Shown here piece by piece: positions 1 to 64,000 of a stretch of DNA of 64,000 nt. Position numbers and translations under genes: made by a program. The notes beneath the pieces were generated by a model. That model did not search any database and was not told where the DNA came from. It saw nothing but the letters and a program-made list of their open reading frames with translations. The first letter of the stretch is position 1. The number at the start of each line of letters is the position of its first letter. The stretch comes from Candidatus Thorarchaeota archaeon (GTDB lineage: Archaea > Asgardarchaeota > Thorarchaeia > Thorarchaeales > Thorarchaeaceae): positions 22,465 through 86,464 of the forward strand of contig DXJO01000022.1 of the NCBI GenBank assembly GCA_019057475.1, read 5' to 3'.

Positions 1-67
1 AAGAAGATAGGAATGAAAGCGGCTTAGAATGCTCTTGCACAAGCAAATGTTTCGGGCTTGCGAGTAA

Positions 68-481
68 CTATTCGTCAGACTTTTCATTTTCCATTTCGTT
101 TGGTGATTCGGGCGCCTCTTTGGTGGCTTCAACTTCCTCCGGCTCGGCTTCTTCTTCCTCTGGAGCTTTGCTGGAATCCCCTTCCTCAGCTTCTTCGCTA
201 CCAGGTGAGAGTTTCAAGACCATGACATATCCAAGGGCAAAAGCAACTATCCCGAGAAGGATTGTGATCCAGAAAGTCCCGCCCGATCCGAACCACGCAT
301 TTGGATTGATCAACAGGTTTGACAGAGGAGTACCTAGCAATACATGCTGAACCCACATCGGCACTGTGAAAACAAGGGGCAGAGTGATAATCACTAGTAT
401 GATTGCCGACAGAACGATCTCGTATGTGTACGCGAGTATTCTACGAAAGGTGCTATCAATTGCGTTCTTTGCCTTGGACAA
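68..481 (-). CDS. Hypothetical membrane protein (2 TM helices, acidic C-terminal tail)
   Basis: 137-aa ORF; TTG start preceded by AAGGAGAG; two hydrophobic segments followed by a Glu-rich tail. Confidence 0.75.
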   Translation of the reverse strand: MSKAKNAIDSTFRRILAYTYEIVLSAIILVIITLPLVFTVPMWVQHVLLGTPLSNLLINPNAWFGSGGTFWITILLGIVAFALGYVMVLKLSPGSEEAEEGDSSKAPEEEEAEPEEVEATKEAPESPNEMENEKSDE

Positions 482-564
482 TGTGTTCTCTCCTTAGCCA
501 GTCGACCTGTGCCGCCTTTTTAATACTTACTCCAGACGGATGCTATTCACATCAAGTCATCTAC

Positions 565-672
565 TCAAAAAGAGTGTAGGGGCCCAGAAAAAGCAAGTTT
601 GCCAGCGCGTGTGTCTTAGGATGGATTCTTGAGAGAGGGAGGGAGAGATGGCAAACCGTTCGGGCCCCGCCG
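565..672 (-). ncRNA. Putative structured small RNA 1 (nested hairpin, CU-rich loop, 3' ACA and U-tract)
   Basis: Outer stem GGGGCCC (579-585) / GGGCCCC (662-668); inner 8-bp stem GTTTGCCA (597-604) / TGGCAAAC (649-656). On the minus strand it is followed by ACA and a T-run, with a TATA-like sequence upstream (~692-708). Confidence 0.45.
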
Positions 673-784
673 AGTATTATTAGTTCCTATTAGCATATAA
701 GTATATTGTCTGCGTAAGCATCCAACTCAATTCCAAGATGCTGATAGATCCTCTAAGCCGTAGTCAGGTCCGGGGAAAGAATAG

Positions 785-872
785 AGGAAAAGTCAAGAAG
801 GTGATGGCGGGGGGCCAGAGAACACTGAAGGAGGAGAGAGAATGGTGAATTTCAGGAGATGGCCCCCTTAGC
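785..872 (-). ncRNA. Putative structured small RNA 2 (same architecture as RNA 1)
   Basis: Outer stem GGGGGCCA (810-817) / TGGCCCCC (860-867); inner stem CTGAA (825-829) / TTCAG (851-855). CU-rich loop on the minus strand, AT-rich TATA-like region upstream (~895-906), pyrimidine tract downstream. Confidence 0.4.
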
Positions 873-1110
873 CTTCATACATGTTATTGTGGAATTTATT
901 ATTAAAGGAAATTAGGATATATACGCCACAAATATTATCGCGATTTTCTCAATTCGGAGGGCTCAATTCACACATCCGCCCCTCTCAAGCAAGCAAAAAG
1001 GCAAGGCCTGATTTTGTTTGTGCCCCCCCACACTCCTCACTTGTTCATTGTTGGTGCGGCAATAAGCGTAGAAGTAGTTGCAGACCGGGGGGTTTGAGCA
1101 AAACGATGCA

Positions 1111-1515
1111 TTACAATTCGTGCGCTTGTTCCATTCGGGTTTGAATATGCATATTGGTGGGAGTACAGCCGTGAGAGAACACCTCGACGATAAAGGGGTT
1201 CCGAGCTTCCGCTACCTTAGTCCACATTGCGTTATCCCGTCGGTAGTATCGATAATCCAGATTACCGTGACGGACCTCTAGAATGGATTTTGCTGGCAGT
1301 TCCTCCAGATTGGTGACTTCAAGCTGATGACCGGGGTTTTCAGTGCCAACTGGGTTGGATAGGAAGAGCCTGAACACTTCGTCATTGGATGGCATGAGAA
1401 CAGCAACATGTGGGCGATCGACAGAGTTCCACTTGGATGGAACTGGGGGCTTGCGGCATGTGTACGCACCGATAGCGGAGCGCAACATCAGATAGGCACC
1501 CTTATCGATTATCAC
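1111..1515 (-). CDS. Hypothetical protein
   Basis: 134-aa ORF filling the gap; purine-rich sequence before the GTG start; no recognisable motif. Confidence 0.5.
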   Translation of the reverse strand: MIIDKGAYLMLRSAIGAYTCRKPPVPSKWNSVDRPHVAVLMPSNDEVFRLFLSNPVGTENPGHQLEVTNLEELPAKSILEVRHGNLDYRYYRRDNAMWTKVAEARNPFIVEVFSHGCTPTNMHIQTRMEQAHEL

Positions 1516-1762
1516 TTTCTATATCCGTCCTTTCGCGTTTTCCGTTGAGGAAAATTTACAGGTATGAAAGGATATCGCTGGTGAGCAGTATATAACTATC
1601 CACGACTTACCGCATCGCGGCAGTGTCGTTAGAAGCGTTCGTATGGCATCAGCAGAGCCCTGCGCATTCCAAGTGTGATTGGCTACAGTTCGTTCGAAGG
1701 AAGCATTGCACGACAAGACCTTGATAGGTCATTCCAACTTAACAAACGGCCAAAAGAGAAGA

Positions 1763-2446
1763 CTACTTGTCCACACCAATCCGAATACGAACTTCAGCAA
1801 GAACACGCGATAATGAGTCCAGGGTCAATGAAGCTCCTGCACGTCGTAGTGATTCATGATTGGTTTCTCCGGTAGTGACTCCCCAGAACTCTACGCCTGC
1901 TCTCTTCGCGGCAACGGCATCTATGCCAGCATCTCCCACGTAGACAGATTCGTTCCGCTCGACGTCGAGTCGTGCAACGATTTTCAATAGACCATCAGGG
2001 AATGGTTTTGCTCTTGGAGATTCGTGACGTGTCTGGATGATATCGAACAGACCACCTAGCTTCGTCTGCTCAAGAATGGTGTTAACTGAACCACGACCGT
2101 TGTTCGTGAGTATCGCAGTTTTGAGTCCAAGGTCTTTTATCCCGTTGATAACCTCGACAGTGTCCTCAATAAGGATGACTTGCTTCGTAGCGCTAGCTTC
2201 GTGCTTATCGAGAATTGCATCCATCTCGGACTCATATTTATTCCATTTATCAGGAGATATGCCACCGGAGAGGAAGTACTCCCGTGCCTTTGTGGTGGAA
2301 CTAGAAATCCCATCAGCAGGCTCAAAAAGCTCTCTCGGCGCGCCCCTGCTGATGAAGTATGCTTTGGTGTCTCTGCGCATTGCTTCCAGTGGCAGATTCA
2401 AGATAGTGAGCGTTCCGTCAAGGTCAAAAACCACAGCTTTCAGCAT
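1763..2446 (-). CDS. HAD-superfamily hydrolase (phosphoglycolate phosphatase-like)
   Basis: Motif I FDLDGT, motif II LTNN, KP and GD-xxx-D motifs; start reassigned to MLKAVVFD (2446). Confidence 0.9.
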   Translation of the reverse strand: MLKAVVFDLDGTLTILNLPLEAMRRDTKAYFISRGAPRELFEPADGISSSTTKAREYFLSGGISPDKWNKYESEMDAILDKHEASATKQVILIEDTVEVINGIKDLGLKTAILTNNGRGSVNTILEQTKLGGLFDIIQTRHESPRAKPFPDGLLKIVARLDVERNESVYVGDAGIDAVAAKRAGVEFWGVTTGETNHESLRRAGASLTLDSLSRVLAEVRIRIGVDK

Positions 2447-2533
2447 CGAGTGACACCGCGTCGGGTGCCACAGGGGTCCCACTTAAGCATGCCCCTGTGT
2501 TCCAGAGGTAAGATTTTCTTGATTGTGAACTGC

Positions 2534-3040
2534 TTAATCGGATTCATCAGGACTGTAGACAAGTGCCTTAGTGCACGTAGCATCCATAGTTGCTGGTTTT
2601 GGAACCTCCATCTTGACTCCAGGCGCAATACCTTCAGCTACGGCGCTTACGTATGGCCAACAGACTGATTCACAGTAGAGTTTCCCCTTCTTGAGGAAGC
2701 CTTCGTGCTGCGGACAATACGGATGATCTGTTTCCACGCGATTGTCAGAAATCCATCTTGGTTTCATCTTCGCGCCCATCACGTGGCCAATGACAATCCA
2801 CGCATCCAGAGCATCTTTGAGCATGTTCCCAAGGCCAAGGGTTTCCTTCATTGCAATCGCGTCCTCATTCCCTAATCTTTGAAAGACCTCGGCGACCGCA
2901 TCTAACCCATCCTTGCCAAATCGTTCTTCCATCACAATGGCAGTTTCAGTCATCAAGCGACCCAAGTTGCTTCTCAGTTCCGAAACCTTATTTCCAGCAG
3001 GGATAATCCCTTTGACAGCTGCGGTTTTCATTATTCCCAT
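2534..3040 (-). CDS. V4R / ATC-hydrolase-like small-ligand-binding protein
   Basis: Helical N-half followed by the YCP...YCESVC...TC cysteine pattern typical of V4R/ATC-hydrolase-like proteins. Confidence 0.6.
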   Translation of the reverse strand: MGIMKTAAVKGIIPAGNKVSELRSNLGRLMTETAIVMEERFGKDGLDAVAEVFQRLGNEDAIAMKETLGLGNMLKDALDAWIVIGHVMGAKMKPRWISDNRVETDHPYCPQHEGFLKKGKLYCESVCWPYVSAVAEGIAPGVKMEVPKPATMDATCTKALVYSPDESD

Positions 3041-3171
3041 AACGAGTCCTCGCGATATTGCGGAGCGTTCAATCTAATGAAGATTGCTGACGAACCGCAG
3101 AGAACTCGATTGCCGCCATGTAGGAATCAGCTTTAAGATGGAATACTGTTCTTCTCGATTGGTGATCTGCT

Positions 3172-4194
3172 GTGAAGAGTGTAAAAGGGATAGACACGAA
3201 TGACATGAGAGCAATGGTCGAGGCGTTTCCTTCGCTTCTGAGTTTGACGAAACCGGACCCATCGATAATGACCATGGCATCGCAGGCGTTCTCTTCAGGA
3301 CTTCATGGGATCTGCATAGCAGGAATGGGGGGCAGTGCAATTGCGGGTCAGATGGCCAAGGCACTCTTGGCTCAAAAGGCACAGGTGCCCCTCATCACAT
3401 GGAGAGACTACGAGCTTCCGCGCTGTGTCACAAAGGATTGGGCGGTTATCTGCGTAAGCTACTCGGGCAATACAGAAGAAACACTCTCAGCATTCGAAAC
3501 GGCCAAGAAGGTGGGTAGCGCGTTGTTTATCGTAACAACCGGCGGCGCGATATTGGAGCAATCCAAGGACCTGCCAGTTGCATTACTTCCTAAGGGCATC
3601 CAGCCAAGGGCTGCGCTTCCAGTTATTTTCTCGCTTGCCCTGCCGATTGTCGAGGCCTTGATCGGGATTGATAGCACTGATTTTTCCAAGCTGTCAGTGG
3701 TTCTGGAGGGCTTGGTGAAGCGTTGGGGAAATGAAATTATGTCCCCAAGAAACCTTGCTGAACGCATCAGCTCGCTTGTTCCGCTCTTCATAGGTTCAGG
3801 ACATATGGTGCCGGTGTCTTATCGAGCCAAGTGTCAAATCAACGAAAACGCAAAGACTGTTGCCTTCAGCGCGGAGCTGCCTGAAGCAAATCATAATGAA
3901 GTCGAGGCGTCCCACACGTACAAGGAGTACGGAATCGTGCCCATCTTCCTAAGGAGCACTCATGAGAGTAAGAAAATGTCCGCGCGGTTTGAAGCCACAG
4001 ACGCAGTGTACAGGCAGAGCGATTGTGCGCCAGTTCATGTTCGACTGAGTGGATTGAGCGAACTGGAAGAAACTCTCGCGATTGCACATTACTTGGATAT
4101 GCTGTCAGTCGACGCCGCAGACATCCGAGAAGTTGACTCTGTTAGAGTTGACAAGATTGCGGAACTCAAGCGAAGACTCGCAGAGGGGTTCTAA
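3172..4194 (+). CDS. Bifunctional phosphoglucose/phosphomannose isomerase (SIS domains)
   Basis: GMGGSAI, SYSGNTEET, QPRAA, QINENAK and ELPEANHNE motifs. Confidence 0.92.
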   Translation: MKSVKGIDTNDMRAMVEAFPSLLSLTKPDPSIMTMASQAFSSGLHGICIAGMGGSAIAGQMAKALLAQKAQVPLITWRDYELPRCVTKDWAVICVSYSGNTEETLSAFETAKKVGSALFIVTTGGAILEQSKDLPVALLPKGIQPRAALPVIFSLALPIVEALIGIDSTDFSKLSVVLEGLVKRWGNEIMSPRNLAERISSLVPLFIGSGHMVPVSYRAKCQINENAKTVAFSAELPEANHNEVEASHTYKEYGIVPIFLRSTHESKKMSARFEATDAVYRQSDCAPVHVRLSGLSELEETLAIAHYLDMLSVDAADIREVDSVRVDKIAELKRRLAEGF

Positions 4195-4745
4195 GTGTGA
4201 CCCTCATGAGTGAATGTTATGCGCATGGGTGATGCCGATGCACCGAATACATCATAAGATAAGACTAGGAGTATGCTGAAGGTCCAGTCATCGGAATTTT
4301 CAGCATCGTAGAGTATCTGCTTGTCAAGAATCTCATAGATCGTTTCGCCCACAGTGAAGTTCGTATCATAACCTGGATACAGCGGTTGGTCCGCTAGGGG
4401 AATATATCTTCGCCATTGTTGTGTGTAGAGAAACGGCCTTTCGTTCAACTCGACCTGTACTCGGAAGTACGTGATCGATGCATCACCGGCAGAACCCGTC
4501 GACACGTTAGCGTTGAACACGAGTGTGATACGAGGATTAATCGATTCGTTCGTAGGATCCAAGCCTGTAATCCTGACCTCGAGTAAATTCAATTCCAAAT
4601 TGGCGACGAGCGAGTAGCTCCCAGCAAAATAGGAGCTGCTTGTCGCAAATCCCAAACCGCTCACGATTCCAAGTATGAGTGTAGCAACGACTATAATGTT
4701 CTGTGTCTTTGTGTCCGCAATCATATTGACCAACACCATTTTCAC
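4191..4745 (-). CDS. Membrane-anchored exported protein (LEA_2/WHy-like beta domain)
   Basis: N-terminal TM/signal segment followed by a beta-rich domain; exact start uncertain. Confidence 0.6.
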   Translation of the reverse strand: MKMVLVNMIADTKTQNIIVVATLILGIVSGLGFATSSSYFAGSYSLVANLELNLLEVRITGLDPTNESINPRITLVFNANVSTGSAGDASITYFRVQVELNERPFLYTQQWRRYIPLADQPLYPGYDTNFTVGETIYEILDKQILYDAENSDDWTFSILLVLSYDVFGASASPMRITFTHEGHT

Positions 4746-4796
4746 CTGAAACGGTCGGATATCTCCCTTGTGCTCTGCGCATATGAACAGAGCGGA

Positions 4797-5666
4797 TTAC
4801 CCAACAATGAATGTCAACGCCACCAAATGAACAATCCACGGAAACAGGGCGAGAAGCGCAGGCAGCGGAATTGCAGGGAGTATCTCACCTTCCTTCGAGA
4901 TGACAGTGGCGTTAATCACAATGCCAAGCAAACACAACAAGATGGATGCCGCCCATACGAAGGAAGGGAAGTAGACAAAGGAGTGCGCCGAGATAAGGGC
5001 AAACGTGATGAAGTCGCCGGCCCCCACCGCAACTCTCTCTGACTGAATACGCGCATAATCAAACGGATCTGAAGCAATCCTTCTTGATATCGTCACTGGC
5101 TGAGCTGCAGGTGAGAACTTCGTGAGGAAGAAGTCTTCGAGGATTATCGCTATGATCAGTACGAACATGGTCGATGTAATCATGGTGATTCCCATGAATA
5201 TCCCGAAGATGCTACTGTAAAATGCAACGTATAGATTCCGAAGCATGGGCGGGATGGCATCGATTATAATCATTACAATCGACAACATTGACACGCCCAA
5301 TGAAACAAGCAACACAACTCCTTGGAAAATTCCTGTGGTCCCCTTGAAAAGTACCAAGAGGAGGGATTGGCCTAGAAACATTGATACGAAGAACAGAATG
5401 GGAGACGCGACGAAGGCCACTACTAACTTCCTTGTGCCACGCCCTCTCCTTTGAATCACCCAGAACAGCAAGAATACGACAGTACCACCGAGGAGAACCG
5501 ACACCACGGCCTCGATCACTACTTGCATGGGACTGTAGCTACTAGCAGTGCCGATGAGTCGGCCGATGATTGCGGTGTCCAAGACAACCATTGCCACGTA
5601 GGAACCCAGCAGCAGAGGAACGGCAGAGAGCAAGATCAGGATTGCACGCGATCGGTCCAGTTTCAT
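4797..5666 (-). CDS. Presenilin-family GxGD intramembrane aspartyl protease
   Basis: About 9 TM helices; TM6 LEDF (YD equivalent), TM7 VGAGDFI, C-terminal LPAIP (PAL equivalent). Confidence 0.8.
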   Translation of the reverse strand: MKLDRSRAILILLSAVPLLLGSYVAMVVLDTAIIGRLIGTASSYSPMQVVIEAVVSVLLGGTVVFLLFWVIQRRGRGTRKLVVAFVASPILFFVSMFLGQSLLLVLFKGTTGIFQGVVLLVSLGVSMLSIVMIIIDAIPPMLRNLYVAFYSSIFGIFMGITMITSTMFVLIIAIILEDFFLTKFSPAAQPVTISRRIASDPFDYARIQSERVAVGAGDFITFALISAHSFVYFPSFVWAASILLCLLGIVINATVISKEGEILPAIPLPALLALFPWIVHLVALTFIVG

Positions 5667-5770
5667 CCCATTGTCTCCAGAGTGACTTACATTGGCCGGG
5701 GTTAAAGAAGCTGAGTTCTCCGCAAGCCTTTATGAGAACCTATAGTCAACTCGCTCTTAGGTTGATAAGG

Positions 5771-5804
5771 GAAAAAAGAAAGGGGATGGGGACGAATGTC
5801 CCCA
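5771..5804 (-). terminator. Hairpin + U-tract terminator downstream of oppA
   Basis: TGGGGAC/GTCCCCA stem (5787-5804) followed on the minus strand by TTTCTTTTTTC. Confidence 0.65.
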
Positions 5805-5814
5805 ATAGATTGCT

Positions 5815-7647
5815 CTACTTCTGTCTCATTAAAACATATCCACCGACGAGGATAACCACCGCAGCACCGACTGCACCGGCTACAATAGCCATTGTGAAGT
5901 CAGGAGGAGCTACCGTTGTTGTGTCAGTGTCTGGCGTTTCCACAGTTTTGTCAGGTCCGAAGAAGTAGTTCGGGTTGTACGTCAACTCAGTGAACTCACC
6001 CGCAACATACTCGGTTATGATGAATGGTCCAGAGGTCACAAATTCCTCAACTGGTGGATTGGGGCTCCATTCGGCCCAGTCCTCAATCACAATCTCCTGC
6101 ATGATATGCTTCGGAAAGATTGGCTTGAATGCGACGCCGTGCAGGTGCCAGTAGGACTCAGTGTTGAACTCCACAACAACTGTGTAGGTTGATGGAGCAT
6201 ATGCGGCACTCATCTCCAGCAGGTCTGGCCGATATCTGTTTCCAGGTGCGTCTCTTAGGAAGTTCAGTGAGAACGCGACATCCTCAGCCGTCAATGGAGT
6301 ACCATCAGTCCAAGTGGCATTCTGGAGGATGTTGAAGGTGAACCGGGTGTGCCCTACAGGAATTGCGTCATTTTCAGCATGCGTTTCAGCCAAGTATGAC
6401 TCAGCCAGCCACAACATGTCCAAGCCAGTGGAATCAAGAGTCATCAAGCTGTCATAGAGCTCGGTCAACACTTGAATGGTGTAAGCTGAGCTAGCACCCA
6501 ATAGGTTGAATGTGTCAAGGTCGAGCGAGTTGCTCCAACGGAATGTTCCGCCGAACGGACCACCCTGATCAGCCTTTAGATGGACTTTCTTGTTCGTCCA
6601 AGTGCCGGGGACTCCATCGGACCAATCGTTGACGTGACCCGCGAACTTGTCATCTCGCCAAGCGTGGTACTTTATGTTCTGGTAGGTGATGATGTACGGA
6701 CACTCATAGACCCAGATCTCCTGCAGCTTGATTGCGGCAGCATAGACTGTGTCATAGTCCGTTGAGTGGAGCAAGTCGTCGATGTAATAATCGTAGGTAG
6801 AGTTCTTAAAGTTCGGGAAGTTTAAGAATGGCTCGTCTGCGTTCCATGAAGCCCACTCTTTACCTAGGAAGTCAACGTCAGCTGAACCAAATTCCCAAGC
6901 AAGGAAGCACATGTCGTAATCGAGGTGGTTGTTAAGCCTACCGAGATACTCGTAGAAGTCAGTGGGTTCAGAGGTAGCCTCAATACCCAGATCAAGTAGA
7001 GCATCTGCGATGAAGGCTCCAACCTCGATGGCGATTGGTGAGGATGATGCACACTCAACCAGGATTGGGTCGAAATCACCTTTAGGACCAGTTAGGAATT
7101 CAGCTCCTTTTTCATAGTAAAACCCGGCGGCTTCCAGAAGATCTTTACCCTTCTGTACCTGTGGTTCATAGTAAGTATAGGGTAGCTGCCCCTCAATGGA
7201 CCATCCGTTCTGCTTAGGTACAGGGGAATCTTGTGATCCTGAGAATCCTTCGAATATGTCAGCAGAGATTGCATTCTTGTCTAATGCGAATGCTATTGCT
7301 CTCCGGACAGCTGTATAGTTGAGCGGATACCTATCACAATTGATTGTGACGAATCCATAGCCATTTCTCAGTACATTGGTAAGTTGTATGTTCTCAGCTA
7401 CCTCGAGTGCCGGAATAAAGGTTGGATCAAGGAAGCTATCGATAACATCGATTTCGTCATTTTGTAGTGCAAGAACTTGCAAGTCGTCGCTCGTAATCAC
7501 ATCGAATCTAAGCTTGTCAATATACGGACCGGTCTTAGCATGACCAGGTATCGTTTGAGCTGTGGCAAAAATCGGTGAGATTGCCATCAATGCGAAAGCA
7601 GCAACGAGCGTAATAGCAATTGTTCTCTTAGCACGAGTGCTTGCCAT
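5815..7647 (-). CDS. oppA: Oligopeptide ABC transporter substrate-binding protein (family 5), circularly permuted, C-terminal membrane anchor
   Basis: Signal peptide MASTRAKR... after AAGGAGA; WTDGTPLTAEDVAFS, VRRAIAFALDK and SGPF motifs; Thr-rich linker and TM anchor. Confidence 0.9.
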   Translation of the reverse strand: MASTRAKRTIAITLVAAFALMAISPIFATAQTIPGHAKTGPYIDKLRFDVITSDDLQVLALQNDEIDVIDSFLDPTFIPALEVAENIQLTNVLRNGYGFVTINCDRYPLNYTAVRRAIAFALDKNAISADIFEGFSGSQDSPVPKQNGWSIEGQLPYTYYEPQVQKGKDLLEAAGFYYEKGAEFLTGPKGDFDPILVECASSSPIAIEVGAFIADALLDLGIEATSEPTDFYEYLGRLNNHLDYDMCFLAWEFGSADVDFLGKEWASWNADEPFLNFPNFKNSTYDYYIDDLLHSTDYDTVYAAAIKLQEIWVYECPYIITYQNIKYHAWRDDKFAGHVNDWSDGVPGTWTNKKVHLKADQGGPFGGTFRWSNSLDLDTFNLLGASSAYTIQVLTELYDSLMTLDSTGLDMLWLAESYLAETHAENDAIPVGHTRFTFNILQNATWTDGTPLTAEDVAFSLNFLRDAPGNRYRPDLLEMSAAYAPSTYTVVVEFNTESYWHLHGVAFKPIFPKHIMQEIVIEDWAEWSPNPPVEEFVTSGPFIITEYVAGEFTELTYNPNYFFGPDKTVETPDTDTTTVAPPDFTMAIVAGAVGAAVVILVGGYVLMRQK

Positions 7648-7883
7648 TATTCTCTCTATCTCCTTTTCCGAGTCGAATCGGATGTCGTTCAGCTGTTGGT
7701 GCATGATAAAAGTGTTTTGTTGCAAGCGGACACACATAGAAGTCAATCAGCATAAAGGACAAAGAATTGTTAAGCGAGCGAGGAATATGGATAGATGTTA
7801 GTCAACGAATGTATGCACTCCCAGAGAAACAGAACAAAAGCAAGGGAAGGGCGTGATGCCCTTTCCTACTAGGTAGTGCCATG

Positions 7884-8933
7884 CTATCCGTATTTGATTC
7901 GCGGATCCAACACGCCATACAACAGGTCAGCTATGAAGTTCGCGAGAATCGCAGTAATCGCTATGACCATGAATATCGCCTGTACAACAGGGTAGTCCAA
8001 AATGATGAGACTTCTGAAGATGTACCGGCCCAACCCATACCAGCCAAACACTGTTTCCGTAAGCGTTGCACCGTTGATCAGGAACCCGAATGTCATCGCG
8101 ATTATTGTAACCATCGGGAGCATTGCATTCTTCAGGCCATGTTTGTATAGAACCTGATTCTCATCCAACCCCTTTGCACGCGCAGTCAAAATGTAATCCT
8201 CTGTCATAACATCAATTAAGCTATTACGCATGTAAAGGAAGTATCCGCCATAGCCACCGACACCGAGCGTGACCATAGGCAGAACCAAATGATGAAGGAT
8301 GTTACCGGCGATTATCAGCCCGCCAAGTGGATCATCTTTTGAAGCGATCCAAACATCAGGGGTTATCGTGCCGCCAGACGGAAACTGAATCAGCCCCCCG
8401 GTCAAGTTTGGAACATAGAATGAGAACGTCATTAATAGCATCATACCTACCCAGAAGACCGGCAATGCATAGATGAACAGAGCTACTGTCACTGCTCCAA
8501 CATCTCTATTTGACCCTGGGTCTGCCGCAACTTTGACTCCTGTGAAGATACCTAGGATGATGGCGACAATAGAAGAGGTACCCATCAATAGAAGGGTGTT
8601 TGGCAAACGAGCCATAATCTCATCGGTTACAGGTCTCTGGCTGACAAATGAATATCCAAAGTCGCCTGTGAACATGTTGACTACATATCTCCAGAACATG
8701 TAGATCCAGTCAAAGATGTCAGGATTAGGTACCAAACCAAAGCGCGCATAAATCTCCTCGAGTAGCTCTGCGGTCATATTGCGACGCAGGTTTACATCAA
8801 TCATGAGGTCAACCGGGCTAACACCGAAGAGGAGTGTTGGAAGTCTGAAGAGGAAAAAGTTGAAACATACTACTGCCACCACTAGCAGAAACATGTAGAT
8901 GAGTCTTCTAATGACATACTCGCGCAATCCCAT
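7884..8933 (-). CDS. oppB: Oligopeptide ABC permease
   Basis: GDFGYSF, RLPNTL, EAA-loop DYILTARAKGL and LDPRI motifs. Confidence 0.93.
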   Translation of the reverse strand: MGLREYVIRRLIYMFLLVVAVVCFNFFLFRLPTLLFGVSPVDLMIDVNLRRNMTAELLEEIYARFGLVPNPDIFDWIYMFWRYVVNMFTGDFGYSFVSQRPVTDEIMARLPNTLLLMGTSSIVAIILGIFTGVKVAADPGSNRDVGAVTVALFIYALPVFWVGMMLLMTFSFYVPNLTGGLIQFPSGGTITPDVWIASKDDPLGGLIIAGNILHHLVLPMVTLGVGGYGGYFLYMRNSLIDVMTEDYILTARAKGLDENQVLYKHGLKNAMLPMVTIIAMTFGFLINGATLTETVFGWYGLGRYIFRSLIILDYPVVQAIFMVIAITAILANFIADLLYGVLDPRIKYG

Positions 8934-9073
8934 TGTTCATGCTCCTTATTCATTTGTCCGCAGTACATAGTGTCACTGAGTACTGCAATGATGTACAATT
9001 TCCACCGACCTAATAAGGATACCGTTCAAGGAGACCAGCAGAGATTGGACGATCAGTGAATAGAATAGTGGAA

Positions 9074-9108
9074 GAAAAAAGAAATGATAGAGGCCCTGTA
9101 AGGGCCTC
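9074..9108 (-). terminator. Hairpin + U-tract terminator downstream of oppC
   Basis: GAGGCCCT/AGGGCCTC 8-bp stem (9090-9108) followed by TTTCTTTTTTC on the minus strand. Confidence 0.65.
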
Positions 9109-9125
9109 GGGATTCAAGAGAGCGG

Positions 9126-10730
9126 CTATCTCTGTCTAAGTCTTGGATTGAGAACTTGGTCTAAGGTATGTCCGACAAAGGTGAATGCCAAGGACAAGAT
9201 GGTGATCATCAGACCTGGGAAGACAACCACCCACCAGGCACCGTGAGTAAAGCCACCAGTACCTTGAGCGTCAGCAAGCATCCTACCCCAACTTGGTTGA
9301 CCTGGATCAGTCAGACCAAGGAATGCAAGACCAGACTCGGATAGAATAGCTCCCACAACACCCAGAGTGATGTTGGCGAACAGAATGGGAGTCACGTTTG
9401 GCAATATGTGCCTCATAACGATGTAAGTGTCTGAGGCACCAATCGCCCTTGCAGACTCGACATAGGCCTTGTTCTTCTCAGCCATCACTTGAGATCGTAT
9501 AAGCCGCGATGTCCCAGTCCACCCTAATATCGCGATCACTATAATGATATTGTCTGTGGTGGGTCCGAGAAATGATGCCATTATCATCATTAGCGGTAAT
9601 CCCGGAATGACCAGAAGGAAATCCACAAGTCGCATGAGAATCTCGTCAGTTTTTCCACCAAGGTACCCGGCAGTCAGACCAACTATTACACCGATTGCTG
9701 TTGATATTGCGGTTGCAAGAATTCCGATGGTGAGAGAGATTCTTGACCCAAATATTAGCTGACTGAAAGCATCACCCCCCTTGTCTGTTGTTCCCAGCAG
9801 ACCAAAGTAGGAACCGAAAGCAACCAAGCTTATCGATTTGACTGATACAGTTACTGAGCCTGTGTACTCAAACTCGGGAGTTGATCCAAGATAGTTGTGG
9901 AAGACCGCTGTTGGGACAAGGCCAACGGCTATTGTGAGAATATCTTCGAGATCTTCCTGCCAACCAGTCGCGTTTTCGGCCATGCCTCTCCAGCCTTCAA
10001 CGATATCAAGGTAACTCAAATCTATTTGCCGGGCGCGATAACTATCCGAATATAGTGGGTAGGACCTGTAAACGTTGCGCCAGTTCCCACTGTAGTCGAT
10101 AAGCCAAACATACACTTTGAACATAAGACCCCCTTCCAGCCTGGCAAAATCGCCTGTCTGAGTAATAGCGAAGTCAATGGTCATGTTTACGTCGCTGGGA
10201 ATAGCCTCGTAGGGCCATTCAAACTGCTGTGTGAAGTAGATGAAATCATTAGAAGCAGGTAGATCGTCATCTGGATCTGGAGGTGTTCGCCAAGACATCG
10301 ATTCATTGGAATGAATCCATGTGAGATTCACATGGTTGAAATCATTATCTCCAGTCGATTCATGGTACAAATAATCGAATTCGTCTTGGTTGGAACCGTT
10401 TTTGTAGAACACGGGGGCAGCAGGATCAATCATCCATGAGTCCGGATCCTCCAAAGCTGTATCTGGCATCCATTCGGCAGTTATAACTCCCTCTGGATCA
10501 AATACTGACACCCATTGTGGAGCCATGTAATTCGGTGCAACCCTTGCTGTGGGCGAAGGATCATGAGTTGCTATCCATGGAGCTCCGATTGCCATTCCTA
10601 CATACAGAACAAGCAAAACTATTCCAAGCAAGCCGATTCTATGTTTCTTGTATTCTAGCCAAAAGCCAGACAGACTTACATACCAATTGCGATCTCTCCA
10701 ACCAGCTGATTTTTCCGCACTCGTAGACAA
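9126..10730 (-). CDS. oppC: Oligopeptide ABC permease with large extracytoplasmic insertion
   Basis: LLGTTDKGGD, GSRISL, YVESARAIGAS and PSWGRML motifs; about 230-aa insert after TM1. Confidence 0.92.
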   Translation of the reverse strand: MSTSAEKSAGWRDRNWYVSLSGFWLEYKKHRIGLLGIVLLVLYVGMAIGAPWIATHDPSPTARVAPNYMAPQWVSVFDPEGVITAEWMPDTALEDPDSWMIDPAAPVFYKNGSNQDEFDYLYHESTGDNDFNHVNLTWIHSNESMSWRTPPDPDDDLPASNDFIYFTQQFEWPYEAIPSDVNMTIDFAITQTGDFARLEGGLMFKVYVWLIDYSGNWRNVYRSYPLYSDSYRARQIDLSYLDIVEGWRGMAENATGWQEDLEDILTIAVGLVPTAVFHNYLGSTPEFEYTGSVTVSVKSISLVAFGSYFGLLGTTDKGGDAFSQLIFGSRISLTIGILATAISTAIGVIVGLTAGYLGGKTDEILMRLVDFLLVIPGLPLMMIMASFLGPTTDNIIIVIAILGWTGTSRLIRSQVMAEKNKAYVESARAIGASDTYIVMRHILPNVTPILFANITLGVVGAILSESGLAFLGLTDPGQPSWGRMLADAQGTGGFTHGAWWVVVFPGLMITILSLAFTFVGHTLDQVLNPRLRQR

Positions 10731-11082
10731 TGGCTCTTATCTCCTTTCACGTGATCGATTGTTCTCTGTTCAATGTGTTTCGCAGTTTTGCAGAAACCAA
10801 CGAATCCTTGACCGATTCTTCGCTTTCACCCATTAAAAAAGGTCACTATAGGCGCTTCCGAAACCAGTCGCATTGGGGATACGGAGATTCAAAACAACCA
10901 GTGTAGGAAGTAAGGGGTCGCGAGGAATGGCGACTATCTCGACGATCAGTGGAATATCTCTTGAAATCCACCCGTCAAGGATTGTCCAGAAAAGGTCAAC
11001 GTACTCAGGTCTTCGATTCCAAGTGCAGAATGGATTGATCCAAGTTCTGATAGATAGGTACTAGCGTAGGTTCTTGATGATG

Positions 11083-11397
11083 TTACTTTTTGTGATCCTC
11101 ATCGAATAGTGTATCAACAAACGGATCCTCATCAATTGGTTCTTCAAGATCCTCGATTCCTCTGGCATTTCTTGCTTTGATTATATCCTTGGTCCGTCTT
11201 GATGCAGCCCATAAATCAGCGAAGACCACGCCAACCAGGAACATGGTAAAAACTCCGGTTAATGATAGCACTATTCCAATAAAACGAAGCACTTGTATCG
11301 TCGTGAGAAGGAGCCCACCAAAAATGAGCAGAACAGGAATCAGCAGTATTCTCTTCTGTGGTTCCTTTCTGGTTATCGGAAAAGATCGTACTGTCAT
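11083..11397 (-). CDS. Small 2-TM membrane protein
   Basis: 104-aa ORF with two hydrophobic helices and a charged tail. Confidence 0.65.
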   Translation of the reverse strand: MTVRSFPITRKEPQKRILLIPVLLIFGGLLLTTIQVLRFIGIVLSLTGVFTMFLVGVVFADLWAASRRTKDIIKARNARGIEDLEEPIDEDPFVDTLFDEDHKK

Positions 11398-11490
11398 TAT
11401 CAGTCGATAGGTCGTCCTACTGCTATCCTTTTACTCTTTTCGAACTCATAGGTTGAAGGCATAGTTTTGTCTAGAGCAAAAAGCTGTCGC

Positions 11491-11508
11491 AGAAAGCAAG
11501 TTATATAA
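11491..11508 (+). promoter_or_regulatory. Archaeal BRE/TATA promoter for oppDF
   Basis: AGAAAGCAAG followed by TTATATAA about 95 nt upstream of the oppD start. Confidence 0.55.
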
Positions 11509-11604
11509 GTGCGACACAGAAGGACGACAAATCAGTGAAGGGATAGTGAAGTCATTTCGTAGTCCCGATAGTCAAAGATTCATATCCCCAAAGGAGATAG
11601 AGGA

Positions 11605-12594
11605 ATGACCCTGCTTGACATACAGTCGCTTAGAATGTACTATCAGACACAAAAAGGTCTTGTAAAAGCAGTTGACAATGTATCCCTACAGCTTGAGTCA
11701 GGAGAGTCCATTGGGCTTGCAGGCGAATCAGGTTGTGGTAAGTCTAGCCTTGCTTACTCAATTATGCAATTGCTACCGCCAGCAGCCAACATCGTAGGTG
11801 GTAACATCTACTTCAAGGGAGAAGACCTCCTGAGAAAGAGCGCACGTGAGATGCGAGACATCAGATGGAAGAACGTGGCAATCGTGTTCCAAGGCGCCAT
11901 GAATGCGCTGAATCCAGTCTTCGAGATCGGTGACCAGATTGCAGAAGCCATCCTGATGCACGAAAATGTTACAGAGGAAGAAGCTCTCGACCGTGTTTCA
12001 AAGCTGTTTGAAATGGTCGGGCTTGACCCGTCTCGAATTCACAACTACCCACACGAGTTCTCAGGAGGCATGCGCCAGAGAGCCATGATTGCAATGGCTC
12101 TGGCCTGTAATCCGGACCTTGTGATTGCAGACGAGCCTACCACAGCTCTCGACGTAACAATTCAGGCCCAGATACTGAAGCTTATGCAAAAGCTGCAGAA
12201 AGACCTAGGTCTATCACTAATCCTGATCACGCACGACTTGAGCGTTATCGCGGAAACCTGCGACAAGACAGCGATCATGTATGCCGGCTGCATTGCGGAG
12301 CTCGCAGACGTTGTGTCGGTGTTCAAGGAGCCAATCCATCCATACGCGGCGGGACTGGTAGCTGCTATTCCGAGCATGGTGAAAGCCGAGCATAAGAAAC
12401 TCTCATCCATTCCGGGTTCACCTCCAGATCTCATTGACCCGCCATCAGGGTGTCGATTCCACCCGAGGTGCCCGTACGCAAAGGACATCTGCAATAAGGA
12501 AGAGCCTGCCTTCGAGGAAATCGATCCTGGAAGATGGGTAGCGTGCCACTTTGCTGAGCAGTTGAAGGGCGAACTCACCGTAAACATAGATTGA
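11605..12594 (+). CDS. oppD: Oligopeptide ABC ATP-binding protein
   Basis: [26 protein letters not shown], and C-terminal GCRFHPRC...VACH. Confidence 0.95.
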
Positions 12595-12607
12595 GGAGGT
12601 TCATAGA

Positions 12608-13672
12608 ATGACAATTGAAGATTATTCAGGAGCACTTGGCCGGTCCGAGGATATCGCAGACGGAGAACCCCTAGTTCAGATACTCGGCATGCGCAAGTGG
12701 TTCCCAGTAAATGTTGGCTTCCTCTCGTCAATGTTGTACAAGCAGGAGCTTTACGTGAAGGCCGTCGATGGTGTTACCTTTGACATCATGAAGGGAGAAA
12801 TCTTGGTTCTGGCAGGTGAATCAGGCTGTGGCAAAACAACCACAGGTCGATGCCTTCTCTACCTTGAAGCCCCTACAGATGGAACTGTAGTCTATGCGGG
12901 CATTGATTTGGCCACATTGGATCGTACTGAGATGAAGGACTTGAGAAAGCGAATGCAAATCACCTTTCAAGATCCGTACGAATCTCTTAATCCAAAGCAG
13001 AGCATCCATAGCATTGTTGCAGAGCCACTCGTTGTACATAAGATTCCGTTGACACCCAGTCAGAAGAGACAGCGTGTGTTAGAGGCTTTGGAGAGTGTTT
13101 CCATCACGCCGGCAGAAGATTTCATCGACAGGTATCCTCACGAACTGTCAGGAGGACAGAGACAGAGGATATCAGTCGCTAGAGCACTAATCCTTCACCC
13201 CGAGTTCATGGTTGCTGATGAGCCAGTATCAATGCTGGACGTTTCAATCCGGGCAGAGATTCTCAATCTTCTACTGAAGCTCAGAGAGGATCTTGGGCTC
13301 ACTTATCTGTTCATCACACACGACTTAGCAGTAGCAAGCTACATTGCAGATCGCATTGGGATCATGTACTTGGGAGTCATTGTTGAAATCGGTCCAGCGC
13401 ATTCTGTTGCATTCGAGCCGCAACACCCCTACACTCGAGCTCTGATCTCCGCGGTACCTTCTGGAGACCCCACTGTGAAGCGCCGTGTTGAGTCACTCAA
13501 GGGAGAACCGCCAAGCCCAATCAACATCCCAACGGGCTGCAGGTTCCATCCAAGGTGTCCGTACGCTCAGGAGATCTGCGTGCGTGAGGTTCCTGAAGAC
13601 AGGGATATGGGTGAAGGTCACTACGTGGCATGCCACTTTGCCGGCGAGCTTGGTGAACCGACCAACCTATAG
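12608..13672 (+). CDS. oppF: Oligopeptide ABC ATP-binding protein
   Basis: [25 protein letters not shown] and GCRFHPRC motifs. Confidence 0.95.
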
Positions 13673-13730
13673 ACCCTAACTCGCTCTTAGGCGACACACA
13701 CGAAGACTCACGCCATCGTGAGGCGTTCAT

Positions 13731-14168
13731 ATGACTGAAGTGTCCGATCGACCTCGAGTGCTAAAAGCAATCAAGAAATGCATCTCTGACGCTCACGAGC
13801 ATTTCCAGGAGGCTATGGACGCGCTGGATGAGATAGGTCGCGCGTCACTTGCGACGGGGATGACATCACTCTTCGGAGGATACCAGTTGAAAGACCCGAA
13901 GAGAAAATACCGAATAGCAAGAATAGAGATTAAGGCCGCAGAGAAGGCTCTTTTTCCGCTCACCAAACGATTTCGTGATGGCAGAGTCAATGCAGAGCAC
14001 TTCAAAGATGAGAAGGCATTGTCGCTTCTGAAGGACCTGACTGAATTCGACTACCAAATACTAATCAGACTCCTATGGGAACACAAAGGCAGAGAATCGG
14101 CATGGTATCGATTGGAGGAGCTCAGCAATAAAGCCAAGGCAGTCTTTGAAAAAGTTGCAGACCTATAG
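13731..14168 (+). CDS. Hypothetical helical protein, tandem copy 1
   Basis: 145 aa; reading frame conserved with copy 2 (111/145 residues identical by manual count). Confidence 0.85.
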   Translation: MTEVSDRPRVLKAIKKCISDAHEHFQEAMDALDEIGRASLATGMTSLFGGYQLKDPKRKYRIARIEIKAAEKALFPLTKRFRDGRVNAEHFKDEKALSLLKDLTEFDYQILIRLLWEHKGRESAWYRLEELSNKAKAVFEKVADL

Positions 14169-14300
14169 AACATATCATGGGCGGAGGTCACTATGTGGCA
14201 TGCCACTTTGCTGGCGAGCTTGGTGAGCCGGCCAACCTATAAACCTCAACTCGCTCTTAGGCGACACACACGAAGACTCACGCTATCGTGAGGCGTTCAT

Positions 14301-14738
14301 ATGACTGAAGTGTCCGATCGACCTCGAGTGCTAAAAGCAATCAAGAAATGCATCTGTGACGCTCACGAGCATTTCCAGGAGGCCATGGATGCGCTGGATG
14401 ATAAAACTCGCTGGTCACTTCGTCCGGTGTTGACGTCAATCTTCGGAGGGTACCTAACAAAGAACCGGAAGGCAAACTACCATAAGGCAAGTATGGAGGT
14501 TGCGCTGGCAGAGAAGGCCCTCTATCCGCTCACCAGACGATTTCGTGATGGCAGGGTCAATGCAGAGCACTTCAAAGATAAGGAGGCCTTGACGCTTCTA
14601 AAAGACCTGACTGAATTCGACTACCAGGTACTTATCAGACTCCTATTGGAACGTAAAGGGAGAGAATCTGCATGGTATCGATTGGAGGAGCTCAGCAAGA
14701 AAGCCAAGGCAGTCCTTGAAAAAGTTGCAGACATATAG
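14301..14738 (+). CDS. Hypothetical helical protein, tandem copy 2
   Basis: 145-aa paralogue of 13731-14168. Confidence 0.85.
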   Translation: MTEVSDRPRVLKAIKKCICDAHEHFQEAMDALDDKTRWSLRPVLTSIFGGYLTKNRKANYHKASMEVALAEKALYPLTRRFRDGRVNAEHFKDKEALTLLKDLTEFDYQVLIRLLLERKGRESAWYRLEELSKKAKAVLEKVADI

Positions 14739-14838
14739 GCCATATCGTGAACCATTTACCAGAGTGCCAACAAAGGTAATAACAGTTCGCGAAGACTGTG
14801 AATCCTGAAGACAGTCAGATTGGAGTGGTTCGAGTTTC

Positions 14839-15516
14839 ATGAGTAGTGCGCCTGTCGGGAAATCCCTGAAACATAATCTTGAGAGAACAATTCGTGTAAT
14901 GGAGAACATCTCTCACTCGCTGACCCTCATGGAAAGACACCTGACATCATTGGAGAACTCACACCTAATGAAAGACCTCATCACTGAGGGCGAGTATGTC
15001 GTCGGAAATTTACCTGGGGTCATTTGCATTCCCTCGACTCTGAAGCAAAATGACCCACTGCAGCCAGCACTGAATCAAATGAAGGCGAGAGGGCGTAGGA
15101 TGCCTTCGATGATTAGACTAGGTGACTCCATGGAATCCGTGGAAACATGTGACAAGGTCGTGAGAATAATCAAATCCGAGATCTTGCCAGCATTGGATGA
15201 CAGTGCGTTCGTAGTCAATCTCAGATGGGATGAAATGATTAGTCCTTTTGAATCCAATCGTACCATAGTCATAGGAAAGAGGTATAGCAAGGGCTCTAGG
15301 AAACGATTCAAGCGCTTGGAGAGGACTCTTGGAGAACTCGGTGTGCACGTATTGTCTGACAGTGGAGAGTACGGAGGGGGACCACTGGTTTATGCCATTA
15401 CGAGAGCATTGCCGACTAAAACCAATCTGCTGGTATTCGAACTTACGCTATCGATGTCTGTGGCGTGCGAACCCAACATCGTGACACAGATACTTGAATC
15501 TCTCCAAGGACACTAG
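14839..15516 (+). CDS. Hypothetical protein, possible degenerate N-formylglutamate-amidohydrolase-like fold
   Basis: IVIG.R, GxxV...YGGG and VFEL spacing resemble FGase C-terminal motifs, but the Zn-binding His residues are not visible. Ends 10 nt before the ligase start. Confidence 0.6.
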   Translation: MSSAPVGKSLKHNLERTIRVMENISHSLTLMERHLTSLENSHLMKDLITEGEYVVGNLPGVICIPSTLKQNDPLQPALNQMKARGRRMPSMIRLGDSMESVETCDKVVRIIKSEILPALDDSAFVVNLRWDEMISPFESNRTIVIGKRYSKGSRKRFKRLERTLGELGVHVLSDSGEYGGGPLVYAITRALPTKTNLLVFELTLSMSVACEPNIVTQILESLQGH

Positions 15517-15526
15517 GTGCTTAGAT

Positions 15527-18500
15527 ATGACAGAGGAAACGGCTGGTACAGAGGAAATGCAATTGCCGTTTCCACATGGTATCGAGGTTGAACTCCAGGT
15601 CATCATGAGAGATGGAAACTGGTTCCGCGGGGAGGAGATCCTGGAAGTATTCGATAGGCTGGTGTCCAGCGCGAAGAACCTGCTTGACAAGAGGATTAGA
15701 GCGGCAAGTGTGCCCTCAGTTAGAAGCAAGTATAGGCACTCATCGCAAACTGAGGAAGGTGAGCGTGGTTCCAGAATCGTAGTGAATTACGAGGACCCAG
15801 CAGGGGAGGCAAAGGAATACACCATTATCGGCCATGACCCGAATGTCACGAGCCTGACGTGGATACTCGAAGTGGCAACACCCCCATGCACAACACTAGA
15901 AGAACTTGCCTGGTGGGTTCAGACACTCATCGCAATCTCATATGATGCTCTACCCAAGGACATGTATGTGCTGCTCATTTCAACTGGCCTGAATCCCACT
16001 CAGGAATACATGAGGAATCTCTCATTTGGAGAACATCATCATATCCTCAGTCCCGAGATCGAAGAGAGTTCACGCCTCGCGGTCTACAATATGATCCGAA
16101 ACTTCACTCCTCATCTAATTGCGTTGTCCGTGAATTCCCCATTTGAAAACAAGAAGTCCACAGACGAGGTCTATATCGACTCAGAAGGAAGAACACGCGC
16201 TCCAAGATGCAAGAGATCAATCAGACTTCTCAAGAACACCACACAGATGGGACCCACAAATAAATTCGAGCTCATACCATACATGAAGAAACCAGACAAG
16301 GAATTCTTTGCAAAGCATGTTAATCGTAGCTTCGCAAGAATGGTAGATATGTACCCGTTCACGGATTATGGTACAATAGAAGTAAGAGTCTTTGACACAC
16401 AGTTATCAGTCCCTCGAAGGGTCGGTATCGCCTTGATCTTGCAGGCGCTCGCCCTGAAGGCGATACGACTGTCCGCGAAAGGTGTGCCTATTCCAGATAT
16501 GGGCGCCAAGTCGATTGCTGCCAACAGGGCTTCTGCTGTTGCGGCCGGTCTATGGGGACCGTTCCATCCGGGAGAGGACAGTAAGAATCTGGAGTTCATA
16601 GAGATCTACAACCATCCAATTAACGATGATGGAACATTGGACAATACACGGCGAAATCGATTCATGGGAGATGCTGTTGCTTCGATGCTCTATCTCATCA
16701 GAGATGAGCTCGAAGACATGAGAGCGATTGATAACCCATTCATGCAGCCCTTGATGGTTTCGGTGTTTGGGAGCGAGTTCGTGGAGCCGAGAACTACATG
16801 TGCAGACTACCAGCTTGATGTCTACGCGAAATCAGAACAAAACATGGTCACATTACTTGGACGCCTAGGAAGTATCACTAGGGAATGCTGTACCAATTGG
16901 CTTTACGACCCGCTGGAAGGAGTCCCACGACTTCCAACCTGGCTTTGTTGGTGGAAGGGTCTCGAGCCGGAGATCATAACTGATAAGGAGAGGATCTTCG
17001 CGGGTCAAGAAGCAGGATTCGACTTATCTATCCGAAATCGAACCGACCGAGACCTTCACAATCTCACTGTATCCTACAGGATAGAAGATTCTGAAAGAAA
17101 TGTCATAGAACAGAACATCCTGCCAATCTCAAGAATCGAATCAGGCGAGATTCATGTCGCTCGGATCACATTCCCAACTAAGCGTCAGGTCCATGCCTAC
17201 AACATCATTGCATCAATCGGTGTCGCTGGCAAGGAAATCAACCTGAGAAGCACTATCAATACATACTGGATGACAGCAAGCGTCAAGCCTGCTACAACCA
17301 CACAGTTTGCCGATAGCAGGACTCCAATCCTGTTTTCTGGTGAGATAGACACGAACTACCCCACAAGGACTACAGTCACTTGCGAGATTGCAGTGATTAG
17401 CCCAAAGAAAGAAACTGTCATTGCCAATGTGTACTACCCTGTTGTCGTTGAGGGAGGAGACCTTCTCTTCTTTGAGTCGTCTGACCTGCCACCTCTGGTA
17501 GTATCTGCAGAAGCCTCCAAAGGGGTCGAAAGATGCGTTCTGCGAATTAGATTGATTGATCATGATAAGAGTACAATCGCACTTAGCACGTCGAAGCCCT
17601 TCTACATTGGTTTTGTAAGACGAGGCCCAGAAATAACCATCCAAGCGAATCTCAAAGGAACACACAGTCCTGGGGGGATTCTTCAAGGCGAGGTGGTGCT
17701 CAAAGCCGGACAACACGAAATGCCTAAGGGTTCAAGATTGATTGTTCATTACAAGACAGATACAGGGGACACGCACGTAGTAGCGGAGGCCGATGCTTGG
17801 GAAGCTGTATCGAGCCCGCTCAAATTCGATTGGCAGATTCCGCCAGCAGATCCGGGAATGCTGGCGCGAAGAACTGCGTCCATCCGAGCATCACTGGTTT
17901 CCAATGGAATGGAGATTGCATCGAGTGAATCTGATGCCTTCATAGTGGCTCATGTCGAGGTCAGAACCAGCATTGATTCGCTGAAGGCGCCAGACAGATC
18001 CCAGATAGGCGGCATGGTGGCAGGTTGGCTCAGAATAAGACGCAACACGGAACAGGGAGAGCCTGCCACTTTGACTATGTCTTTGCGATTCACAGATGAT
18101 GACGAACACATTGTCTTGAATCAAGCTGTCAAGCAAAGCAGGAACCTGTCTCTTGCGTATGGGCCATTTACCATACCTGAACCGAGAACGAAGAATGTGC
18201 CGTCAAGCGTCACTCTTGTGGCCAAGCTAGACTATGCAAATGCTCAGATGGACTGCAAGACAGCAGAAATATCGCTTGTCGCCATGGATGAAACCAGACC
18301 TGCTAGTCTGAACTTCAGCGGAGTCCCAACATATGTTTCTCCTGATGACCAAGTTCATGCTGCGATTCACGTCACCAACTCATCTGCTGAAGCTATGAAA
18401 GGAATGCTGTCGGTGCGTCTTGAGTCGGTAATTGGAACGGAGGAAGTATTCATTCGGGAGATTGATCTAGCGGCTGAGGAAACTCGCGTCTTCGCGATTC

Positions 18501-18964
18501 CTGTGAGAATACCTTTGAGTGCGGAAATGAGCACAGCGCATCTGAAAGCAGCCTTGCGTCTGGAAACCATGCTTCTGGAAAAAAGGCATAGATTCAAGGT
18601 GAAAGCGATTGAAGAACCACTCTTTCATGTGCGTTTCTCCATCAAGGATGACAGGGGCCAGGAGATACCGGGCCTTGTTCCGCGTGAGTCAAATATCGTG
18701 ATTGGGGTTCATGTTCAGGTCGTTAAGCGAGGTTTGGAAAACTTGATGGTTTCTCTGCGCGTGATGTCCAAAAGAGAAGTGGTAAGGGAATTCCGAATGC
18801 CGATCCCCGAATCTGAAACTGCGTTCAAGTCTGAGGTTCGTTGGACCACCCCCAAGTTGGAAACCATAACGGGGTACTACTTGGATGCAGCAATCATTCA
18901 CGGAGAGATATCATTGCCTACGCGCGCGGTTAAATGCGAAAAGAAGACCTTCGCGGTATACTAG
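15527..18964 (+). CDS. GCS2/YbdK-type carboxylate-amine ligase fused to ~6 Ig-like beta-sandwich domains
   Basis: GIEVELQ, LEVAT, GLNP, GEHHHI, LIALSVNSPF and GTIEVRVFD motifs in the N-terminal ~480 aa; the remaining ~660 aa are repeated beta-strand modules. Start reassigned to MTEETAG. Confidence 0.85.
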   Translation: MTEETAGTEEMQLPFPHGIEVELQVIMRDGNWFRGEEILEVFDRLVSSAKNLLDKRIRAASVPSVRSKYRHSSQTEEGERGSRIVVNYEDPAGEAKEYTIIGHDPNVTSLTWILEVATPPCTTLEELAWWVQTLIAISYDALPKDMYVLLISTGLNPTQEYMRNLSFGEHHHILSPEIEESSRLAVYNMIRNFTPHLIALSVNSPFENKKSTDEVYIDSEGRTRAPRCKRSIRLLKNTTQMGPTNKFELIPYMKKPDKEFFAKHVNRSFARMVDMYPFTDYGTIEVRVFDTQLSVPRRVGIALILQALALKAIRLSAKGVPIPDMGAKSIAANRASAVAAGLWGPFHPGEDSKNLEFIEIYNHPINDDGTLDNTRRNRFMGDAVASMLYLIRDELEDMRAIDNPFMQPLMVSVFGSEFVEPRTTCADYQLDVYAKSEQNMVTLLGRLGSITRECCTNWLYDPLEGVPRLPTWLCWWKGLEPEIITDKERIFAGQEAGFDLSIRNRTDRDLHNLTVSYRIEDSERNVIEQNILPISRIESGEIHVARITFPTKRQVHAYNIIASIGVAGKEINLRSTINTYWMTASVKPATTTQFADSRTPILFSGEIDTNYPTRTTVTCEIAVISPKKETVIANVYYPVVVEGGDLLFFESSDLPPLVVSAEASKGVERCVLRIRLIDHDKSTIALSTSKPFYIGFVRRGPEITIQANLKGTHSPGGILQGEVVLKAGQHEMPKGSRLIVHYKTDTGDTHVVAEADAWEAVSSPLKFDWQIPPADPGMLARRTASIRASLVSNGMEIASSESDAFIVAHVEVRTSIDSLKAPDRSQIGGMVAGWLRIRRNTEQGEPATLTMSLRFTDDDEHIVLNQAVKQSRNLSLAYGPFTIPEPRTKNVPSSVTLVAKLDYANAQMDCKTAEISLVAMDETRPASLNFSGVPTYVSPDDQVHAAIHVTNSSAEAMKGMLSVRLESVIGTEEVFIREIDLAAEETRVFAIPVRIPLSAEMSTAHLKAALRLETMLLEKRHRFKVKAIEEPLFHVRFSIKDDRGQEIPGLVPRESNIVIGVHVQVVKRGLENLMVSLRVMSKREVVREFRMPIPESETAFKSEVRWTTPKLETITGYYLDAAIIHGEISLPTRAVKCEKKTFAVY

Positions 18965-19205
18965 CTCGAATCCTTCAAGGCGGAAGTCGTTTTGCGCAAA
19001 TCCAATCCCTCACCGCAATGAAATTAGCAATTCTAGCGATTCAAACTTCGACGATTTGTAATATTCGCTGCAAAGGTATAATAGGAGCAGGGCGAGCGCC
19101 CTGAGTTAATCAGACAACTTGACCATCAACTAATATATGCTCATAGAACAATCCTCGATGAACAATGATACGATTACCAAGTAACATGGTAAGGAATACG
19201 AAGAC

Positions 19206-20132
19206 GTGAACCGGATGTTGTTAGAGTTACTGTCACACCCAGTTGTTTCAGGCCTGATCGTGATGGGCTTCTTGGGAGTCCTGACATACAAGGTTCGCTT
19301 TGTTGATATATCTGGTCTAATTGCTGCGTTCGTCGTAGGGTTCACAGTCTGGGCTGCAGGTGGACCCGCTTCCTTTGTGGTTCTTCTCTTTTTCTTCATC
19401 AGTGCTGGAATTGCCACGAAATACAAGTACAAAGCAAAGGCAAAGAAGGACCTTGCTCAGGAAGGCAAGGGTAGAAGAAGCTGGAAGAATGTCCTCGGAA
19501 GCGGCATCATCCCAATGATTTTCGCTATCGGCATGCAACTTGCGGCGCAATCAGTAATACCCGTTGATCCATTCTGGATGTTTGGAGGCTTTGTGGGCGC
19601 GGTGGCCACAACTTCCGCTGACACTCTGGCGAGTGAAATCGGAGTTTTCAGCAAATCAAAACCAAGACTGATTACTAACCTAAGGAGAAAGGTGCCAGCA
19701 GGGACCATAGGCGCAGTTTCACTCCTAGGGGAGTTGGTTGCGGTCGCGGCTGGTGCGATAATAGGTCTGGTTGCCTTAATCTTTGCAGTGTTGAATCCAG
19801 CTAGTGTGTATGTATCTTCTTTCGAGCAATTGCTATTCATCTTGCCTCTCTCAGTGCTTACAGCATTCATCGGATGCAACCTTGACAGTTTCTTGGGTGC
19901 CATTGCACAGAACAGGTTCGTGTGCGAGATATGCGGCGCCATCACTGACAAGGAGTTCCACTGTGACTACGAAACGAAGTATGTAGGTGGCTACAAGCAG
20001 TTCACCAACATGCACGTGAACCTTGGCTCCTCTGGATTGGGAGCAACGCTGGGAATCGTTCTTGGAGCCGGGCTTTTTATCTGGATACTCGGTGCCCTAT
20101 TCTTCTGGGTAGTGGTGTCGTCCAAGAACTAG
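19206..20132 (+). CDS. DUF92/TMEM19-family membrane protein with C-terminal Zn-ribbon-like motif
   Basis: RSWKNVLGSG, ADTLASEIG, GTIGAVSLLG, DSFLGA and CxxC...HC motifs. Confidence 0.9.
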   Translation: MNRMLLELLSHPVVSGLIVMGFLGVLTYKVRFVDISGLIAAFVVGFTVWAAGGPASFVVLLFFFISAGIATKYKYKAKAKKDLAQEGKGRRSWKNVLGSGIIPMIFAIGMQLAAQSVIPVDPFWMFGGFVGAVATTSADTLASEIGVFSKSKPRLITNLRRKVPAGTIGAVSLLGELVAVAAGAIIGLVALIFAVLNPASVYVSSFEQLLFILPLSVLTAFIGCNLDSFLGAIAQNRFVCEICGAITDKEFHCDYETKYVGGYKQFTNMHVNLGSSGLGATLGIVLGAGLFIWILGALFFWVVVSSKN

Positions 20133-20306
20133 ATCTCAGATATCCACAGATTCTTGCCTATATTCTCGACTTCTCGATTGAAACTGCAGGATGGTCTGAA
20201 GGTGGATGCTATCACTCTGCACAGAATGGTCCAATAATTTCAAATGCCGGAATGATATGTTCTGCTATGCACAGAATCGCTCATGTAGTCAGCCAAACTA
20301 CAAGAA

Positions 20307-21110
20307 ATGAGCGGAGAGGATAGAATGTCAAGATTCATTCGTTCAAGAGCTTACCCATGGGCTTTGACAGGTGTATTTGCTGCCATACATCTTGTGATAA
20401 CACTGATCCCATTCAGCCTCAGTGTAAGCGGGTCGGGTCTAATCTCATTCGGTATGCTTTCTGCTCCAATAGTGGGCTTCCTTCTTGGTCCATTCTTCGG
20501 TACTATAGCTGTTCTCATTGGATCCTACTTGGGAATCTTCGTCAACCCAGAGATTGCACTCATTGGACTTGCTACACCCATAGCTACCAGCGCTGGTGCG
20601 CTAGCTGCGGGCTTGATAAGAGCGAAGAAAACAATCTTCGTACCGATAATATACATAGTCGCCATGCTCCTTTACTTACTGAGCCCAGTTGGGCAACAGG
20701 TCCCAGAATTTGTGTGGTTCCACGTGATAGCGTTCGTGCTCTCACTTCTTCTGGTAATTCCACGGGTTTCGGGAAGGATTAGCGATGAGCTCGAACTGAA
20801 ACAGACAATAACAGCCAGAGCTCTATTCTTGTTAGCCCTAGTTTCCGTTACTCTTGATCAAGCCGTGGGCTCTGCGATAGGTTCCTTTTATCTGGTGTAT
20901 ATTGCAGGTTTTGACTTATCATTGGTCGTGTCTTGGTTCGTGCTGGGAGCCCTCATATACCCCATCGAGAGAATCCTTGGGGCCCTAATAGTGGTTGTAC
21001 TTCTGCGAGCTGTAGTCGAGAGCTTTTCGGCGGCCTATTTCCAGCTGCCGTTAACTCCCTTAGGCGCTGCAGGTTCTGTAACTGCGGATTTCATCGACTT
21101 GGAGGAGTGA
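20307..21110 (+). CDS. ECF transporter S component
   Basis: Multi-TM protein with GFLLGPFFG and YPIERI motifs typical of archaeal S components. Confidence 0.75.
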   Translation: MSGEDRMSRFIRSRAYPWALTGVFAAIHLVITLIPFSLSVSGSGLISFGMLSAPIVGFLLGPFFGTIAVLIGSYLGIFVNPEIALIGLATPIATSAGALAAGLIRAKKTIFVPIIYIVAMLLYLLSPVGQQVPEFVWFHVIAFVLSLLLVIPRVSGRISDELELKQTITARALFLLALVSVTLDQAVGSAIGSFYLVYIAGFDLSLVVSWFVLGALIYPIERILGALIVVVLLRAVVESFSAAYFQLPLTPLGAAGSVTADFIDLEE

Positions 21111-21221
21111 TGAAATACAAAAGGATTCGGAAGCTCTGCGATGTATCTGGTTCTGCGATGTATTCGAAGCTCTTACACCTTTAACAAGAGGCTACGACTT
21201 CGAGAAATTAGGAGGGCATCA

Positions 21222-21974
21222 TCAATTTAGAAGGACTGCGCTGACGCTGGTTGCATATACCTCAAAGTACAACAGCGGTTCCGCATACGACGGCTCAGAG
21301 CTCCAGACACGAAGACCCCTACGGGGCCACCCGCTAACAAATGCATGGTCCTCGTCAAAGACCCAAAGCTTGCCACGCATCTCACTCGGAAGGTCAACGC
21401 CGAGTGTGACAGCGGGTTCATCGCCAAGACCTCCAAGCCCGACTTCAAGACCGTAATTTCCGAATGTCACGTTTTCTTCCAAGATGAAGGTGATATGGCC
21501 AGTACTCACGAAGCTCATGCTGCGGCCCCCAATAATCGCACCATTGTCATAGGTCACTGTCATTGTAACATTCTCGCACTGGCCCAAGAAGACATCATAG
21601 GGTGTACCCGTGCCAAGAACGACGCTAAGTGACCTGATATTGCCATCCCGCTCTCCGCCCATCCATATCCAGACCTCTGTCGCCCCAGCGCCACCCATCT
21701 TGTCGATGTGGAAACTGGAGGACACGAACCCAGCATCCACGAGAATCACATCTACCGAGTAAAGGAGTGCCGTGTCGTTGACAAAGGACACATCCACCGA
21801 GCAGTCCTTTAACCAAGTGAACCTTATCACAACAGCTCGGTTCTCCCCCTCTGGAATCTGCTCCTCGAAGTGGAAGTCTGTGCCGTAGGGATAGAACACA
21901 ACGACGAAGAGTGCGCTGGATAATACCGTGACCATAATGAGTACAAGTAGAACCTTCCGCTTGTTCATTGCCAT
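21222..21974 (-). CDS. Hypothetical exported/membrane-anchored beta-rich protein
   Basis: MAMNKRK followed by a hydrophobic helix, after AGGAGAAGG; start reassigned. Confidence 0.75.
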   Translation of the reverse strand: MAMNKRKVLLVLIMVTVLSSALFVVVFYPYGTDFHFEEQIPEGENRAVVIRFTWLKDCSVDVSFVNDTALLYSVDVILVDAGFVSSSFHIDKMGGAGATEVWIWMGGERDGNIRSLSVVLGTGTPYDVFLGQCENVTMTVTYDNGAIIGGRSMSFVSTGHITFILEENVTFGNYGLEVGLGGLGDEPAVTLGVDLPSEMRGKLWVFDEDHAFVSGWPRRGLRVWSSEPSYAEPLLYFEVYATSVSAVLLN

Positions 21975-22295
21975 CCTTCTCCTACTTGGGCGTTTAGCCT
22001 CATAAAGATGCAGGCTTGTGGCACTGCACAAATTGCCATGGAATTGGAACCCTGCTATGATTGAGAGCCTGCATTGTTGGTAGCCTGCAGAAGAACTGAA
22101 GTGCGACCTTTCCCCCGGAATGACCCGTGTCTATTCTTTCCTCTCATTAGGAGAAAACCCATTCCCGCCGAAATGGCGCCGTGATAAACGAAACTTCATA
22201 TGGATTCGCGCGATAGAATCACTAGGGAATGGGGGGTTAAACCCGCTTCCGTGGTTGAATCACACGTAGAGTGTGTGGATAGGAGAAATAAGAAA

Positions 22296-23126
22296 TTGCA
22301 AATAGATTTAATGATGTTCACATTCGCGATTGTACTACTCGCGTTCTTTGCGTTGATGTTCATCGCAAGCGGCATTAAGGTGCTGAAAGAATGGGAGAGA
22401 GTAGCCATACTCAGACTTGGCAAGTTCAAGCACATCAAGGGGCCTGGAATTATTTTCGTTGTGCCAATGCTTGATAAGATTGCAATGAAGGTCTCTCTCA
22501 GGCTTCTGACCTACGCTTTCAAGACTGAACGGTCTTTGACAAAAGACAATGTTCCGGTCGTCGTTGATGCGGTGATGTACTTCCGTGTCATAGATGTGGA
22601 GAAGGCGATTCTGACCGTCGAGAGATACGCTGTGGCGGTCGAACTCGCGGCACAGACCACGTTACGAGAAACTATCGGCAAAATCACTCTTGACGAGCTG
22701 CTCTCTGAGAGAGATCAGATTGCAGAGCACATGCAGGAACTCATCGACGAGAAAACTGAGCATTGGGGAGTTAAAGTAACAGCGGTAGAGATTCGTGATG
22801 TCGTCATCCCGTCGGCACTGCAGGACGCAATGAGCAGAGAGGCACAGGCTGAGAGGGAGCGCAGAGCGCGAGTCACACTAGCTACGGCCGAGCTCGAGGC
22901 TTCCGAGAATATGCTTCAGGCGGCCAAGAAGTACGAGCAGTCTGAGGTTGGCTTGGTTCTGCGGACTTGGAATATTATGCAAGAAATATCCAAGAACGCC
23001 AACCTGATTATCATGGTGCCAGCCACAATACCGGAGGTTGGATTGACAGCTGCTACAGCGGTAGCGTTGAGCGCTGGAACCGGTGGCATAAAGATGCCGA
23101 AGGACAAGGGGATGGTGCAGAAATAG
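22296..23126 (+). CDS. SPFH/stomatin-like (slipin) protein
   Basis: EWERVAILRLG, GPG, TKDNVPV, AQTTLR, WGVKV and AEREARA-like motifs; start at TTG 22296 or ATG 22311. Confidence 0.93.
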   Translation: MQIDLMMFTFAIVLLAFFALMFIASGIKVLKEWERVAILRLGKFKHIKGPGIIFVVPMLDKIAMKVSLRLLTYAFKTERSLTKDNVPVVVDAVMYFRVIDVEKAILTVERYAVAVELAAQTTLRETIGKITLDELLSERDQIAEHMQELIDEKTEHWGVKVTAVEIRDVVIPSALQDAMSREAQAERERRARVTLATAELEASENMLQAAKKYEQSEVGLVLRTWNIMQEISKNANLIIMVPATIPEVGLTAATAVALSAGTGGIKMPKDKGMVQK

Positions 23127-23148
23127 ACACGGTCTGTGTCATAATGAG

Positions 23149-23862
23149 GTGGACAAGATAGACGCTTGGATTAAGATATTCATCGTGCTTGTGATGCTGT
23201 CAGCGTTGAGCTTGGTCGTAGGATATATGATCCACGACCCATTCGTGGGATTGATTCTCCTAGCGGTCATCCTCACTCTCTTAGTTGTCACAGTCGAGCC
23301 GGCCACTGGAAAGGCGATGGCACAGGTGACGATTCCTATCGTCATCATTCTGTTTGTATTCCAGATCGTTCTGAACCCATCCTTCCAATTTGAGATCTGG
23401 ATGCTGATCGTCGTAGGGGCAATCCTCTACTTGATGTTCACTCTCTTCACTGGAGGAGGCGCGCTCGAGGGGAGTCTGATTGATGCGAAGATGTCGCTGA
23501 AACTGTTTCCGATTTACGGCTTAGCGATATTGCTAGCGTCAATCGCAGATCCGTCGAACAGAACAACTGCCATCATGATGGCCGTTACTATCGGGGGGAT
23601 GATGGTGCTCTACTGGGTATTCCTGAGGGACTACGAAGAGTGGCCAGAGGTCACCTATGGACCCACCAGTGTGATTGCTCTGACGGATTTGAATCCGCGA
23701 GGCAAGGTGAAGACGGGAGCCGAAGTTTGGTGGGCAAAGGCCACAGACCCCCCGATACAGGCAGGAGAGCGTGTCATGTTTCGGGGAGTCAGCGGGCTCA
23801 CGATGGTCGTTTCAAGGTACAAAGACGATCAGGACTCAGAACACGAGTCAACCAACGATTAG
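23149..23862 (+). CDS. NfeD-like membrane protein (TM bundle + C-terminal OB fold)
   Basis: About 6 TM helices followed by LNPRGKVKTGAEVWWA...GERV...GLTMVV; adjacent to stomatin, the established NfeD partner. Confidence 0.85.
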   Translation: MDKIDAWIKIFIVLVMLSALSLVVGYMIHDPFVGLILLAVILTLLVVTVEPATGKAMAQVTIPIVIILFVFQIVLNPSFQFEIWMLIVVGAILYLMFTLFTGGGALEGSLIDAKMSLKLFPIYGLAILLASIADPSNRTTAIMMAVTIGGMMVLYWVFLRDYEEWPEVTYGPTSVIALTDLNPRGKVKTGAEVWWAKATDPPIQAGERVMFRGVSGLTMVVSRYKDDQDSEHESTND

Positions 23863-23887
23863 ATTGTGGGGTCGGCTAACCCGACCC

Positions 23888-24703
23888 TCAACCTCTTTTT
23901 TCTTGGCCCCGTTTTAGAATGAGCCAGATGATAGACAGTCCGAATAGAAAACCCAATACCGTTGTTATGCCCCACTCGATTTGGAATATCTCAGGGCTAA
24001 TGACAGGCTCTCTTGGATAGACTGGGAAGGCGATAAAGACAACGATATTCCACGCGAAGTGAAACCCAATAGGCACCCAAAGCCGTTCATTGGAATAGTA
24101 GTAGCCCAGACTCAGCACTGCACCGCCCACGAAGAGATTGAGCGTGAAAAGTATGACTAGATGAAGCGGGACGGATCCAAGAGGCGTCCACCAAGAGAAA
24201 TGAAGAAGCGCAAAGACTAGAGAGCTAATTGCTATGCCCTTGCCTCGTCCCCAGAGCTCGACCATTCGAGGCATCATATAGCCACGATAGCAGAGCTCCT
24301 CAAAGTAGGAAACCGGAATGGCGATGATAATCACTGATAGTACAAGTTCTTCCGCAAACGACGATGGAGATGCGACTTGACCTCCAAAGGCGAAAGCTAT
24401 TAAAAAAACTAGAGCGGCTGCTGCGCCTCCAGCAATTCCCCCAACGATTAGATGTGGCCAGGTATTCTTGTCGGTTTCGAGGCCCAGCTCTGTAACAGAA
24501 TCGCCTCCTTCCTGCTTCACGAATTGAAGTACTGTAAGGAACTTGAGAGGGAATGTCATCCAGGACAATAGGCTACGCACTGATTCGTACTCTTCGGTAC
24601 CCAGAAAGAGTGCAGACAGCACGTGAGGCATTTCTGCAAGTAGAAGCATCAGAAGGCAGAACAGAATGATTCGCGCTACTTTGTCAGTTCGTTCTTCAGA
24701 CAT
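23888..24703 (-). CDS. CPBP (Abi/CAAX type II) intramembrane protease
   Basis: EELCYRG, FALLH and HFAWN motifs. Confidence 0.92.
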   Translation of the reverse strand: MSEERTDKVARIILFCLLMLLLAEMPHVLSALFLGTEEYESVRSLLSWMTFPLKFLTVLQFVKQEGGDSVTELGLETDKNTWPHLIVGGIAGGAAAALVFLIAFAFGGQVASPSSFAEELVLSVIIIAIPVSYFEELCYRGYMMPRMVELWGRGKGIAISSLVFALLHFSWWTPLGSVPLHLVILFTLNLFVGGAVLSLGYYYSNERLWVPIGFHFAWNIVVFIAFPVYPREPVISPEIFQIEWGITTVLGFLFGLSIIWLILKRGQEKRG

Positions 24704-24941
24704 CGGATTCGCCGTAAACGGCCTGATATCTAATGCCTAAATCTCATCCGGTAGCGATATCCAGATAATTTGAAAACCTGCGCAAGCGAGCTGAGACGCA
24801 TTCGCCACCGATATGTATACAGCTAGCCAACTGATTTAAGTGGGCGACACCATTTCGACTTCCAAGGCTTGTGAGTACTGCCGCCATCGAATACAGAATC
24901 ACATTTGACGATGGCCTAAGTAATCCAAGGAGAGAGGTCTC

Positions 24942-26126
24942 TTGTCGAATGCTCGTAGACTATTGTTGGAGTTCGAAACGGAAGAGGTTGGCGTTCGTGC
25001 CAGAGACAATGCGAAGATGAGAAAAGCCCTAGTTCGTGCATTTTCAGACCCCTCAGAAATTGTTAGGGAACGAGCTTTGATTGCGGCGATTGACCTTGGA
25101 GACGCCAGCATTGTGACGGATATCAGGGCACCGTTGGATGATGATAATGCGGACGTTCGCGTTGCAGCAGCTCAGGCATTGGCCTGGTACCATCAACCAA
25201 GAACTATTCCGGCTCTGATTCACGGCCTGAAGGATTCAAACACTTGGGTGAGGTCACACTGTGCACTAGGCCTTTCCAAGTTGCTCCACGGCCCGATATG
25301 GGCACGGATTCCCGGAGAGGACATAGACATCATCCACGCGGACTTTCCTGAAATGGATGAGGACAACATCAGGATATTTCTCCACAAACTGGAGCTCTCC
25401 GAGGAAGCAGTAGACCAATTCATAATGTGGAAAAGCGCGAAGTTCGAGATTGAGATTGACGAGAGCATTTTGATTAAGGAAACTGAAGGAAAACCAATCA
25501 TCCTTTCAGCTGCAATGACCGAAGGCGCCGAACCAGTAAGAGATTCTGGCCTCTCTGAGGAAGTGGAAACGATCTTGAGCGAACTGCCAGATGAAGTCAG
25601 AGCGTCATTGCCTTCCGAAGACCTTCGCAGATTGACCCCCTCAACTGCGAGGGAGCTTGTCACCTCATTGACCGCCAAAAAACCCAAGAAAAAGGCTGTC
25701 AGAGTCAAGCGGGTGAAGAGGGTACGCAAGAAGAAGAAAAAGCCTCTCGCTCGCGAGCAGCTCATTGAGAAGATACCAGCCGAGGTTCGAGAAACCGTTT
25801 CTGAGGACGTTCTCGAATCCCTAAGTACTGATGAGCTTGAGGCACTAGTTGCTGCAACACCTGAAGTAGAGGAAGCTGAACCCGCTGTAGAGGAGCCTGA
25901 GAAAAAGAAACGGAAGAAGAAGTCCGGTGAGGCACTTCCGCCCGTCGATGAGGAAGCGATCGAGGATCTGCGGTGGCAGGGATTCGTTGACAAATATGGC
26001 GAGGAAAAAGCCGACTTGCTTATCACGGTATCTCCAGAAATGCTTGAAGGTATTCCTCAGGAGCAGATTGCTGACATGGACATGGACACTCTCAGGAGCT
26101 TGATCCAAGCATTGGAACCTCGATAG
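24942..26126 (+). CDS. HEAT-repeat protein with Lys-rich tracts and three C-terminal helical repeats
   Basis: PBS-lyase-type repeats DPSEIVRERA, DDNADVRVAAAQAL and DSNTWVRSHCALGL; poly-Lys tracts. Confidence 0.85.
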   Translation: MSNARRLLLEFETEEVGVRARDNAKMRKALVRAFSDPSEIVRERALIAAIDLGDASIVTDIRAPLDDDNADVRVAAAQALAWYHQPRTIPALIHGLKDSNTWVRSHCALGLSKLLHGPIWARIPGEDIDIIHADFPEMDEDNIRIFLHKLELSEEAVDQFIMWKSAKFEIEIDESILIKETEGKPIILSAAMTEGAEPVRDSGLSEEVETILSELPDEVRASLPSEDLRRLTPSTARELVTSLTAKKPKKKAVRVKRVKRVRKKKKKPLAREQLIEKIPAEVRETVSEDVLESLSTDELEALVAATPEVEEAEPAVEEPEKKKRKKKSGEALPPVDEEAIEDLRWQGFVDKYGEEKADLLITVSPEMLEGIPQEQIADMDMDTLRSLIQALEPR

Positions 26127-26134
26127 GTGAATGC

Positions 26135-27430
26135 CTATCCAGATCCCCGAATCACAACTGCGAACTCACTTGCTAGTTTACCATACCATTCTAGCAGGTC
26201 ACGCATATTATCTACATGACGATAGATTCCGTTCCCATACTGGGAGATGGCTAGCATCAGTTCTTCGTCAATTTCGCTGCGCTCTCCTAGTCCAATGCAA
26301 TAGATGACCAAATTGACAGCCTCAGTGAAGCGCTCCTTCAACACTTTTAGTGGCGGGGGTCCAGATGTTGTCATTCCATCAGTAAGCAATATCAACATGG
26401 TTGGTTTCTTGGTATCGTCAAAAGCCTCGAGAATCTCGTGCGCTTTTATCAACGCGGAGCCCATGTCGGTCAGAGTGCCACCTTCTTCAACTTTGTCTAC
26501 TACGTGAGTGCTGATTATCTGAAGGCCAAGTGCCTTTTCTCGGCCCGTGCATTCCACAAAAGGCTGAACTTCGCCTGTGTCGGAGCTGAGAAATGTCATC
26601 TCACTCACTTCCTTCTCGAAAGTAATGATACCAACCTTCTCACCATAACCCCTGCCGACTTTCTCAGCTAGGTATAGGAGGATAGCCATCGCAGCTGCTT
26701 CGGCACGGCTGACCATACTGCCCTCTTCAAACCGGTCAAGGAATGCCTGAACTTCCGGGTTATCACCCGCGAGGTCCTTCAGACCCTCCCGGGCATGCGC
26801 TATATCCTGAACTGGAACATCGGTGGTCTTCATTGATCCACTAGTGTCAATACATAGTATTGCGTTGAAGGGTGTGGCTATGCCAACTGTCTTGAACTCA
26901 TACCCGGTCTTCTCTCTCAATGCTTCAAAGGCAAGCTTTGCGAAGCTTTTCCCGGATAACAGCGGTCTGACATTCATTATCTCTACATTCGCATTCATCT
27001 CGGGCCAATTGAATGACATCCCCGGATAGACAAGCCGACCATCAATAATTTTCTCAAGAGACTTTACTCTTTCAGCTGCACGGGTGACCAAGTCATCTGT
27101 GTTGGCGTCTTCTGTAAGTGGCTTCAGACCGAACTCCACGTACTCTAGAGCTGTCATATCCTTATCATAGAGCGTTACTTCAACCATATCCGATTCCATA
27201 AGCAATGAAGCTTCCAGAATCAGTGTGTCAATCACAATTTGGTCCGGAGGAACGTCCTTGCTCTTCCTAATCTCTGCAGCTCCCCAAAATGCAGATTGAG
27301 AGTCTTCAAAAACGACGATAGATCCCATCTCTGCGTTCAAAGCTTTAGCAGTCTTAGGATGAAGATTGGCGTAGCCTCTTAGGTCGCCACCGTCAACGAT
27401 TTCAAGTTTCGCCTTCTTAGTGATGGCAAT
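26135..27430 (-). CDS. CDC48-N-like (double-psi barrel) + VWA domain protein with intact MIDAS
   Basis: IDTSGS, GTLTD and LLTDG MIDAS elements. The frame is open 30 codons upstream of the called TTG (27340), to an ATT after GGAGG, which completes ANLHPKTAKALNAEMGSIV. Confidence 0.85.
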   Translation of the reverse strand: MAITKKAKLEIVDGGDLRGYANLHPKTAKALNAEMGSIVVFEDSQSAFWGAAEIRKSKDVPPDQIVIDTLILEASLLMESDMVEVTLYDKDMTALEYVEFGLKPLTEDANTDDLVTRAAERVKSLEKIIDGRLVYPGMSFNWPEMNANVEIMNVRPLLSGKSFAKLAFEALREKTGYEFKTVGIATPFNAILCIDTSGSMKTTDVPVQDIAHAREGLKDLAGDNPEVQAFLDRFEEGSMVSRAEAAAMAILLYLAEKVGRGYGEKVGIITFEKEVSEMTFLSSDTGEVQPFVECTGREKALGLQIISTHVVDKVEEGGTLTDMGSALIKAHEILEAFDDTKKPTMLILLTDGMTTSGPPPLKVLKERFTEAVNLVIYCIGLGERSEIDEELMLAISQYGNGIYRHVDNMRDLLEWYGKLASEFAVVIRGSG

Positions 27431-27459
27431 AGCCTCCGCTACAAGTTTCCCGTCCTCAT

Positions 27460-27467
27460 TTTATAAA
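27460..27467 (-). promoter_or_regulatory. TATA box for the VWA gene
   Basis: TTTATAAA about 30 nt upstream of the proposed ATT start. Confidence 0.55.
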
Positions 27468-27486
27468 GAATTGTGAGGTACTAAGG

Positions 27487-28986
27487 TCATCCAAGCATGG
27501 ACTCAATCGCAGATGTGAATTCTTTGGGGGTTGAAAAGAGCTTCGAGTTGCTTGTCAGGTCAGTTGAGAGAATGGGGTGCTTCTTCTGTTGCGCCAACTC
27601 AGTAGAGAGCATAGTGGCCTTTTCGTAGTCGTTCAGGATGATGCAACTAATCATGTCATTGGGGTGCGATTTCACCCAGACTATGAATTCACGCGCATCA
27701 TCTCGCGTTCGTAATGTCATGAAGTAGGAATCAAAGTATATGCCGTTGTCGCCCCCCGCAGACATCGGCCGCAGGTCAGGCCATGTCCTTTTGGGGGGCA
27801 GCATGTAGTCCACAGAGGCGAGATTTAGTGCACCCTCTGCTATCTTTGCGATAAGGCTAGTTTCCAATACTGAACGTGCAGACTTTTTCTTCTGTGTGCA
27901 TGTTAGCATTTGGGGGTTCTCATGAGCCATACGCTTTGTTCGGAATGGCGTTCCAACGAGGGACAATGCGTTGCCTCCAAGGATCCTCTGAATGTCACTG
28001 AGAGACCCCAAGAAATCCCTAGATAGAAGGTGTAAAATCACATCGGCGGCTTGGACTGAGAGAAAGCTGTAGTCCGTGCCGAAAAGAAATTTCTCTGACC
28101 AATGAAAACCGGCATTTGCCAGCATATCGGTGGCTGTGCGAAACAGAACAGGAACATCCTGATCATGAAGGGTTGAGGTTTCTCCATAGATGACAGGGTC
28201 TCTCAGCAGCTCGTGGAAATGGGGGTCTCCAGGACTCATCCCGCAATGAGCCAAAATAATTTTCAAACCTTTCATTGCTTTTGCATACTTTTGCTCGTTT
28301 CGCATGGCTTCGACCATGGCATGTATCCGTCGCGCCGTTTTTACGTTCCGAGTGTCGAATATAATTGGAACCTTCAGCTCGCCAGCCTTTCTCACGACAC
28401 GTAGAGTCATTTCATCTTCGATTTCTTCAACGAAAAGCTGTGCTACCGGATGCAGCTTAAGACCCCTAAGTCCGAGCTTTGTTACTGCGCGATTAAGCTC
28501 TCGGACTGCTGCGGTTCTAGACCTCAGAAAGTCTTTTGGGTCAACTCTTGCGAAACCAATCAGCCGAGTTGAGTGAGGAGCACGAGTGGTCCATCCCGCG
28601 ATTTTATCATTTGATACCTTGAAGGAAGCCCCCTTGCCTTCCTCTAGGTAGTCATCTGTGAAGGGAAAGACAATGGTTCTGTCTACAAGCCATCCATGAT
28701 TAAGTCGCGCCCAACTCTTCCGACTGGAGAAACATTTGGAGGGTAGGTTGGAAGGCACCACATCCACGGGTTCGAACAAGAGTGCATCACTCTCTTTCAG
28801 GTCCTTGACCATGCGCTGCATTTCAAACCAGAGCAGAGCGTAAAACTCGTACGCGCCAGGAGGTGTGTTTGTGTGTCCTTTCTCGCGACCCATATGGTGA
28901 TGCGCGTCTACGATATACAGCCTGAACTTCTGTCCCTTCTTGATGCCTTTCTCAGGCTGGTCCTCAATCGCTCGAACTACGAGCAT
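27487..28986 (-). CDS. Amidohydrolase_2-family metallohydrolase with C-terminal extra domain
   Basis: DAHHH, GFARVDP, GLKLHP, ILAHCG, FGTDY and ILGGNA motifs. Confidence 0.9.
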   Translation of the reverse strand: MLVVRAIEDQPEKGIKKGQKFRLYIVDAHHHMGREKGHTNTPPGAYEFYALLWFEMQRMVKDLKESDALLFEPVDVVPSNLPSKCFSSRKSWARLNHGWLVDRTIVFPFTDDYLEEGKGASFKVSNDKIAGWTTRAPHSTRLIGFARVDPKDFLRSRTAAVRELNRAVTKLGLRGLKLHPVAQLFVEEIEDEMTLRVVRKAGELKVPIIFDTRNVKTARRIHAMVEAMRNEQKYAKAMKGLKIILAHCGMSPGDPHFHELLRDPVIYGETSTLHDQDVPVLFRTATDMLANAGFHWSEKFLFGTDYSFLSVQAADVILHLLSRDFLGSLSDIQRILGGNALSLVGTPFRTKRMAHENPQMLTCTQKKKSARSVLETSLIAKIAEGALNLASVDYMLPPKRTWPDLRPMSAGGDNGIYFDSYFMTLRTRDDAREFIVWVKSHPNDMISCIILNDYEKATMLSTELAQQKKHPILSTDLTSNSKLFSTPKEFTSAIESMLG

Positions 28987-29099
28987 GTGTTCTTCGCTCC
29001 TCTAGGTAGGAGATACATCAAATGCTCGACATAAACCATTGCGTGAGATACATTCATCTGATATTTCATCTTGGAAGACGTGACACGAGGTAAGACTCG

Positions 29100-31763
29100 A
29101 TGCTTGTGGCTGAAGACATTGCGGCAAACGAGATAAGACGGTTCTTTGTAGTGGACGCGTCACTTCATCTCGGGTCAGTTAGAGTCGGCACGACTCTCAG
29201 CACATTCGACCCCGCAAGAGCCTTTACATACTTTGGCGCTCTTGAGAATCAATTGATAGAATACGCGTCCCGCTTCTCCGAGTCATTCCAATACATTCCA
29301 CGGCGAGCTTATAGCTACTTGAAGCATCCGCCTATCCTCTCAAGCTTGTGCCAGAGCACGCTAGAGGAACCTGAGTCCAGCTGGTTGGTCGACCAATTCT
29401 TGACATGTCCACTCATCAGTGTGGGACATACATCACTTCCTAAAGCAGAACAGATGAAAAACACAAAGTCGATTCAGGAATGGTCCATGGGCCCCCCGTA
29501 TGGTCCCAGATTGTACCATATCCAGGATATGCGTCACGGACGTCACACCCGCTCCGGTTGGGGGTGCATAATGAAAGCTGCCGACCTCGGGCAACGCATG
29601 GAGGAAACGAATCTCAACGACCTTGATGGTTATATCCAGATGGGGCATCCAGTATTTGTGGAAATGGATGAGCCGGATGACATTGACATTGTATTGAAAT
29701 GGCTCATTACCCTAAAGGAAGCAGGACACAAAAGACCATCATTGCTGCTTGATCCAAGAGCTCACAAGGATTGGAACGCAGGAATCACAAGGCTAGTTGA
29801 TATCCCAAGGAGCAGGATTCTGACTTCAGGAGCCACTATCTCATCGCTCTCGACCCTTGTGCGGCACCTCAGGAAAACCAGCATAGAAGCAGATTGGTCA
29901 TCAAGACTAGTTTTCGCCACCCGTTATCCTGAAACACAGAGCGGAGATGGCGTTTCAGAGATTCTAAGCTATCTACTGAGTAAGAACCTGGCGGCCAGTC
30001 CACAAGAACTCCAGAGAGTGCTTGGTGGGAACATCTTGTCCATGATGCCTCCAAGACCGTCGTTCCTTTCTTATGCTGATAATGACTCTGCAGTTGTTGC
30101 AGAGGGACACCTAGGCAAGGCATCGCTAAACGAGATTGCGCGCATCCTCCGATTGGTGGTTGGTCGCAGACTTCAGAGCGTCGCTTCGGTTGATTACATG
30201 ATCGGAAATGATGGAGGAGTCGTGCACCTAGATGGCGCATTGGTAACTCTCACGACACCATCGACGAATACAGCTACTAGTATGGCAATAATCCTCGAGA
30301 GGAATGGTTCCTTGAAGCTCGTAGGATGGAAGCGTACATTCACAGATACACTGCATACTAGGAACAGCGAGGCATTTTCCACACTTGCTAGATCAATAGC
30401 AATGTCAGATGGACTCATTTTGAGTTCTCCCTCCCAAATGACGCGGTTCGACCAAGCTGTGATGAGCTGCTTGCAAGTTAAGAACCCGCAGGAAATCTTG
30501 TCGGCTCTGCATTTCCAAATGGACATTGCTGACTATGAACAGGGAGCGATTCTCGTTTCTCCTGACGATATGCGCGCGCTCAACGTCAGCGAGGGGGACC
30601 ATTTGCTTGTGCTTGACACCGCAACAACCCGATGGTGGATCGGCAAGGCTGTGATGGACGAAGAACACCCGAGGAAGCGGATAGGAATCTCTTCGCAAGA
30701 TGCGATGCTTGGGGGTTTCACTGAATCAAGAAATGTTGACCTCGCCAAAACTGAAAGGAAGGTAGTCAATCTTGGCGAAACGGTCCTTTCATTTGACAAT
30801 GCGGATGGCCCCCCAAATGGAGAAACCTCTGCATCATTGCATCTCCGAACTGATACTGTCAGAAGGATGTTGCATAATAGGTTCGTTGGCAAAGGTATGA
30901 AGTTCAGTATTGGAAACGGAGGGCACGAAATCTGCCTTACGTTCGCGCAATCCAGCCCCAGACTAGATCCGAGCCAGATCGGTCGCATGAATGGCGCGTC
31001 GATTCGATTCCAACCGTCCCAATCACTCAGGGAGTTCAATGTGATTATCAGTGTTTCAGCAGATCAGAATATGCGAATACGAGACATCACGCTAAAATCA
31101 AAGTACTCGATCCAATCTAGGCTCGAACCATTAGTAGAGAGGGTCCCAGAGCTAGGAGCCTTCTTGAGTGGCCTTGGTGACACAATTACAAGAGCTGAGC
31201 TAGCCGCCCTGTTTTCGTTACTTGTCGTGAGCACAATTGCGGACAATCGCACTGGAGGGCGTCTAGGTATTGTCACAGTCACTGTTCCAGCTCAGAAGTT
31301 TTCTGTTCAGAAGAGAGGTGTTGTCCAGTCATTTGTGGAATTTCGGGAGGACCTATCTTCCGAGGAAGTCCTGATTTCCATGGTCTATTCAATACTTGAT
31401 ACCTTGCGACAATCCGTGCAAGCGGTCAGCATAGCAGATGGTTACAGAGCCGTTGCAGAAATGTTGGAGGATTTCGGTCCTGAACGACCGACCCTAGTGA
31501 TGATTCTTGGAAGTGATGTGGATGATGACCATGGAAGACCCTTCCTTCGAGCGATAGCTGAAAGCGAGAGGTGTTTGTTTGACTTCATGGGACTTGGTAT
31601 GACTTTTGATGAGAAGAAAGCGCTGCAAGTGTTTGACGGTATTGTCGGAGGAGTCTACCCAATCACTTCATTCTCAACACGCGCCTTTGACGACTATCTA
31701 CTTGGGGCAATCGACCACGTTGTGCCAATCGTTGAAGAGCCAGAATTTAAGGGAAATCAATAG
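29100..31763 (+). CDS. Inactive amidohydrolase - CDC48-N-like - inactive VWA fusion protein
   Basis: Colinear similarity to both upstream neighbours (WLVD, LGGN, ASVDYM, FNxI, RAExAA blocks), with metal ligands lost (DASLH, FATRY, SVSADQ). Confidence 0.85.
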   Translation: MLVAEDIAANEIRRFFVVDASLHLGSVRVGTTLSTFDPARAFTYFGALENQLIEYASRFSESFQYIPRRAYSYLKHPPILSSLCQSTLEEPESSWLVDQFLTCPLISVGHTSLPKAEQMKNTKSIQEWSMGPPYGPRLYHIQDMRHGRHTRSGWGCIMKAADLGQRMEETNLNDLDGYIQMGHPVFVEMDEPDDIDIVLKWLITLKEAGHKRPSLLLDPRAHKDWNAGITRLVDIPRSRILTSGATISSLSTLVRHLRKTSIEADWSSRLVFATRYPETQSGDGVSEILSYLLSKNLAASPQELQRVLGGNILSMMPPRPSFLSYADNDSAVVAEGHLGKASLNEIARILRLVVGRRLQSVASVDYMIGNDGGVVHLDGALVTLTTPSTNTATSMAIILERNGSLKLVGWKRTFTDTLHTRNSEAFSTLARSIAMSDGLILSSPSQMTRFDQAVMSCLQVKNPQEILSALHFQMDIADYEQGAILVSPDDMRALNVSEGDHLLVLDTATTRWWIGKAVMDEEHPRKRIGISSQDAMLGGFTESRNVDLAKTERKVVNLGETVLSFDNADGPPNGETSASLHLRTDTVRRMLHNRFVGKGMKFSIGNGGHEICLTFAQSSPRLDPSQIGRMNGASIRFQPSQSLREFNVIISVSADQNMRIRDITLKSKYSIQSRLEPLVERVPELGAFLSGLGDTITRAELAALFSLLVVSTIADNRTGGRLGIVTVTVPAQKFSVQKRGVVQSFVEFREDLSSEEVLISMVYSILDTLRQSVQAVSIADGYRAVAEMLEDFGPERPTLVMILGSDVDDDHGRPFLRAIAESERCLFDFMGLGMTFDEKKALQVFDGIVGGVYPITSFSTRAFDDYLLGAIDHVVPIVEEPEFKGNQ

Positions 31764-32040
31764 CATCAGAAATCGCGGCGAGTCTAGTTTCGAAGGATTG
31801 TGTTTTGCGCTCCAGTTTTTCCAGAGTCATGCGAACTCCTTCTATTAGGGTAACCAGATTCGATAACGTTCCAGTGCCAGATTCGGATACCCCCCTCATG
31901 TGCACCTTCAAATGATTGTCTAGATCCTTAGTAACTAGAAACACCCTACCTGCAATCTCTTCAAGTGCTCTCAACCGATCTGCAGTCTGTTCCATCTGGT
32001 CAACCAATTCACTCAGATCTCCATCAGCCACATGAATCAC
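31747..32040 (-). CDS. Small coiled-coil protein
   Basis: 97 aa; two heptad-rich helices; overlaps the upstream gene by 4 nt. Confidence 0.75.
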   Translation of the reverse strand: MIHVADGDLSELVDQMEQTADRLRALEEIAGRVFLVTKDLDNHLKVHMRGVSESGTGTLSNLVTLIEGVRMTLEKLERKTQSFETRLAAISDAIDFP

Positions 32041-32339
32041 CCTTGCAGATGGTCGTCGGTTTGCGCCAGTGCGCGCTCAAGAGTTTCCAGCCGCTTTGAT
32101 AGACTTTCAAGACGCTCTACGACTTCGCTGAGTCTGATGTCTATTTGACTTGATACAGACGCCTCGTGCCGTTCAGTCGTGTCTAGTGATGGGCGCACCT
32201 GAGGTTCGCCTGATAGCTTAGCTAGTCCATCTTCTAGGTCCGCCACAGTTTGGAGAAGGTCTGGAATGGACACTTTGTCGAGTCGTTTGTTAATCAAGAT
32301 AAGTGCACGTTCGATCTTCTCAAGCTTGCGCGCGCTCAA
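32037..32339 (-). CDS. Small coiled-coil protein
   Basis: 100 aa; two heptad-rich helices; GGAGG upstream. Confidence 0.78.
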   Translation of the reverse strand: MSARKLEKIERALILINKRLDKVSIPDLLQTVADLEDGLAKLSGEPQVRPSLDTTERHEASVSSQIDIRLSEVVERLESLSKRLETLERALAQTDDHLQG

Positions 32340-32353
32340 ACAGATGCCTCCAT

Positions 32354-33517
32354 TCAGTATAGTCGTGTCTTGTAGATTTCATGTGCTAATGGTTTGGAAC
32401 CATACAGAACCTCTACTCTAATGTTAGCTTTTCCTTTCTCATCCGACATTGGTACAAGCTTCAGCGTAATCTTCTGATCAGACCTGGGACCGACCTCATG
32501 CTTTTCATTGGTGACCTCAGACACTGAATCACCAACGACAATTGAAACGATAACCCGAATTCCAACAGTGACTTGACTTGGGTTGACAATCCTGATTCGG
32601 TAATTAAACGCTTTGCCCCCAACAAGTGCATCAGGCACCGCTCCGAGGTCCACAGACAACCCTAGATGGTCAGATGTCAGAGGTCGTCCCTTTGGCCATC
32701 TTGTGATTCGCCCCAGCTCTTGTAGTCTTGAAAGCGATGTTTTGAGAACCCTCAACTCCAGGCCAAGCTCTTCTGCAGCTTCAGCCAGATCAAAGCTCCC
32801 ATCATGGCGTTCATAAAACAAGAGGATGCGTCTGTCCTCCTCAATGAGATCGCCAACACTCTCAAGAATCTCCAAGATTGCTTCAGGCAGTTCATCAGCC
32901 TCACGAAGAGAGAAGTATCTTCCACTTTCTACGAATTCTGCAATGCTTCTAAACGACGTTTCCACCAGGGGATTGCAGCCACATACAAACGGAAAGAATG
33001 TGGTACCGAAGTTGTCCTTCATGGCCTTAAGCTCAGCCTTTGGATCATAGCCCTTGGGACATCCATCGGGAAAGTAATCGTCACCTAGTGAATTGTAGTC
33101 CGTTCCATGTGGCGGCGCATCGCCCACTAGGAGGAGAACTTTGTACGCATCATTCGACCATGAAAGCTTTGTGCGGGCATCGAACAGTCCATCTGCCACA
33201 GCCTCAGGAGTATCACCACCTTCGGATGGCTTCAGGTCAGATATCTGGCGATGCACCTTTTTCATTTGGTCAGTGAAGTCAAAGACGCGTGTCACGTAGG
33301 TGCGGTCTTGAGGGGGATGATCCCTGTACGATACTATTCCGAACCGAATTCTCAGGTCTTTGGTGCGAGTCACAACCTTATCCACGATGTCGAAGAGACT
33401 ATCCTTGACTGCGCGGATGTCATCCTTCATGCTTCCTGTGGTATCAACTACAAAGGCAACGTCCAGCTTCGCAGGGGGCACCCCTATCGTCTCCTGCCGG
33501 ACGAGAGAATTAGCCAC
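32354..33517 (-). CDS. VWA domain (VwkA-like) + winged helix + Ig-like domain protein
   Basis: VDTTGSM, SYRDHPP, GGDTPEAV and GDAPPHG motifs; HTH DLAEAAEELGL...LSRLQELGRI; beta-sandwich C-terminus. Confidence 0.9.
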   Translation of the reverse strand: MANSLVRQETIGVPPAKLDVAFVVDTTGSMKDDIRAVKDSLFDIVDKVVTRTKDLRIRFGIVSYRDHPPQDRTYVTRVFDFTDQMKKVHRQISDLKPSEGGDTPEAVADGLFDARTKLSWSNDAYKVLLLVGDAPPHGTDYNSLGDDYFPDGCPKGYDPKAELKAMKDNFGTTFFPFVCGCNPLVETSFRSIAEFVESGRYFSLREADELPEAILEILESVGDLIEEDRRILLFYERHDGSFDLAEAAEELGLELRVLKTSLSRLQELGRITRWPKGRPLTSDHLGLSVDLGAVPDALVGGKAFNYRIRIVNPSQVTVGIRVIVSIVVGDSVSEVTNEKHEVGPRSDQKITLKLVPMSDEKGKANIRVEVLYGSKPLAHEIYKTRLY

Positions 33518-33593
33518 AATTAAGCTTTTGGAGGATAATTACAAACACAGCAGGCTTTTTGAAGGCTTGAAAGAATCGATGCACGTGAAACTG

Positions 33594-33971
33594 ATGAACG
33601 AGAGCGCAGTCGTTATTGAAATCGAGTTCGATGATGGAACTGTCTTGAAAGGAGTACTTGACAGAGTGTTAGGCCCGCTCATCATCGCAGATATTAAAGC
33701 CGCTGCACCAATCGATGGCAAGGCTGCCCTAATGAGAGGAGCTATGCAGATAACAATTGGAATCAAGAGAGGCAATCGGAGACCCACAAATGATGTGAAA
33801 AAAGGTGACATTGCATACATGCCACTCGGCGACAATCTCTGCATCTACCTCAAGGATACGCGAACATTTAGTCCAGTAAACATCTTGGGCAAAGTCACAT
33901 CAGATGATGTTCTTGAGAAGCTTGACAGAATTCGTCGTGGTAGCAGGGCCACGTTTCGGATTATGGAATGA
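33594..33971 (+). CDS. Cyclophilin-like fold protein (TM1367/DUF369 type)
   Basis: VKKGDIAYMPLGDNLCIY...SPVNILGKV motif; start reassigned to MNESAVV. Confidence 0.85.
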   Translation: MNESAVVIEIEFDDGTVLKGVLDRVLGPLIIADIKAAAPIDGKAALMRGAMQITIGIKRGNRRPTNDVKKGDIAYMPLGDNLCIYLKDTRTFSPVNILGKVTSDDVLEKLDRIRRGSRATFRIME

Positions 33972-33981
33972 AGCAGAGGAT

Positions 33982-34533
33982 TCAAATTCGTTGTAGATTC
34001 CTAATGATCTCCTCATTCTCGTCAGGCGTTTTGACTGTTGGATCAACGGTCATTCCAGGTTCGTGGGTTTCAATCAGAACCTCCATTCCAGAGTCCTTGA
34101 CTTTCTTGAACCCGTTGCTAGATAGCGCCCGAACTGTAAGATGAGTCGTATTGAATTCAGTCCTGGCGAGGGTTTCCACTGTTCGCAATTCTCTTCGCAA
34201 CTTCGATCTAGTCATGCGAACTTGCTCTTTGAGCTCAGCAACTTGGACTTGCAATTCCCTACGTTGACTATGCTCAGTTTCAAGCCGCAACTTCAAATCG
34301 GCATAATCAGCCTTTGGGATGTAATCCTTTGTCCGGTCAATCCAAGTGACTGTTGTGCCATCGAACCGCCTTTTTGTAGCCACAAGATCCAGTGCATTCA
34401 AGATCGCGATGACATCATACACCCTTCGCTTTGGAGCGTTCAACATGTCGGCCAGAATGTCACTGCGAACCCCCTCGGTTCCGCTCGCCTTCAAGAGCCT
34501 AATTGACTCTTTTGCCAGTTCAACCAGCTTCAC
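33982..34533 (-). CDS. E2F/DP-like winged-helix transcription factor with coiled coil
   Basis: KRRVYDVIAILNALDLV...VTWID matches the E2F/DP RRxYD recognition helix and wing Trp; followed by a heptad coiled coil. GTG start at 34533 after GGGGTG. Confidence 0.8.
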   Translation of the reverse strand: MKLVELAKESIRLLKASGTEGVRSDILADMLNAPKRRVYDVIAILNALDLVATKRRFDGTTVTWIDRTKDYIPKADYADLKLRLETEHSQRRELQVQVAELKEQVRMTRSKLRRELRTVETLARTEFNTTHLTVRALSSNGFKKVKDSGMEVLIETHEPGMTVDPTVKTPDENEEIIRNLQRI

Positions 34534-34823
34534 AATCGCACCCCAAGAATGTGCCGGCGTATGGCGGCCTCCGAGCACACTCCCAGTGGGTTTCGGGTAG
34601 GAAGTATTTAGATGTTTGTGTTGTGTAGCGATTTTCCGATGGTTCTCACTGATAACCAAAGCTATTATTACTCGAATGATTCTGCGAAAAATCGCCGGGT
34701 AAAATGAGCGGTTTGTATGACCAATGAGCATCCAGGGTGAGGTGCCGTCAACACCCAAGATTATTTATCATGCATGCTTCGCACGAGCCACCAGTTCACA
34801 CACATTGACAGGTGGCAGTTGAT

Positions 34824-36155
34824 ATGGACAGAAGAAAAATAGTGATTATGGGCGCAGCTGGTCGTGATTTCCACAACTTCAACACATACTTCCGTGACAA
34901 TGAACATTATGATGTTGTTGCGTTCACAGCTGAGCAAATCCCCGGGATAGGGGACAGAATATATCCACCGGAACTTACAGGTAAGCTTTATCCCGATGGC
35001 ATTAGGATCTATCCGGAAGAGAAACTCCCTGAGCTGATCGAGAAGTACAACGTCGAACAGTGCATTCTAGCATACTCTGACCTTCCATACTACACAGTAG
35101 GCAGCAAGATTGCATGGGTTAACTCTCTGGGACCGGATATTCGACTGATGGGTCCTAAGCTCACCATGTTGAAGAGCAAGAAACCAGTGGTAGCCATCTG
35201 TGCAGTGCGAACTGGTTGTGGCAAGAGCCAGACATCTCGGAGGGTAAATCAGATACTCGTTGACAAGGGCCTGAAACCGGTGAATATCAGACACCCCATG
35301 CCCTACGATCCGGACCTGACCACTCAGATTGCTCAGAGGTACGAAGTGCTGGAAGACTTAGACCGTTACAACTGCACAATCGAAGAGCGCGAGGAATACG
35401 AACCCATGATTAGCATGGGAGTGATTCTCTACGCAGGAGTGGATTATGGCCAGATTCTGAAGCAAGCTGAGAAAGAGGCGGATGTAATTACATGGGATGG
35501 CGGTAACAACGATTTCTCATTCTACAAACCTGACCTTCTCATTACGCTTGTGGACCCTCTCAGGCCAGGACACGAGATTTCATACTATCCCGGCGAAACC
35601 AACCTAATAATGTCAGACGTCGTCATAATCAACAAGGTAGTTACGGCAGATTATGATGATATCGAGGAGGTTCGTGATAACATCATGGCGGTCAATCCCA
35701 ACGCCATCATAATCGAGGCTGCCTCACCACTCACGGTTGATGATATGGACCTCATCAAAGGCAAGAGAGTGATTGTAGTCGAGGATGGACCGACAGTGAC
35801 TCACGGCGACATGCCGTTTGGTGCTGGGTATGTTGCAGCGCGTAAGGCAGGCGCAATCATCGTTGACCCAAGGCCATTCGCTGTGGGCAGCATAAAGGAA
35901 ACCTTCGAGAAGTATATGCACCTCGAGGATGTTTTACCCGCGATGGGATATGGCGATACACAGATGAAGGAACTTGAGATGACCATTAACAAGTCCGATG
36001 TAGACGCAATAGTGATTGGAACACCAATTGATCTTGGAAAGCTCATCAAGATCAATAAGCCTAACACAAGGGTCAGATATGATCTACAGGAGATTGGGCG
36101 ACCGAACCTTGAAGATATCCTGTCGGAATTCGTCAAGAAGCATAAGCTGAATTGA
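34824..36155 (+). CDS. COG2403 P-loop NTPase (cDPG-synthetase-related; probably the arginine synthetase ArcE-like clade)
   Basis: GAAGRDFHNFN, RTGCGKS, RHPMPY, TIEEREEYE, WDGGNND and VEDGPT motifs. Confidence 0.85.
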   Translation: MDRRKIVIMGAAGRDFHNFNTYFRDNEHYDVVAFTAEQIPGIGDRIYPPELTGKLYPDGIRIYPEEKLPELIEKYNVEQCILAYSDLPYYTVGSKIAWVNSLGPDIRLMGPKLTMLKSKKPVVAICAVRTGCGKSQTSRRVNQILVDKGLKPVNIRHPMPYDPDLTTQIAQRYEVLEDLDRYNCTIEEREEYEPMISMGVILYAGVDYGQILKQAEKEADVITWDGGNNDFSFYKPDLLITLVDPLRPGHEISYYPGETNLIMSDVVIINKVVTADYDDIEEVRDNIMAVNPNAIIIEAASPLTVDDMDLIKGKRVIVVEDGPTVTHGDMPFGAGYVAARKAGAIIVDPRPFAVGSIKETFEKYMHLEDVLPAMGYGDTQMKELEMTINKSDVDAIVIGTPIDLGKLIKINKPNTRVRYDLQEIGRPNLEDILSEFVKKHKLN

Positions 36156-36305
36156 ATGGATAGCTGAACCTGAGGATGATGCATTCCTCAGGACATCCTT
36201 TTCTTGCACATTGAAATGGGGATAGGAAGTCGCACCTGGACTGCTCCCGATGAACGAAAGAAAAAAACGTGGGAGGACGAGCTAATCAAGCCCGTCCTTT
36301 GTTGA

Positions 36306-37256
36306 TCACCAGTATTCTTTGGAAGCAACGCGTGATCTGGACTCTAGGTCCCTGTAAAGCACTGCTGCAAAGATATAGTTAATCCCACTGAATAGCAGCG
36401 CATTGATGATTGCCAAAACGTACAACAGGACGTTTGGACCATAGGCCGCTAAAGGAAACGCCAGCAGAATCTGGGGCACTAATGCGATGACTGCCACCGC
36501 GATGCCTATAAAAATCTGACCACCGACGATGTGCCAGAAGTTACCTGTTGTCAGCTTCCAAGCTCTCTTTATCGAATCGATTGCACCCAAGTCCTCAGCG
36601 ACAACGACTGCGGTAGTAGGAGACAGGCGTATACTGAAGTAGAGAGCCACGATTAATCCAACCATGAGGACAGCAAGGCCCGTCATCATCGCGCTTATGG
36701 CTTCCATTGAAGGGTTGAAGGGGTCAAAGGCTGCCAAAGAACCAAGAAGGAGAAACAGGCCAGGAGCCATCGCTCCGGTGACAATCAATGCAAGAAGAAA
36801 CTGCGCCACAATCATAGTGGACAGCCTACTAAACGCAAACGAAAGGCTTGATCCCACATCAGCTTGGTGAAAGCCATAGTCATCAAGTGCGAATTTGATA
36901 CCACCTCCAGCAATCACGGCAGTTACAACCATACCAACAACAGCTAGCACGGTTCCGATGATGATTATTTCAATAGCCAAGGCTGGTTCGGCCATTGCAA
37001 AGCCCAGCAATGTGTTGATAATGTCTGAGCTTACGTAGACCACCAGATCAAACGCAAGCAAGTCGTAGAGTGCATAGAACACTGCAAGTTGAAGCACAAT
37101 GTAGGCCACTCCAAGAAGGCCAACCATCAGAATGTAGCTCGGTAGCTTCCGCACCCATACACTCAACGTTCTCGTCGCAAGGTCCAATGCACTCACTGTG
37201 AAATCCTGTTCAGGTGGTGCAGAGGGCTCAAGTCCTAATCCTTCGTCATTTTCCAT
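36306..37256 (-). CDS. Polytopic membrane protein (GDPD membrane-domain-like)
   Basis: About 6 TM helices with GAIDSIKRAWKLTTGNFW and LYRDL motifs; start MENDEG after AGGAGG. Confidence 0.8.
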   Translation of the reverse strand: MENDEGLGLEPSAPPEQDFTVSALDLATRTLSVWVRKLPSYILMVGLLGVAYIVLQLAVFYALYDLLAFDLVVYVSSDIINTLLGFAMAEPALAIEIIIIGTVLAVVGMVVTAVIAGGGIKFALDDYGFHQADVGSSLSFAFSRLSTMIVAQFLLALIVTGAMAPGLFLLLGSLAAFDPFNPSMEAISAMMTGLAVLMVGLIVALYFSIRLSPTTAVVVAEDLGAIDSIKRAWKLTTGNFWHIVGGQIFIGIAVAVIALVPQILLAFPLAAYGPNVLLYVLAIINALLFSGINYIFAAVLYRDLESRSRVASKEYW

Positions 37257-37349
37257 AAATAGTCCTCCTAGGTGATTTTGATGTTGAGGTGCAATCTTAT
37301 AATATCTCCGGACTGAATAGGGCAAAGGGGCGGAGTACGCGACAAGCAA

Positions 37350-38942
37350 TCATGCAGGTTTCGGCCGGGCGTCGAAGATCTCCATGAACTTCATGCCTCC
37401 TGCCTTGTCAAGAAGCTCCTCGAAGGCAATGATGACCACGTTCGGAGTGATTTCTGTGCTCTTCTTCGTGATGGAGGCGACCTCATGAATCAATGAGGTG
37501 TGGTCTGAATTGACGGCAGCCTTTGGAGCTACATAGAGATTCAGCACGTCCATGCTGTACGGATCATTCATGTCTTCCTTTGCTACCTCTATCTGGAGCT
37601 CCTCAATGCCAGCAAGTGTGAGAAGATCGGTGCGCAAAGCAGTGAGATTTACTGCCGCGCCCTTGACCTTCTTCTCGCTTATGCCCATGATTTGGATCTG
37701 CGCCTCTGCGTCGTTCGTCCGTCCGATGTCCCAGAAGAAAGGCCCGTCCATCCCGCATACCGGACACTTCCCTCGTTCCTGCCGAGATGCAACATCGCCT
37801 AGCAGGAATCCCTCCACTATCGTGCCAGTTCCGTCAAGGTGGAAAAGAGTCACGTTTCCGGGTTCATCCTCGCCCACAAACTCGTATGACCCATCATCGT
37901 TGAGCTTAACAAGCTCCTAGGCCATGAGAAGAGGACTAACGTTATGATATGGACCATCATAGTCGCACTGAACAGCAAATGATGTCTTGCTCTCTGAGGA
38001 AGCATAGCCACCGATGATTCGAACCTCCTTAGCTCCCTTCTCTGTCAGCGTCTGAACTACATCTTCAGCAACACGAGGGTAGATTTTCTCTCCGGCTAGG
38101 AGAACCACAACCTTCTCCTGTGCCTTGTAGTCTGAATCAGCCATCTCGCGGAAGAACCTGTTTCTCATGTAACTGGGCATGCCAGCGAAACCATTAGCCT
38201 TGAAGGCTCCAGCGATATCAACAAGCTTGTTCGTTGGAATTGCCCCGCCGCCACTAGTGGCAATGTAGAATTTTGACATCTGCCTGAGACCTAGATTCAC
38301 AGCGTGCCATCCTAGGTGAGGAGCGTACGGAAACAGGTTCATGCTGACCATCTCCCAACCTTCATGAGCCCACGCATCAACAGCCATTTGACCAACTTTT
38401 ACGCAGTTCTTGAAGAGCAAGTCGTTATCATGTCTAGTGAGAAAGACAGGGGAAGGAAGACCTGATGCTCTACCTGAGCTCAACCAGAATTGAAGAGGAG
38501 CATACAGGTACGTCAATCGTTTCTTGAGCCGCTCCATTGCCTTTGCGCCTCCTAAGTGCAGCTTGACGCGTGCGCCGTTATTGCGGAGGAAACTATACAA
38601 ATCATTGTAACCGGCTGCCTTGGAGAAGCTCATGAGGTTCTTGATGACATCTGCAGGATCGCGATCCTCTCCGTCAACCTGTGAAGGATTTAGTACAAAA
38701 CTCGCAAGGTTATCTTTGTAGTCTATCTTGCGGACAAGGGGTATCTGATACTTTGCCCAATCTTCAATGCAAGTTATGTTGAATGGGTCTATGTTGTTCT
38801 CCTTGAACAAGCGCCGATAGTATGGATGATTAGGCCAGACTTGATATCTGATGAAAGCCCTAAACTTCTTGTCCTGCATTTCTTTGATTTCACGATGATT
38901 AGTCCGCTTGAGTTCCTGAAAAGTAAAAGTAGTCTTGGTCAT
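37350..38942 (-). pseudogene. Phenylacetate-CoA-ligase-like (ANL) enzyme interrupted by one in-frame TAG at 37917-37919 (pseudogene, sequencing error or recoded)
   Basis: ORFs 37917-38942 and 37350-37877 share a frame; read-through gives ...LLMA*ELVKLNDDGSYEFVGEDEPG...LLGD. SSGRASG, LAGE, YASSE and GD motifs. Confidence 0.8.
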
Positions 38943-39119
38943 CAGACAGCCTCCTGCTGCATCTCTCTCAAGACCGGTTTAGACCAAATCGCAAATGATA
39001 AACATTCCGAGCCACATTCGAAGAGGTGTCAAACGTGTTAGGCTCTGAAGTAGAAACTCATAATAGTGTACTCTAATACTCCATTCAACGGGAATCGCAT
39101 AGTAAGGAGATTTACAGCG

Positions 39120-39551
39120 TTGTCCGAAACTGACGAAAAACTTCAGAAAGGAATCATCGAACTAGACAAAGGCAACGACAAGAAGGCCTTCAGCCTCTTC
39201 AAAGAGGTGTTCGAGAATAGGCAAAACAGGCTCATAAGAAAAGTCCAGGAGAATCCGAAATCTCCAACGCTCATGCTGGATGCAATGTATATGGTCCATG
39301 GATTAGTTTGGCTCAGAGTGGCTGAGGCAGGCAAGGACAAGAAAAATAGTGTAGAGCTCCTGGCCAAAGCGGTTGGTACAGTTGAGGCCGCAAGAACTGC
39401 ACTCGGACCGCTCGTGACTGGTCTGGCTCAATGGGCGGGAGAAAAAAGAATTACCGCTGTAAAAAATAAAGCACTTGGTCTCCTTGCGGCCACGAAGGAT
39501 CTTGAGGACATGGCAAAGAAAGCCCTCGAAACACAAGTCAAGATGGGGTAG
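39120..39551 (+). CDS. Hypothetical all-helical (TPR-like) protein
   Basis: TTG start after AAGGAG; helical amphipathic pattern. Confidence 0.75.
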   Translation: MSETDEKLQKGIIELDKGNDKKAFSLFKEVFENRQNRLIRKVQENPKSPTLMLDAMYMVHGLVWLRVAEAGKDKKNSVELLAKAVGTVEAARTALGPLVTGLAQWAGEKRITAVKNKALGLLAATKDLEDMAKKALETQVKMG

Positions 39552-39578
39552 TCGAGGATCCGCAGGTCCCACCAAATC

Positions 39579-39923
39579 CTACGATTCACGGTCTTTCATG
39601 TATTGAATCCATTCTTCCGCAGGAAAACGCTCCTTCATGATTTCAAGTTCTGACAGAACAGAGGACTCAAGGTCAACGTCGAAATGGTTCACTAGCTGCA
39701 TAAACAGATTGAAGACCTGAGCGAACTCTCTGGGGAGATCGTCCTTATTTGGCGCATCATGACCGAGCCCTATCGCCTTGTAGCCCTCTTCAACGGTTAT
39801 GTGGCGAGATATCTCTCCTAACTCTTCAACAAGATGTGTGAATACTTGAGAGGCTGGAAACTTGTCCCATCCGCGCTCGCGTTCGAATTCCGCGATTACC
39901 TTCTGAATTTGACTCAGGTCCAT
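39579..39923 (-). CDS. MazG-like nucleotide pyrophosphohydrolase
   Basis: ERGW, HLVEELGEI and EFAQV motifs. Confidence 0.88.
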   Translation of the reverse strand: MDLSQIQKVIAEFERERGWDKFPASQVFTHLVEELGEISRHITVEEGYKAIGLGHDAPNKDDLPREFAQVFNLFMQLVNHFDVDLESSVLSELEIMKERFPAEEWIQYMKDRES

Positions 39924-40622
39924 CTACATCATCCTCTTGGTTATCTGCATGACTTGCGCTCTTGCTTGATCAAGCGCGGAATCAGGCGGGTTTGCCAGAG
40001 GCCCAAGTCCAGTCGCTTCTGGAAGCGCTTCTCCACCCAAGAACATGGCCTCGCTCACAGCATTCATCATCTCTGCGGGAGGCAATACTGCACAAGATAG
40101 CTTCACGCCCGGTTTGACATCCGGAAGGTTGGTCACTATGTGCCAAATACGAGAGCCGTCTGTGCATCTGCAGGAGAGTAGGTTCTTGGAATTCTCTACA
40201 GGATTTGCCTGACTGACCTCCACTGCGAGGATATCAATGGCATATGCAGGATCCTCGTTATACTCAGCTAGCCTTGTCGGGATACCCTTCACAATGCGAA
40301 GCGCGTAGTCAACCTCGGATAGCATGAGGTGCTCCTTTCCAGTTTTAGGTTTGAAGCCGGCTGACTCAACCGCGGCATTATAGATATCCGCGAAACCATC
40401 GATGGCAGCAACCAAGTTATTGGTAGCCTCAAGGACAGCCAATGCAGAGGCATCAATGTAGGAGTACTTGACCTCGTAGAAAAGACTTCCAGCAATCTTC
40501 AGCGCTTCAACGAGTTTGCCGTACTCCACGTGAACCTTGAGCCTTCTGCCACTTACTACGTCGTTTAGGCGCCTGAGTGCATCTTCAAGCACTAGTACCC
40601 TTGCATCCTTCGCAGTGTCCAT
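39924..40622 (-). CDS. Archaeal tRNA-binding protein with C-terminal EMAP/OB domain (COG2517-like)
   Basis: MDTAKD.R, VKYSY, IVTN, LPP and SEAMF motifs. Confidence 0.85.
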   Translation of the reverse strand: MDTAKDARVLVLEDALRRLNDVVSGRRLKVHVEYGKLVEALKIAGSLFYEVKYSYIDASALAVLEATNNLVAAIDGFADIYNAAVESAGFKPKTGKEHLMLSEVDYALRIVKGIPTRLAEYNEDPAYAIDILAVEVSQANPVENSKNLLSCRCTDGSRIWHIVTNLPDVKPGVKLSCAVLPPAEMMNAVSEAMFLGGEALPEATGLGPLANPPDSALDQARAQVMQITKRMM

Positions 40623-40753
40623 TGGCTACACCGTGCTGAAGAGTGGCTAGAGTCCTGATAAAAACATCTCCCAATGGGCGAGTAGGCCACGAGAAGTGAT
40701 ATATAGCAATGCGGGGTATCGGTTCAAGAGTTCCCTGCTGTGAGAGAAGTATA

Positions 40754-41365
40754 TTGATTCAAGCCATCTACATCCTGGTAGCAGATAGCGGTCTTTGCGT
40801 ACTTGACAGGAAGTATGGAAAGGCGGAAATGGACCCGAACCTAATCAGTGGTTTTCTAACAGCGCTCATTCAGTTTGGTCGTGAACTAAGTTCAGGTAAC
40901 CGTGTACACGTCATCGATTTCGGCGCCTTTGATATCTGTCTCTCATTGAGGAACAACGTGATTGTCGCAGCTACAATCGACAAGACTGATGACACAAACG
41001 CGGCGATGGCAATCCTTAGTGATGTCAATAACGCATTTGTAAAGGAGTACCGTGATACTCTGGAAGATTGGGATGGTAACCTAGAGCCCTTTGAGAAATT
41101 CAATAAGACCATCGATGAGATAACGAAGGACGGAAAAGCCTCAGAGAAGAGAGTTATTGTGCCGGTGATCAAGGGAAAGGTTTCCCCCATGCTAGTCCGT
41201 CTTGGTCAGATGAAACAATCCACCTTTGACGTTGCGCAGAAATGCAAGGGCAATCTGACTACACGAGCGATAGCTGATCAACTAGGAATAAAGCTGAAGG
41301 ATGTCCAAAAAGCTATGCAAGAGCTTGAGGATGCGAGAATCCTCGAATGGAAAGAGATCGGCTAG
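40754..41365 (+). CDS. Longin-like domain + winged-helix protein
   Basis: IYIL..SGLCV, DPNLISGFLTALIQF and F..EY...L..WDG....F..F longin-type pattern; C-terminal HTH. TTG start reassigned. Confidence 0.82.
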   Translation: MIQAIYILVADSGLCVLDRKYGKAEMDPNLISGFLTALIQFGRELSSGNRVHVIDFGAFDICLSLRNNVIVAATIDKTDDTNAAMAILSDVNNAFVKEYRDTLEDWDGNLEPFEKFNKTIDEITKDGKASEKRVIVPVIKGKVSPMLVRLGQMKQSTFDVAQKCKGNLTTRAIADQLGIKLKDVQKAMQELEDARILEWKEIG

Positions 41366-41459
41366 CGGAACTCAGCATTCATTCTCAATACCCACCATAC
41401 AAGAGCCAGTGTGCAGACGATTGACTTGAGATGAGCCATCTGGAGAGGCTATTGCACAG

Positions 41460-42170
41460 CTACTGCGTATGGCCCCATTCACTACCTGTAACAATCAGTA
41501 TGAGGCCAATCACAATGAGTCCTGGAGCAAGAACTCCAATGACAGTGTAGCCGAGAATCCCTGCGGCATCAGCAATGAAACGCACAGTATGGAGCACCCG
41601 CCCAGTGAACAACACGAAGAAACCCAGACCCAGCAGGAAGTTTGAGCGTCTCAGAAGTCCCCCGGACTGATATGCTAGATACCAAAAGAGCAGAGGGATA
41701 AAGAGAGCGTAAATCACTCCACCTAGTCCCGCAATCATATTCATATCCGAGTATGGAAAGATGATTAGGCCAAGTCCAATCAGGACTGCAGGAATTGCGA
41801 AGGCTATTTCAGCTTCTCTTTTCCCAAATATCATGAAGCCAGCAGTGGCGGCCAGTGTAGCCAATGCCATCCATTGCATGAAGCCGCCTGCTTTCAGCCA
41901 AACGTCAAGCGTGCCAGCTAGATACGGAGTAAAGCCGCTGTTCGTTCCAATCAAGGAATTTGGATCTGCATAGAAGTCGCCTACAAAATAGAAGACTCTG
42001 CCAATAGCAAGAAAGAGAAAGAACAAAGCAGTAGCGAACTGGAATGGATTCTTGCTCTTCCTCCACCTGAAGAAGAGCAGGTGAATGAATATGTAGAAGT
42101 ATAACCCTACGACCAGGAAGAATAAACCGATATGGACCTCACGGATCACCGTGTCAACAGTTTGCATCAT
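41460..42170 (-). CDS. 7-TM membrane protein without output domain
   Basis: Seven hydrophobic segments in 236 aa. Confidence 0.8.
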   Translation of the reverse strand: MMQTVDTVIREVHIGLFFLVVGLYFYIFIHLLFFRWRKSKNPFQFATALFFLFLAIGRVFYFVGDFYADPNSLIGTNSGFTPYLAGTLDVWLKAGGFMQWMALATLAATAGFMIFGKREAEIAFAIPAVLIGLGLIIFPYSDMNMIAGLGGVIYALFIPLLFWYLAYQSGGLLRRSNFLLGLGFFVLFTGRVLHTVRFIADAAGILGYTVIGVLAPGLIVIGLILIVTGSEWGHTQ

Positions 42171-42311
42171 TTGCCTTTCTCCGTTTGATAAGCATGTTGC
42201 TGAGCTGAAACTACAATGCTAGCAAATAAACATATTCTGGGCAGTTGAAAGGGACTAATACAGCGAAGTAAGCTCTTTATGATGTGGGATTGAACACATC
42301 ATGGTGTTCTC

Positions 42312-42722
42312 TTGAGCTCTCAACGTACGTGGAAACTGAAATTCCAAGACGGTACAGTGCAGGAGTTCATCGATATTCGCAGAAAGGTTGGCAATCAGAT
42401 AGTTCGGGCATATCTTCTGGAGCCTGTACTAAAGAGCCAGAGCATCACGAGAGCTGAGATAAGCCTTCGAGGCCCCAAAGACGAATGGAAGGACTTTGCA
42501 AAATTCTTGGTTTTGAGAGTGACTGAAGGGGAGAACGAATTCGGTATTTTAGCTGAAACTGGAGTCTACGAGAACCTGCGTATTGTGGGAACCGACAGTG
42601 AGGAGATTGCTCAAAAATCCCCCAGTGAAATCACCCAAACTTTCACAGAAGCACTGAAAGATCCCCAAGGATGCAGTGCTGTCATCGTCTTGAGTACCGA
42701 CTCAAAGGTTAAATCAGGGTAG
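42312..42722 (+). CDS. Hypothetical protein
   Basis: 136-aa ORF with a globular composition; TTG start. Confidence 0.7.
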   Translation: MSSQRTWKLKFQDGTVQEFIDIRRKVGNQIVRAYLLEPVLKSQSITRAEISLRGPKDEWKDFAKFLVLRVTEGENEFGILAETGVYENLRIVGTDSEEIAQKSPSEITQTFTEALKDPQGCSAVIVLSTDSKVKSG

Positions 42723-42762
42723 GATGGGTTATCCGTAATCAGCATCTAGGGAGGAGTTCGAA

Positions 42763-42951
42763 GTTCAGAGAATCGCTATATGCCCGGTTTGCTCGGAAAA
42801 GACACCTCTAGATATCGACTACAGTGTGGTCAAGAAAGCCAAAAGATTTCCAGTCACAGTCAGAGTAGAACACGAAGATCATTACTTCTATGTGAATCTG
42901 GATAGCTTCGGGTCAGTTACTGACATACTTCACCCAGAACTGGTGGAGTAG
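42763..42951 (+). CDS. Small CPxC...HxxH zinc-binding protein missing from the ORF track (no canonical start)
   Basis: Frame reads VQRIAICPVCSEKTPLDIDYSVVKKAKRFPVTVRVEHEDHYFYVNLDSFGSVTDILHPELVE*, preceded by GGGAGGAG. Confidence 0.65.
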   Translation, partial: VQRIAICPVCSEKTPLDIDYSVVKKAKRFPVTVRVEHEDHYFYVNLDSFGSVTDILHPELVE

Positions 42952-42960
42952 TTCATCCTA

Positions 42961-43713
42961 TCACAGGCCATAAAACTTCTTGGCACTTCGTGTTGTTGCA
43001 GTGGCTACCTCTTCCACGGGTTGATCAAGCAACTTGGATAAGGATCTGCAACCATACGTGAGATTCGCAGGCTCATTGCGCCCTTCAACTGGTGATAAGT
43101 ATGGGCCGTCAGTTTCTAGCATAATTCGCTCCAAGGGTAAAACTCTCGCGGCGTGCGTGCGATTCCGGTATTTCCTGAAGTTGGCGGGTAGAGTAATATG
43201 CCAACCATTATCACGGACCCGTTCAGCTACATCAGCATCGCCATCGAAGCAGTGCATGAGGACATCGCCTGAGAAATGGCGCTCCAAGAAGTCCACTGCC
43301 TCAGCATCAGCTTTCCGGGAGTGAATAACGAGGGGTTTCTTGAGCTCTGCAGCGAGGTCTATGAACATGCGAAAGAGCGGTTCCTGTGCTTTCCTCTGAG
43401 AGGGGGCCTTAACCCAGTGATAATCAAGTCCAACTTCTCCTACCGCCACAATGTCATCTGCGTATTTTCTTGTCAAGGATATGATCGTATCAGCATCAGA
43501 TTTCGTGAGCCTTGACACTTGACAGCCTGCTGAATGATGCACGAATCCTTCATGCTTCTTCATAATGCCTAGAGTTCGTCGAAAAGAGCCGGGATTTATC
43601 GAGCTTGTCACCATTCCTACTAGACCGGCATCTTTTGCACGCTGAAGGACTCTCTCGCGGTCATTCTGAAAATGCTTCATGTCGATATGAGTGTGCGCGT
43701 CGAAAAGCTGCAA
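42961..43713 (-). CDS. tatD: TatD-family nuclease
   Basis: DAHTH, AVGEVGLDY, IHSR, MHCF and LETDGPY motifs. Confidence 0.93.
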   Translation of the reverse strand: MQLFDAHTHIDMKHFQNDRERVLQRAKDAGLVGMVTSSINPGSFRRTLGIMKKHEGFVHHSAGCQVSRLTKSDADTIISLTRKYADDIVAVGEVGLDYHWVKAPSQRKAQEPLFRMFIDLAAELKKPLVIHSRKADAEAVDFLERHFSGDVLMHCFDGDADVAERVRDNGWHITLPANFRKYRNRTHAARVLPLERIMLETDGPYLSPVEGRNEPANLTYGCRSLSKLLDQPVEEVATATTRSAKKFYGL

Positions 43714-43804
43714 CTTGAAGACACCTACCTTGATTGCCAAGAAGCACACAATCGACTTTAATTGTTAGTGCACAAGTCCAATTTCATTACCGGGAGATGC
43801 ACGA

Positions 43805-44704
43805 ATGTCAGATCCAAATGAGCGAATACGCGACCAGATGATGACGATACATTCATTGAACCAGAAGATAGACGTATTGCATGCCCAACTGGGAGGGGGC
43901 CAAAAAAGAGCACACCAGCTTGAAGAGCAGATCGCTCAACTGGAACAAACGATCACTCAGAAAGATGCGGAGATTCAAGCTCTTAATTCTGATGTCCAAC
44001 GATACAGCGGAGCTCTTGACTCAATGAGGCATGAGGTACAAGGACAGAGAGCAGAACAAACGAAGCCACATGCAATGGCAGTCCCAGTGCAAGATGATCA
44101 GAAACTCGGTGAGCAACTTGCTGCCGCCCAGCAAATAATCCAGAAACAGAAGGAGAACCTGATGGCTCTCTCGCAGGTTGCTACCGCAGTTCTGAATTCC
44201 GAAGATAATGCCCTAGAGGATCTCCAAAGAGTGCTACTTGAGGCAGGAGATCAAAGATTCAGAGTGCTGAACCTCGTTTTAACCAAACGTTCTGTTAGAA
44301 TCGAAGAAATCGCCTCAATTCTGGTGGTGGATGTACCCAAGGCTATGGAAATGGCAGACACCCTGCAAGCCGCTGGGGAGGTCGAGATAAGAGATGGAAG
44401 CACGATCATTCCAGCTAGGAAGTATCGTGAAGTGAAGGTTTCAGTTGAGGAATGGAAAAACTTGGACCCATTGGCAATCTTTGATTCGTTAGAAGGCATT
44501 ATTGGAAGAACGGAGGACGGCGAGCGCATTGTCAGCGCAATAGAAGCGGCTGTTGATATCCTTGAACAGAAAATGACTCGAGGAGGCACCTTGGTATTCG
44601 AAATGCGCCGAACAGCAAACTCATGGAAGAAAAAAGAGGGGGACGTACAGGAGTTGCAATACAAGATCAGAGAGTGGAAAGCTAGAGCTCAATCACTTAG
44701 TTAG
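43805..44704 (+). CDS. Coiled-coil + winged-helix protein
   Basis: Long N-terminal heptads, then VRIEEIASIL...DTLQAAGEVEI, then a helical C-terminal domain. Confidence 0.8.
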   Translation: MSDPNERIRDQMMTIHSLNQKIDVLHAQLGGGQKRAHQLEEQIAQLEQTITQKDAEIQALNSDVQRYSGALDSMRHEVQGQRAEQTKPHAMAVPVQDDQKLGEQLAAAQQIIQKQKENLMALSQVATAVLNSEDNALEDLQRVLLEAGDQRFRVLNLVLTKRSVRIEEIASILVVDVPKAMEMADTLQAAGEVEIRDGSTIIPARKYREVKVSVEEWKNLDPLAIFDSLEGIIGRTEDGERIVSAIEAAVDILEQKMTRGGTLVFEMRRTANSWKKKEGDVQELQYKIREWKARAQSLS

Positions 44705-45099
44705 TCGGAGTTGTCGCTGCCATTCTTTGTGGCTTCACGAACATATTGGCTGAAATCAGTCATTTCTCCGCCTCTCTGGATTCTAATCCGTGGGCCTTCG
44801 CCCTTTAACTGACGAACAATGTACCTGAGGTCTAGCTGACTGAGAACTTGACGGAAACCTCGATTAATTATAAGATTGAGAATAATTTCTTCGACACGTC
44901 CAGCTATTGCTGGCTCACTCCTCTTCAAGATCTCAAGGTGCTGAGCCGCGTCAGGTGCAAGAAATCTCGCGAGTAGATTTGAACGTTCGGCTTTGACTTT
45001 CGCTCTTTGTTCATTGGAAGCTTTGGTAGCCTTCTCCCGCTTAATGAGCGCAGCCATTTTCTTCCGTCGAATCATAGCCAGCTCAGTTTCATCATCCAT
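44701..45099 (-). CDS. PDCD5/TFAR19-like DNA-binding protein
   Basis: ELAMIRRKKM, FLAPDAAQHL, P.IA.RVE and RIQR motifs. Confidence 0.78.
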   Translation of the reverse strand: MDDETELAMIRRKKMAALIKREKATKASNEQRAKVKAERSNLLARFLAPDAAQHLEILKRSEPAIAGRVEEIILNLIINRGFRQVLSQLDLRYIVRQLKGEGPRIRIQRGGEMTDFSQYVREATKNGSDNSD

Positions 45100-45234
45100 T
45101 GGGCTGGAACCTCTACTCACTGCGAATAATTAATCCAGTTAAGGGTGTCGATAGACCGAGAATGGTTTTTTATGTCTAGGGCGGATATTACTATTGAAAG
45201 AATGGAGTGATAGGTCAAACAGGGTGGACTATGA

Positions 45235-46173
45235 TTGGAAGTTTCAGACAAGTGTAAATGGCTTGATACCATGACCAAGGGATACGGCTGCAAACTGAGG
45301 AATCGGATTCTTGCGGTAACTGAAGCTACTGCCAAGTGCCTGAAGCCCGAACTGGCAGATATCTGCATAAATGCATACAGTTCTCTAACGCGCGCTCAAG
45401 AGTCAATCGACGCCAACAGTACGGACGCATTTCCGTGGCTAATTGGCTCCGCAAGTCAATTCGAGAATCTTGGTGAATTCGACAACGCAATAGGCGCGTA
45501 TGTAAAAGCAATCAACTTCGCTACAAGCCTCACCCTGATTGACAGAGGCTACGAATCTTTCTGCAAAGCACGCCAAATACTCGAGGGCGGTTTGCTACGC
45601 TCGGACTCCTCACTCCAGAGTCCAGCACTCAAACAGGAGCTTGCGAAGGCAGGAGAGAATCTCATTAAGGCTGTCCGAGCGGTAATTGAAGGAACACCGG
45701 AGGCTGATTTACAAGCTGAATTGAAAGCCAGTATTTTGGGCGGAATTAGTCTCAAACGAGCCGCAAAAGAAGACGACATGAAAGATTTAGTCATTGTTGA
45801 TGGCAAAGCGCTCTACGAGAAGAAAGCAATTGAATACAAAGAAGGCGCTGACAAGTACATTCAATCTGGGATGCTGAAGAACGCTGTAGTGTTTGCTTGC
45901 ATGGCGGCGCTAGCAGACCTTATGCTTGGGAAACCCAAGGATGGTATCTCATACCTCACAACTACGGCTGCAGATTCGGGTCATAAAGATGAGTTCAATG
46001 AGAGCCCAATTTTCGGATGGACTAAACTAGTCTTCAAATCTCTTGTAGAGAAGGATGTAACTGCAATTGATGAGGCAACGACATTATTCCTCCAGATTCC
46101 GTGGGGTTTCAGAGATGACAAGGAGTTCGGTCGAAGAGTCATGGACTCTGTCCGAAGAAAGATCAGTCAGTGA
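45235..46173 (+). CDS. Helical-repeat (TPR/SNAP-like) protein with Cys-rich N-terminus
   Basis: Four N-terminal Cys residues; ASQFENLGEFDNAIGAYVKA-type repeats. Confidence 0.75.
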   Translation: MEVSDKCKWLDTMTKGYGCKLRNRILAVTEATAKCLKPELADICINAYSSLTRAQESIDANSTDAFPWLIGSASQFENLGEFDNAIGAYVKAINFATSLTLIDRGYESFCKARQILEGGLLRSDSSLQSPALKQELAKAGENLIKAVRAVIEGTPEADLQAELKASILGGISLKRAAKEDDMKDLVIVDGKALYEKKAIEYKEGADKYIQSGMLKNAVVFACMAALADLMLGKPKDGISYLTTTAADSGHKDEFNESPIFGWTKLVFKSLVEKDVTAIDEATTLFLQIPWGFRDDKEFGRRVMDSVRRKISQ

Positions 46174-47497
46174 TTCTGAATCTGGCAATGAAGAACCCGC
46201 TTGTCGCGTGTTTGTGTGGGAATAGTCTACGCACGCTCTTTGAACATTCGAAACCGGGATACCCGATTGATCCAGGAATTCCGACGTCCAGTAGCTCAAT
46301 TTTGTGTCGATTTAGCACCGAATCAATCTGTGACTCGCCTTCGTGAGGCAAAACAGAACATGTCGCATAAACAATCTCAGTCCCTGGACGATCTGAAAAC
46401 CTCTCAATGATGCCATCAAGTATCTTGTTCTGCACAGACATAATTCCAAGCAGGGTCTGCTTGTTGAGCCGCCACTTATAGTAGGGATGACTGTTGAGTG
46501 TGCCTGTTGAAGAGCATGGAGCGTCGATGAGAATTTTCCTGACGTTTCTAACAGGGCTCTTGGAGGCGTCTGCATGAAGCCATTCAACATTCGCAGATTC
46601 TAGCAGGTTCGACCGTTCCTTTGCGATGCGCAATCGATTTGCATATCTTTCAGATGCAACAACGCGACCACTTGGAACAACTTGCTCGGCGATTAGCTGA
46701 GTCTTCTGGCCAGGTGCAGCGCAGGAATCCCAGACTACATCACCCGGTTTCAAATCAAGAGCATGCACTATGAGAACGCTGGCCTTGTCATGAATGAGGA
46801 TATCGCCCTCCCGAAAGGACTTGGAAGCCACGATTTTGTCGATGTTTCGTGTCACTCTGTAGAGGCCCTGAATGTCATCATCAGGTTCGATAATCGCACC
46901 CAGCTCGCTGGCAATGGATGGCATGATCTCGTGCCCTTCTTTGAATTTGTTTGCTCGAATGTAGTAGTGCCGTCCACCATTATTTGCCTTTAGAAGTTCT
47001 AGAACATCATCTTCGGGAAGGTTGTCCAGCAATGTTTCAACCATGAAGCTGGGATGAGAATACCTCACGCTGAGCTTGCTTGCTGCGGACAATCGTTGGG
47101 TTGCGCGATCGATATCGACTTCAATAGCCTTCCTGACGACTGACACCATACGTGTATCTTCCTTGAGGTATTCGTCAGATAACGTTTCCAGTGTTGTTCC
47201 AAACCATCGGCACTCGAACACTGCAAGGCGGAGTCTGCTGCGTTCTCTTGCGTCAAGCTGGCTTGGCTTTCTCGCGCCGAGACCTCGGGCAATCAGAAAG
47301 TCAATCGTGTTCAGATGCTTGATGACTCCTGCAGCCAGGGAGTTGGTGTGGATACGGGTTTCGTCGCTGTATTCAGAGGGGGTCTCAACCTCCCGAAGAA
47401 TACTCATGATAGGACGAGCTTTCCGATGATACTCCTCAAGAGCACGCAGCGCATATACTCGTGCCCGGCTAACATTCTCGGGAGTGTCACTATCCAT
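46163..47497 (-). CDS. rsmB: RsmB/NOP2/Sun family RNA m5C methyltransferase
   Basis: NusB-like N-terminus; DSCAAPGQKT, DAPCSSTG, YATCS and SGFF motifs. Confidence 0.92.
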   Translation of the reverse strand: MDSDTPENVSRARVYALRALEEYHRKARPIMSILREVETPSEYSDETRIHTNSLAAGVIKHLNTIDFLIARGLGARKPSQLDARERSRLRLAVFECRWFGTTLETLSDEYLKEDTRMVSVVRKAIEVDIDRATQRLSAASKLSVRYSHPSFMVETLLDNLPEDDVLELLKANNGGRHYYIRANKFKEGHEIMPSIASELGAIIEPDDDIQGLYRVTRNIDKIVASKSFREGDILIHDKASVLIVHALDLKPGDVVWDSCAAPGQKTQLIAEQVVPSGRVVASERYANRLRIAKERSNLLESANVEWLHADASKSPVRNVRKILIDAPCSSTGTLNSHPYYKWRLNKQTLLGIMSVQNKILDGIIERFSDRPGTEIVYATCSVLPHEGESQIDSVLNRHKIELLDVGIPGSIGYPGFECSKSVRRLFPHKHATSGFFIARFRITD

Positions 47498-47507
47498 CTC
47501 TATGCCT

Positions 47508-49181
47508 CTAAGTCTGGGTGAACTCTACATCTGGACCCACATGAACGTACTTCATTCTGGTCAGCATCTCTGTAAAGTACTTGCCGCCAATGATACCTGA
47601 ATCCTTGTAGCCACCTAGGTGCGGCATAGGAGGATCGTAGTATAGAGGGTCTTGTCCAACGATAATTCCTGCGGCCTCTATCTCCCTTGCCCACTGCCTT
47701 CTTGTCTTTGCGTCGTCCGTGAAGATGGGAGAGCGAAGTCCGTATCTTGATCCATTCGCGATGCCTATCGCTTCATCAACACTGCTTACACTTACCACTG
47801 GCAAGGCAGGTGCGAAAACCTCCTCCTGCATGACACGCATTTCCACTGTGACATCTGTGAGCACAGTTGGTTTATAGAAAAGTCCTGCAGGATCGGGCTC
47901 GTCGAGGTAATCGCACCGATATCCGCCAGTCTGGATTTTGGCACCCTTTGCCACTGCATCCTCGAGTTGATCCATAAGCAGGTATAAGGCTGTTAAGCCA
48001 ACTGGCGGCAAAGAAACCTTCGGATCTGAGGGGAGTCCGACAAGCAGCTTCTCGGCTTCTTCGATAATTAATCGTACAAGCTCATCGTGAAGCGTATCTT
48101 GAACAAGTAGCCGCTTAACTGCCATGCAAGCCTGCCCGCTGCCAAGGTATCGAGCATGCGTGATCATCTTGGCTGCAGATTGAAGGTCCACATCCTGACC
48201 CCAGACAAGACAGGCGTCACTTCCTGCCAGCTCAGGGGCCATCTGAATCCGCCGCTTCATAGAATCGGCCCAAAGCTTCAGGCCTCTATCACTATCACCG
48301 TACCAGACGATTGCTCCAACCCTTGAGTCTGCCATGAAACGGTGCATTAGCTGCTTTCCACCGCCTGTCAGGACTTGCACAGCTGCTGGCGGCAGACCCA
48401 TCTCCATGACAGTTTCCATATAGATTTGCCCAAGAAGTATTGAGCTGAGCGGAACCTTGTTGGGCGGCTTGAGTATGGTTGCGTTCCCTGCAAGAATCGA
48501 TGATGTGAAGCTCCATATGCCCAAGGCAATGGGTGAGTTATATGGGGTGAAAAGACATGTCACACCGTACGGCTCACGAAAGCGGTAATTCGTCCCGCCA
48601 TCACGACCGGGAGTTTCGATGACATCAAGTAGTTGACCCCATAAATCGACCGATTGGCGGTACGCTTTCAGATCGAAGAGATCCCAGGTCCACTTCAAAG
48701 TTCTAATTGGCGTTCCCTCTTTGACTGATATCTCAGCGACATCCTTGTATCTGCCCTTCAACGCCACTCCGGCCTTGTAGACAGCCTCTGTGCGCTCTTC
48801 AAGTGTGAGACACATTCCGGGCTCTTTGAAGGGATTAAACAGTGCTTTGTGGTCTCGGACCCCCGCATCCAAGGCACGATTAATGTTGGATTCACGCGCA
48901 AGAGAAACCTTCGCGTAGGCTACTTCGTCAAGTTCATCTTTGGTATGCTTGGGTACACCATGATGTTTGCGGTAGTCCCTTAGATACCTCATCTCAGGTG
49001 AACCCTTCGGAATCAAACCAGGCAGTCTTGAGAATACAAAGCGATTGAACACCGATGCGCCCCGCATCTGGAGAGCGATGCCCAGCCCAGGATCTTCTAT
49101 CACCTTTTCCATGTCCGGAAATATAGTGTACTGACCAGTGTCTACTTCCTCACCGTCTACTAAGATTGGATAAACTTTCAT
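47508..49181 (-). CDS. NAD(P)-dependent aldehyde dehydrogenase
   Basis: PYNSP, LKP, ELAG, GQAC and EEVFAP motifs; start MKVYP. Confidence 0.92.
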   Translation of the reverse strand: MKVYPILVDGEEVDTGQYTIFPDMEKVIEDPGLGIALQMRGASVFNRFVFSRLPGLIPKGSPEMRYLRDYRKHHGVPKHTKDELDEVAYAKVSLARESNINRALDAGVRDHKALFNPFKEPGMCLTLEERTEAVYKAGVALKGRYKDVAEISVKEGTPIRTLKWTWDLFDLKAYRQSVDLWGQLLDVIETPGRDGGTNYRFREPYGVTCLFTPYNSPIALGIWSFTSSILAGNATILKPPNKVPLSSILLGQIYMETVMEMGLPPAAVQVLTGGGKQLMHRFMADSRVGAIVWYGDSDRGLKLWADSMKRRIQMAPELAGSDACLVWGQDVDLQSAAKMITHARYLGSGQACMAVKRLLVQDTLHDELVRLIIEEAEKLLVGLPSDPKVSLPPVGLTALYLLMDQLEDAVAKGAKIQTGGYRCDYLDEPDPAGLFYKPTVLTDVTVEMRVMQEEVFAPALPVVSVSSVDEAIGIANGSRYGLRSPIFTDDAKTRRQWAREIEAAGIIVGQDPLYYDPPMPHLGGYKDSGIIGGKYFTEMLTRMKYVHVGPDVEFTQT

Positions 49182-49280
49182 ACTCAGTCCTCGGGGTAGT
49201 TGAGCAAGTCTAGGCGAACTGACGAAACTATTACTCTTTCGGAAGGAGTTCCTTGTTTTACGAGTCGGCGTCTTTGACAC

Positions 49281-49775
49281 TCATTTATCGTTCAATGGCC
49301 GCTCGTACAGCTGGACCCACATACCCTCAGCCTGCTCGTATGGTTCCCCCCAAGGCAGAAAATTGAACTTCTTCATAAGTCGCAAGCCAACCTCTTGGCC
49401 AACTAGAATGTTGCAGTAATTCCTTTTGCAGCCGTGTTTCCGCCCATACTCAGCGAACTGAATGTACATGGCAGATGCCAGTCCTGTGACTCTGCACTTC
49501 GGGGCTACTGTCTGGTGCTCACCATAGAGGCCCCTATCGGTGATGCTGGCTTTGTAGAGACCGACTATCCTTCCTTCAAGCCTAGCGCCAAAGTAGTGAA
49601 TTCCCGAGCGCATCTCCTCGATTATCTTTTCAGGGGAGTACATGCGGCCTTGTCGCCAATCTTCCGGGTACTCCGCGGACTGGGCCCAAACCTCATGAAA
49701 GAGATGAGAGATTTCTTCGGCATCATCCTCACCGAACTCAATAATGCGAATCTCTTCAGCGGGATAATCGGACAT
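49281..49775 (-). CDS. GNAT-family acetyltransferase
   Basis: VAPKCRVTGLAS acetyl-CoA motif A and KKFNF motif B. Confidence 0.8.
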   Translation of the reverse strand: MSDYPAEEIRIIEFGEDDAEEISHLFHEVWAQSAEYPEDWRQGRMYSPEKIIEEMRSGIHYFGARLEGRIVGLYKASITDRGLYGEHQTVAPKCRVTGLASAMYIQFAEYGRKHGCKRNYCNILVGQEVGLRLMKKFNFLPWGEPYEQAEGMWVQLYERPLNDK

Positions 49776-49815
49776 GGCTTGTCTTTTCTAACAGACATTG
49801 ATTGGACTCATAAAT

Positions 49816-50937
49816 TCACCCATGGGATATAGCTTTAGCCCAGTCATATGCTTCCTGGATGGGCGTACACCCTCCGCATCGGTGGCACCCAGCAGCCGTC
49901 TTGCCTGGATCGAGTTCCCATTTGAGTAGTATCGCACCCACACGCTTGTAGAACTTCACGGATCCCTCCAAGTCCCCCAGATAGGCAGGCTCGAAATCCG
50001 CAAGCTGGCTCCCAGGGGCAGGACGCATGGGGGCTACCACTGAGAGAACGCCCATCGAACCCAGCTCATCTACCAGCTCGATTGTGGAATCAATGCTTTC
50101 TCCGATTCCGTGAAGCAGGAATGTGCTGACATTCCCTGGACCGAACAATTCGATTGCATATGCCCAGCTCTTATGATAGAGCGATAATGAGCCGTATTCA
50201 TGCTTTCCGGGGCACATCTCCTTTCTCACTGATTCGTCAGCGCTCTCAGCATGAATCCCTGCCGCGTTCGCCCCTGCCTCAAAAACAGCTTTCATGATTT
50301 CCATGTCGGTAGGGGGTTCAAACTGAACGCCAATGGGAATTTCGCTTGACTCGCGAATGCCCTCAATAATCTGAATTAATCTGCTACACCCCATATCGGG
50401 GGTATCTGGCGTTCCAGTGGTCAATAGCACATCCCTGATTGCGCCCTCGTCTTCAGCAGCCTTAACCACCTCGGCGACCTGTTCGGGGGTCTTCTCCAAG
50501 ATTGTGGCACCCGAACTGCAGGAATGGGGGATGGTACAGAACTTGCACTGTGTGCCGCTCGCCCAATATCGACACGCTTGATAGACAGTCGTTGCAAGGG
50601 TTTCTGAGCCGTGGAGTAACGCAATCTTGTGGTAGGGTATGCCGTCATCAGTATTCAGGTCGTAGAACTTTGGCCGCGGCACTATCTCAAGCTCCACACT
50701 TCCATCATAGAGCCAGATTGTTGGATCTTCAGTTGGTTCGAGCGTCGCAGAGCCGAACCGCTCCGCTTGACTGCCGCGACGAATAGGTACCCCACATGAA
50801 CGACCATTGGGAAGGAAGAAGTATCGCCCTTGCACGGGACCTGCACCTCCTTGCCGGCCGCTCCACTCCCTCTCAGAAAGAGTAGCACCTTCAGTGAGAA
50901 GGCGTATCTTAAGTTTCAGAAGTTCCTCTGCGTCCAT
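49816..50937 (-). CDS. Radical SAM protein (MSMEG_0568-like)
   Basis: GGAGP, IALLHG, CX8CX2C (CRYWASGTQCKFC), LLTTGTP and C-terminal AGCHRCGGC. Confidence 0.85.
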   Translation of the reverse strand: MDAEELLKLKIRLLTEGATLSEREWSGRQGGAGPVQGRYFFLPNGRSCGVPIRRGSQAERFGSATLEPTEDPTIWLYDGSVELEIVPRPKFYDLNTDDGIPYHKIALLHGSETLATTVYQACRYWASGTQCKFCTIPHSCSSGATILEKTPEQVAEVVKAAEDEGAIRDVLLTTGTPDTPDMGCSRLIQIIEGIRESSEIPIGVQFEPPTDMEIMKAVFEAGANAAGIHAESADESVRKEMCPGKHEYGSLSLYHKSWAYAIELFGPGNVSTFLLHGIGESIDSTIELVDELGSMGVLSVVAPMRPAPGSQLADFEPAYLGDLEGSVKFYKRVGAILLKWELDPGKTAAGCHRCGGCTPIQEAYDWAKAISHG

Positions 50938-50966
50938 AACAGTCTCGACTCTTCTCTCGTTAGTGC

Positions 50967-52091
50967 CTAATCTGTCTTCACATGAGACCGCTTTTTCGCC
51001 ATCTCGACAAGCTCAGGAAGGTCGAGAACTATCAAGCGGTCTTTTGCCTGCGACTCTAGCATGTTTTTGCAGAAAGGACACGACGTGACCAAGTACTTCG
51101 CTCCAGTTCGTTCAGCCTGCCGGACTCGTTCAGCTCCAATCTTCTTCGCATGTTCCGGAAACAGGGTTCTAAGACCGGCTCCGTTACCACAGCACATCGC
51201 ATTGTCCCGGTTGCGTTCCATCTCGACCAGGGCGCCCTTGGACACTCGTTCAATGACCTCTCGAGGCTGTTCGTATACTCCGGAGTGTCTGCCCAGGTGA
51301 CAGCCATCGTGAAATGTTAGCGGACCCTCGATCTCAAACTCTGGCAAACTTTTCAGGTGCGACTGCAGGAGCTCTGCTATGTGACGAACAGGCTTATTGA
51401 TCTCCAGACCGTGCTTCGGATAGTCCTGCGTGAGCACCCTGTAGCACCCGGGGCAAGTCACAACAATCTCTTCAGCATCCATGCCATTCAGAATCTCAAC
51501 ATTGTGGCGTGCTTGTCCAAGAGCATCCTCAACGAAGCCGGTTCTCAATAGCGGTGAACCGCAGCACCACTCGTCTTTAGGAATATCGACCTGATATCCC
51601 AAAGAAGATAGGACGGAAACCGCGTCCTCGGCGATACCATTCTCTCTGTAGGCTGCTGTGCACCCAGTGAAGTAGACAAGTGAGCGTCCATCATTCTTTG
51701 GGGTTTTGAGCCAACTGGTTCTTTTCTCATGAGGCTCCTTGTATGGATTATGATGTGTGCGGATTGAATCAACCATAGGATTGAGACCAGAGGGGAATCT
51801 GCCTTCTTCGACAAGTTGTCTTCTCCTTGTTTCGACGATATCTGCGACATCAATCTCGGGCAAGCACCATGTTAGACAATGACTGCACTCTAGGCACTGA
51901 TATAGAACCTCAATTGCTCTGTCATCCAGCGGTCGGGTCCCAGTAATCTCTTGGTGCAACAGAAGAGCACGCCCATGCGGGGTGGGTGATTCAGAGCGCC
52001 AGGCTAGAAATGTTGGGCACACATGTCTACACATTTTTGGGCAAGCGGCACACATTCGAATCTGCTGAGTGATATCCTCGTCATAGATCAT
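50967..52091 (-). CDS. Fe-S oxidoreductase (ferredoxin + 2 CCG domains; GlpC/GlcF/HdrD-like)
   Basis: CAACPKMCRHVCP, CLECSHCLTWC, CCG x2 and HDGCH motifs. Confidence 0.9.
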   Translation of the reverse strand: MIYDEDITQQIRMCAACPKMCRHVCPTFLAWRSESPTPHGRALLLHQEITGTRPLDDRAIEVLYQCLECSHCLTWCLPEIDVADIVETRRRQLVEEGRFPSGLNPMVDSIRTHHNPYKEPHEKRTSWLKTPKNDGRSLVYFTGCTAAYRENGIAEDAVSVLSSLGYQVDIPKDEWCCGSPLLRTGFVEDALGQARHNVEILNGMDAEEIVVTCPGCYRVLTQDYPKHGLEINKPVRHIAELLQSHLKSLPEFEIEGPLTFHDGCHLGRHSGVYEQPREVIERVSKGALVEMERNRDNAMCCGNGAGLRTLFPEHAKKIGAERVRQAERTGAKYLVTSCPFCKNMLESQAKDRLIVLDLPELVEMAKKRSHVKTD

Positions 52092-53527
52092 TCCTGCACC
52101 CCCAGACCAAGCTTGCCAGGATTCATAATCTCATTTGGATCTAGGACATCCTTGATTTTCTTCAGCACTTGGAAACTTGACCCTAGTTCATCTTCGGTGT
52201 ACGTTGACCGTGAGAGGCCGACACCGTGCTGGTGACTCATGGTTCCCCCTTCTCGCAGACAGGCAGCAACGCCATCGTCCCAGATCTTCTTGTAGGTGGC
52301 CCACGCGGTTTCAGCGTCGGGTTGTGAGGTGAAGAAGATCATGTAGATGCTCCCGCCATTTTGATACATGTGGGAGAAGTGTGACATAACGAATGCCTCA
52401 TGCGCCTCCATTGCAGTCTTCATGGCATGATACACATTCTCAAGCTTGTCGTAGGTTGCAACTATGTCTATGGTGTCACCAATTGAGAATCCTGCTGTAG
52501 TGAACTTTGTGGGGTAGTACATGTCGTATCTGTGCTCCCACCAGCGTTTGGATGGGCCATCACCGAAGTCCTTTCCACCGTTCTCCTTGCAAATCTCAAC
52601 CGAGACCCGCTCTTCATGGTCCACTTTTTCAGGAGCGCCATCAAAAGCTAGAAGCAACATGGAGTCGCCTTCTTCGACATCAAAGTGCTGACTCATTGAC
52701 ATCGCAGTGTCCTCAGGATCATAGAAGCGAACCACCGAAGGCGTAATGCCGGCACGAAAGATGAGCCTAATCGCCTCTAGACCGCTGTGAACATCAGCAA
52801 ATGCCATACTCCTGAATCTGCGCTCTTCAGGAATTGGAAACAATCGCAGCGTTGCTTCCGTGATTACACCTAGCGTTCCTTCAGATCCAATGAAGAGCTC
52901 CCGCAAGTCGGGACCCACTGAGTGGCGTGGAACCGCTTTCGTACGAACGATTGACCCATCCGCAAGAACGACCTCAAGCCCCAATGTTAGGTCCTCAATC
53001 TTACCGTACAAAGACGACATGGAACCGCCCGACCGTGTTGCCAAGAAGCCACCAACATTCGAGGCTCTCATTGACGTTGGCGTATGCCCGAGTGTGTATC
53101 CGTGACGATTGACCTCTTCCTCCAGGTCAATTCCGACCATGCCTGCCTCAACACTGACCAGCATTGACTTGTGATCGATGTTGATGACCTTGTCCATGCG
53201 TTTGAGATCGAGTTGTATGCCCCCGTAGATAGGAAGAGTTCCACCACAGGTACCAGCGCCACCACCGACTGGAGTGACTGGTACCTTATTCTTGTTGGCA
53301 ACTTTGAGTACTTCAGATACCTCTTCAGTGGAGCCTGGGAAGACTACTATGTCAGCTAAGGGCAACATCTCTCCAGCTCTGATCTTTGCCTCGCTAAGAG
53401 GCCAAGCATCATGGGCATTGAGTACAATGTCGGTTTCTTGGGTCGTTATGTGTTCGACACCAACAATACCTTTCAGTTGCTTCGCTATTTTGGTTTTGGT
53501 CTTAGAGTCAAGCAATCTCTCGTTCAC
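52088..53527 (-). CDS. FAD-linked oxidase, alkyl-DHAP-synthase-like (VAO/GlcD superfamily)
   Basis: GHTPTS, GGFLATRSGG, YGKIED, GPDL, GSEGTLGVIT, SHFSHMY and SHQHGVG motifs. Confidence 0.88.
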   Translation of the reverse strand: MNERLLDSKTKTKIAKQLKGIVGVEHITTQETDIVLNAHDAWPLSEAKIRAGEMLPLADIVVFPGSTEEVSEVLKVANKNKVPVTPVGGGAGTCGGTLPIYGGIQLDLKRMDKVINIDHKSMLVSVEAGMVGIDLEEEVNRHGYTLGHTPTSMRASNVGGFLATRSGGSMSSLYGKIEDLTLGLEVVLADGSIVRTKAVPRHSVGPDLRELFIGSEGTLGVITEATLRLFPIPEERRFRSMAFADVHSGLEAIRLIFRAGITPSVVRFYDPEDTAMSMSQHFDVEEGDSMLLLAFDGAPEKVDHEERVSVEICKENGGKDFGDGPSKRWWEHRYDMYYPTKFTTAGFSIGDTIDIVATYDKLENVYHAMKTAMEAHEAFVMSHFSHMYQNGGSIYMIFFTSQPDAETAWATYKKIWDDGVAACLREGGTMSHQHGVGLSRSTYTEDELGSSFQVLKKIKDVLDPNEIMNPGKLGLGVQE

Positions 53528-54759
53528 CCCTTTTGCGGAAGTCTTTGAGCTATGAAGACAGTCATGTCATCCACTTCAACAGAGCTGCCCTGGCGAAACA
53601 GGCTATCCTCAAGCTGTGCAGTGCATAGTGGACAGGGAGTGACAACTCTTGATGCGCCTGTTTCCTCAATCGCTGCAAGGTTCTCCTTCATAACGGCTCT
53701 GGCAACATCGCCAGCGTGGTAAGAAACGAGCCCACCTCCACCACAACACGAATCGTGAGCAAATGAGTGAGTCACTTCAACATCGGGAATCAAGCTTAGA
53801 ATCTGACCCGCATAATCCATTGTTATACGAGAAGTGTGTTTGATAAGATGGCAAGGGTCATGCAGAGTTACTCTCAGCGGTTCTTCTTCGGTGCTTTGCT
53901 TGAAAGCCGACGATAGCTTGGCTATGCCAATTTCCTCGACCAGAAACTCAAGCATGTGATAGACAGGAATGCCCCACGCATCACGCTCGGCGATGCGTGC
54001 TAAGTTGGAGGTGCATCCAGCACACGTAGTGACCAACATCTTGACTCCCAAGTCCTTGACTTTCTTTTTCAATCTCAAGGCAAGTTCGAGGGCAGTTTTG
54101 TCATCGCCAAGAAGAGTGGCTGGCAGACCGCAGCAGTTCATCTCCTCTAGGAGGGTGAACTTGGCTTTGAAGTGGTCGAGAATGATCTTGGCGGACTCCT
54201 TCACTTCCTGCGCGCGCTCCTCAGCTTGACAACCGGGGTAGAAAAGCACATCTGCGCCCTTGACCACTTGGTCGGGGACATATCGCAAGCCTAAGCGTTC
54301 CAGTCTCATGTTTCTGCTTTCCACCTTCTCTTCGGGATCCTCCCAAGGTACAAACGCAAGACCATGTTCAACGATGATGGCATCAGCAGCGTGGAGCTGT
54401 TTGGGCACAAGGTCGGGCCGGTGCTTGAAGATGCGCGCACGGATGAGGTTGACTATCTCGGGGATATCTACATCCTTCGGACAGACTTCCCGGCAGGTTC
54501 CACATCCCGTGCACAGATACACAACGTCTGCCGTGGTCCAATACTCAGGAGGAGAACGACTCAGTTCCACAGCGATGCTTCGGGGGCCACTGAAACTGTC
54601 AAGGCCAACAGCTGCGACAACGGGGCAGTGTTGAATACAGAGACCACAGTTGATACAGCTCTCAACTGATTTAACAACCTGCATCTCATCTTCGGTGTAC
54701 GGATAGATAGCCTCTTCCTTGAGAGTCGCTAGAACAGTTCGATATTCTTCTTCGCTCAA
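53524..54759 (-). CDS. glpC: Anaerobic glycerol-3-phosphate dehydrogenase subunit C-like Fe-S protein
   Basis: CINCGLCIQHCP, CTGCGTCREVCP and CCG domains; directly follows glpB. Confidence 0.8.
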   Translation of the reverse strand: MSEEEYRTVLATLKEEAIYPYTEDEMQVVKSVESCINCGLCIQHCPVVAAVGLDSFSGPRSIAVELSRSPPEYWTTADVVYLCTGCGTCREVCPKDVDIPEIVNLIRARIFKHRPDLVPKQLHAADAIIVEHGLAFVPWEDPEEKVESRNMRLERLGLRYVPDQVVKGADVLFYPGCQAEERAQEVKESAKIILDHFKAKFTLLEEMNCCGLPATLLGDDKTALELALRLKKKVKDLGVKMLVTTCAGCTSNLARIAERDAWGIPVYHMLEFLVEEIGIAKLSSAFKQSTEEEPLRVTLHDPCHLIKHTSRITMDYAGQILSLIPDVEVTHSFAHDSCCGGGGLVSYHAGDVARAVMKENLAAIEETGASRVVTPCPLCTAQLEDSLFRQGSSVEVDDMTVFIAQRLPQKG

Positions 54760-56129
54760 GCTGACACCCCCTTTACATAATCGACTGCATTACGACTCGC
54801 CATGTACCCAGTGACAATGGCCACACCAAGTCCACTCTTCTCAGCCGGGTAGTTGTAGCCAGCAAGAACCGAACCAGCTGCGTAGAGATTCTCGGCGGCA
54901 TGGACCTCCTCTCCTGTTATTGGGCGGAATTGCGGGTCAACACTGAGCCCTGAACCAAAGAGAGGATGGCCTTTGTGACTGAGTGCAATTGTGTTGGTCA
55001 GTTTCTGAGGCGTTGTACTTGTGGCATTGCGGAAGCTCTCGCTCACGGTCATCAGGTCGAAGACGGACTCCCGAATACCATTCTCAGTGCCGGTTATCCC
55101 CCCACCGATGAATTTCCCGGTTGCTAGGACTACGGCCTTCGTGGATATCTTGAAATTCCTTCTGGGACCGACTGCTGTGACTTTTTTCACAATGTTTGAT
55201 TTTAGCGATTCCATTTTAGCATGATGGCCCACAAGGAGAGTGCCCCCGCCGTTCACAAAGGCGGTTTCAAGTCCTCTCTGAAGTCTAAGGCCAGGTACGG
55301 ATGGCGGAAAGGATAGAAGCTCGAAGACATGAGCCCCCGTGAGATCCTGGAGAGCAAGCTGGTTCTCTCGCGCTCGATTGAATCCCAACACCGGAGGCAG
55401 AGCTATGTGTGTTGCACCAATTCGCTCTACTTGCTTTTTCAGCTTTTTCGCTAGGACTGAGAGATTGTCCTCGTTGTCAAGATATCGAGCAATTTCTATG
55501 GAAGATATGTTGTAGTTGTTGCCAAAGGGTGCCAAATCCAAGACATGGTGTCCCGCCTTACGTGGCAGAAGTCTGTTTGATATTTGGTGTTCCAAGAAGA
55601 CCTGGGCGGCCATTCGGGGATTGAAGACAGGGAGACCCCTCACGCCTGCGAAGAGAGCCACGCCGTCCGCGTCCAGCATTAGAGAGCCCGGCCACATTGT
55701 TTCTTGAATCATGCAGGTTGGCTTCACTGTACCGAGAACCGTTACAGCATCAAGGTTTGAGTCTATGTCTCCAAAGAGAGGAATGTTGGAGCCTAACAGA
55801 GTTGCTTTGAGCCATGATACAGCCATACGTACTTTTTCGACTATGGTCTTCGAAACTGTGTCTGGCTCTGCATCTGTGAACCCGAGCAATCCATACGGGT
55901 GAAGAGGATACATACTGGCGATTCCTTGGAGACCCTCGACGGGTGAGCCCAGTGGCATTGTGCCTCCTGGCAAATATCCGATGACGTCGATGGCACCTGA
56001 GGAGTACGCAGTTGCGCTCTGTCCCTTGCGAAGCAGGACAGTCTTCATACCTTCTTCGGTGGCTCTGATTCCTGCAACAAGCCCTGCCATGCCGCCCCCA
56101 ATCACCACGATGTCTACCTCGAGGTCCAT
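54756..56129 (-). CDS. glpB: Anaerobic glycerol-3-phosphate dehydrogenase subunit B
   Basis: GGGMAG, SSGAID, PPSVPGLRL, LATGKFIGGG, NLYAAGSVLAG and GLGVAIVTG motifs. Confidence 0.93.
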   Translation of the reverse strand: MDLEVDIVVIGGGMAGLVAGIRATEEGMKTVLLRKGQSATAYSSGAIDVIGYLPGGTMPLGSPVEGLQGIASMYPLHPYGLLGFTDAEPDTVSKTIVEKVRMAVSWLKATLLGSNIPLFGDIDSNLDAVTVLGTVKPTCMIQETMWPGSLMLDADGVALFAGVRGLPVFNPRMAAQVFLEHQISNRLLPRKAGHHVLDLAPFGNNYNISSIEIARYLDNEDNLSVLAKKLKKQVERIGATHIALPPVLGFNRARENQLALQDLTGAHVFELLSFPPSVPGLRLQRGLETAFVNGGGTLLVGHHAKMESLKSNIVKKVTAVGPRRNFKISTKAVVLATGKFIGGGITGTENGIRESVFDLMTVSESFRNATSTTPQKLTNTIALSHKGHPLFGSGLSVDPQFRPITGEEVHAAENLYAAGSVLAGYNYPAEKSGLGVAIVTGYMASRNAVDYVKGVSA

Positions 56130-57788
56130 CTACAGCACCTCCTCCCAAGGCTTGAGGTCGTAGTCCAGCCTTTCCAGCGCTTGATCGAGATTTCCAACGC
56201 AAGCATAGATACCCTGTGCCAATTCCTCTTGTGCGATTTGTTCGCCTCGGATGGATTGCCGTTTTCCTTTCCACCTCTCAGCCAAGAAGTCTACTATCTC
56301 AAGCTGGAAGTCCGCCCCGCTTAGTTCCAGTTCTTCCGCCAAGATGGTGGCAGCTTTGAATGTACAGAATGTACCTTGACACGGACCAGTCCCGAGTCGT
56401 ATGCGCCGCCTTAAGTCGTTCAGCGTTTGGGGGAAGGTTGCTCGTATCGCATAGCGGAGCTCAGCCTCAATTACTGGCTCACATGTACAGATTGTAGTTT
56501 TCCATTCGGGATGGTCGCGAGTCAATTCTAGAATCATTACGATTTCGGTGCCTCTCCGTGCTCTCATCCTCTCCACTGTGTGTTGTGAAACACCGTACTC
56601 CTTGGCCAGTGCCAGAATATCAACGTCGTCACTGTTGCCAGGAAGAGGCTCGATATGCGTCCTGCACTCAGCTTCGATTCCAAAATTCTTGCAGACCAAG
56701 TCCGTGGCCGCTTCGGCCATGTGTCTGCACATCACAAGCTTGCCACCGGCGAAGCTAATGAGTCCCGAAACACCTTCCGGCTCGTGGTCAATGACCTCGT
56801 AACCCCTTGTCACGTCACCTTCCGGTATCTTCCAGGTTGGAATAAGAGGTCTAACACCCTCCATTGTGCGAATGATCCGGGCATCCCTGATTGACGGTAC
56901 TACCCACTCCATACTCTTGAGTAGGTATTCAATCTCATCCTGTGAAGCAACGAGTGTGTCAGGATCCTCCCAGGTGTCCAGTGCAGTTGTCCCGAGCAAT
57001 ACAGTATTCTCGTGAGGAAACAGATAGATCATGCGGCCCTCAATGGCCTTTGCGATCACTCCGACATTGACGACCCTTCGATCCAGAATCACGTGTGCAC
57101 CCTTGTTGAGTCGCAACTCGAGTTTCGCTCCTGCGAGAGCTGCAATCTTGTGTGCCCAAGGACCTGCAGCGTTGACTATGGCTCTAGTTTTGGCAGACTC
57201 CATCTTGTCTGTAATTCTATTGAAGTACTGAACACCGGTGATAGAGCCTTTCTTCGTGAGGATGTCCGTGACTTCACAATATGTTTTGATGTCTGCACCG
57301 TGCTGTTTTGCATCGAGTGCTTGGAGCATGCATAGAGCAAAGGGACTGATGAAGTACTCCTCGAAGTAGATTGATGCTATCAGGTCAGGGTTCAACGTCG
57401 GTTCAATCTTTAGCGAATCCTCAGGAGTCAAGAACAGAACAGGAGGCACATCCCGCGTCTCAGCGCGCTTGGAGTATTCCTCAGCGAAGTTCCCCCCACT
57501 AGAGATATCACTCATCTCAAGAAGAGGAGTGATTATCGGGTTCTTTTCCATAACATGTCTGGCAATCCGCTTGAAGTTTACGACTTCATCAGAGCACATG
57601 TCTACAATGTTGGGTTCATCCATGTATTTGAGACCGGAGGAAATCATTCCCGCGCATGCGCCCGTAGTAGCAGAGGCAATGTCATCGCGCTCAAGAAGCA
57701 ATATCTTGAGTCCTCTCATCGCACAGTCTCGTGCAACTGCAGTGCCGGTGCTACCGCCGCCTATTACAACCACGTCGTATTTTGCCAT
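56130..57788 (-). CDS. glpA: Anaerobic glycerol-3-phosphate dehydrogenase subunit A
   Basis: GGGSTG, ARDCAMRG, NAAGPWA, GVRPL, GGKL, CTCE and GPCQGTFC motifs; start MAKYD. Confidence 0.93.
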   Translation of the reverse strand: MAKYDVVVIGGGSTGTAVARDCAMRGLKILLLERDDIASATTGACAGMISSGLKYMDEPNIVDMCSDEVVNFKRIARHVMEKNPIITPLLEMSDISSGGNFAEEYSKRAETRDVPPVLFLTPEDSLKIEPTLNPDLIASIYFEEYFISPFALCMLQALDAKQHGADIKTYCEVTDILTKKGSITGVQYFNRITDKMESAKTRAIVNAAGPWAHKIAALAGAKLELRLNKGAHVILDRRVVNVGVIAKAIEGRMIYLFPHENTVLLGTTALDTWEDPDTLVASQDEIEYLLKSMEWVVPSIRDARIIRTMEGVRPLIPTWKIPEGDVTRGYEVIDHEPEGVSGLISFAGGKLVMCRHMAEAATDLVCKNFGIEAECRTHIEPLPGNSDDVDILALAKEYGVSQHTVERMRARRGTEIVMILELTRDHPEWKTTICTCEPVIEAELRYAIRATFPQTLNDLRRRIRLGTGPCQGTFCTFKAATILAEELELSGADFQLEIVDFLAERWKGKRQSIRGEQIAQEELAQGIYACVGNLDQALERLDYDLKPWEEVL

Positions 57789-57964
57789 CGGATCCACGTA
57801 CTCCTGATGTGCTGCTCTTTGCACTAGTCGGTGTCCAATCTTCTACGTATCGACACAAATGGGATGCCAGCGTAGGATACAAGCGTTTCGGATGAACAAC
57901 GACGTCATCCATGCTAGCTTACGTTAAAAGGTTCAAGCCAGACGAAAAAGATAGTGAATAGGAG

Positions 57965-58225
57965 ATGGCCAGCTACGACTTGGGAACAACGACGTTCCTA
58001 GACCACGACGTAGACACACTTACTGAGGCCATTGGCATTCCTGAAATTCGCTTCGATGATCTTGTAGCTTTGGCTAAGGAAGCTTGGGAGCATGAAGACA
58101 CGATTAGCGAGTCGCTGGAATACATTGTGGAGAGAGTGAACGGCTCGGAACTTATCCTCACGCTGATCTTCTTCGGTCGGATCTGGGAGGGCATTGAGGA
58201 GAGCAAAGAGGAGAACAGTGAGTAA
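57965..58225 (+). CDS. Small acidic hypothetical protein
   Basis: 86-aa ORF with AGGAG before ATG; lies between two minus-strand genes. Confidence 0.7.
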   Translation: MASYDLGTTTFLDHDVDTLTEAIGIPEIRFDDLVALAKEAWEHEDTISESLEYIVERVNGSELILTLIFFGRIWEGIEESKEENSE

Positions 58226-58249
58226 CTCTTACGATTGCACTCCATTGAT

Positions 58250-59713
58250 TCACTTATAGCTGCTACGGGCCATTAGCTCCCCCATCTCGGCAATGAGCAA
58301 CTTGTTGTATATGCCGTACCCCTGCTCATACACGGGTACATTCTCAGGAATGGGTTGTCTTCGTTCCTCGACATGAAACATGCTTTCTATTGCGTTCTCG
58401 AAGCTGTCATAGATTCCAGAGCCTACTGTTCCCAAGATAGCTGCGCCCACGACCGTCGAATCACGACATCGAGGCAGTAGCACAGGCTTGTTGGTGCAAT
58501 CAGCAATTATCTGGCGCCATAAGGGGGAGTTCGATCCTCCACCATCTATTTGAATCTCATCAAACTCCAGATCAAGCAGACCCTCCATCATCTGAACGTA
58601 AAATTGGATTGCGTACCCATTCGCCTCCATTATCGCCCTAGCGATATGCGCTTTTGTATGCCTGAAACTAAGATTGTAGAAGATGCCCTTGTCATAGGCC
58701 ATCCATGGAAAGAACACAAGACCATCGCTTCCTGCAGGAACGGATGCTGATGATGATTCTATAACCTCCCAAACATCTCGGTCGGTCCTTGCGGCTAGAA
58801 TCGTTTCAGGCTCGCAGTACTGGTCTCGAAACCATTTGTAAGCCAACCCGGTTCCAGGAATCACTCCTTCGAGAATCCATTTCCCCGGAATAGCTGCGGG
58901 ATTGCAGAACATAACGAAAGTGTCCTCAATGAAATCGTCAGTGTGGGTTATGACAAAGGTGCCTGTGCCTGTTGTAGCTTTTACCACTCCAGTCTTCACG
59001 GCTCCTGTTCCCAATGCCGAACACTGCTGGTCACCGCTTCCCATGATTACAGGGAGGCCCTTTCGCAAGCCTGTAGCTTTGGAGGCTTCAGAACTGACGT
59101 CTCCAAGCACCTTGGCAGGGTTAACAATCTCAGCCAACATATCTGGGGGAATGCCGGTCTTCTCACATAGCTCCTCAGACCAGGTGAGTGTTTGATGGTC
59201 AATGGGTCCGAATCTTGCGTTTGCGGGATCGGTTGACATCTCCCCACAGAGGCGGTAATTGATGAGCGCATCAAGAGGGAGTATTTTGTGGGTTTTCTTG
59301 AACAAGCTAGGCCTATTCTCAGCAAACCACATTATCTTCTTTACAGAGCCACGAGGACCGAGTTCGTCACTCATCTCATGAGCCCGGTCGGTTGACCGAA
59401 AATCAACCCACGTGACAGTTGGGGCGAGGGGCTTTCCCTTCTTATCAACAAGTGTGATGCAGTCGCGCGTCGTGGTGGCGACTACGGCCACTATGGCCGC
59501 GGCTGCCCTGTCAACCTGAGAGAGAGCTCTCTGCATAGTGTTGCACGAAGCCCGCCAGTACGCATCCGCAAGCTGCTCGTGAATTCCAACCTCGCGAGGT
59601 GGAGGAGGATATTCCTCATAGGCCTTGCTGACTTCACGCCCTTCTTCATCCATTAATACGGAACGAGTACCTGTAGTGCCAATGTCGAACACCGCGATCA
59701 ATCGTTGACTCAT
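58250..59713 (-). CDS. FGGY-family carbohydrate kinase (xylulo-/glycerol-kinase-like)
   Basis: DIGTTGTR, GSGDQQC, TGTG, DGGGS and GAA motifs; start MSQRL. Confidence 0.92.
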   Translation of the reverse strand: MSQRLIAVFDIGTTGTRSVLMDEEGREVSKAYEEYPPPPREVGIHEQLADAYWRASCNTMQRALSQVDRAAAAIVAVVATTTRDCITLVDKKGKPLAPTVTWVDFRSTDRAHEMSDELGPRGSVKKIMWFAENRPSLFKKTHKILPLDALINYRLCGEMSTDPANARFGPIDHQTLTWSEELCEKTGIPPDMLAEIVNPAKVLGDVSSEASKATGLRKGLPVIMGSGDQQCSALGTGAVKTGVVKATTGTGTFVITHTDDFIEDTFVMFCNPAAIPGKWILEGVIPGTGLAYKWFRDQYCEPETILAARTDRDVWEVIESSSASVPAGSDGLVFFPWMAYDKGIFYNLSFRHTKAHIARAIMEANGYAIQFYVQMMEGLLDLEFDEIQIDGGGSNSPLWRQIIADCTNKPVLLPRCRDSTVVGAAILGTVGSGIYDSFENAIESMFHVEERRQPIPENVPVYEQGYGIYNKLLIAEMGELMARSSYK

Positions 59714-59817
59714 TGTGTTCACCAAATCCCTGAGAGAAGCAACCAATCACTGTCAAGAGCCCAATAATAATTGCTCGACAGGAAGAGTGTTATCCCCGAG
59801 GGGTTGTAGAGAGCGAG

Positions 59818-60753
59818 ATGTCTGACTATCCGGTGCATGTGGAGATTGAACACAAGGTCCATCTGATTCGAGGCACAAACAGGGCCAGGTTCCCCGAAGC
59901 CAATGCCCTGCTTATAGATGACGAAGTTTTAACTCTGGTTGATGCAGGAGCAAGTAGAAACCACATAGTCACAACGCTGAAAGATCTTGGGCACAATCCG
60001 GAGGACATTGATAGGATAGTCCTTAGCCATTTCCATATTGACCACAAGGGGCACGCAGCTCATTTCCAAGAGGTTTCCGACTGTACCGTGATGAGTCACC
60101 CAAGTGCGGACCATGGAATCAAGACTCTAGATGGCCTTATCGATTTCTACGGGATCAAGACTCACAGATTCTTCAACCAGTGGCGATACTTCATTGAAGC
60201 TAGATTACCTCATGTGACATCGGACTATAGAGTAGACGAGCACTTTGAGGATGGCAAGCCTATTGATTGTGGTGAGGTTGAACTAATTCCCATTCATGCA
60301 CCTGGGCATTCAGTGGACCACACCTGCTTTGGCATCAATGGCTGCGACACAATCCTGCTCGTGGATATCGATTTGACGAGATTCGGACCGTGGTATGGCA
60401 ACAAGGTGAGCGACATCACGCAGTTCAAGGAAACGATGAAGAGAATCATCGAACTAGAACCGAAGACTGGAATATCTAGTCACCTCCTAGATCCAGTCAC
60501 TGAGAACCTTCGCGAGCGGTTGATTGACTTCGAAGCTGCATTCGACCAACGTGACAAACGAATATTGGAATGCATTTCACAGGGTCACGATACGATTGAG
60601 AAGCTTGGCCAGGTACCTGCAATCTATCCGCGGATTCCACACGAGGTGTTCCTGACATTTGAGGAAATTATGCTTCAGAAACACGTAGATATCCTCTCAG
60701 AGAAAGGGCTGATTCTCGTTGAGGACGGGCAGTTACAGGTACAGAAAGCGTAG
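59818..60753 (+). CDS. Metallo-beta-lactamase-fold hydrolase
   Basis: SHFHIDH, PGHSVDH, DID and SSH motifs. Confidence 0.92.
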   Translation: MSDYPVHVEIEHKVHLIRGTNRARFPEANALLIDDEVLTLVDAGASRNHIVTTLKDLGHNPEDIDRIVLSHFHIDHKGHAAHFQEVSDCTVMSHPSADHGIKTLDGLIDFYGIKTHRFFNQWRYFIEARLPHVTSDYRVDEHFEDGKPIDCGEVELIPIHAPGHSVDHTCFGINGCDTILLVDIDLTRFGPWYGNKVSDITQFKETMKRIIELEPKTGISSHLLDPVTENLRERLIDFEAAFDQRDKRILECISQGHDTIEKLGQVPAIYPRIPHEVFLTFEEIMLQKHVDILSEKGLILVEDGQLQVQKA

Positions 60754-60776
60754 GGGGTTAAGACCCCACTACGTCA

Positions 60777-61568
60777 TTATTTGTGTTTGAATTTGGGTTT
60801 ATCTTTTAACTTTGACAGGAAAGCGTCGACTCCGATTTCCTTGTCTTCGGTTCCAAATGTCTGACAGAAGGCATCAACCTCGAAGTCAAGATTCTTCTCC
60901 AATGGCAAATTCCACGCGTGATTCAGTGACTGTTTCGCAAGCTTGACCGCTACGCCAGGTTTTCCAGCTAGCTTCTTCGCTAGAGCTGCGGTGCCTTCTC
61001 TCAGCGCCTCGACTGACTCGAAGACCCTGTCCACAAGTCCAATCCGCAGCGCTTCTTCAGCCTTCAGATTGTCGCCCGTGTAGACAAGCTCCTTGGCCTT
61101 CCCAAGGCCCACGAGTCTTGGAAGACGTACGGTTCCACCAAAACCAGGAATGATGCCCAAGTTAATCTCCGGCTGTCCCAATAGAGCGTTAGCTGAGGCA
61201 TATCGAATGTCACAGGCCATGGCAATCTCGCAACCACCACCAAGCGCGAACCCATTGATGGCGGCGATCACTGGCTTGCTCATTGACTCCATGTACTTAC
61301 AGAATTCCTGGCCGTTTTGCGCAAGGGGCCTGACAGTTTTAGAATCCTTATCCTTGAACTCTGCTATGTCCGCTCCGGCTGCAAACGCCTTCTCTCCAGT
61401 TCCAGTTAGAATGACAACTCTCACAGAGTTGTCTTCCTCGGCCTGCTTCATCATCTCTCTGAGAGTGCCCACCACTGCAGTGTTTAGGGCATTGTATTTC
61501 GCCGGCCGATTAATTGTAACTGTCGCAACTCCATTATAAACTTCGTATAGAACATCCTGCTCAGACAT
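60777..61568 (-). CDS. Enoyl-CoA hydratase (crotonase)
   Basis: NRPAKYNAL, AAGADI, GFALGGGCE and QPEINLGIIPGFGG motifs; start MSEQD. Confidence 0.95.
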   Translation of the reverse strand: MSEQDVLYEVYNGVATVTINRPAKYNALNTAVVGTLREMMKQAEEDNSVRVVILTGTGEKAFAAGADIAEFKDKDSKTVRPLAQNGQEFCKYMESMSKPVIAAINGFALGGGCEIAMACDIRYASANALLGQPEINLGIIPGFGGTVRLPRLVGLGKAKELVYTGDNLKAEEALRIGLVDRVFESVEALREGTAALAKKLAGKPGVAVKLAKQSLNHAWNLPLEKNLDFEVDAFCQTFGTEDKEIGVDAFLSKLKDKPKFKHK

Positions 61569-61752
61569 TGTCTGTACCTCTCCAGGTCGATGTTCATTTG
61601 GCCGGGATGGTCCATAATAAGAGTTCGGAGACAGGACCTCGTCTTTCGCGCCTTTCATGCTGCATCATCCGCGAAATTAGTCAAGTTCATAACTCTTATC
61701 TAGGAGTTTTTTTCTGACTGCTGATTAGTTAGCCAATCTATGGTGGAGAAAT

Positions 61753-62079
61753 ATGAACATAGATGCCTGGAAAAAATCCCTTGAAGCCATGAGAAATTCG
61801 GTTGTTTCTTCATTTGAATTGGGAACGCTATCACAGGAACAGGAACTTTTCCTTAAGGCGTGGACGACCCAGAAAGACATCGCGTTCATAGGCTACCGAC
61901 AGAACGATGGACGACGGCGGATACAGGATATAACTGAAACAATAGATGATGCGCTCGCCCGCCTTGATGATTGCGATTACAAAGCTGCAGCTAGAGTCTA
62001 TCACGACACATTGAACAGGGTATCCACGTTGACGCTTTGGGCACACATGCTGGAGTCCTCTTCCAGCGCTGGTTCCTGA
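61753..62079 (+). CDS. Hypothetical helical protein
   Basis: 108-aa ORF with GGTGGAG upstream. Confidence 0.7.
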   Translation: MNIDAWKKSLEAMRNSVVSSFELGTLSQEQELFLKAWTTQKDIAFIGYRQNDGRRRIQDITETIDDALARLDDCDYKAAARVYHDTLNRVSTLTLWAHMLESSSSAGS

Positions 62080-62080
62080 G

Positions 62081-62113
62081 GAAAAAAGAAAGTGAGAGGG
62101 CGTTTGAGCCCTC
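62081..62113 (-). terminator. Hairpin + U-tract terminator after DUF35
   Basis: GAGGGC/GCCCTC stem (62096-62113) followed by TTTCTTTTTTC on the minus strand. Confidence 0.6.
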
Positions 62114-62123
62114 ATCTTGGTTT

Positions 62124-62543
62124 TCAAACCAGGAATTTGTAGGTTAGCTTCTTTTCGTCAATATGGTCGAATGCGAGCTTGAGAGCCATCCCCACTTCAG
62201 GCACGCTCATCAAGTTCGTGATGTGTGCTGTCAAGCGAAGCCCGGAGGGAAACTCGCCTATAGCCACAACGTATGGGGCTTTCGACGCCAAGCTCTCCGG
62301 AGCAAAGTCCACGACAACATAGGAGCGGAGTTTCGCCTCCCTTTCGGTAAACTCCTTGAGCTCGCATAGGCTTAAGCACTTCTGACAGTGCTCCCTCGGT
62401 GGTAGAAACTCGGTGCCGCACTGCGTGCAAACGCTCTTCATGAGCTTCTCTTGATCGAGAAACTCAAGGAATTCTTGGAAGAACGGAGTCACTGCCTTAT
62501 CCGAACTGTATCCAAGGTAAAGTTCTTTCTTCTCGGTCATCAT
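62124..62543 (-). CDS. DUF35 Zn-ribbon/OB-fold thiolase partner
   Basis: CTQCG...PPREHCQKC and APY motifs; translationally coupled to the thiolase. Confidence 0.92.
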   Translation of the reverse strand: MMTEKKELYLGYSSDKAVTPFFQEFLEFLDQEKLMKSVCTQCGTEFLPPREHCQKCLSLCELKEFTEREAKLRSYVVVDFAPESLASKAPYVVAIGEFPSGLRLTAHITNLMSVPEVGMALKLAFDHIDEKKLTYKFLV

Positions 62544-63709
62544 TACCAACCTCGTTCGAAAATAAACACGTTCACAAACTGCCCACTCTGCCCGACATTG
62601 TGCGCAAGACCTATCTTGACATCGTCAATCTGGCGGGACTGATTCTCAGCCTCGCCCCTCATCTGTTTGAGAATCTCGTATGTCATTGAAAGCCCTGTCG
62701 CACCAAGTGGATGGCCCTTGCTCTTGAGGCCACCATCGCAATTGACCGGTATCCGACCGTCATGATAGACTTCCTTGTTTTCGATTAGCTCGCGACCCTT
62801 GCCGGGCTCTGCAAGACCGAGGTCTTCGTAAGCGATGAGCTCAGCAATGCTAAAACAATCATGAACCTGAACCATGTCAAGATCCTTGGGTCCAACTCCA
62901 GCCATATCGTAAGCGGCCTTGGCTGCACGTTTTGCGCCGGGAATAGATGTAAGGCTTTCCCTGTCTTGAATCATCATCGCAGATGCACCTGCGCCAATGC
63001 CTTTGATCCACATGGGTTGGTCAGTGAATTCCTTCACTCGCTTCTCAGCAGCGATGATAACACCAGCGGCACCATCTGTGATTAGACTGCAATCATAGAG
63101 GTTTAGCGGCCTGCAGATTGGTACTGCATTGTTAGCCTCCTCGAGGGTTACCTCTCTTGGGAGGTGCGCTTTTGGATTCTGTGCTCCATAGTGATGTGAC
63201 TTAACAGAAATCCTGGACAACACCTCATGTGGCATGTCGTATTTATGCATGTATCGTGAAGCCATGAGAGCATAAAAGGCTGGGAATGATATCCCGTAGG
63301 GGTATTCCCATCTCATGTCCCCAGCCATTGACATGTACTCTGTCGCAACGGCAGATGACACTCGATTCATCTGTTCCACACCCAGCACCAGCATCACATC
63401 GTAGAGACCCGCGGCTACCATCCCCCACGCTGCTCTCAATGATGCTGTACCAGTAGTACATGCAGATTCGACTCTAAGGTGCGGTTTATTCTGAAGTCCC
63501 AGATAGTCAGCCATAAGTGCTGATCCAGCACCCTGACCGGTGAACTGCGATGCCGCATAGGAGAGGACTGTTGCGTCAATCTTATCCTGGGTTACACCAG
63601 CATCATAGATTGGCTTGTATGCTTCCGCACAGAGCTCTCTCATCGTGGCATCGTAGCGCTTGCCAAATTTGCTGTGACCAGCTGCGACCACAGCAACCTT
63701 TCTTGCCAT
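62543..63709 (-). CDS. Thiolase (SCP-x / archaeal acetoacetyl-CoA thiolase type)
   Basis: ESAC, NPKAH, DCSLITDGAA, HDCF, GHPLGATG and HNVG motifs. Confidence 0.95.
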   Translation of the reverse strand: MARKVAVVAAGHSKFGKRYDATMRELCAEAYKPIYDAGVTQDKIDATVLSYAASQFTGQGAGSALMADYLGLQNKPHLRVESACTTGTASLRAAWGMVAAGLYDVMLVLGVEQMNRVSSAVATEYMSMAGDMRWEYPYGISFPAFYALMASRYMHKYDMPHEVLSRISVKSHHYGAQNPKAHLPREVTLEEANNAVPICRPLNLYDCSLITDGAAGVIIAAEKRVKEFTDQPMWIKGIGAGASAMMIQDRESLTSIPGAKRAAKAAYDMAGVGPKDLDMVQVHDCFSIAELIAYEDLGLAEPGKGRELIENKEVYHDGRIPVNCDGGLKSKGHPLGATGLSMTYEILKQMRGEAENQSRQIDDVKIGLAHNVGQSGQFVNVFIFERGW

Positions 63710-64000
63710 TTATTATCCTCCGTAGGAAGAGCCTGACTGATCCAAGCAGTGCAGAGCTCTACAGTGTCCTGATTCGAGTTCCTCACCTCAGGGAACCCCA
63801 TCTTAAGGATTCTGATTCATCCTGAAGAGGTAATTCATTATCGATTGTGGCAACAGAATATAGGTTGCCTAGAAATACCTCTACAGGGCGAGCGAAAAAT
63901 AAAGGGTATGTAACAGCTGCAGAAAACCTGTACAAAATTGGACATCTCTTAGATGAATAGCGAATCGAAGACCCTTTTTTGTAGGTGTTAATATACTCCA

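Follow-up and report, generated by a model that had tools for sequence, protein, structure and literature searches.

The gene at positions 33982-34533 on the minus strand of the stretch analysed here (64,000 nucleotides of Candidatus Thorarchaeota DNA, hereafter the window) encodes a protein whose N-terminal winged helix is, by sequence comparison, a homologue of the DNA-binding domain of eukaryotic E2F proteins and has kept the RRxYD base-contact motif. A coiled coil is present directly after this winged helix. The account that best explains the data as a whole, and that we regard as fairly probable, is that the gene product is an Asgard E2F-family homodimer recognising TTTSGCGC sites at thyA and MCM. 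In this account, the coiled coil, placed like the zipper of E2F, and the conserved beta domain at the C-terminus would hold the dimer together. The two winged helices of the homodimer would pair as in E2F-DP, and the paired domains would recognise TTTSGCGC-type sites upstream of thyA and MCM in Thorarchaeota.

The gene consists of 183 codons and a stop codon, starting with GTG at 34533, and the peptide quoted in the first-pass annotation is the translation of window positions 33982-34533 on the minus strand. Since the 25 aligned homologues begin at the same MKLV position and are mostly 180-183 aa long, the longer frame reaching to TTG 34758 is not the gene, and TTG 34758 was ruled out as its start. 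The open frame at 34534-34758 on the minus strand represents 75 codons upstream of the true start, and where public annotations give near-identical proteins a length of 199-249 aa, the start has probably been miscalled; the same probably holds for database entries of 228-249 aa. A Shine-Dalgarno-like GGGGTG (34539-34544, minus strand), to which we assign this role from its sequence, lies 5 nt before the GTG; the corresponding Shine-Dalgarno-like GCACCCCA/GGGGTGCA was the most widely shared 8-mer of the intergenic region, being found in 33 of 41 Thorarchaeota loci. NCBIfam had no family for the E2F-like protein or for its two nearest neighbours. The nearest genomic matches of the window were Thorarchaeota MAGs (best JABCTJ010000098, 98% identity), and the contig taxonomy, which the first-pass annotation had asked to be confirmed, is thus Thorarchaeota. 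In a six-frame search of the 3.34-Mb host genome, which is 96% complete and carries the window on contig C56, PF02319 matched once (35.1 bits), indicating a single E2F-like copy.

The E2F/DP-type winged helix occupies 34336-34533 on the minus strand (residues 1-66; KRRVYD at 35-40, wing Trp at 64) and was modelled with a pLDDT of 84-91. Pfam E2F_TDP (PF02319) matched residues 4-65 with 33.4 bits (E 3.9e-8) over profile positions 6-64 of 65, above its curated gathering threshold of 25.7 bits. Seven residues covering the RRxYD motif and the wing Trp (P34, K35, R36, R37, Y39, D40, and W64) were invariant in 25 homologues, and hhalign aligned the invariant K35-D40 and W64 with KRRIYD and the wing Trp (I.W) of E2F. 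Against 20 eukaryotic E2Fs that were either named as such or Pfam-confirmed, the domain gave an hhalign probability of 98.6% (E 5.9e-16) over 61 columns, and the domain together with the coiled coil gave 98.8% over 106 collinear columns. The top solved structures by sequence were E2F8 (PDB 4YO2; E 1.1e-6 with the family profile) and E2F4. When the family profile was run against 1.84 billion representative proteins, the 60 hits consisted of small Asgard-type proteins and E2Fs; in the tail of the list, all of those checked outside the small Asgard-type proteins carried PF02319, most of them with PF16421 or a second E2F domain. We take the domain to be a true E2F-family winged helix because PF02319 scored above its cut-off, the hhalign probability was 98.6%, and reciprocal searching retrieved only E2Fs. 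The E2F/DP winged helix with its motif and wing Trp, as proposed in the first-pass annotation together with the E2F_TDP check, is thereby borne out.

If the base contacts made by RRxYD are conserved, the binding site to be expected is the E2F consensus, and upstream regions were searched with the pattern TTTSSCGC. In the host genome (G000), TTTGGCGC was found upstream of thyA (G000:C40:18190) and upstream of MCM (G000:C54:25739). The former position, which reads ATTTGGCGCGATTT, precedes the only thymidylate synthase gene of the genome, and the MCM candidate falls within the end of the gene before MCM, at a distance of 113-116 nt from MCM. The site was present in the thyA upstream regions of 26 of 41 Thorarchaeota genomes, where about 5% would be expected by chance, as compared with 1 of 29 in the large Asgard family that does not have the E2F-like gene; other families carrying it gave 1 of 10, a chance-level count. 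Upstream of MCM, the corresponding counts were 10 of 21 in Thorarchaeota, 0 of 19 in the family without the gene, and 0 of 9 in the other families with it, again at chance level; in these contrasts the relatives are not independent, and one clade set against the rest amounts to a single phylogenetic event. The thyA sites were conserved in position and occurred in both orientations, with diverged flanks. The MCM site was located upstream of a conserved TATA-like box (TTAAATA) at a fixed distance of 41-46 nt, a position typical of an upstream regulator. A motif-free count put GCGCCA first among the 6-mers shared between thyA upstream regions (32 of 41), and all 38 distinct sites had a GCGC core even though the search pattern also allowed CCGC. 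TTTSSCGC was not enriched in the intergenic DNA of the genome (43 of 304 sites, or 14%, against 12% of the bases), and none was found in the E2F-like gene's own promoter in 41 loci.

From the likeness of these sites to the eukaryotic consensus and from the one clade-level contrast, which together make the link between site and protein, we infer that the E2F-like protein most likely recognises TTTSGCGC-type sites. Both thyA and MCM are classical E2F targets in eukaryotes, and the conserved candidate sites at the two genes fit E2F-like control of DNA-synthesis genes.

The surroundings of these and other TTTSGCGC sequences showed further features. Upstream of thyA, many Thorarchaeota genera (loci L105-L141) displayed a fixed order of TCTAGTRAA, TACCAA..ATGAAACA, the site, a spacer of about 75 nt, and AAARCTAGAATA, with the start codon soon after, and the same arrangement was present in the host genome at G000:C40:18180-18330. 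A perfect 12-nt palindromic E2F-type site, TTTGGCGCCAAA, was found at G000:C19:1126-1137, about 200 nt upstream of a 244-aa ORF without a Pfam family. Within the host genome, TTTSGCGC also preceded two genes for small GTPases of the Ras family and a TBP gene by 11-63 nt (G000:C29:73197, C39:30940, and C40:22480), and was located 99-153 nt upstream of the pyrI, AIR-synthase-family, and 6-pyruvoyl-tetrahydropterin-synthase genes (G000:C15:9584, C34:56311, and C7:8048), all three of which are linked to nucleotide or pterin metabolism.

The sites at thyA and MCM could also belong to another Thorarchaeota regulator, the E2F-like protein being a real E2F-family DNA binder with different targets and a different motif of its own. 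Such an arrangement would agree with the absence of the thyA and MCM sites from other Asgard families that have the gene and with the lack of genome-wide enrichment. It would also agree with the finding that the gene's own promoter contains a different conserved motif, the near-palindrome CGATTTTTCG (34685-34694, minus strand), which is not an E2F-type site and lies in the divergent promoter region (34534-34811) shared with the neighbouring gene. Forms of this near-palindrome (TTTTTCG(A), TTTTTCGAA, or TCGAAAAATCG) were found in either orientation in about 30 of 41 Thorarchaeota loci, and CGATTTTTCG-type sequences were located 100-230 nt before the E2F-like start. Against another regulator, the motif equals the eukaryotic E2F consensus, and the two genes both rank among the targets named above. 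Moreover, the invariant RRxYD contacts predict this consensus in advance (Eme 2023, Suppl. 4.1.5). We regard ownership of the sites by another regulator as unlikely, and keep to the reading in which the E2F-like protein itself would recognise them.

In the AlphaFold2 model, the winged helix (residues 1-64) was followed by one long helix (74-123) and then by strands and a terminal helix, in agreement with the coiled coil of about 45 aa and the short beta-rich segment that had been noticed in the sequence at the outset. The coiled coil (34165-34329, minus strand; residues about 69-123) was predicted to be parallel and in register in the homodimer, with contacts 80:80, 84:84, 94:94, 98:98, and 101:101 in the dimer model. 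In hhalign it was aligned collinearly with the E2F zipper at the same spacing from the winged helix, which upholds the earlier claim of a coiled coil at E2F spacing. The coiled coil alone matched the E2F zipper with a probability of 77% (E 2e-5), as compared with at most 1.2% for reversed and column-shuffled controls; these two kinds of control were used, and circular-shift controls of the alignment were set aside since local alignment recovers the same match. The comparison suggests that the coiled coil and the E2F zipper may be of common descent. Coiled-coil similarity is weak evidence of common descent.

The C-terminal domain (33985-34164, minus strand; residues 124-183) comprises four beta strands and a terminal helix and is conserved across Asgard classes. 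Four strands and a helix were likewise obtained when residues 116-183 were folded alone with 48 diverse homologues (pLDDT 84.7), and relatives from other Asgard lineages had the winged helix, the coiled coil, and the beta domain in the same layout. The homodimer prediction scored 0.52, with 0.00 for the best of three controls; among proteins of solved structure, 20 of 30 one-chain pairs attained this mark, versus 1 of 23 single chains. The homodimer runs showed at least 92% contact agreement and a partner pLDDT of at least 78. The predicted interface consisted of helices 1 and 3 of the winged helix, the in-register parallel coiled coil, and nearly all of residues 124-165. The model supports pairing but does not show it, and we consider it most likely that the E2F-like protein works as a parallel homodimer. 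The homodimeric state proposed in the first-pass annotation is matched by the dimer prediction and its controls.

The same annotation had also seen a counterpart of the E2F marked box in the C-terminal tail, a claim that finds no support in sequence or fold. A stronger version of the E2F comparison would hold that the full ancestral architecture is present, so that the beta tail is a true marked box and a complete set of winged helix, coiled coil, and marked box homodimerises as E2F and DP heterodimerise. In its favour, the domain order and sizes are alike and the coiled coil is in register with the E2F zipper. The tail is also within the predicted dimer interface, as the marked box is in E2F-DP (PDB 2AZE). 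This version is opposed by the profile searches, in which neither E2F_CC-MB (PF16421) nor DP (PF08781) hit the E2F-like protein at E up to 10, so that these two Pfam checks came out negative; in the genome, PF16421 had no match at E up to 1, and PF08781 had only a chance-level match elsewhere (E 0.55, 11.3 bits). Alignment of the tail with the E2F marked box by hhalign gave a probability of 0.2%, and the confident tail model matched no PDB chain, those of E2F and DP included. A contrary statement is also found in Eme et al. 2023. Taken together, these results make a complete ancestral architecture improbable, and the homodimer with a C-terminal beta domain of its own remains our preferred reading.

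A language-model search with residues 116-183 within the whole protein returned E2F_CC-MB clusters (0.77 and 0.76). Since the same 68 residues alone gave no usable hit, this result was attributed to the neighbouring winged helix and was discounted.

With its last residue, 183, following closely on the beta domain, the E2F-like protein has no C-terminal transactivation or pocket-protein-binding region. The best match of RB_A (PF01858) in the 96%-complete genome was at chance level (E 0.68). Since the genome shows no DP partner, marked box, or Rb-like pocket protein, control of this putative factor must differ from the eukaryotic Rb-E2F switch.

The family itself has been described before. Eme et al. 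2023 (Nature 618:992, Suppl. 4.1.5) reported E2F/DP homologues across most Asgard groups, with the base-contact residues conserved, and stated that these proteins lack the dimerisation domain. Their ESP table contains PF02319 proteins of the same 183-aa layout, with 60 occurrences of the PKRRVYD motif. Over the stretch that the source displays, and except for the start, one of these ESP entries is identical to our homologue P0012, which is 64% identical to the E2F-like protein. A 2024 review likewise notes that Asgard genomes have E2F homologues. The gene is thus the Thorarchaeota member of an already published Asgard E2F/DP-like family, and the earlier description of E2F/DP as eukaryote-specific is out of date. 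Supplementary file 5 of Eme et al. 2023 includes a Kariarchaeaceae homologue in which the winged helix is joined straight to the beta domain without a coiled coil, and for this reason the beta domain may be an older partner of the DNA-binding domain than the coiled coil is. A literature search found no publication on the DNA sites or the oligomeric state of Asgard E2F homologues. Beyond Eme et al. 2023, our analysis adds a dimerisation module, predicted from structural models and at odds with the statement made there, and conserved E2F-type sites at two DNA-synthesis genes, which are backed by negative controls and whose regulatory link to the protein is a prediction.

Of the 400 Asgard genomes searched, 139 had a match, mostly one per genome, and these represent 40 of 85 genera. 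Within its own family the gene was found in 75 of the 85 genomes; in f22, the family with the most genomes sampled, 135 genomes gave only 3 weak matches, and none of the four model archaea among the control genomes carried it. A maximum-likelihood tree built from the domain placed 37 archaeal and 23 eukaryotic rows on opposite sides of a single branch (100/97); the tree was unrooted, was built on 74 columns, included no DP sequence, and had typical E2Fs and both E2F7/8-like domains as its eukaryotic rows. The family profile returned no DP sequence among solved structures (E up to 10) or among the checked representative hits (E up to 0.001), and we found no longer or fused forms of the family, which is weak evidence. 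It is plausible that the E2F-like protein represents the E2F/DP ancestor before duplication.

The convergent neighbour of the E2F-like gene (33549-33971, plus strand) encodes a cyclophilin-like protein (PF04126; Pfam 45 bits). The two genes stand tail to tail, with 10 nt between their stop codons. They adjoin each other in nearly all Thorarchaeota loci, and of 17 loci sampled in five other Asgard families, 11 also had the pair, in convergent arrangement where the orientation was checked. A gene pair conserved as widely as this one is unusual. The divergent neighbour (34812-36155, plus strand) encodes a P-loop-like protein of 447 aa that is distantly similar to cyclic 2,3-diphosphoglycerate synthetase. 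It matched PDB 9sxb_A (E 7.3e-5) and, weakly, cobW, and none of the families in Pfam or NCBIfam scored above its cut-off. This protein was encoded at the same position in the Thorarchaeota loci with about 77-97% identity, which is unusually well conserved.

Horizontal transfer from a eukaryote, which would render the gene uninformative on E2F ancestry, is very unlikely. Its patchy distribution in Asgard genomes and its near absence from the largest family would be in keeping with transfer. In contrast, the archaeal domains form one group behind the 100/97 branch and are not nested among the eukaryotic rows, a clean split that argues against recent transfer from eukaryotes; nearly half of the genera carry the gene, and its architecture and its cyclophilin-like neighbour have been kept across classes.

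Structure comparison alone did not single out E2F: in the Foldseek check proposed in the first-pass annotation, generic winged helices (MarR, ArsR, and Z-alpha) ranked first for the whole model, and VIA-align against 48,161 chains returned generic winged helices only, with E2F not separated from MarR or Z-alpha. A generic archaeal winged-helix regulator of TrmB or MarR type, resembling E2F by convergence at one short motif, would suit these fold searches and the sub-threshold TrmB hits of some relatives, but is hardly credible given that TrmB (PF01978) and MarR (PF01047) gave no Pfam hit at E up to 10 whereas PF02319 passed its cut-off, that the similarity covers the entire 61-column domain (E 6e-16), and that every protein checked in the profile search outside the small Asgard-type hits carried an E2F domain.

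How the eukaryotic G1/S transcription programme arose is an open question. That Asgard archaea have E2F-like genes at all has been published before. The archaeal protein described here seems to have kept a dimerisation module, and textbook E2F sites stand in front of its thymidylate synthase and MCM genes. If the predicted binding is true, the wiring of E2F to DNA-synthesis genes would predate the nucleus, Rb, and cyclin-dependent kinases. The further step, that the homodimer directly controls thyA and MCM through TTTSGCGC and that both the link between E2F and replication genes and the zipper-type module predate eukaryotes, is one that we put forward tentatively, as a possibility somewhat short of even. 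It would run counter to the published position, which limits what the Asgard proteins have in common with E2F to the DNA-binding domain.

Among known systems, the closest are the Asgard E2F/DP homologues of Eme et al. 2023, which belong to the same family as the E2F-like protein and share its 183-aa layout. That study stated no dimerisation domain and named no candidate target sites, whereas our models predict homodimerisation through a coiled coil and a conserved C-terminal domain, and candidate sites are named. DP1 and DP2 (PF02319 + PF08781) have a winged helix of the same family with the RRxYD motif, and differ in that PF08781 has no match to the E2F-like protein. Eukaryotic E2F1-6 (PF02319 + PF16421; E2F4-DP2 DNA complex, PDB 1CF7) are alike in the winged helix with RRxYD and the wing Trp, and in a coiled coil that begins about 10 residues past the domain. 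The candidate sites equal their consensus TTTSGCGC, and the candidate targets thyA and MCM are classical targets of theirs. Unlike E2F1-6, the E2F-like protein, at only 183 aa, lacks a marked box recognisable by sequence, ends without a tail for transactivation or pocket-protein binding, and has no DP partner; in place of their heterodimer, it is predicted to form a homodimer with its own C-terminal beta domain. E2F7 and E2F8 (PDB 4YO2) act without DP and place two E2F-type domains on each site, and in the tree their domains group with the eukaryotic E2Fs, apart from the archaeal rows. In E2F7/8 the two domains are part of one chain, whereas in the E2F-like protein two chains are predicted to supply them.
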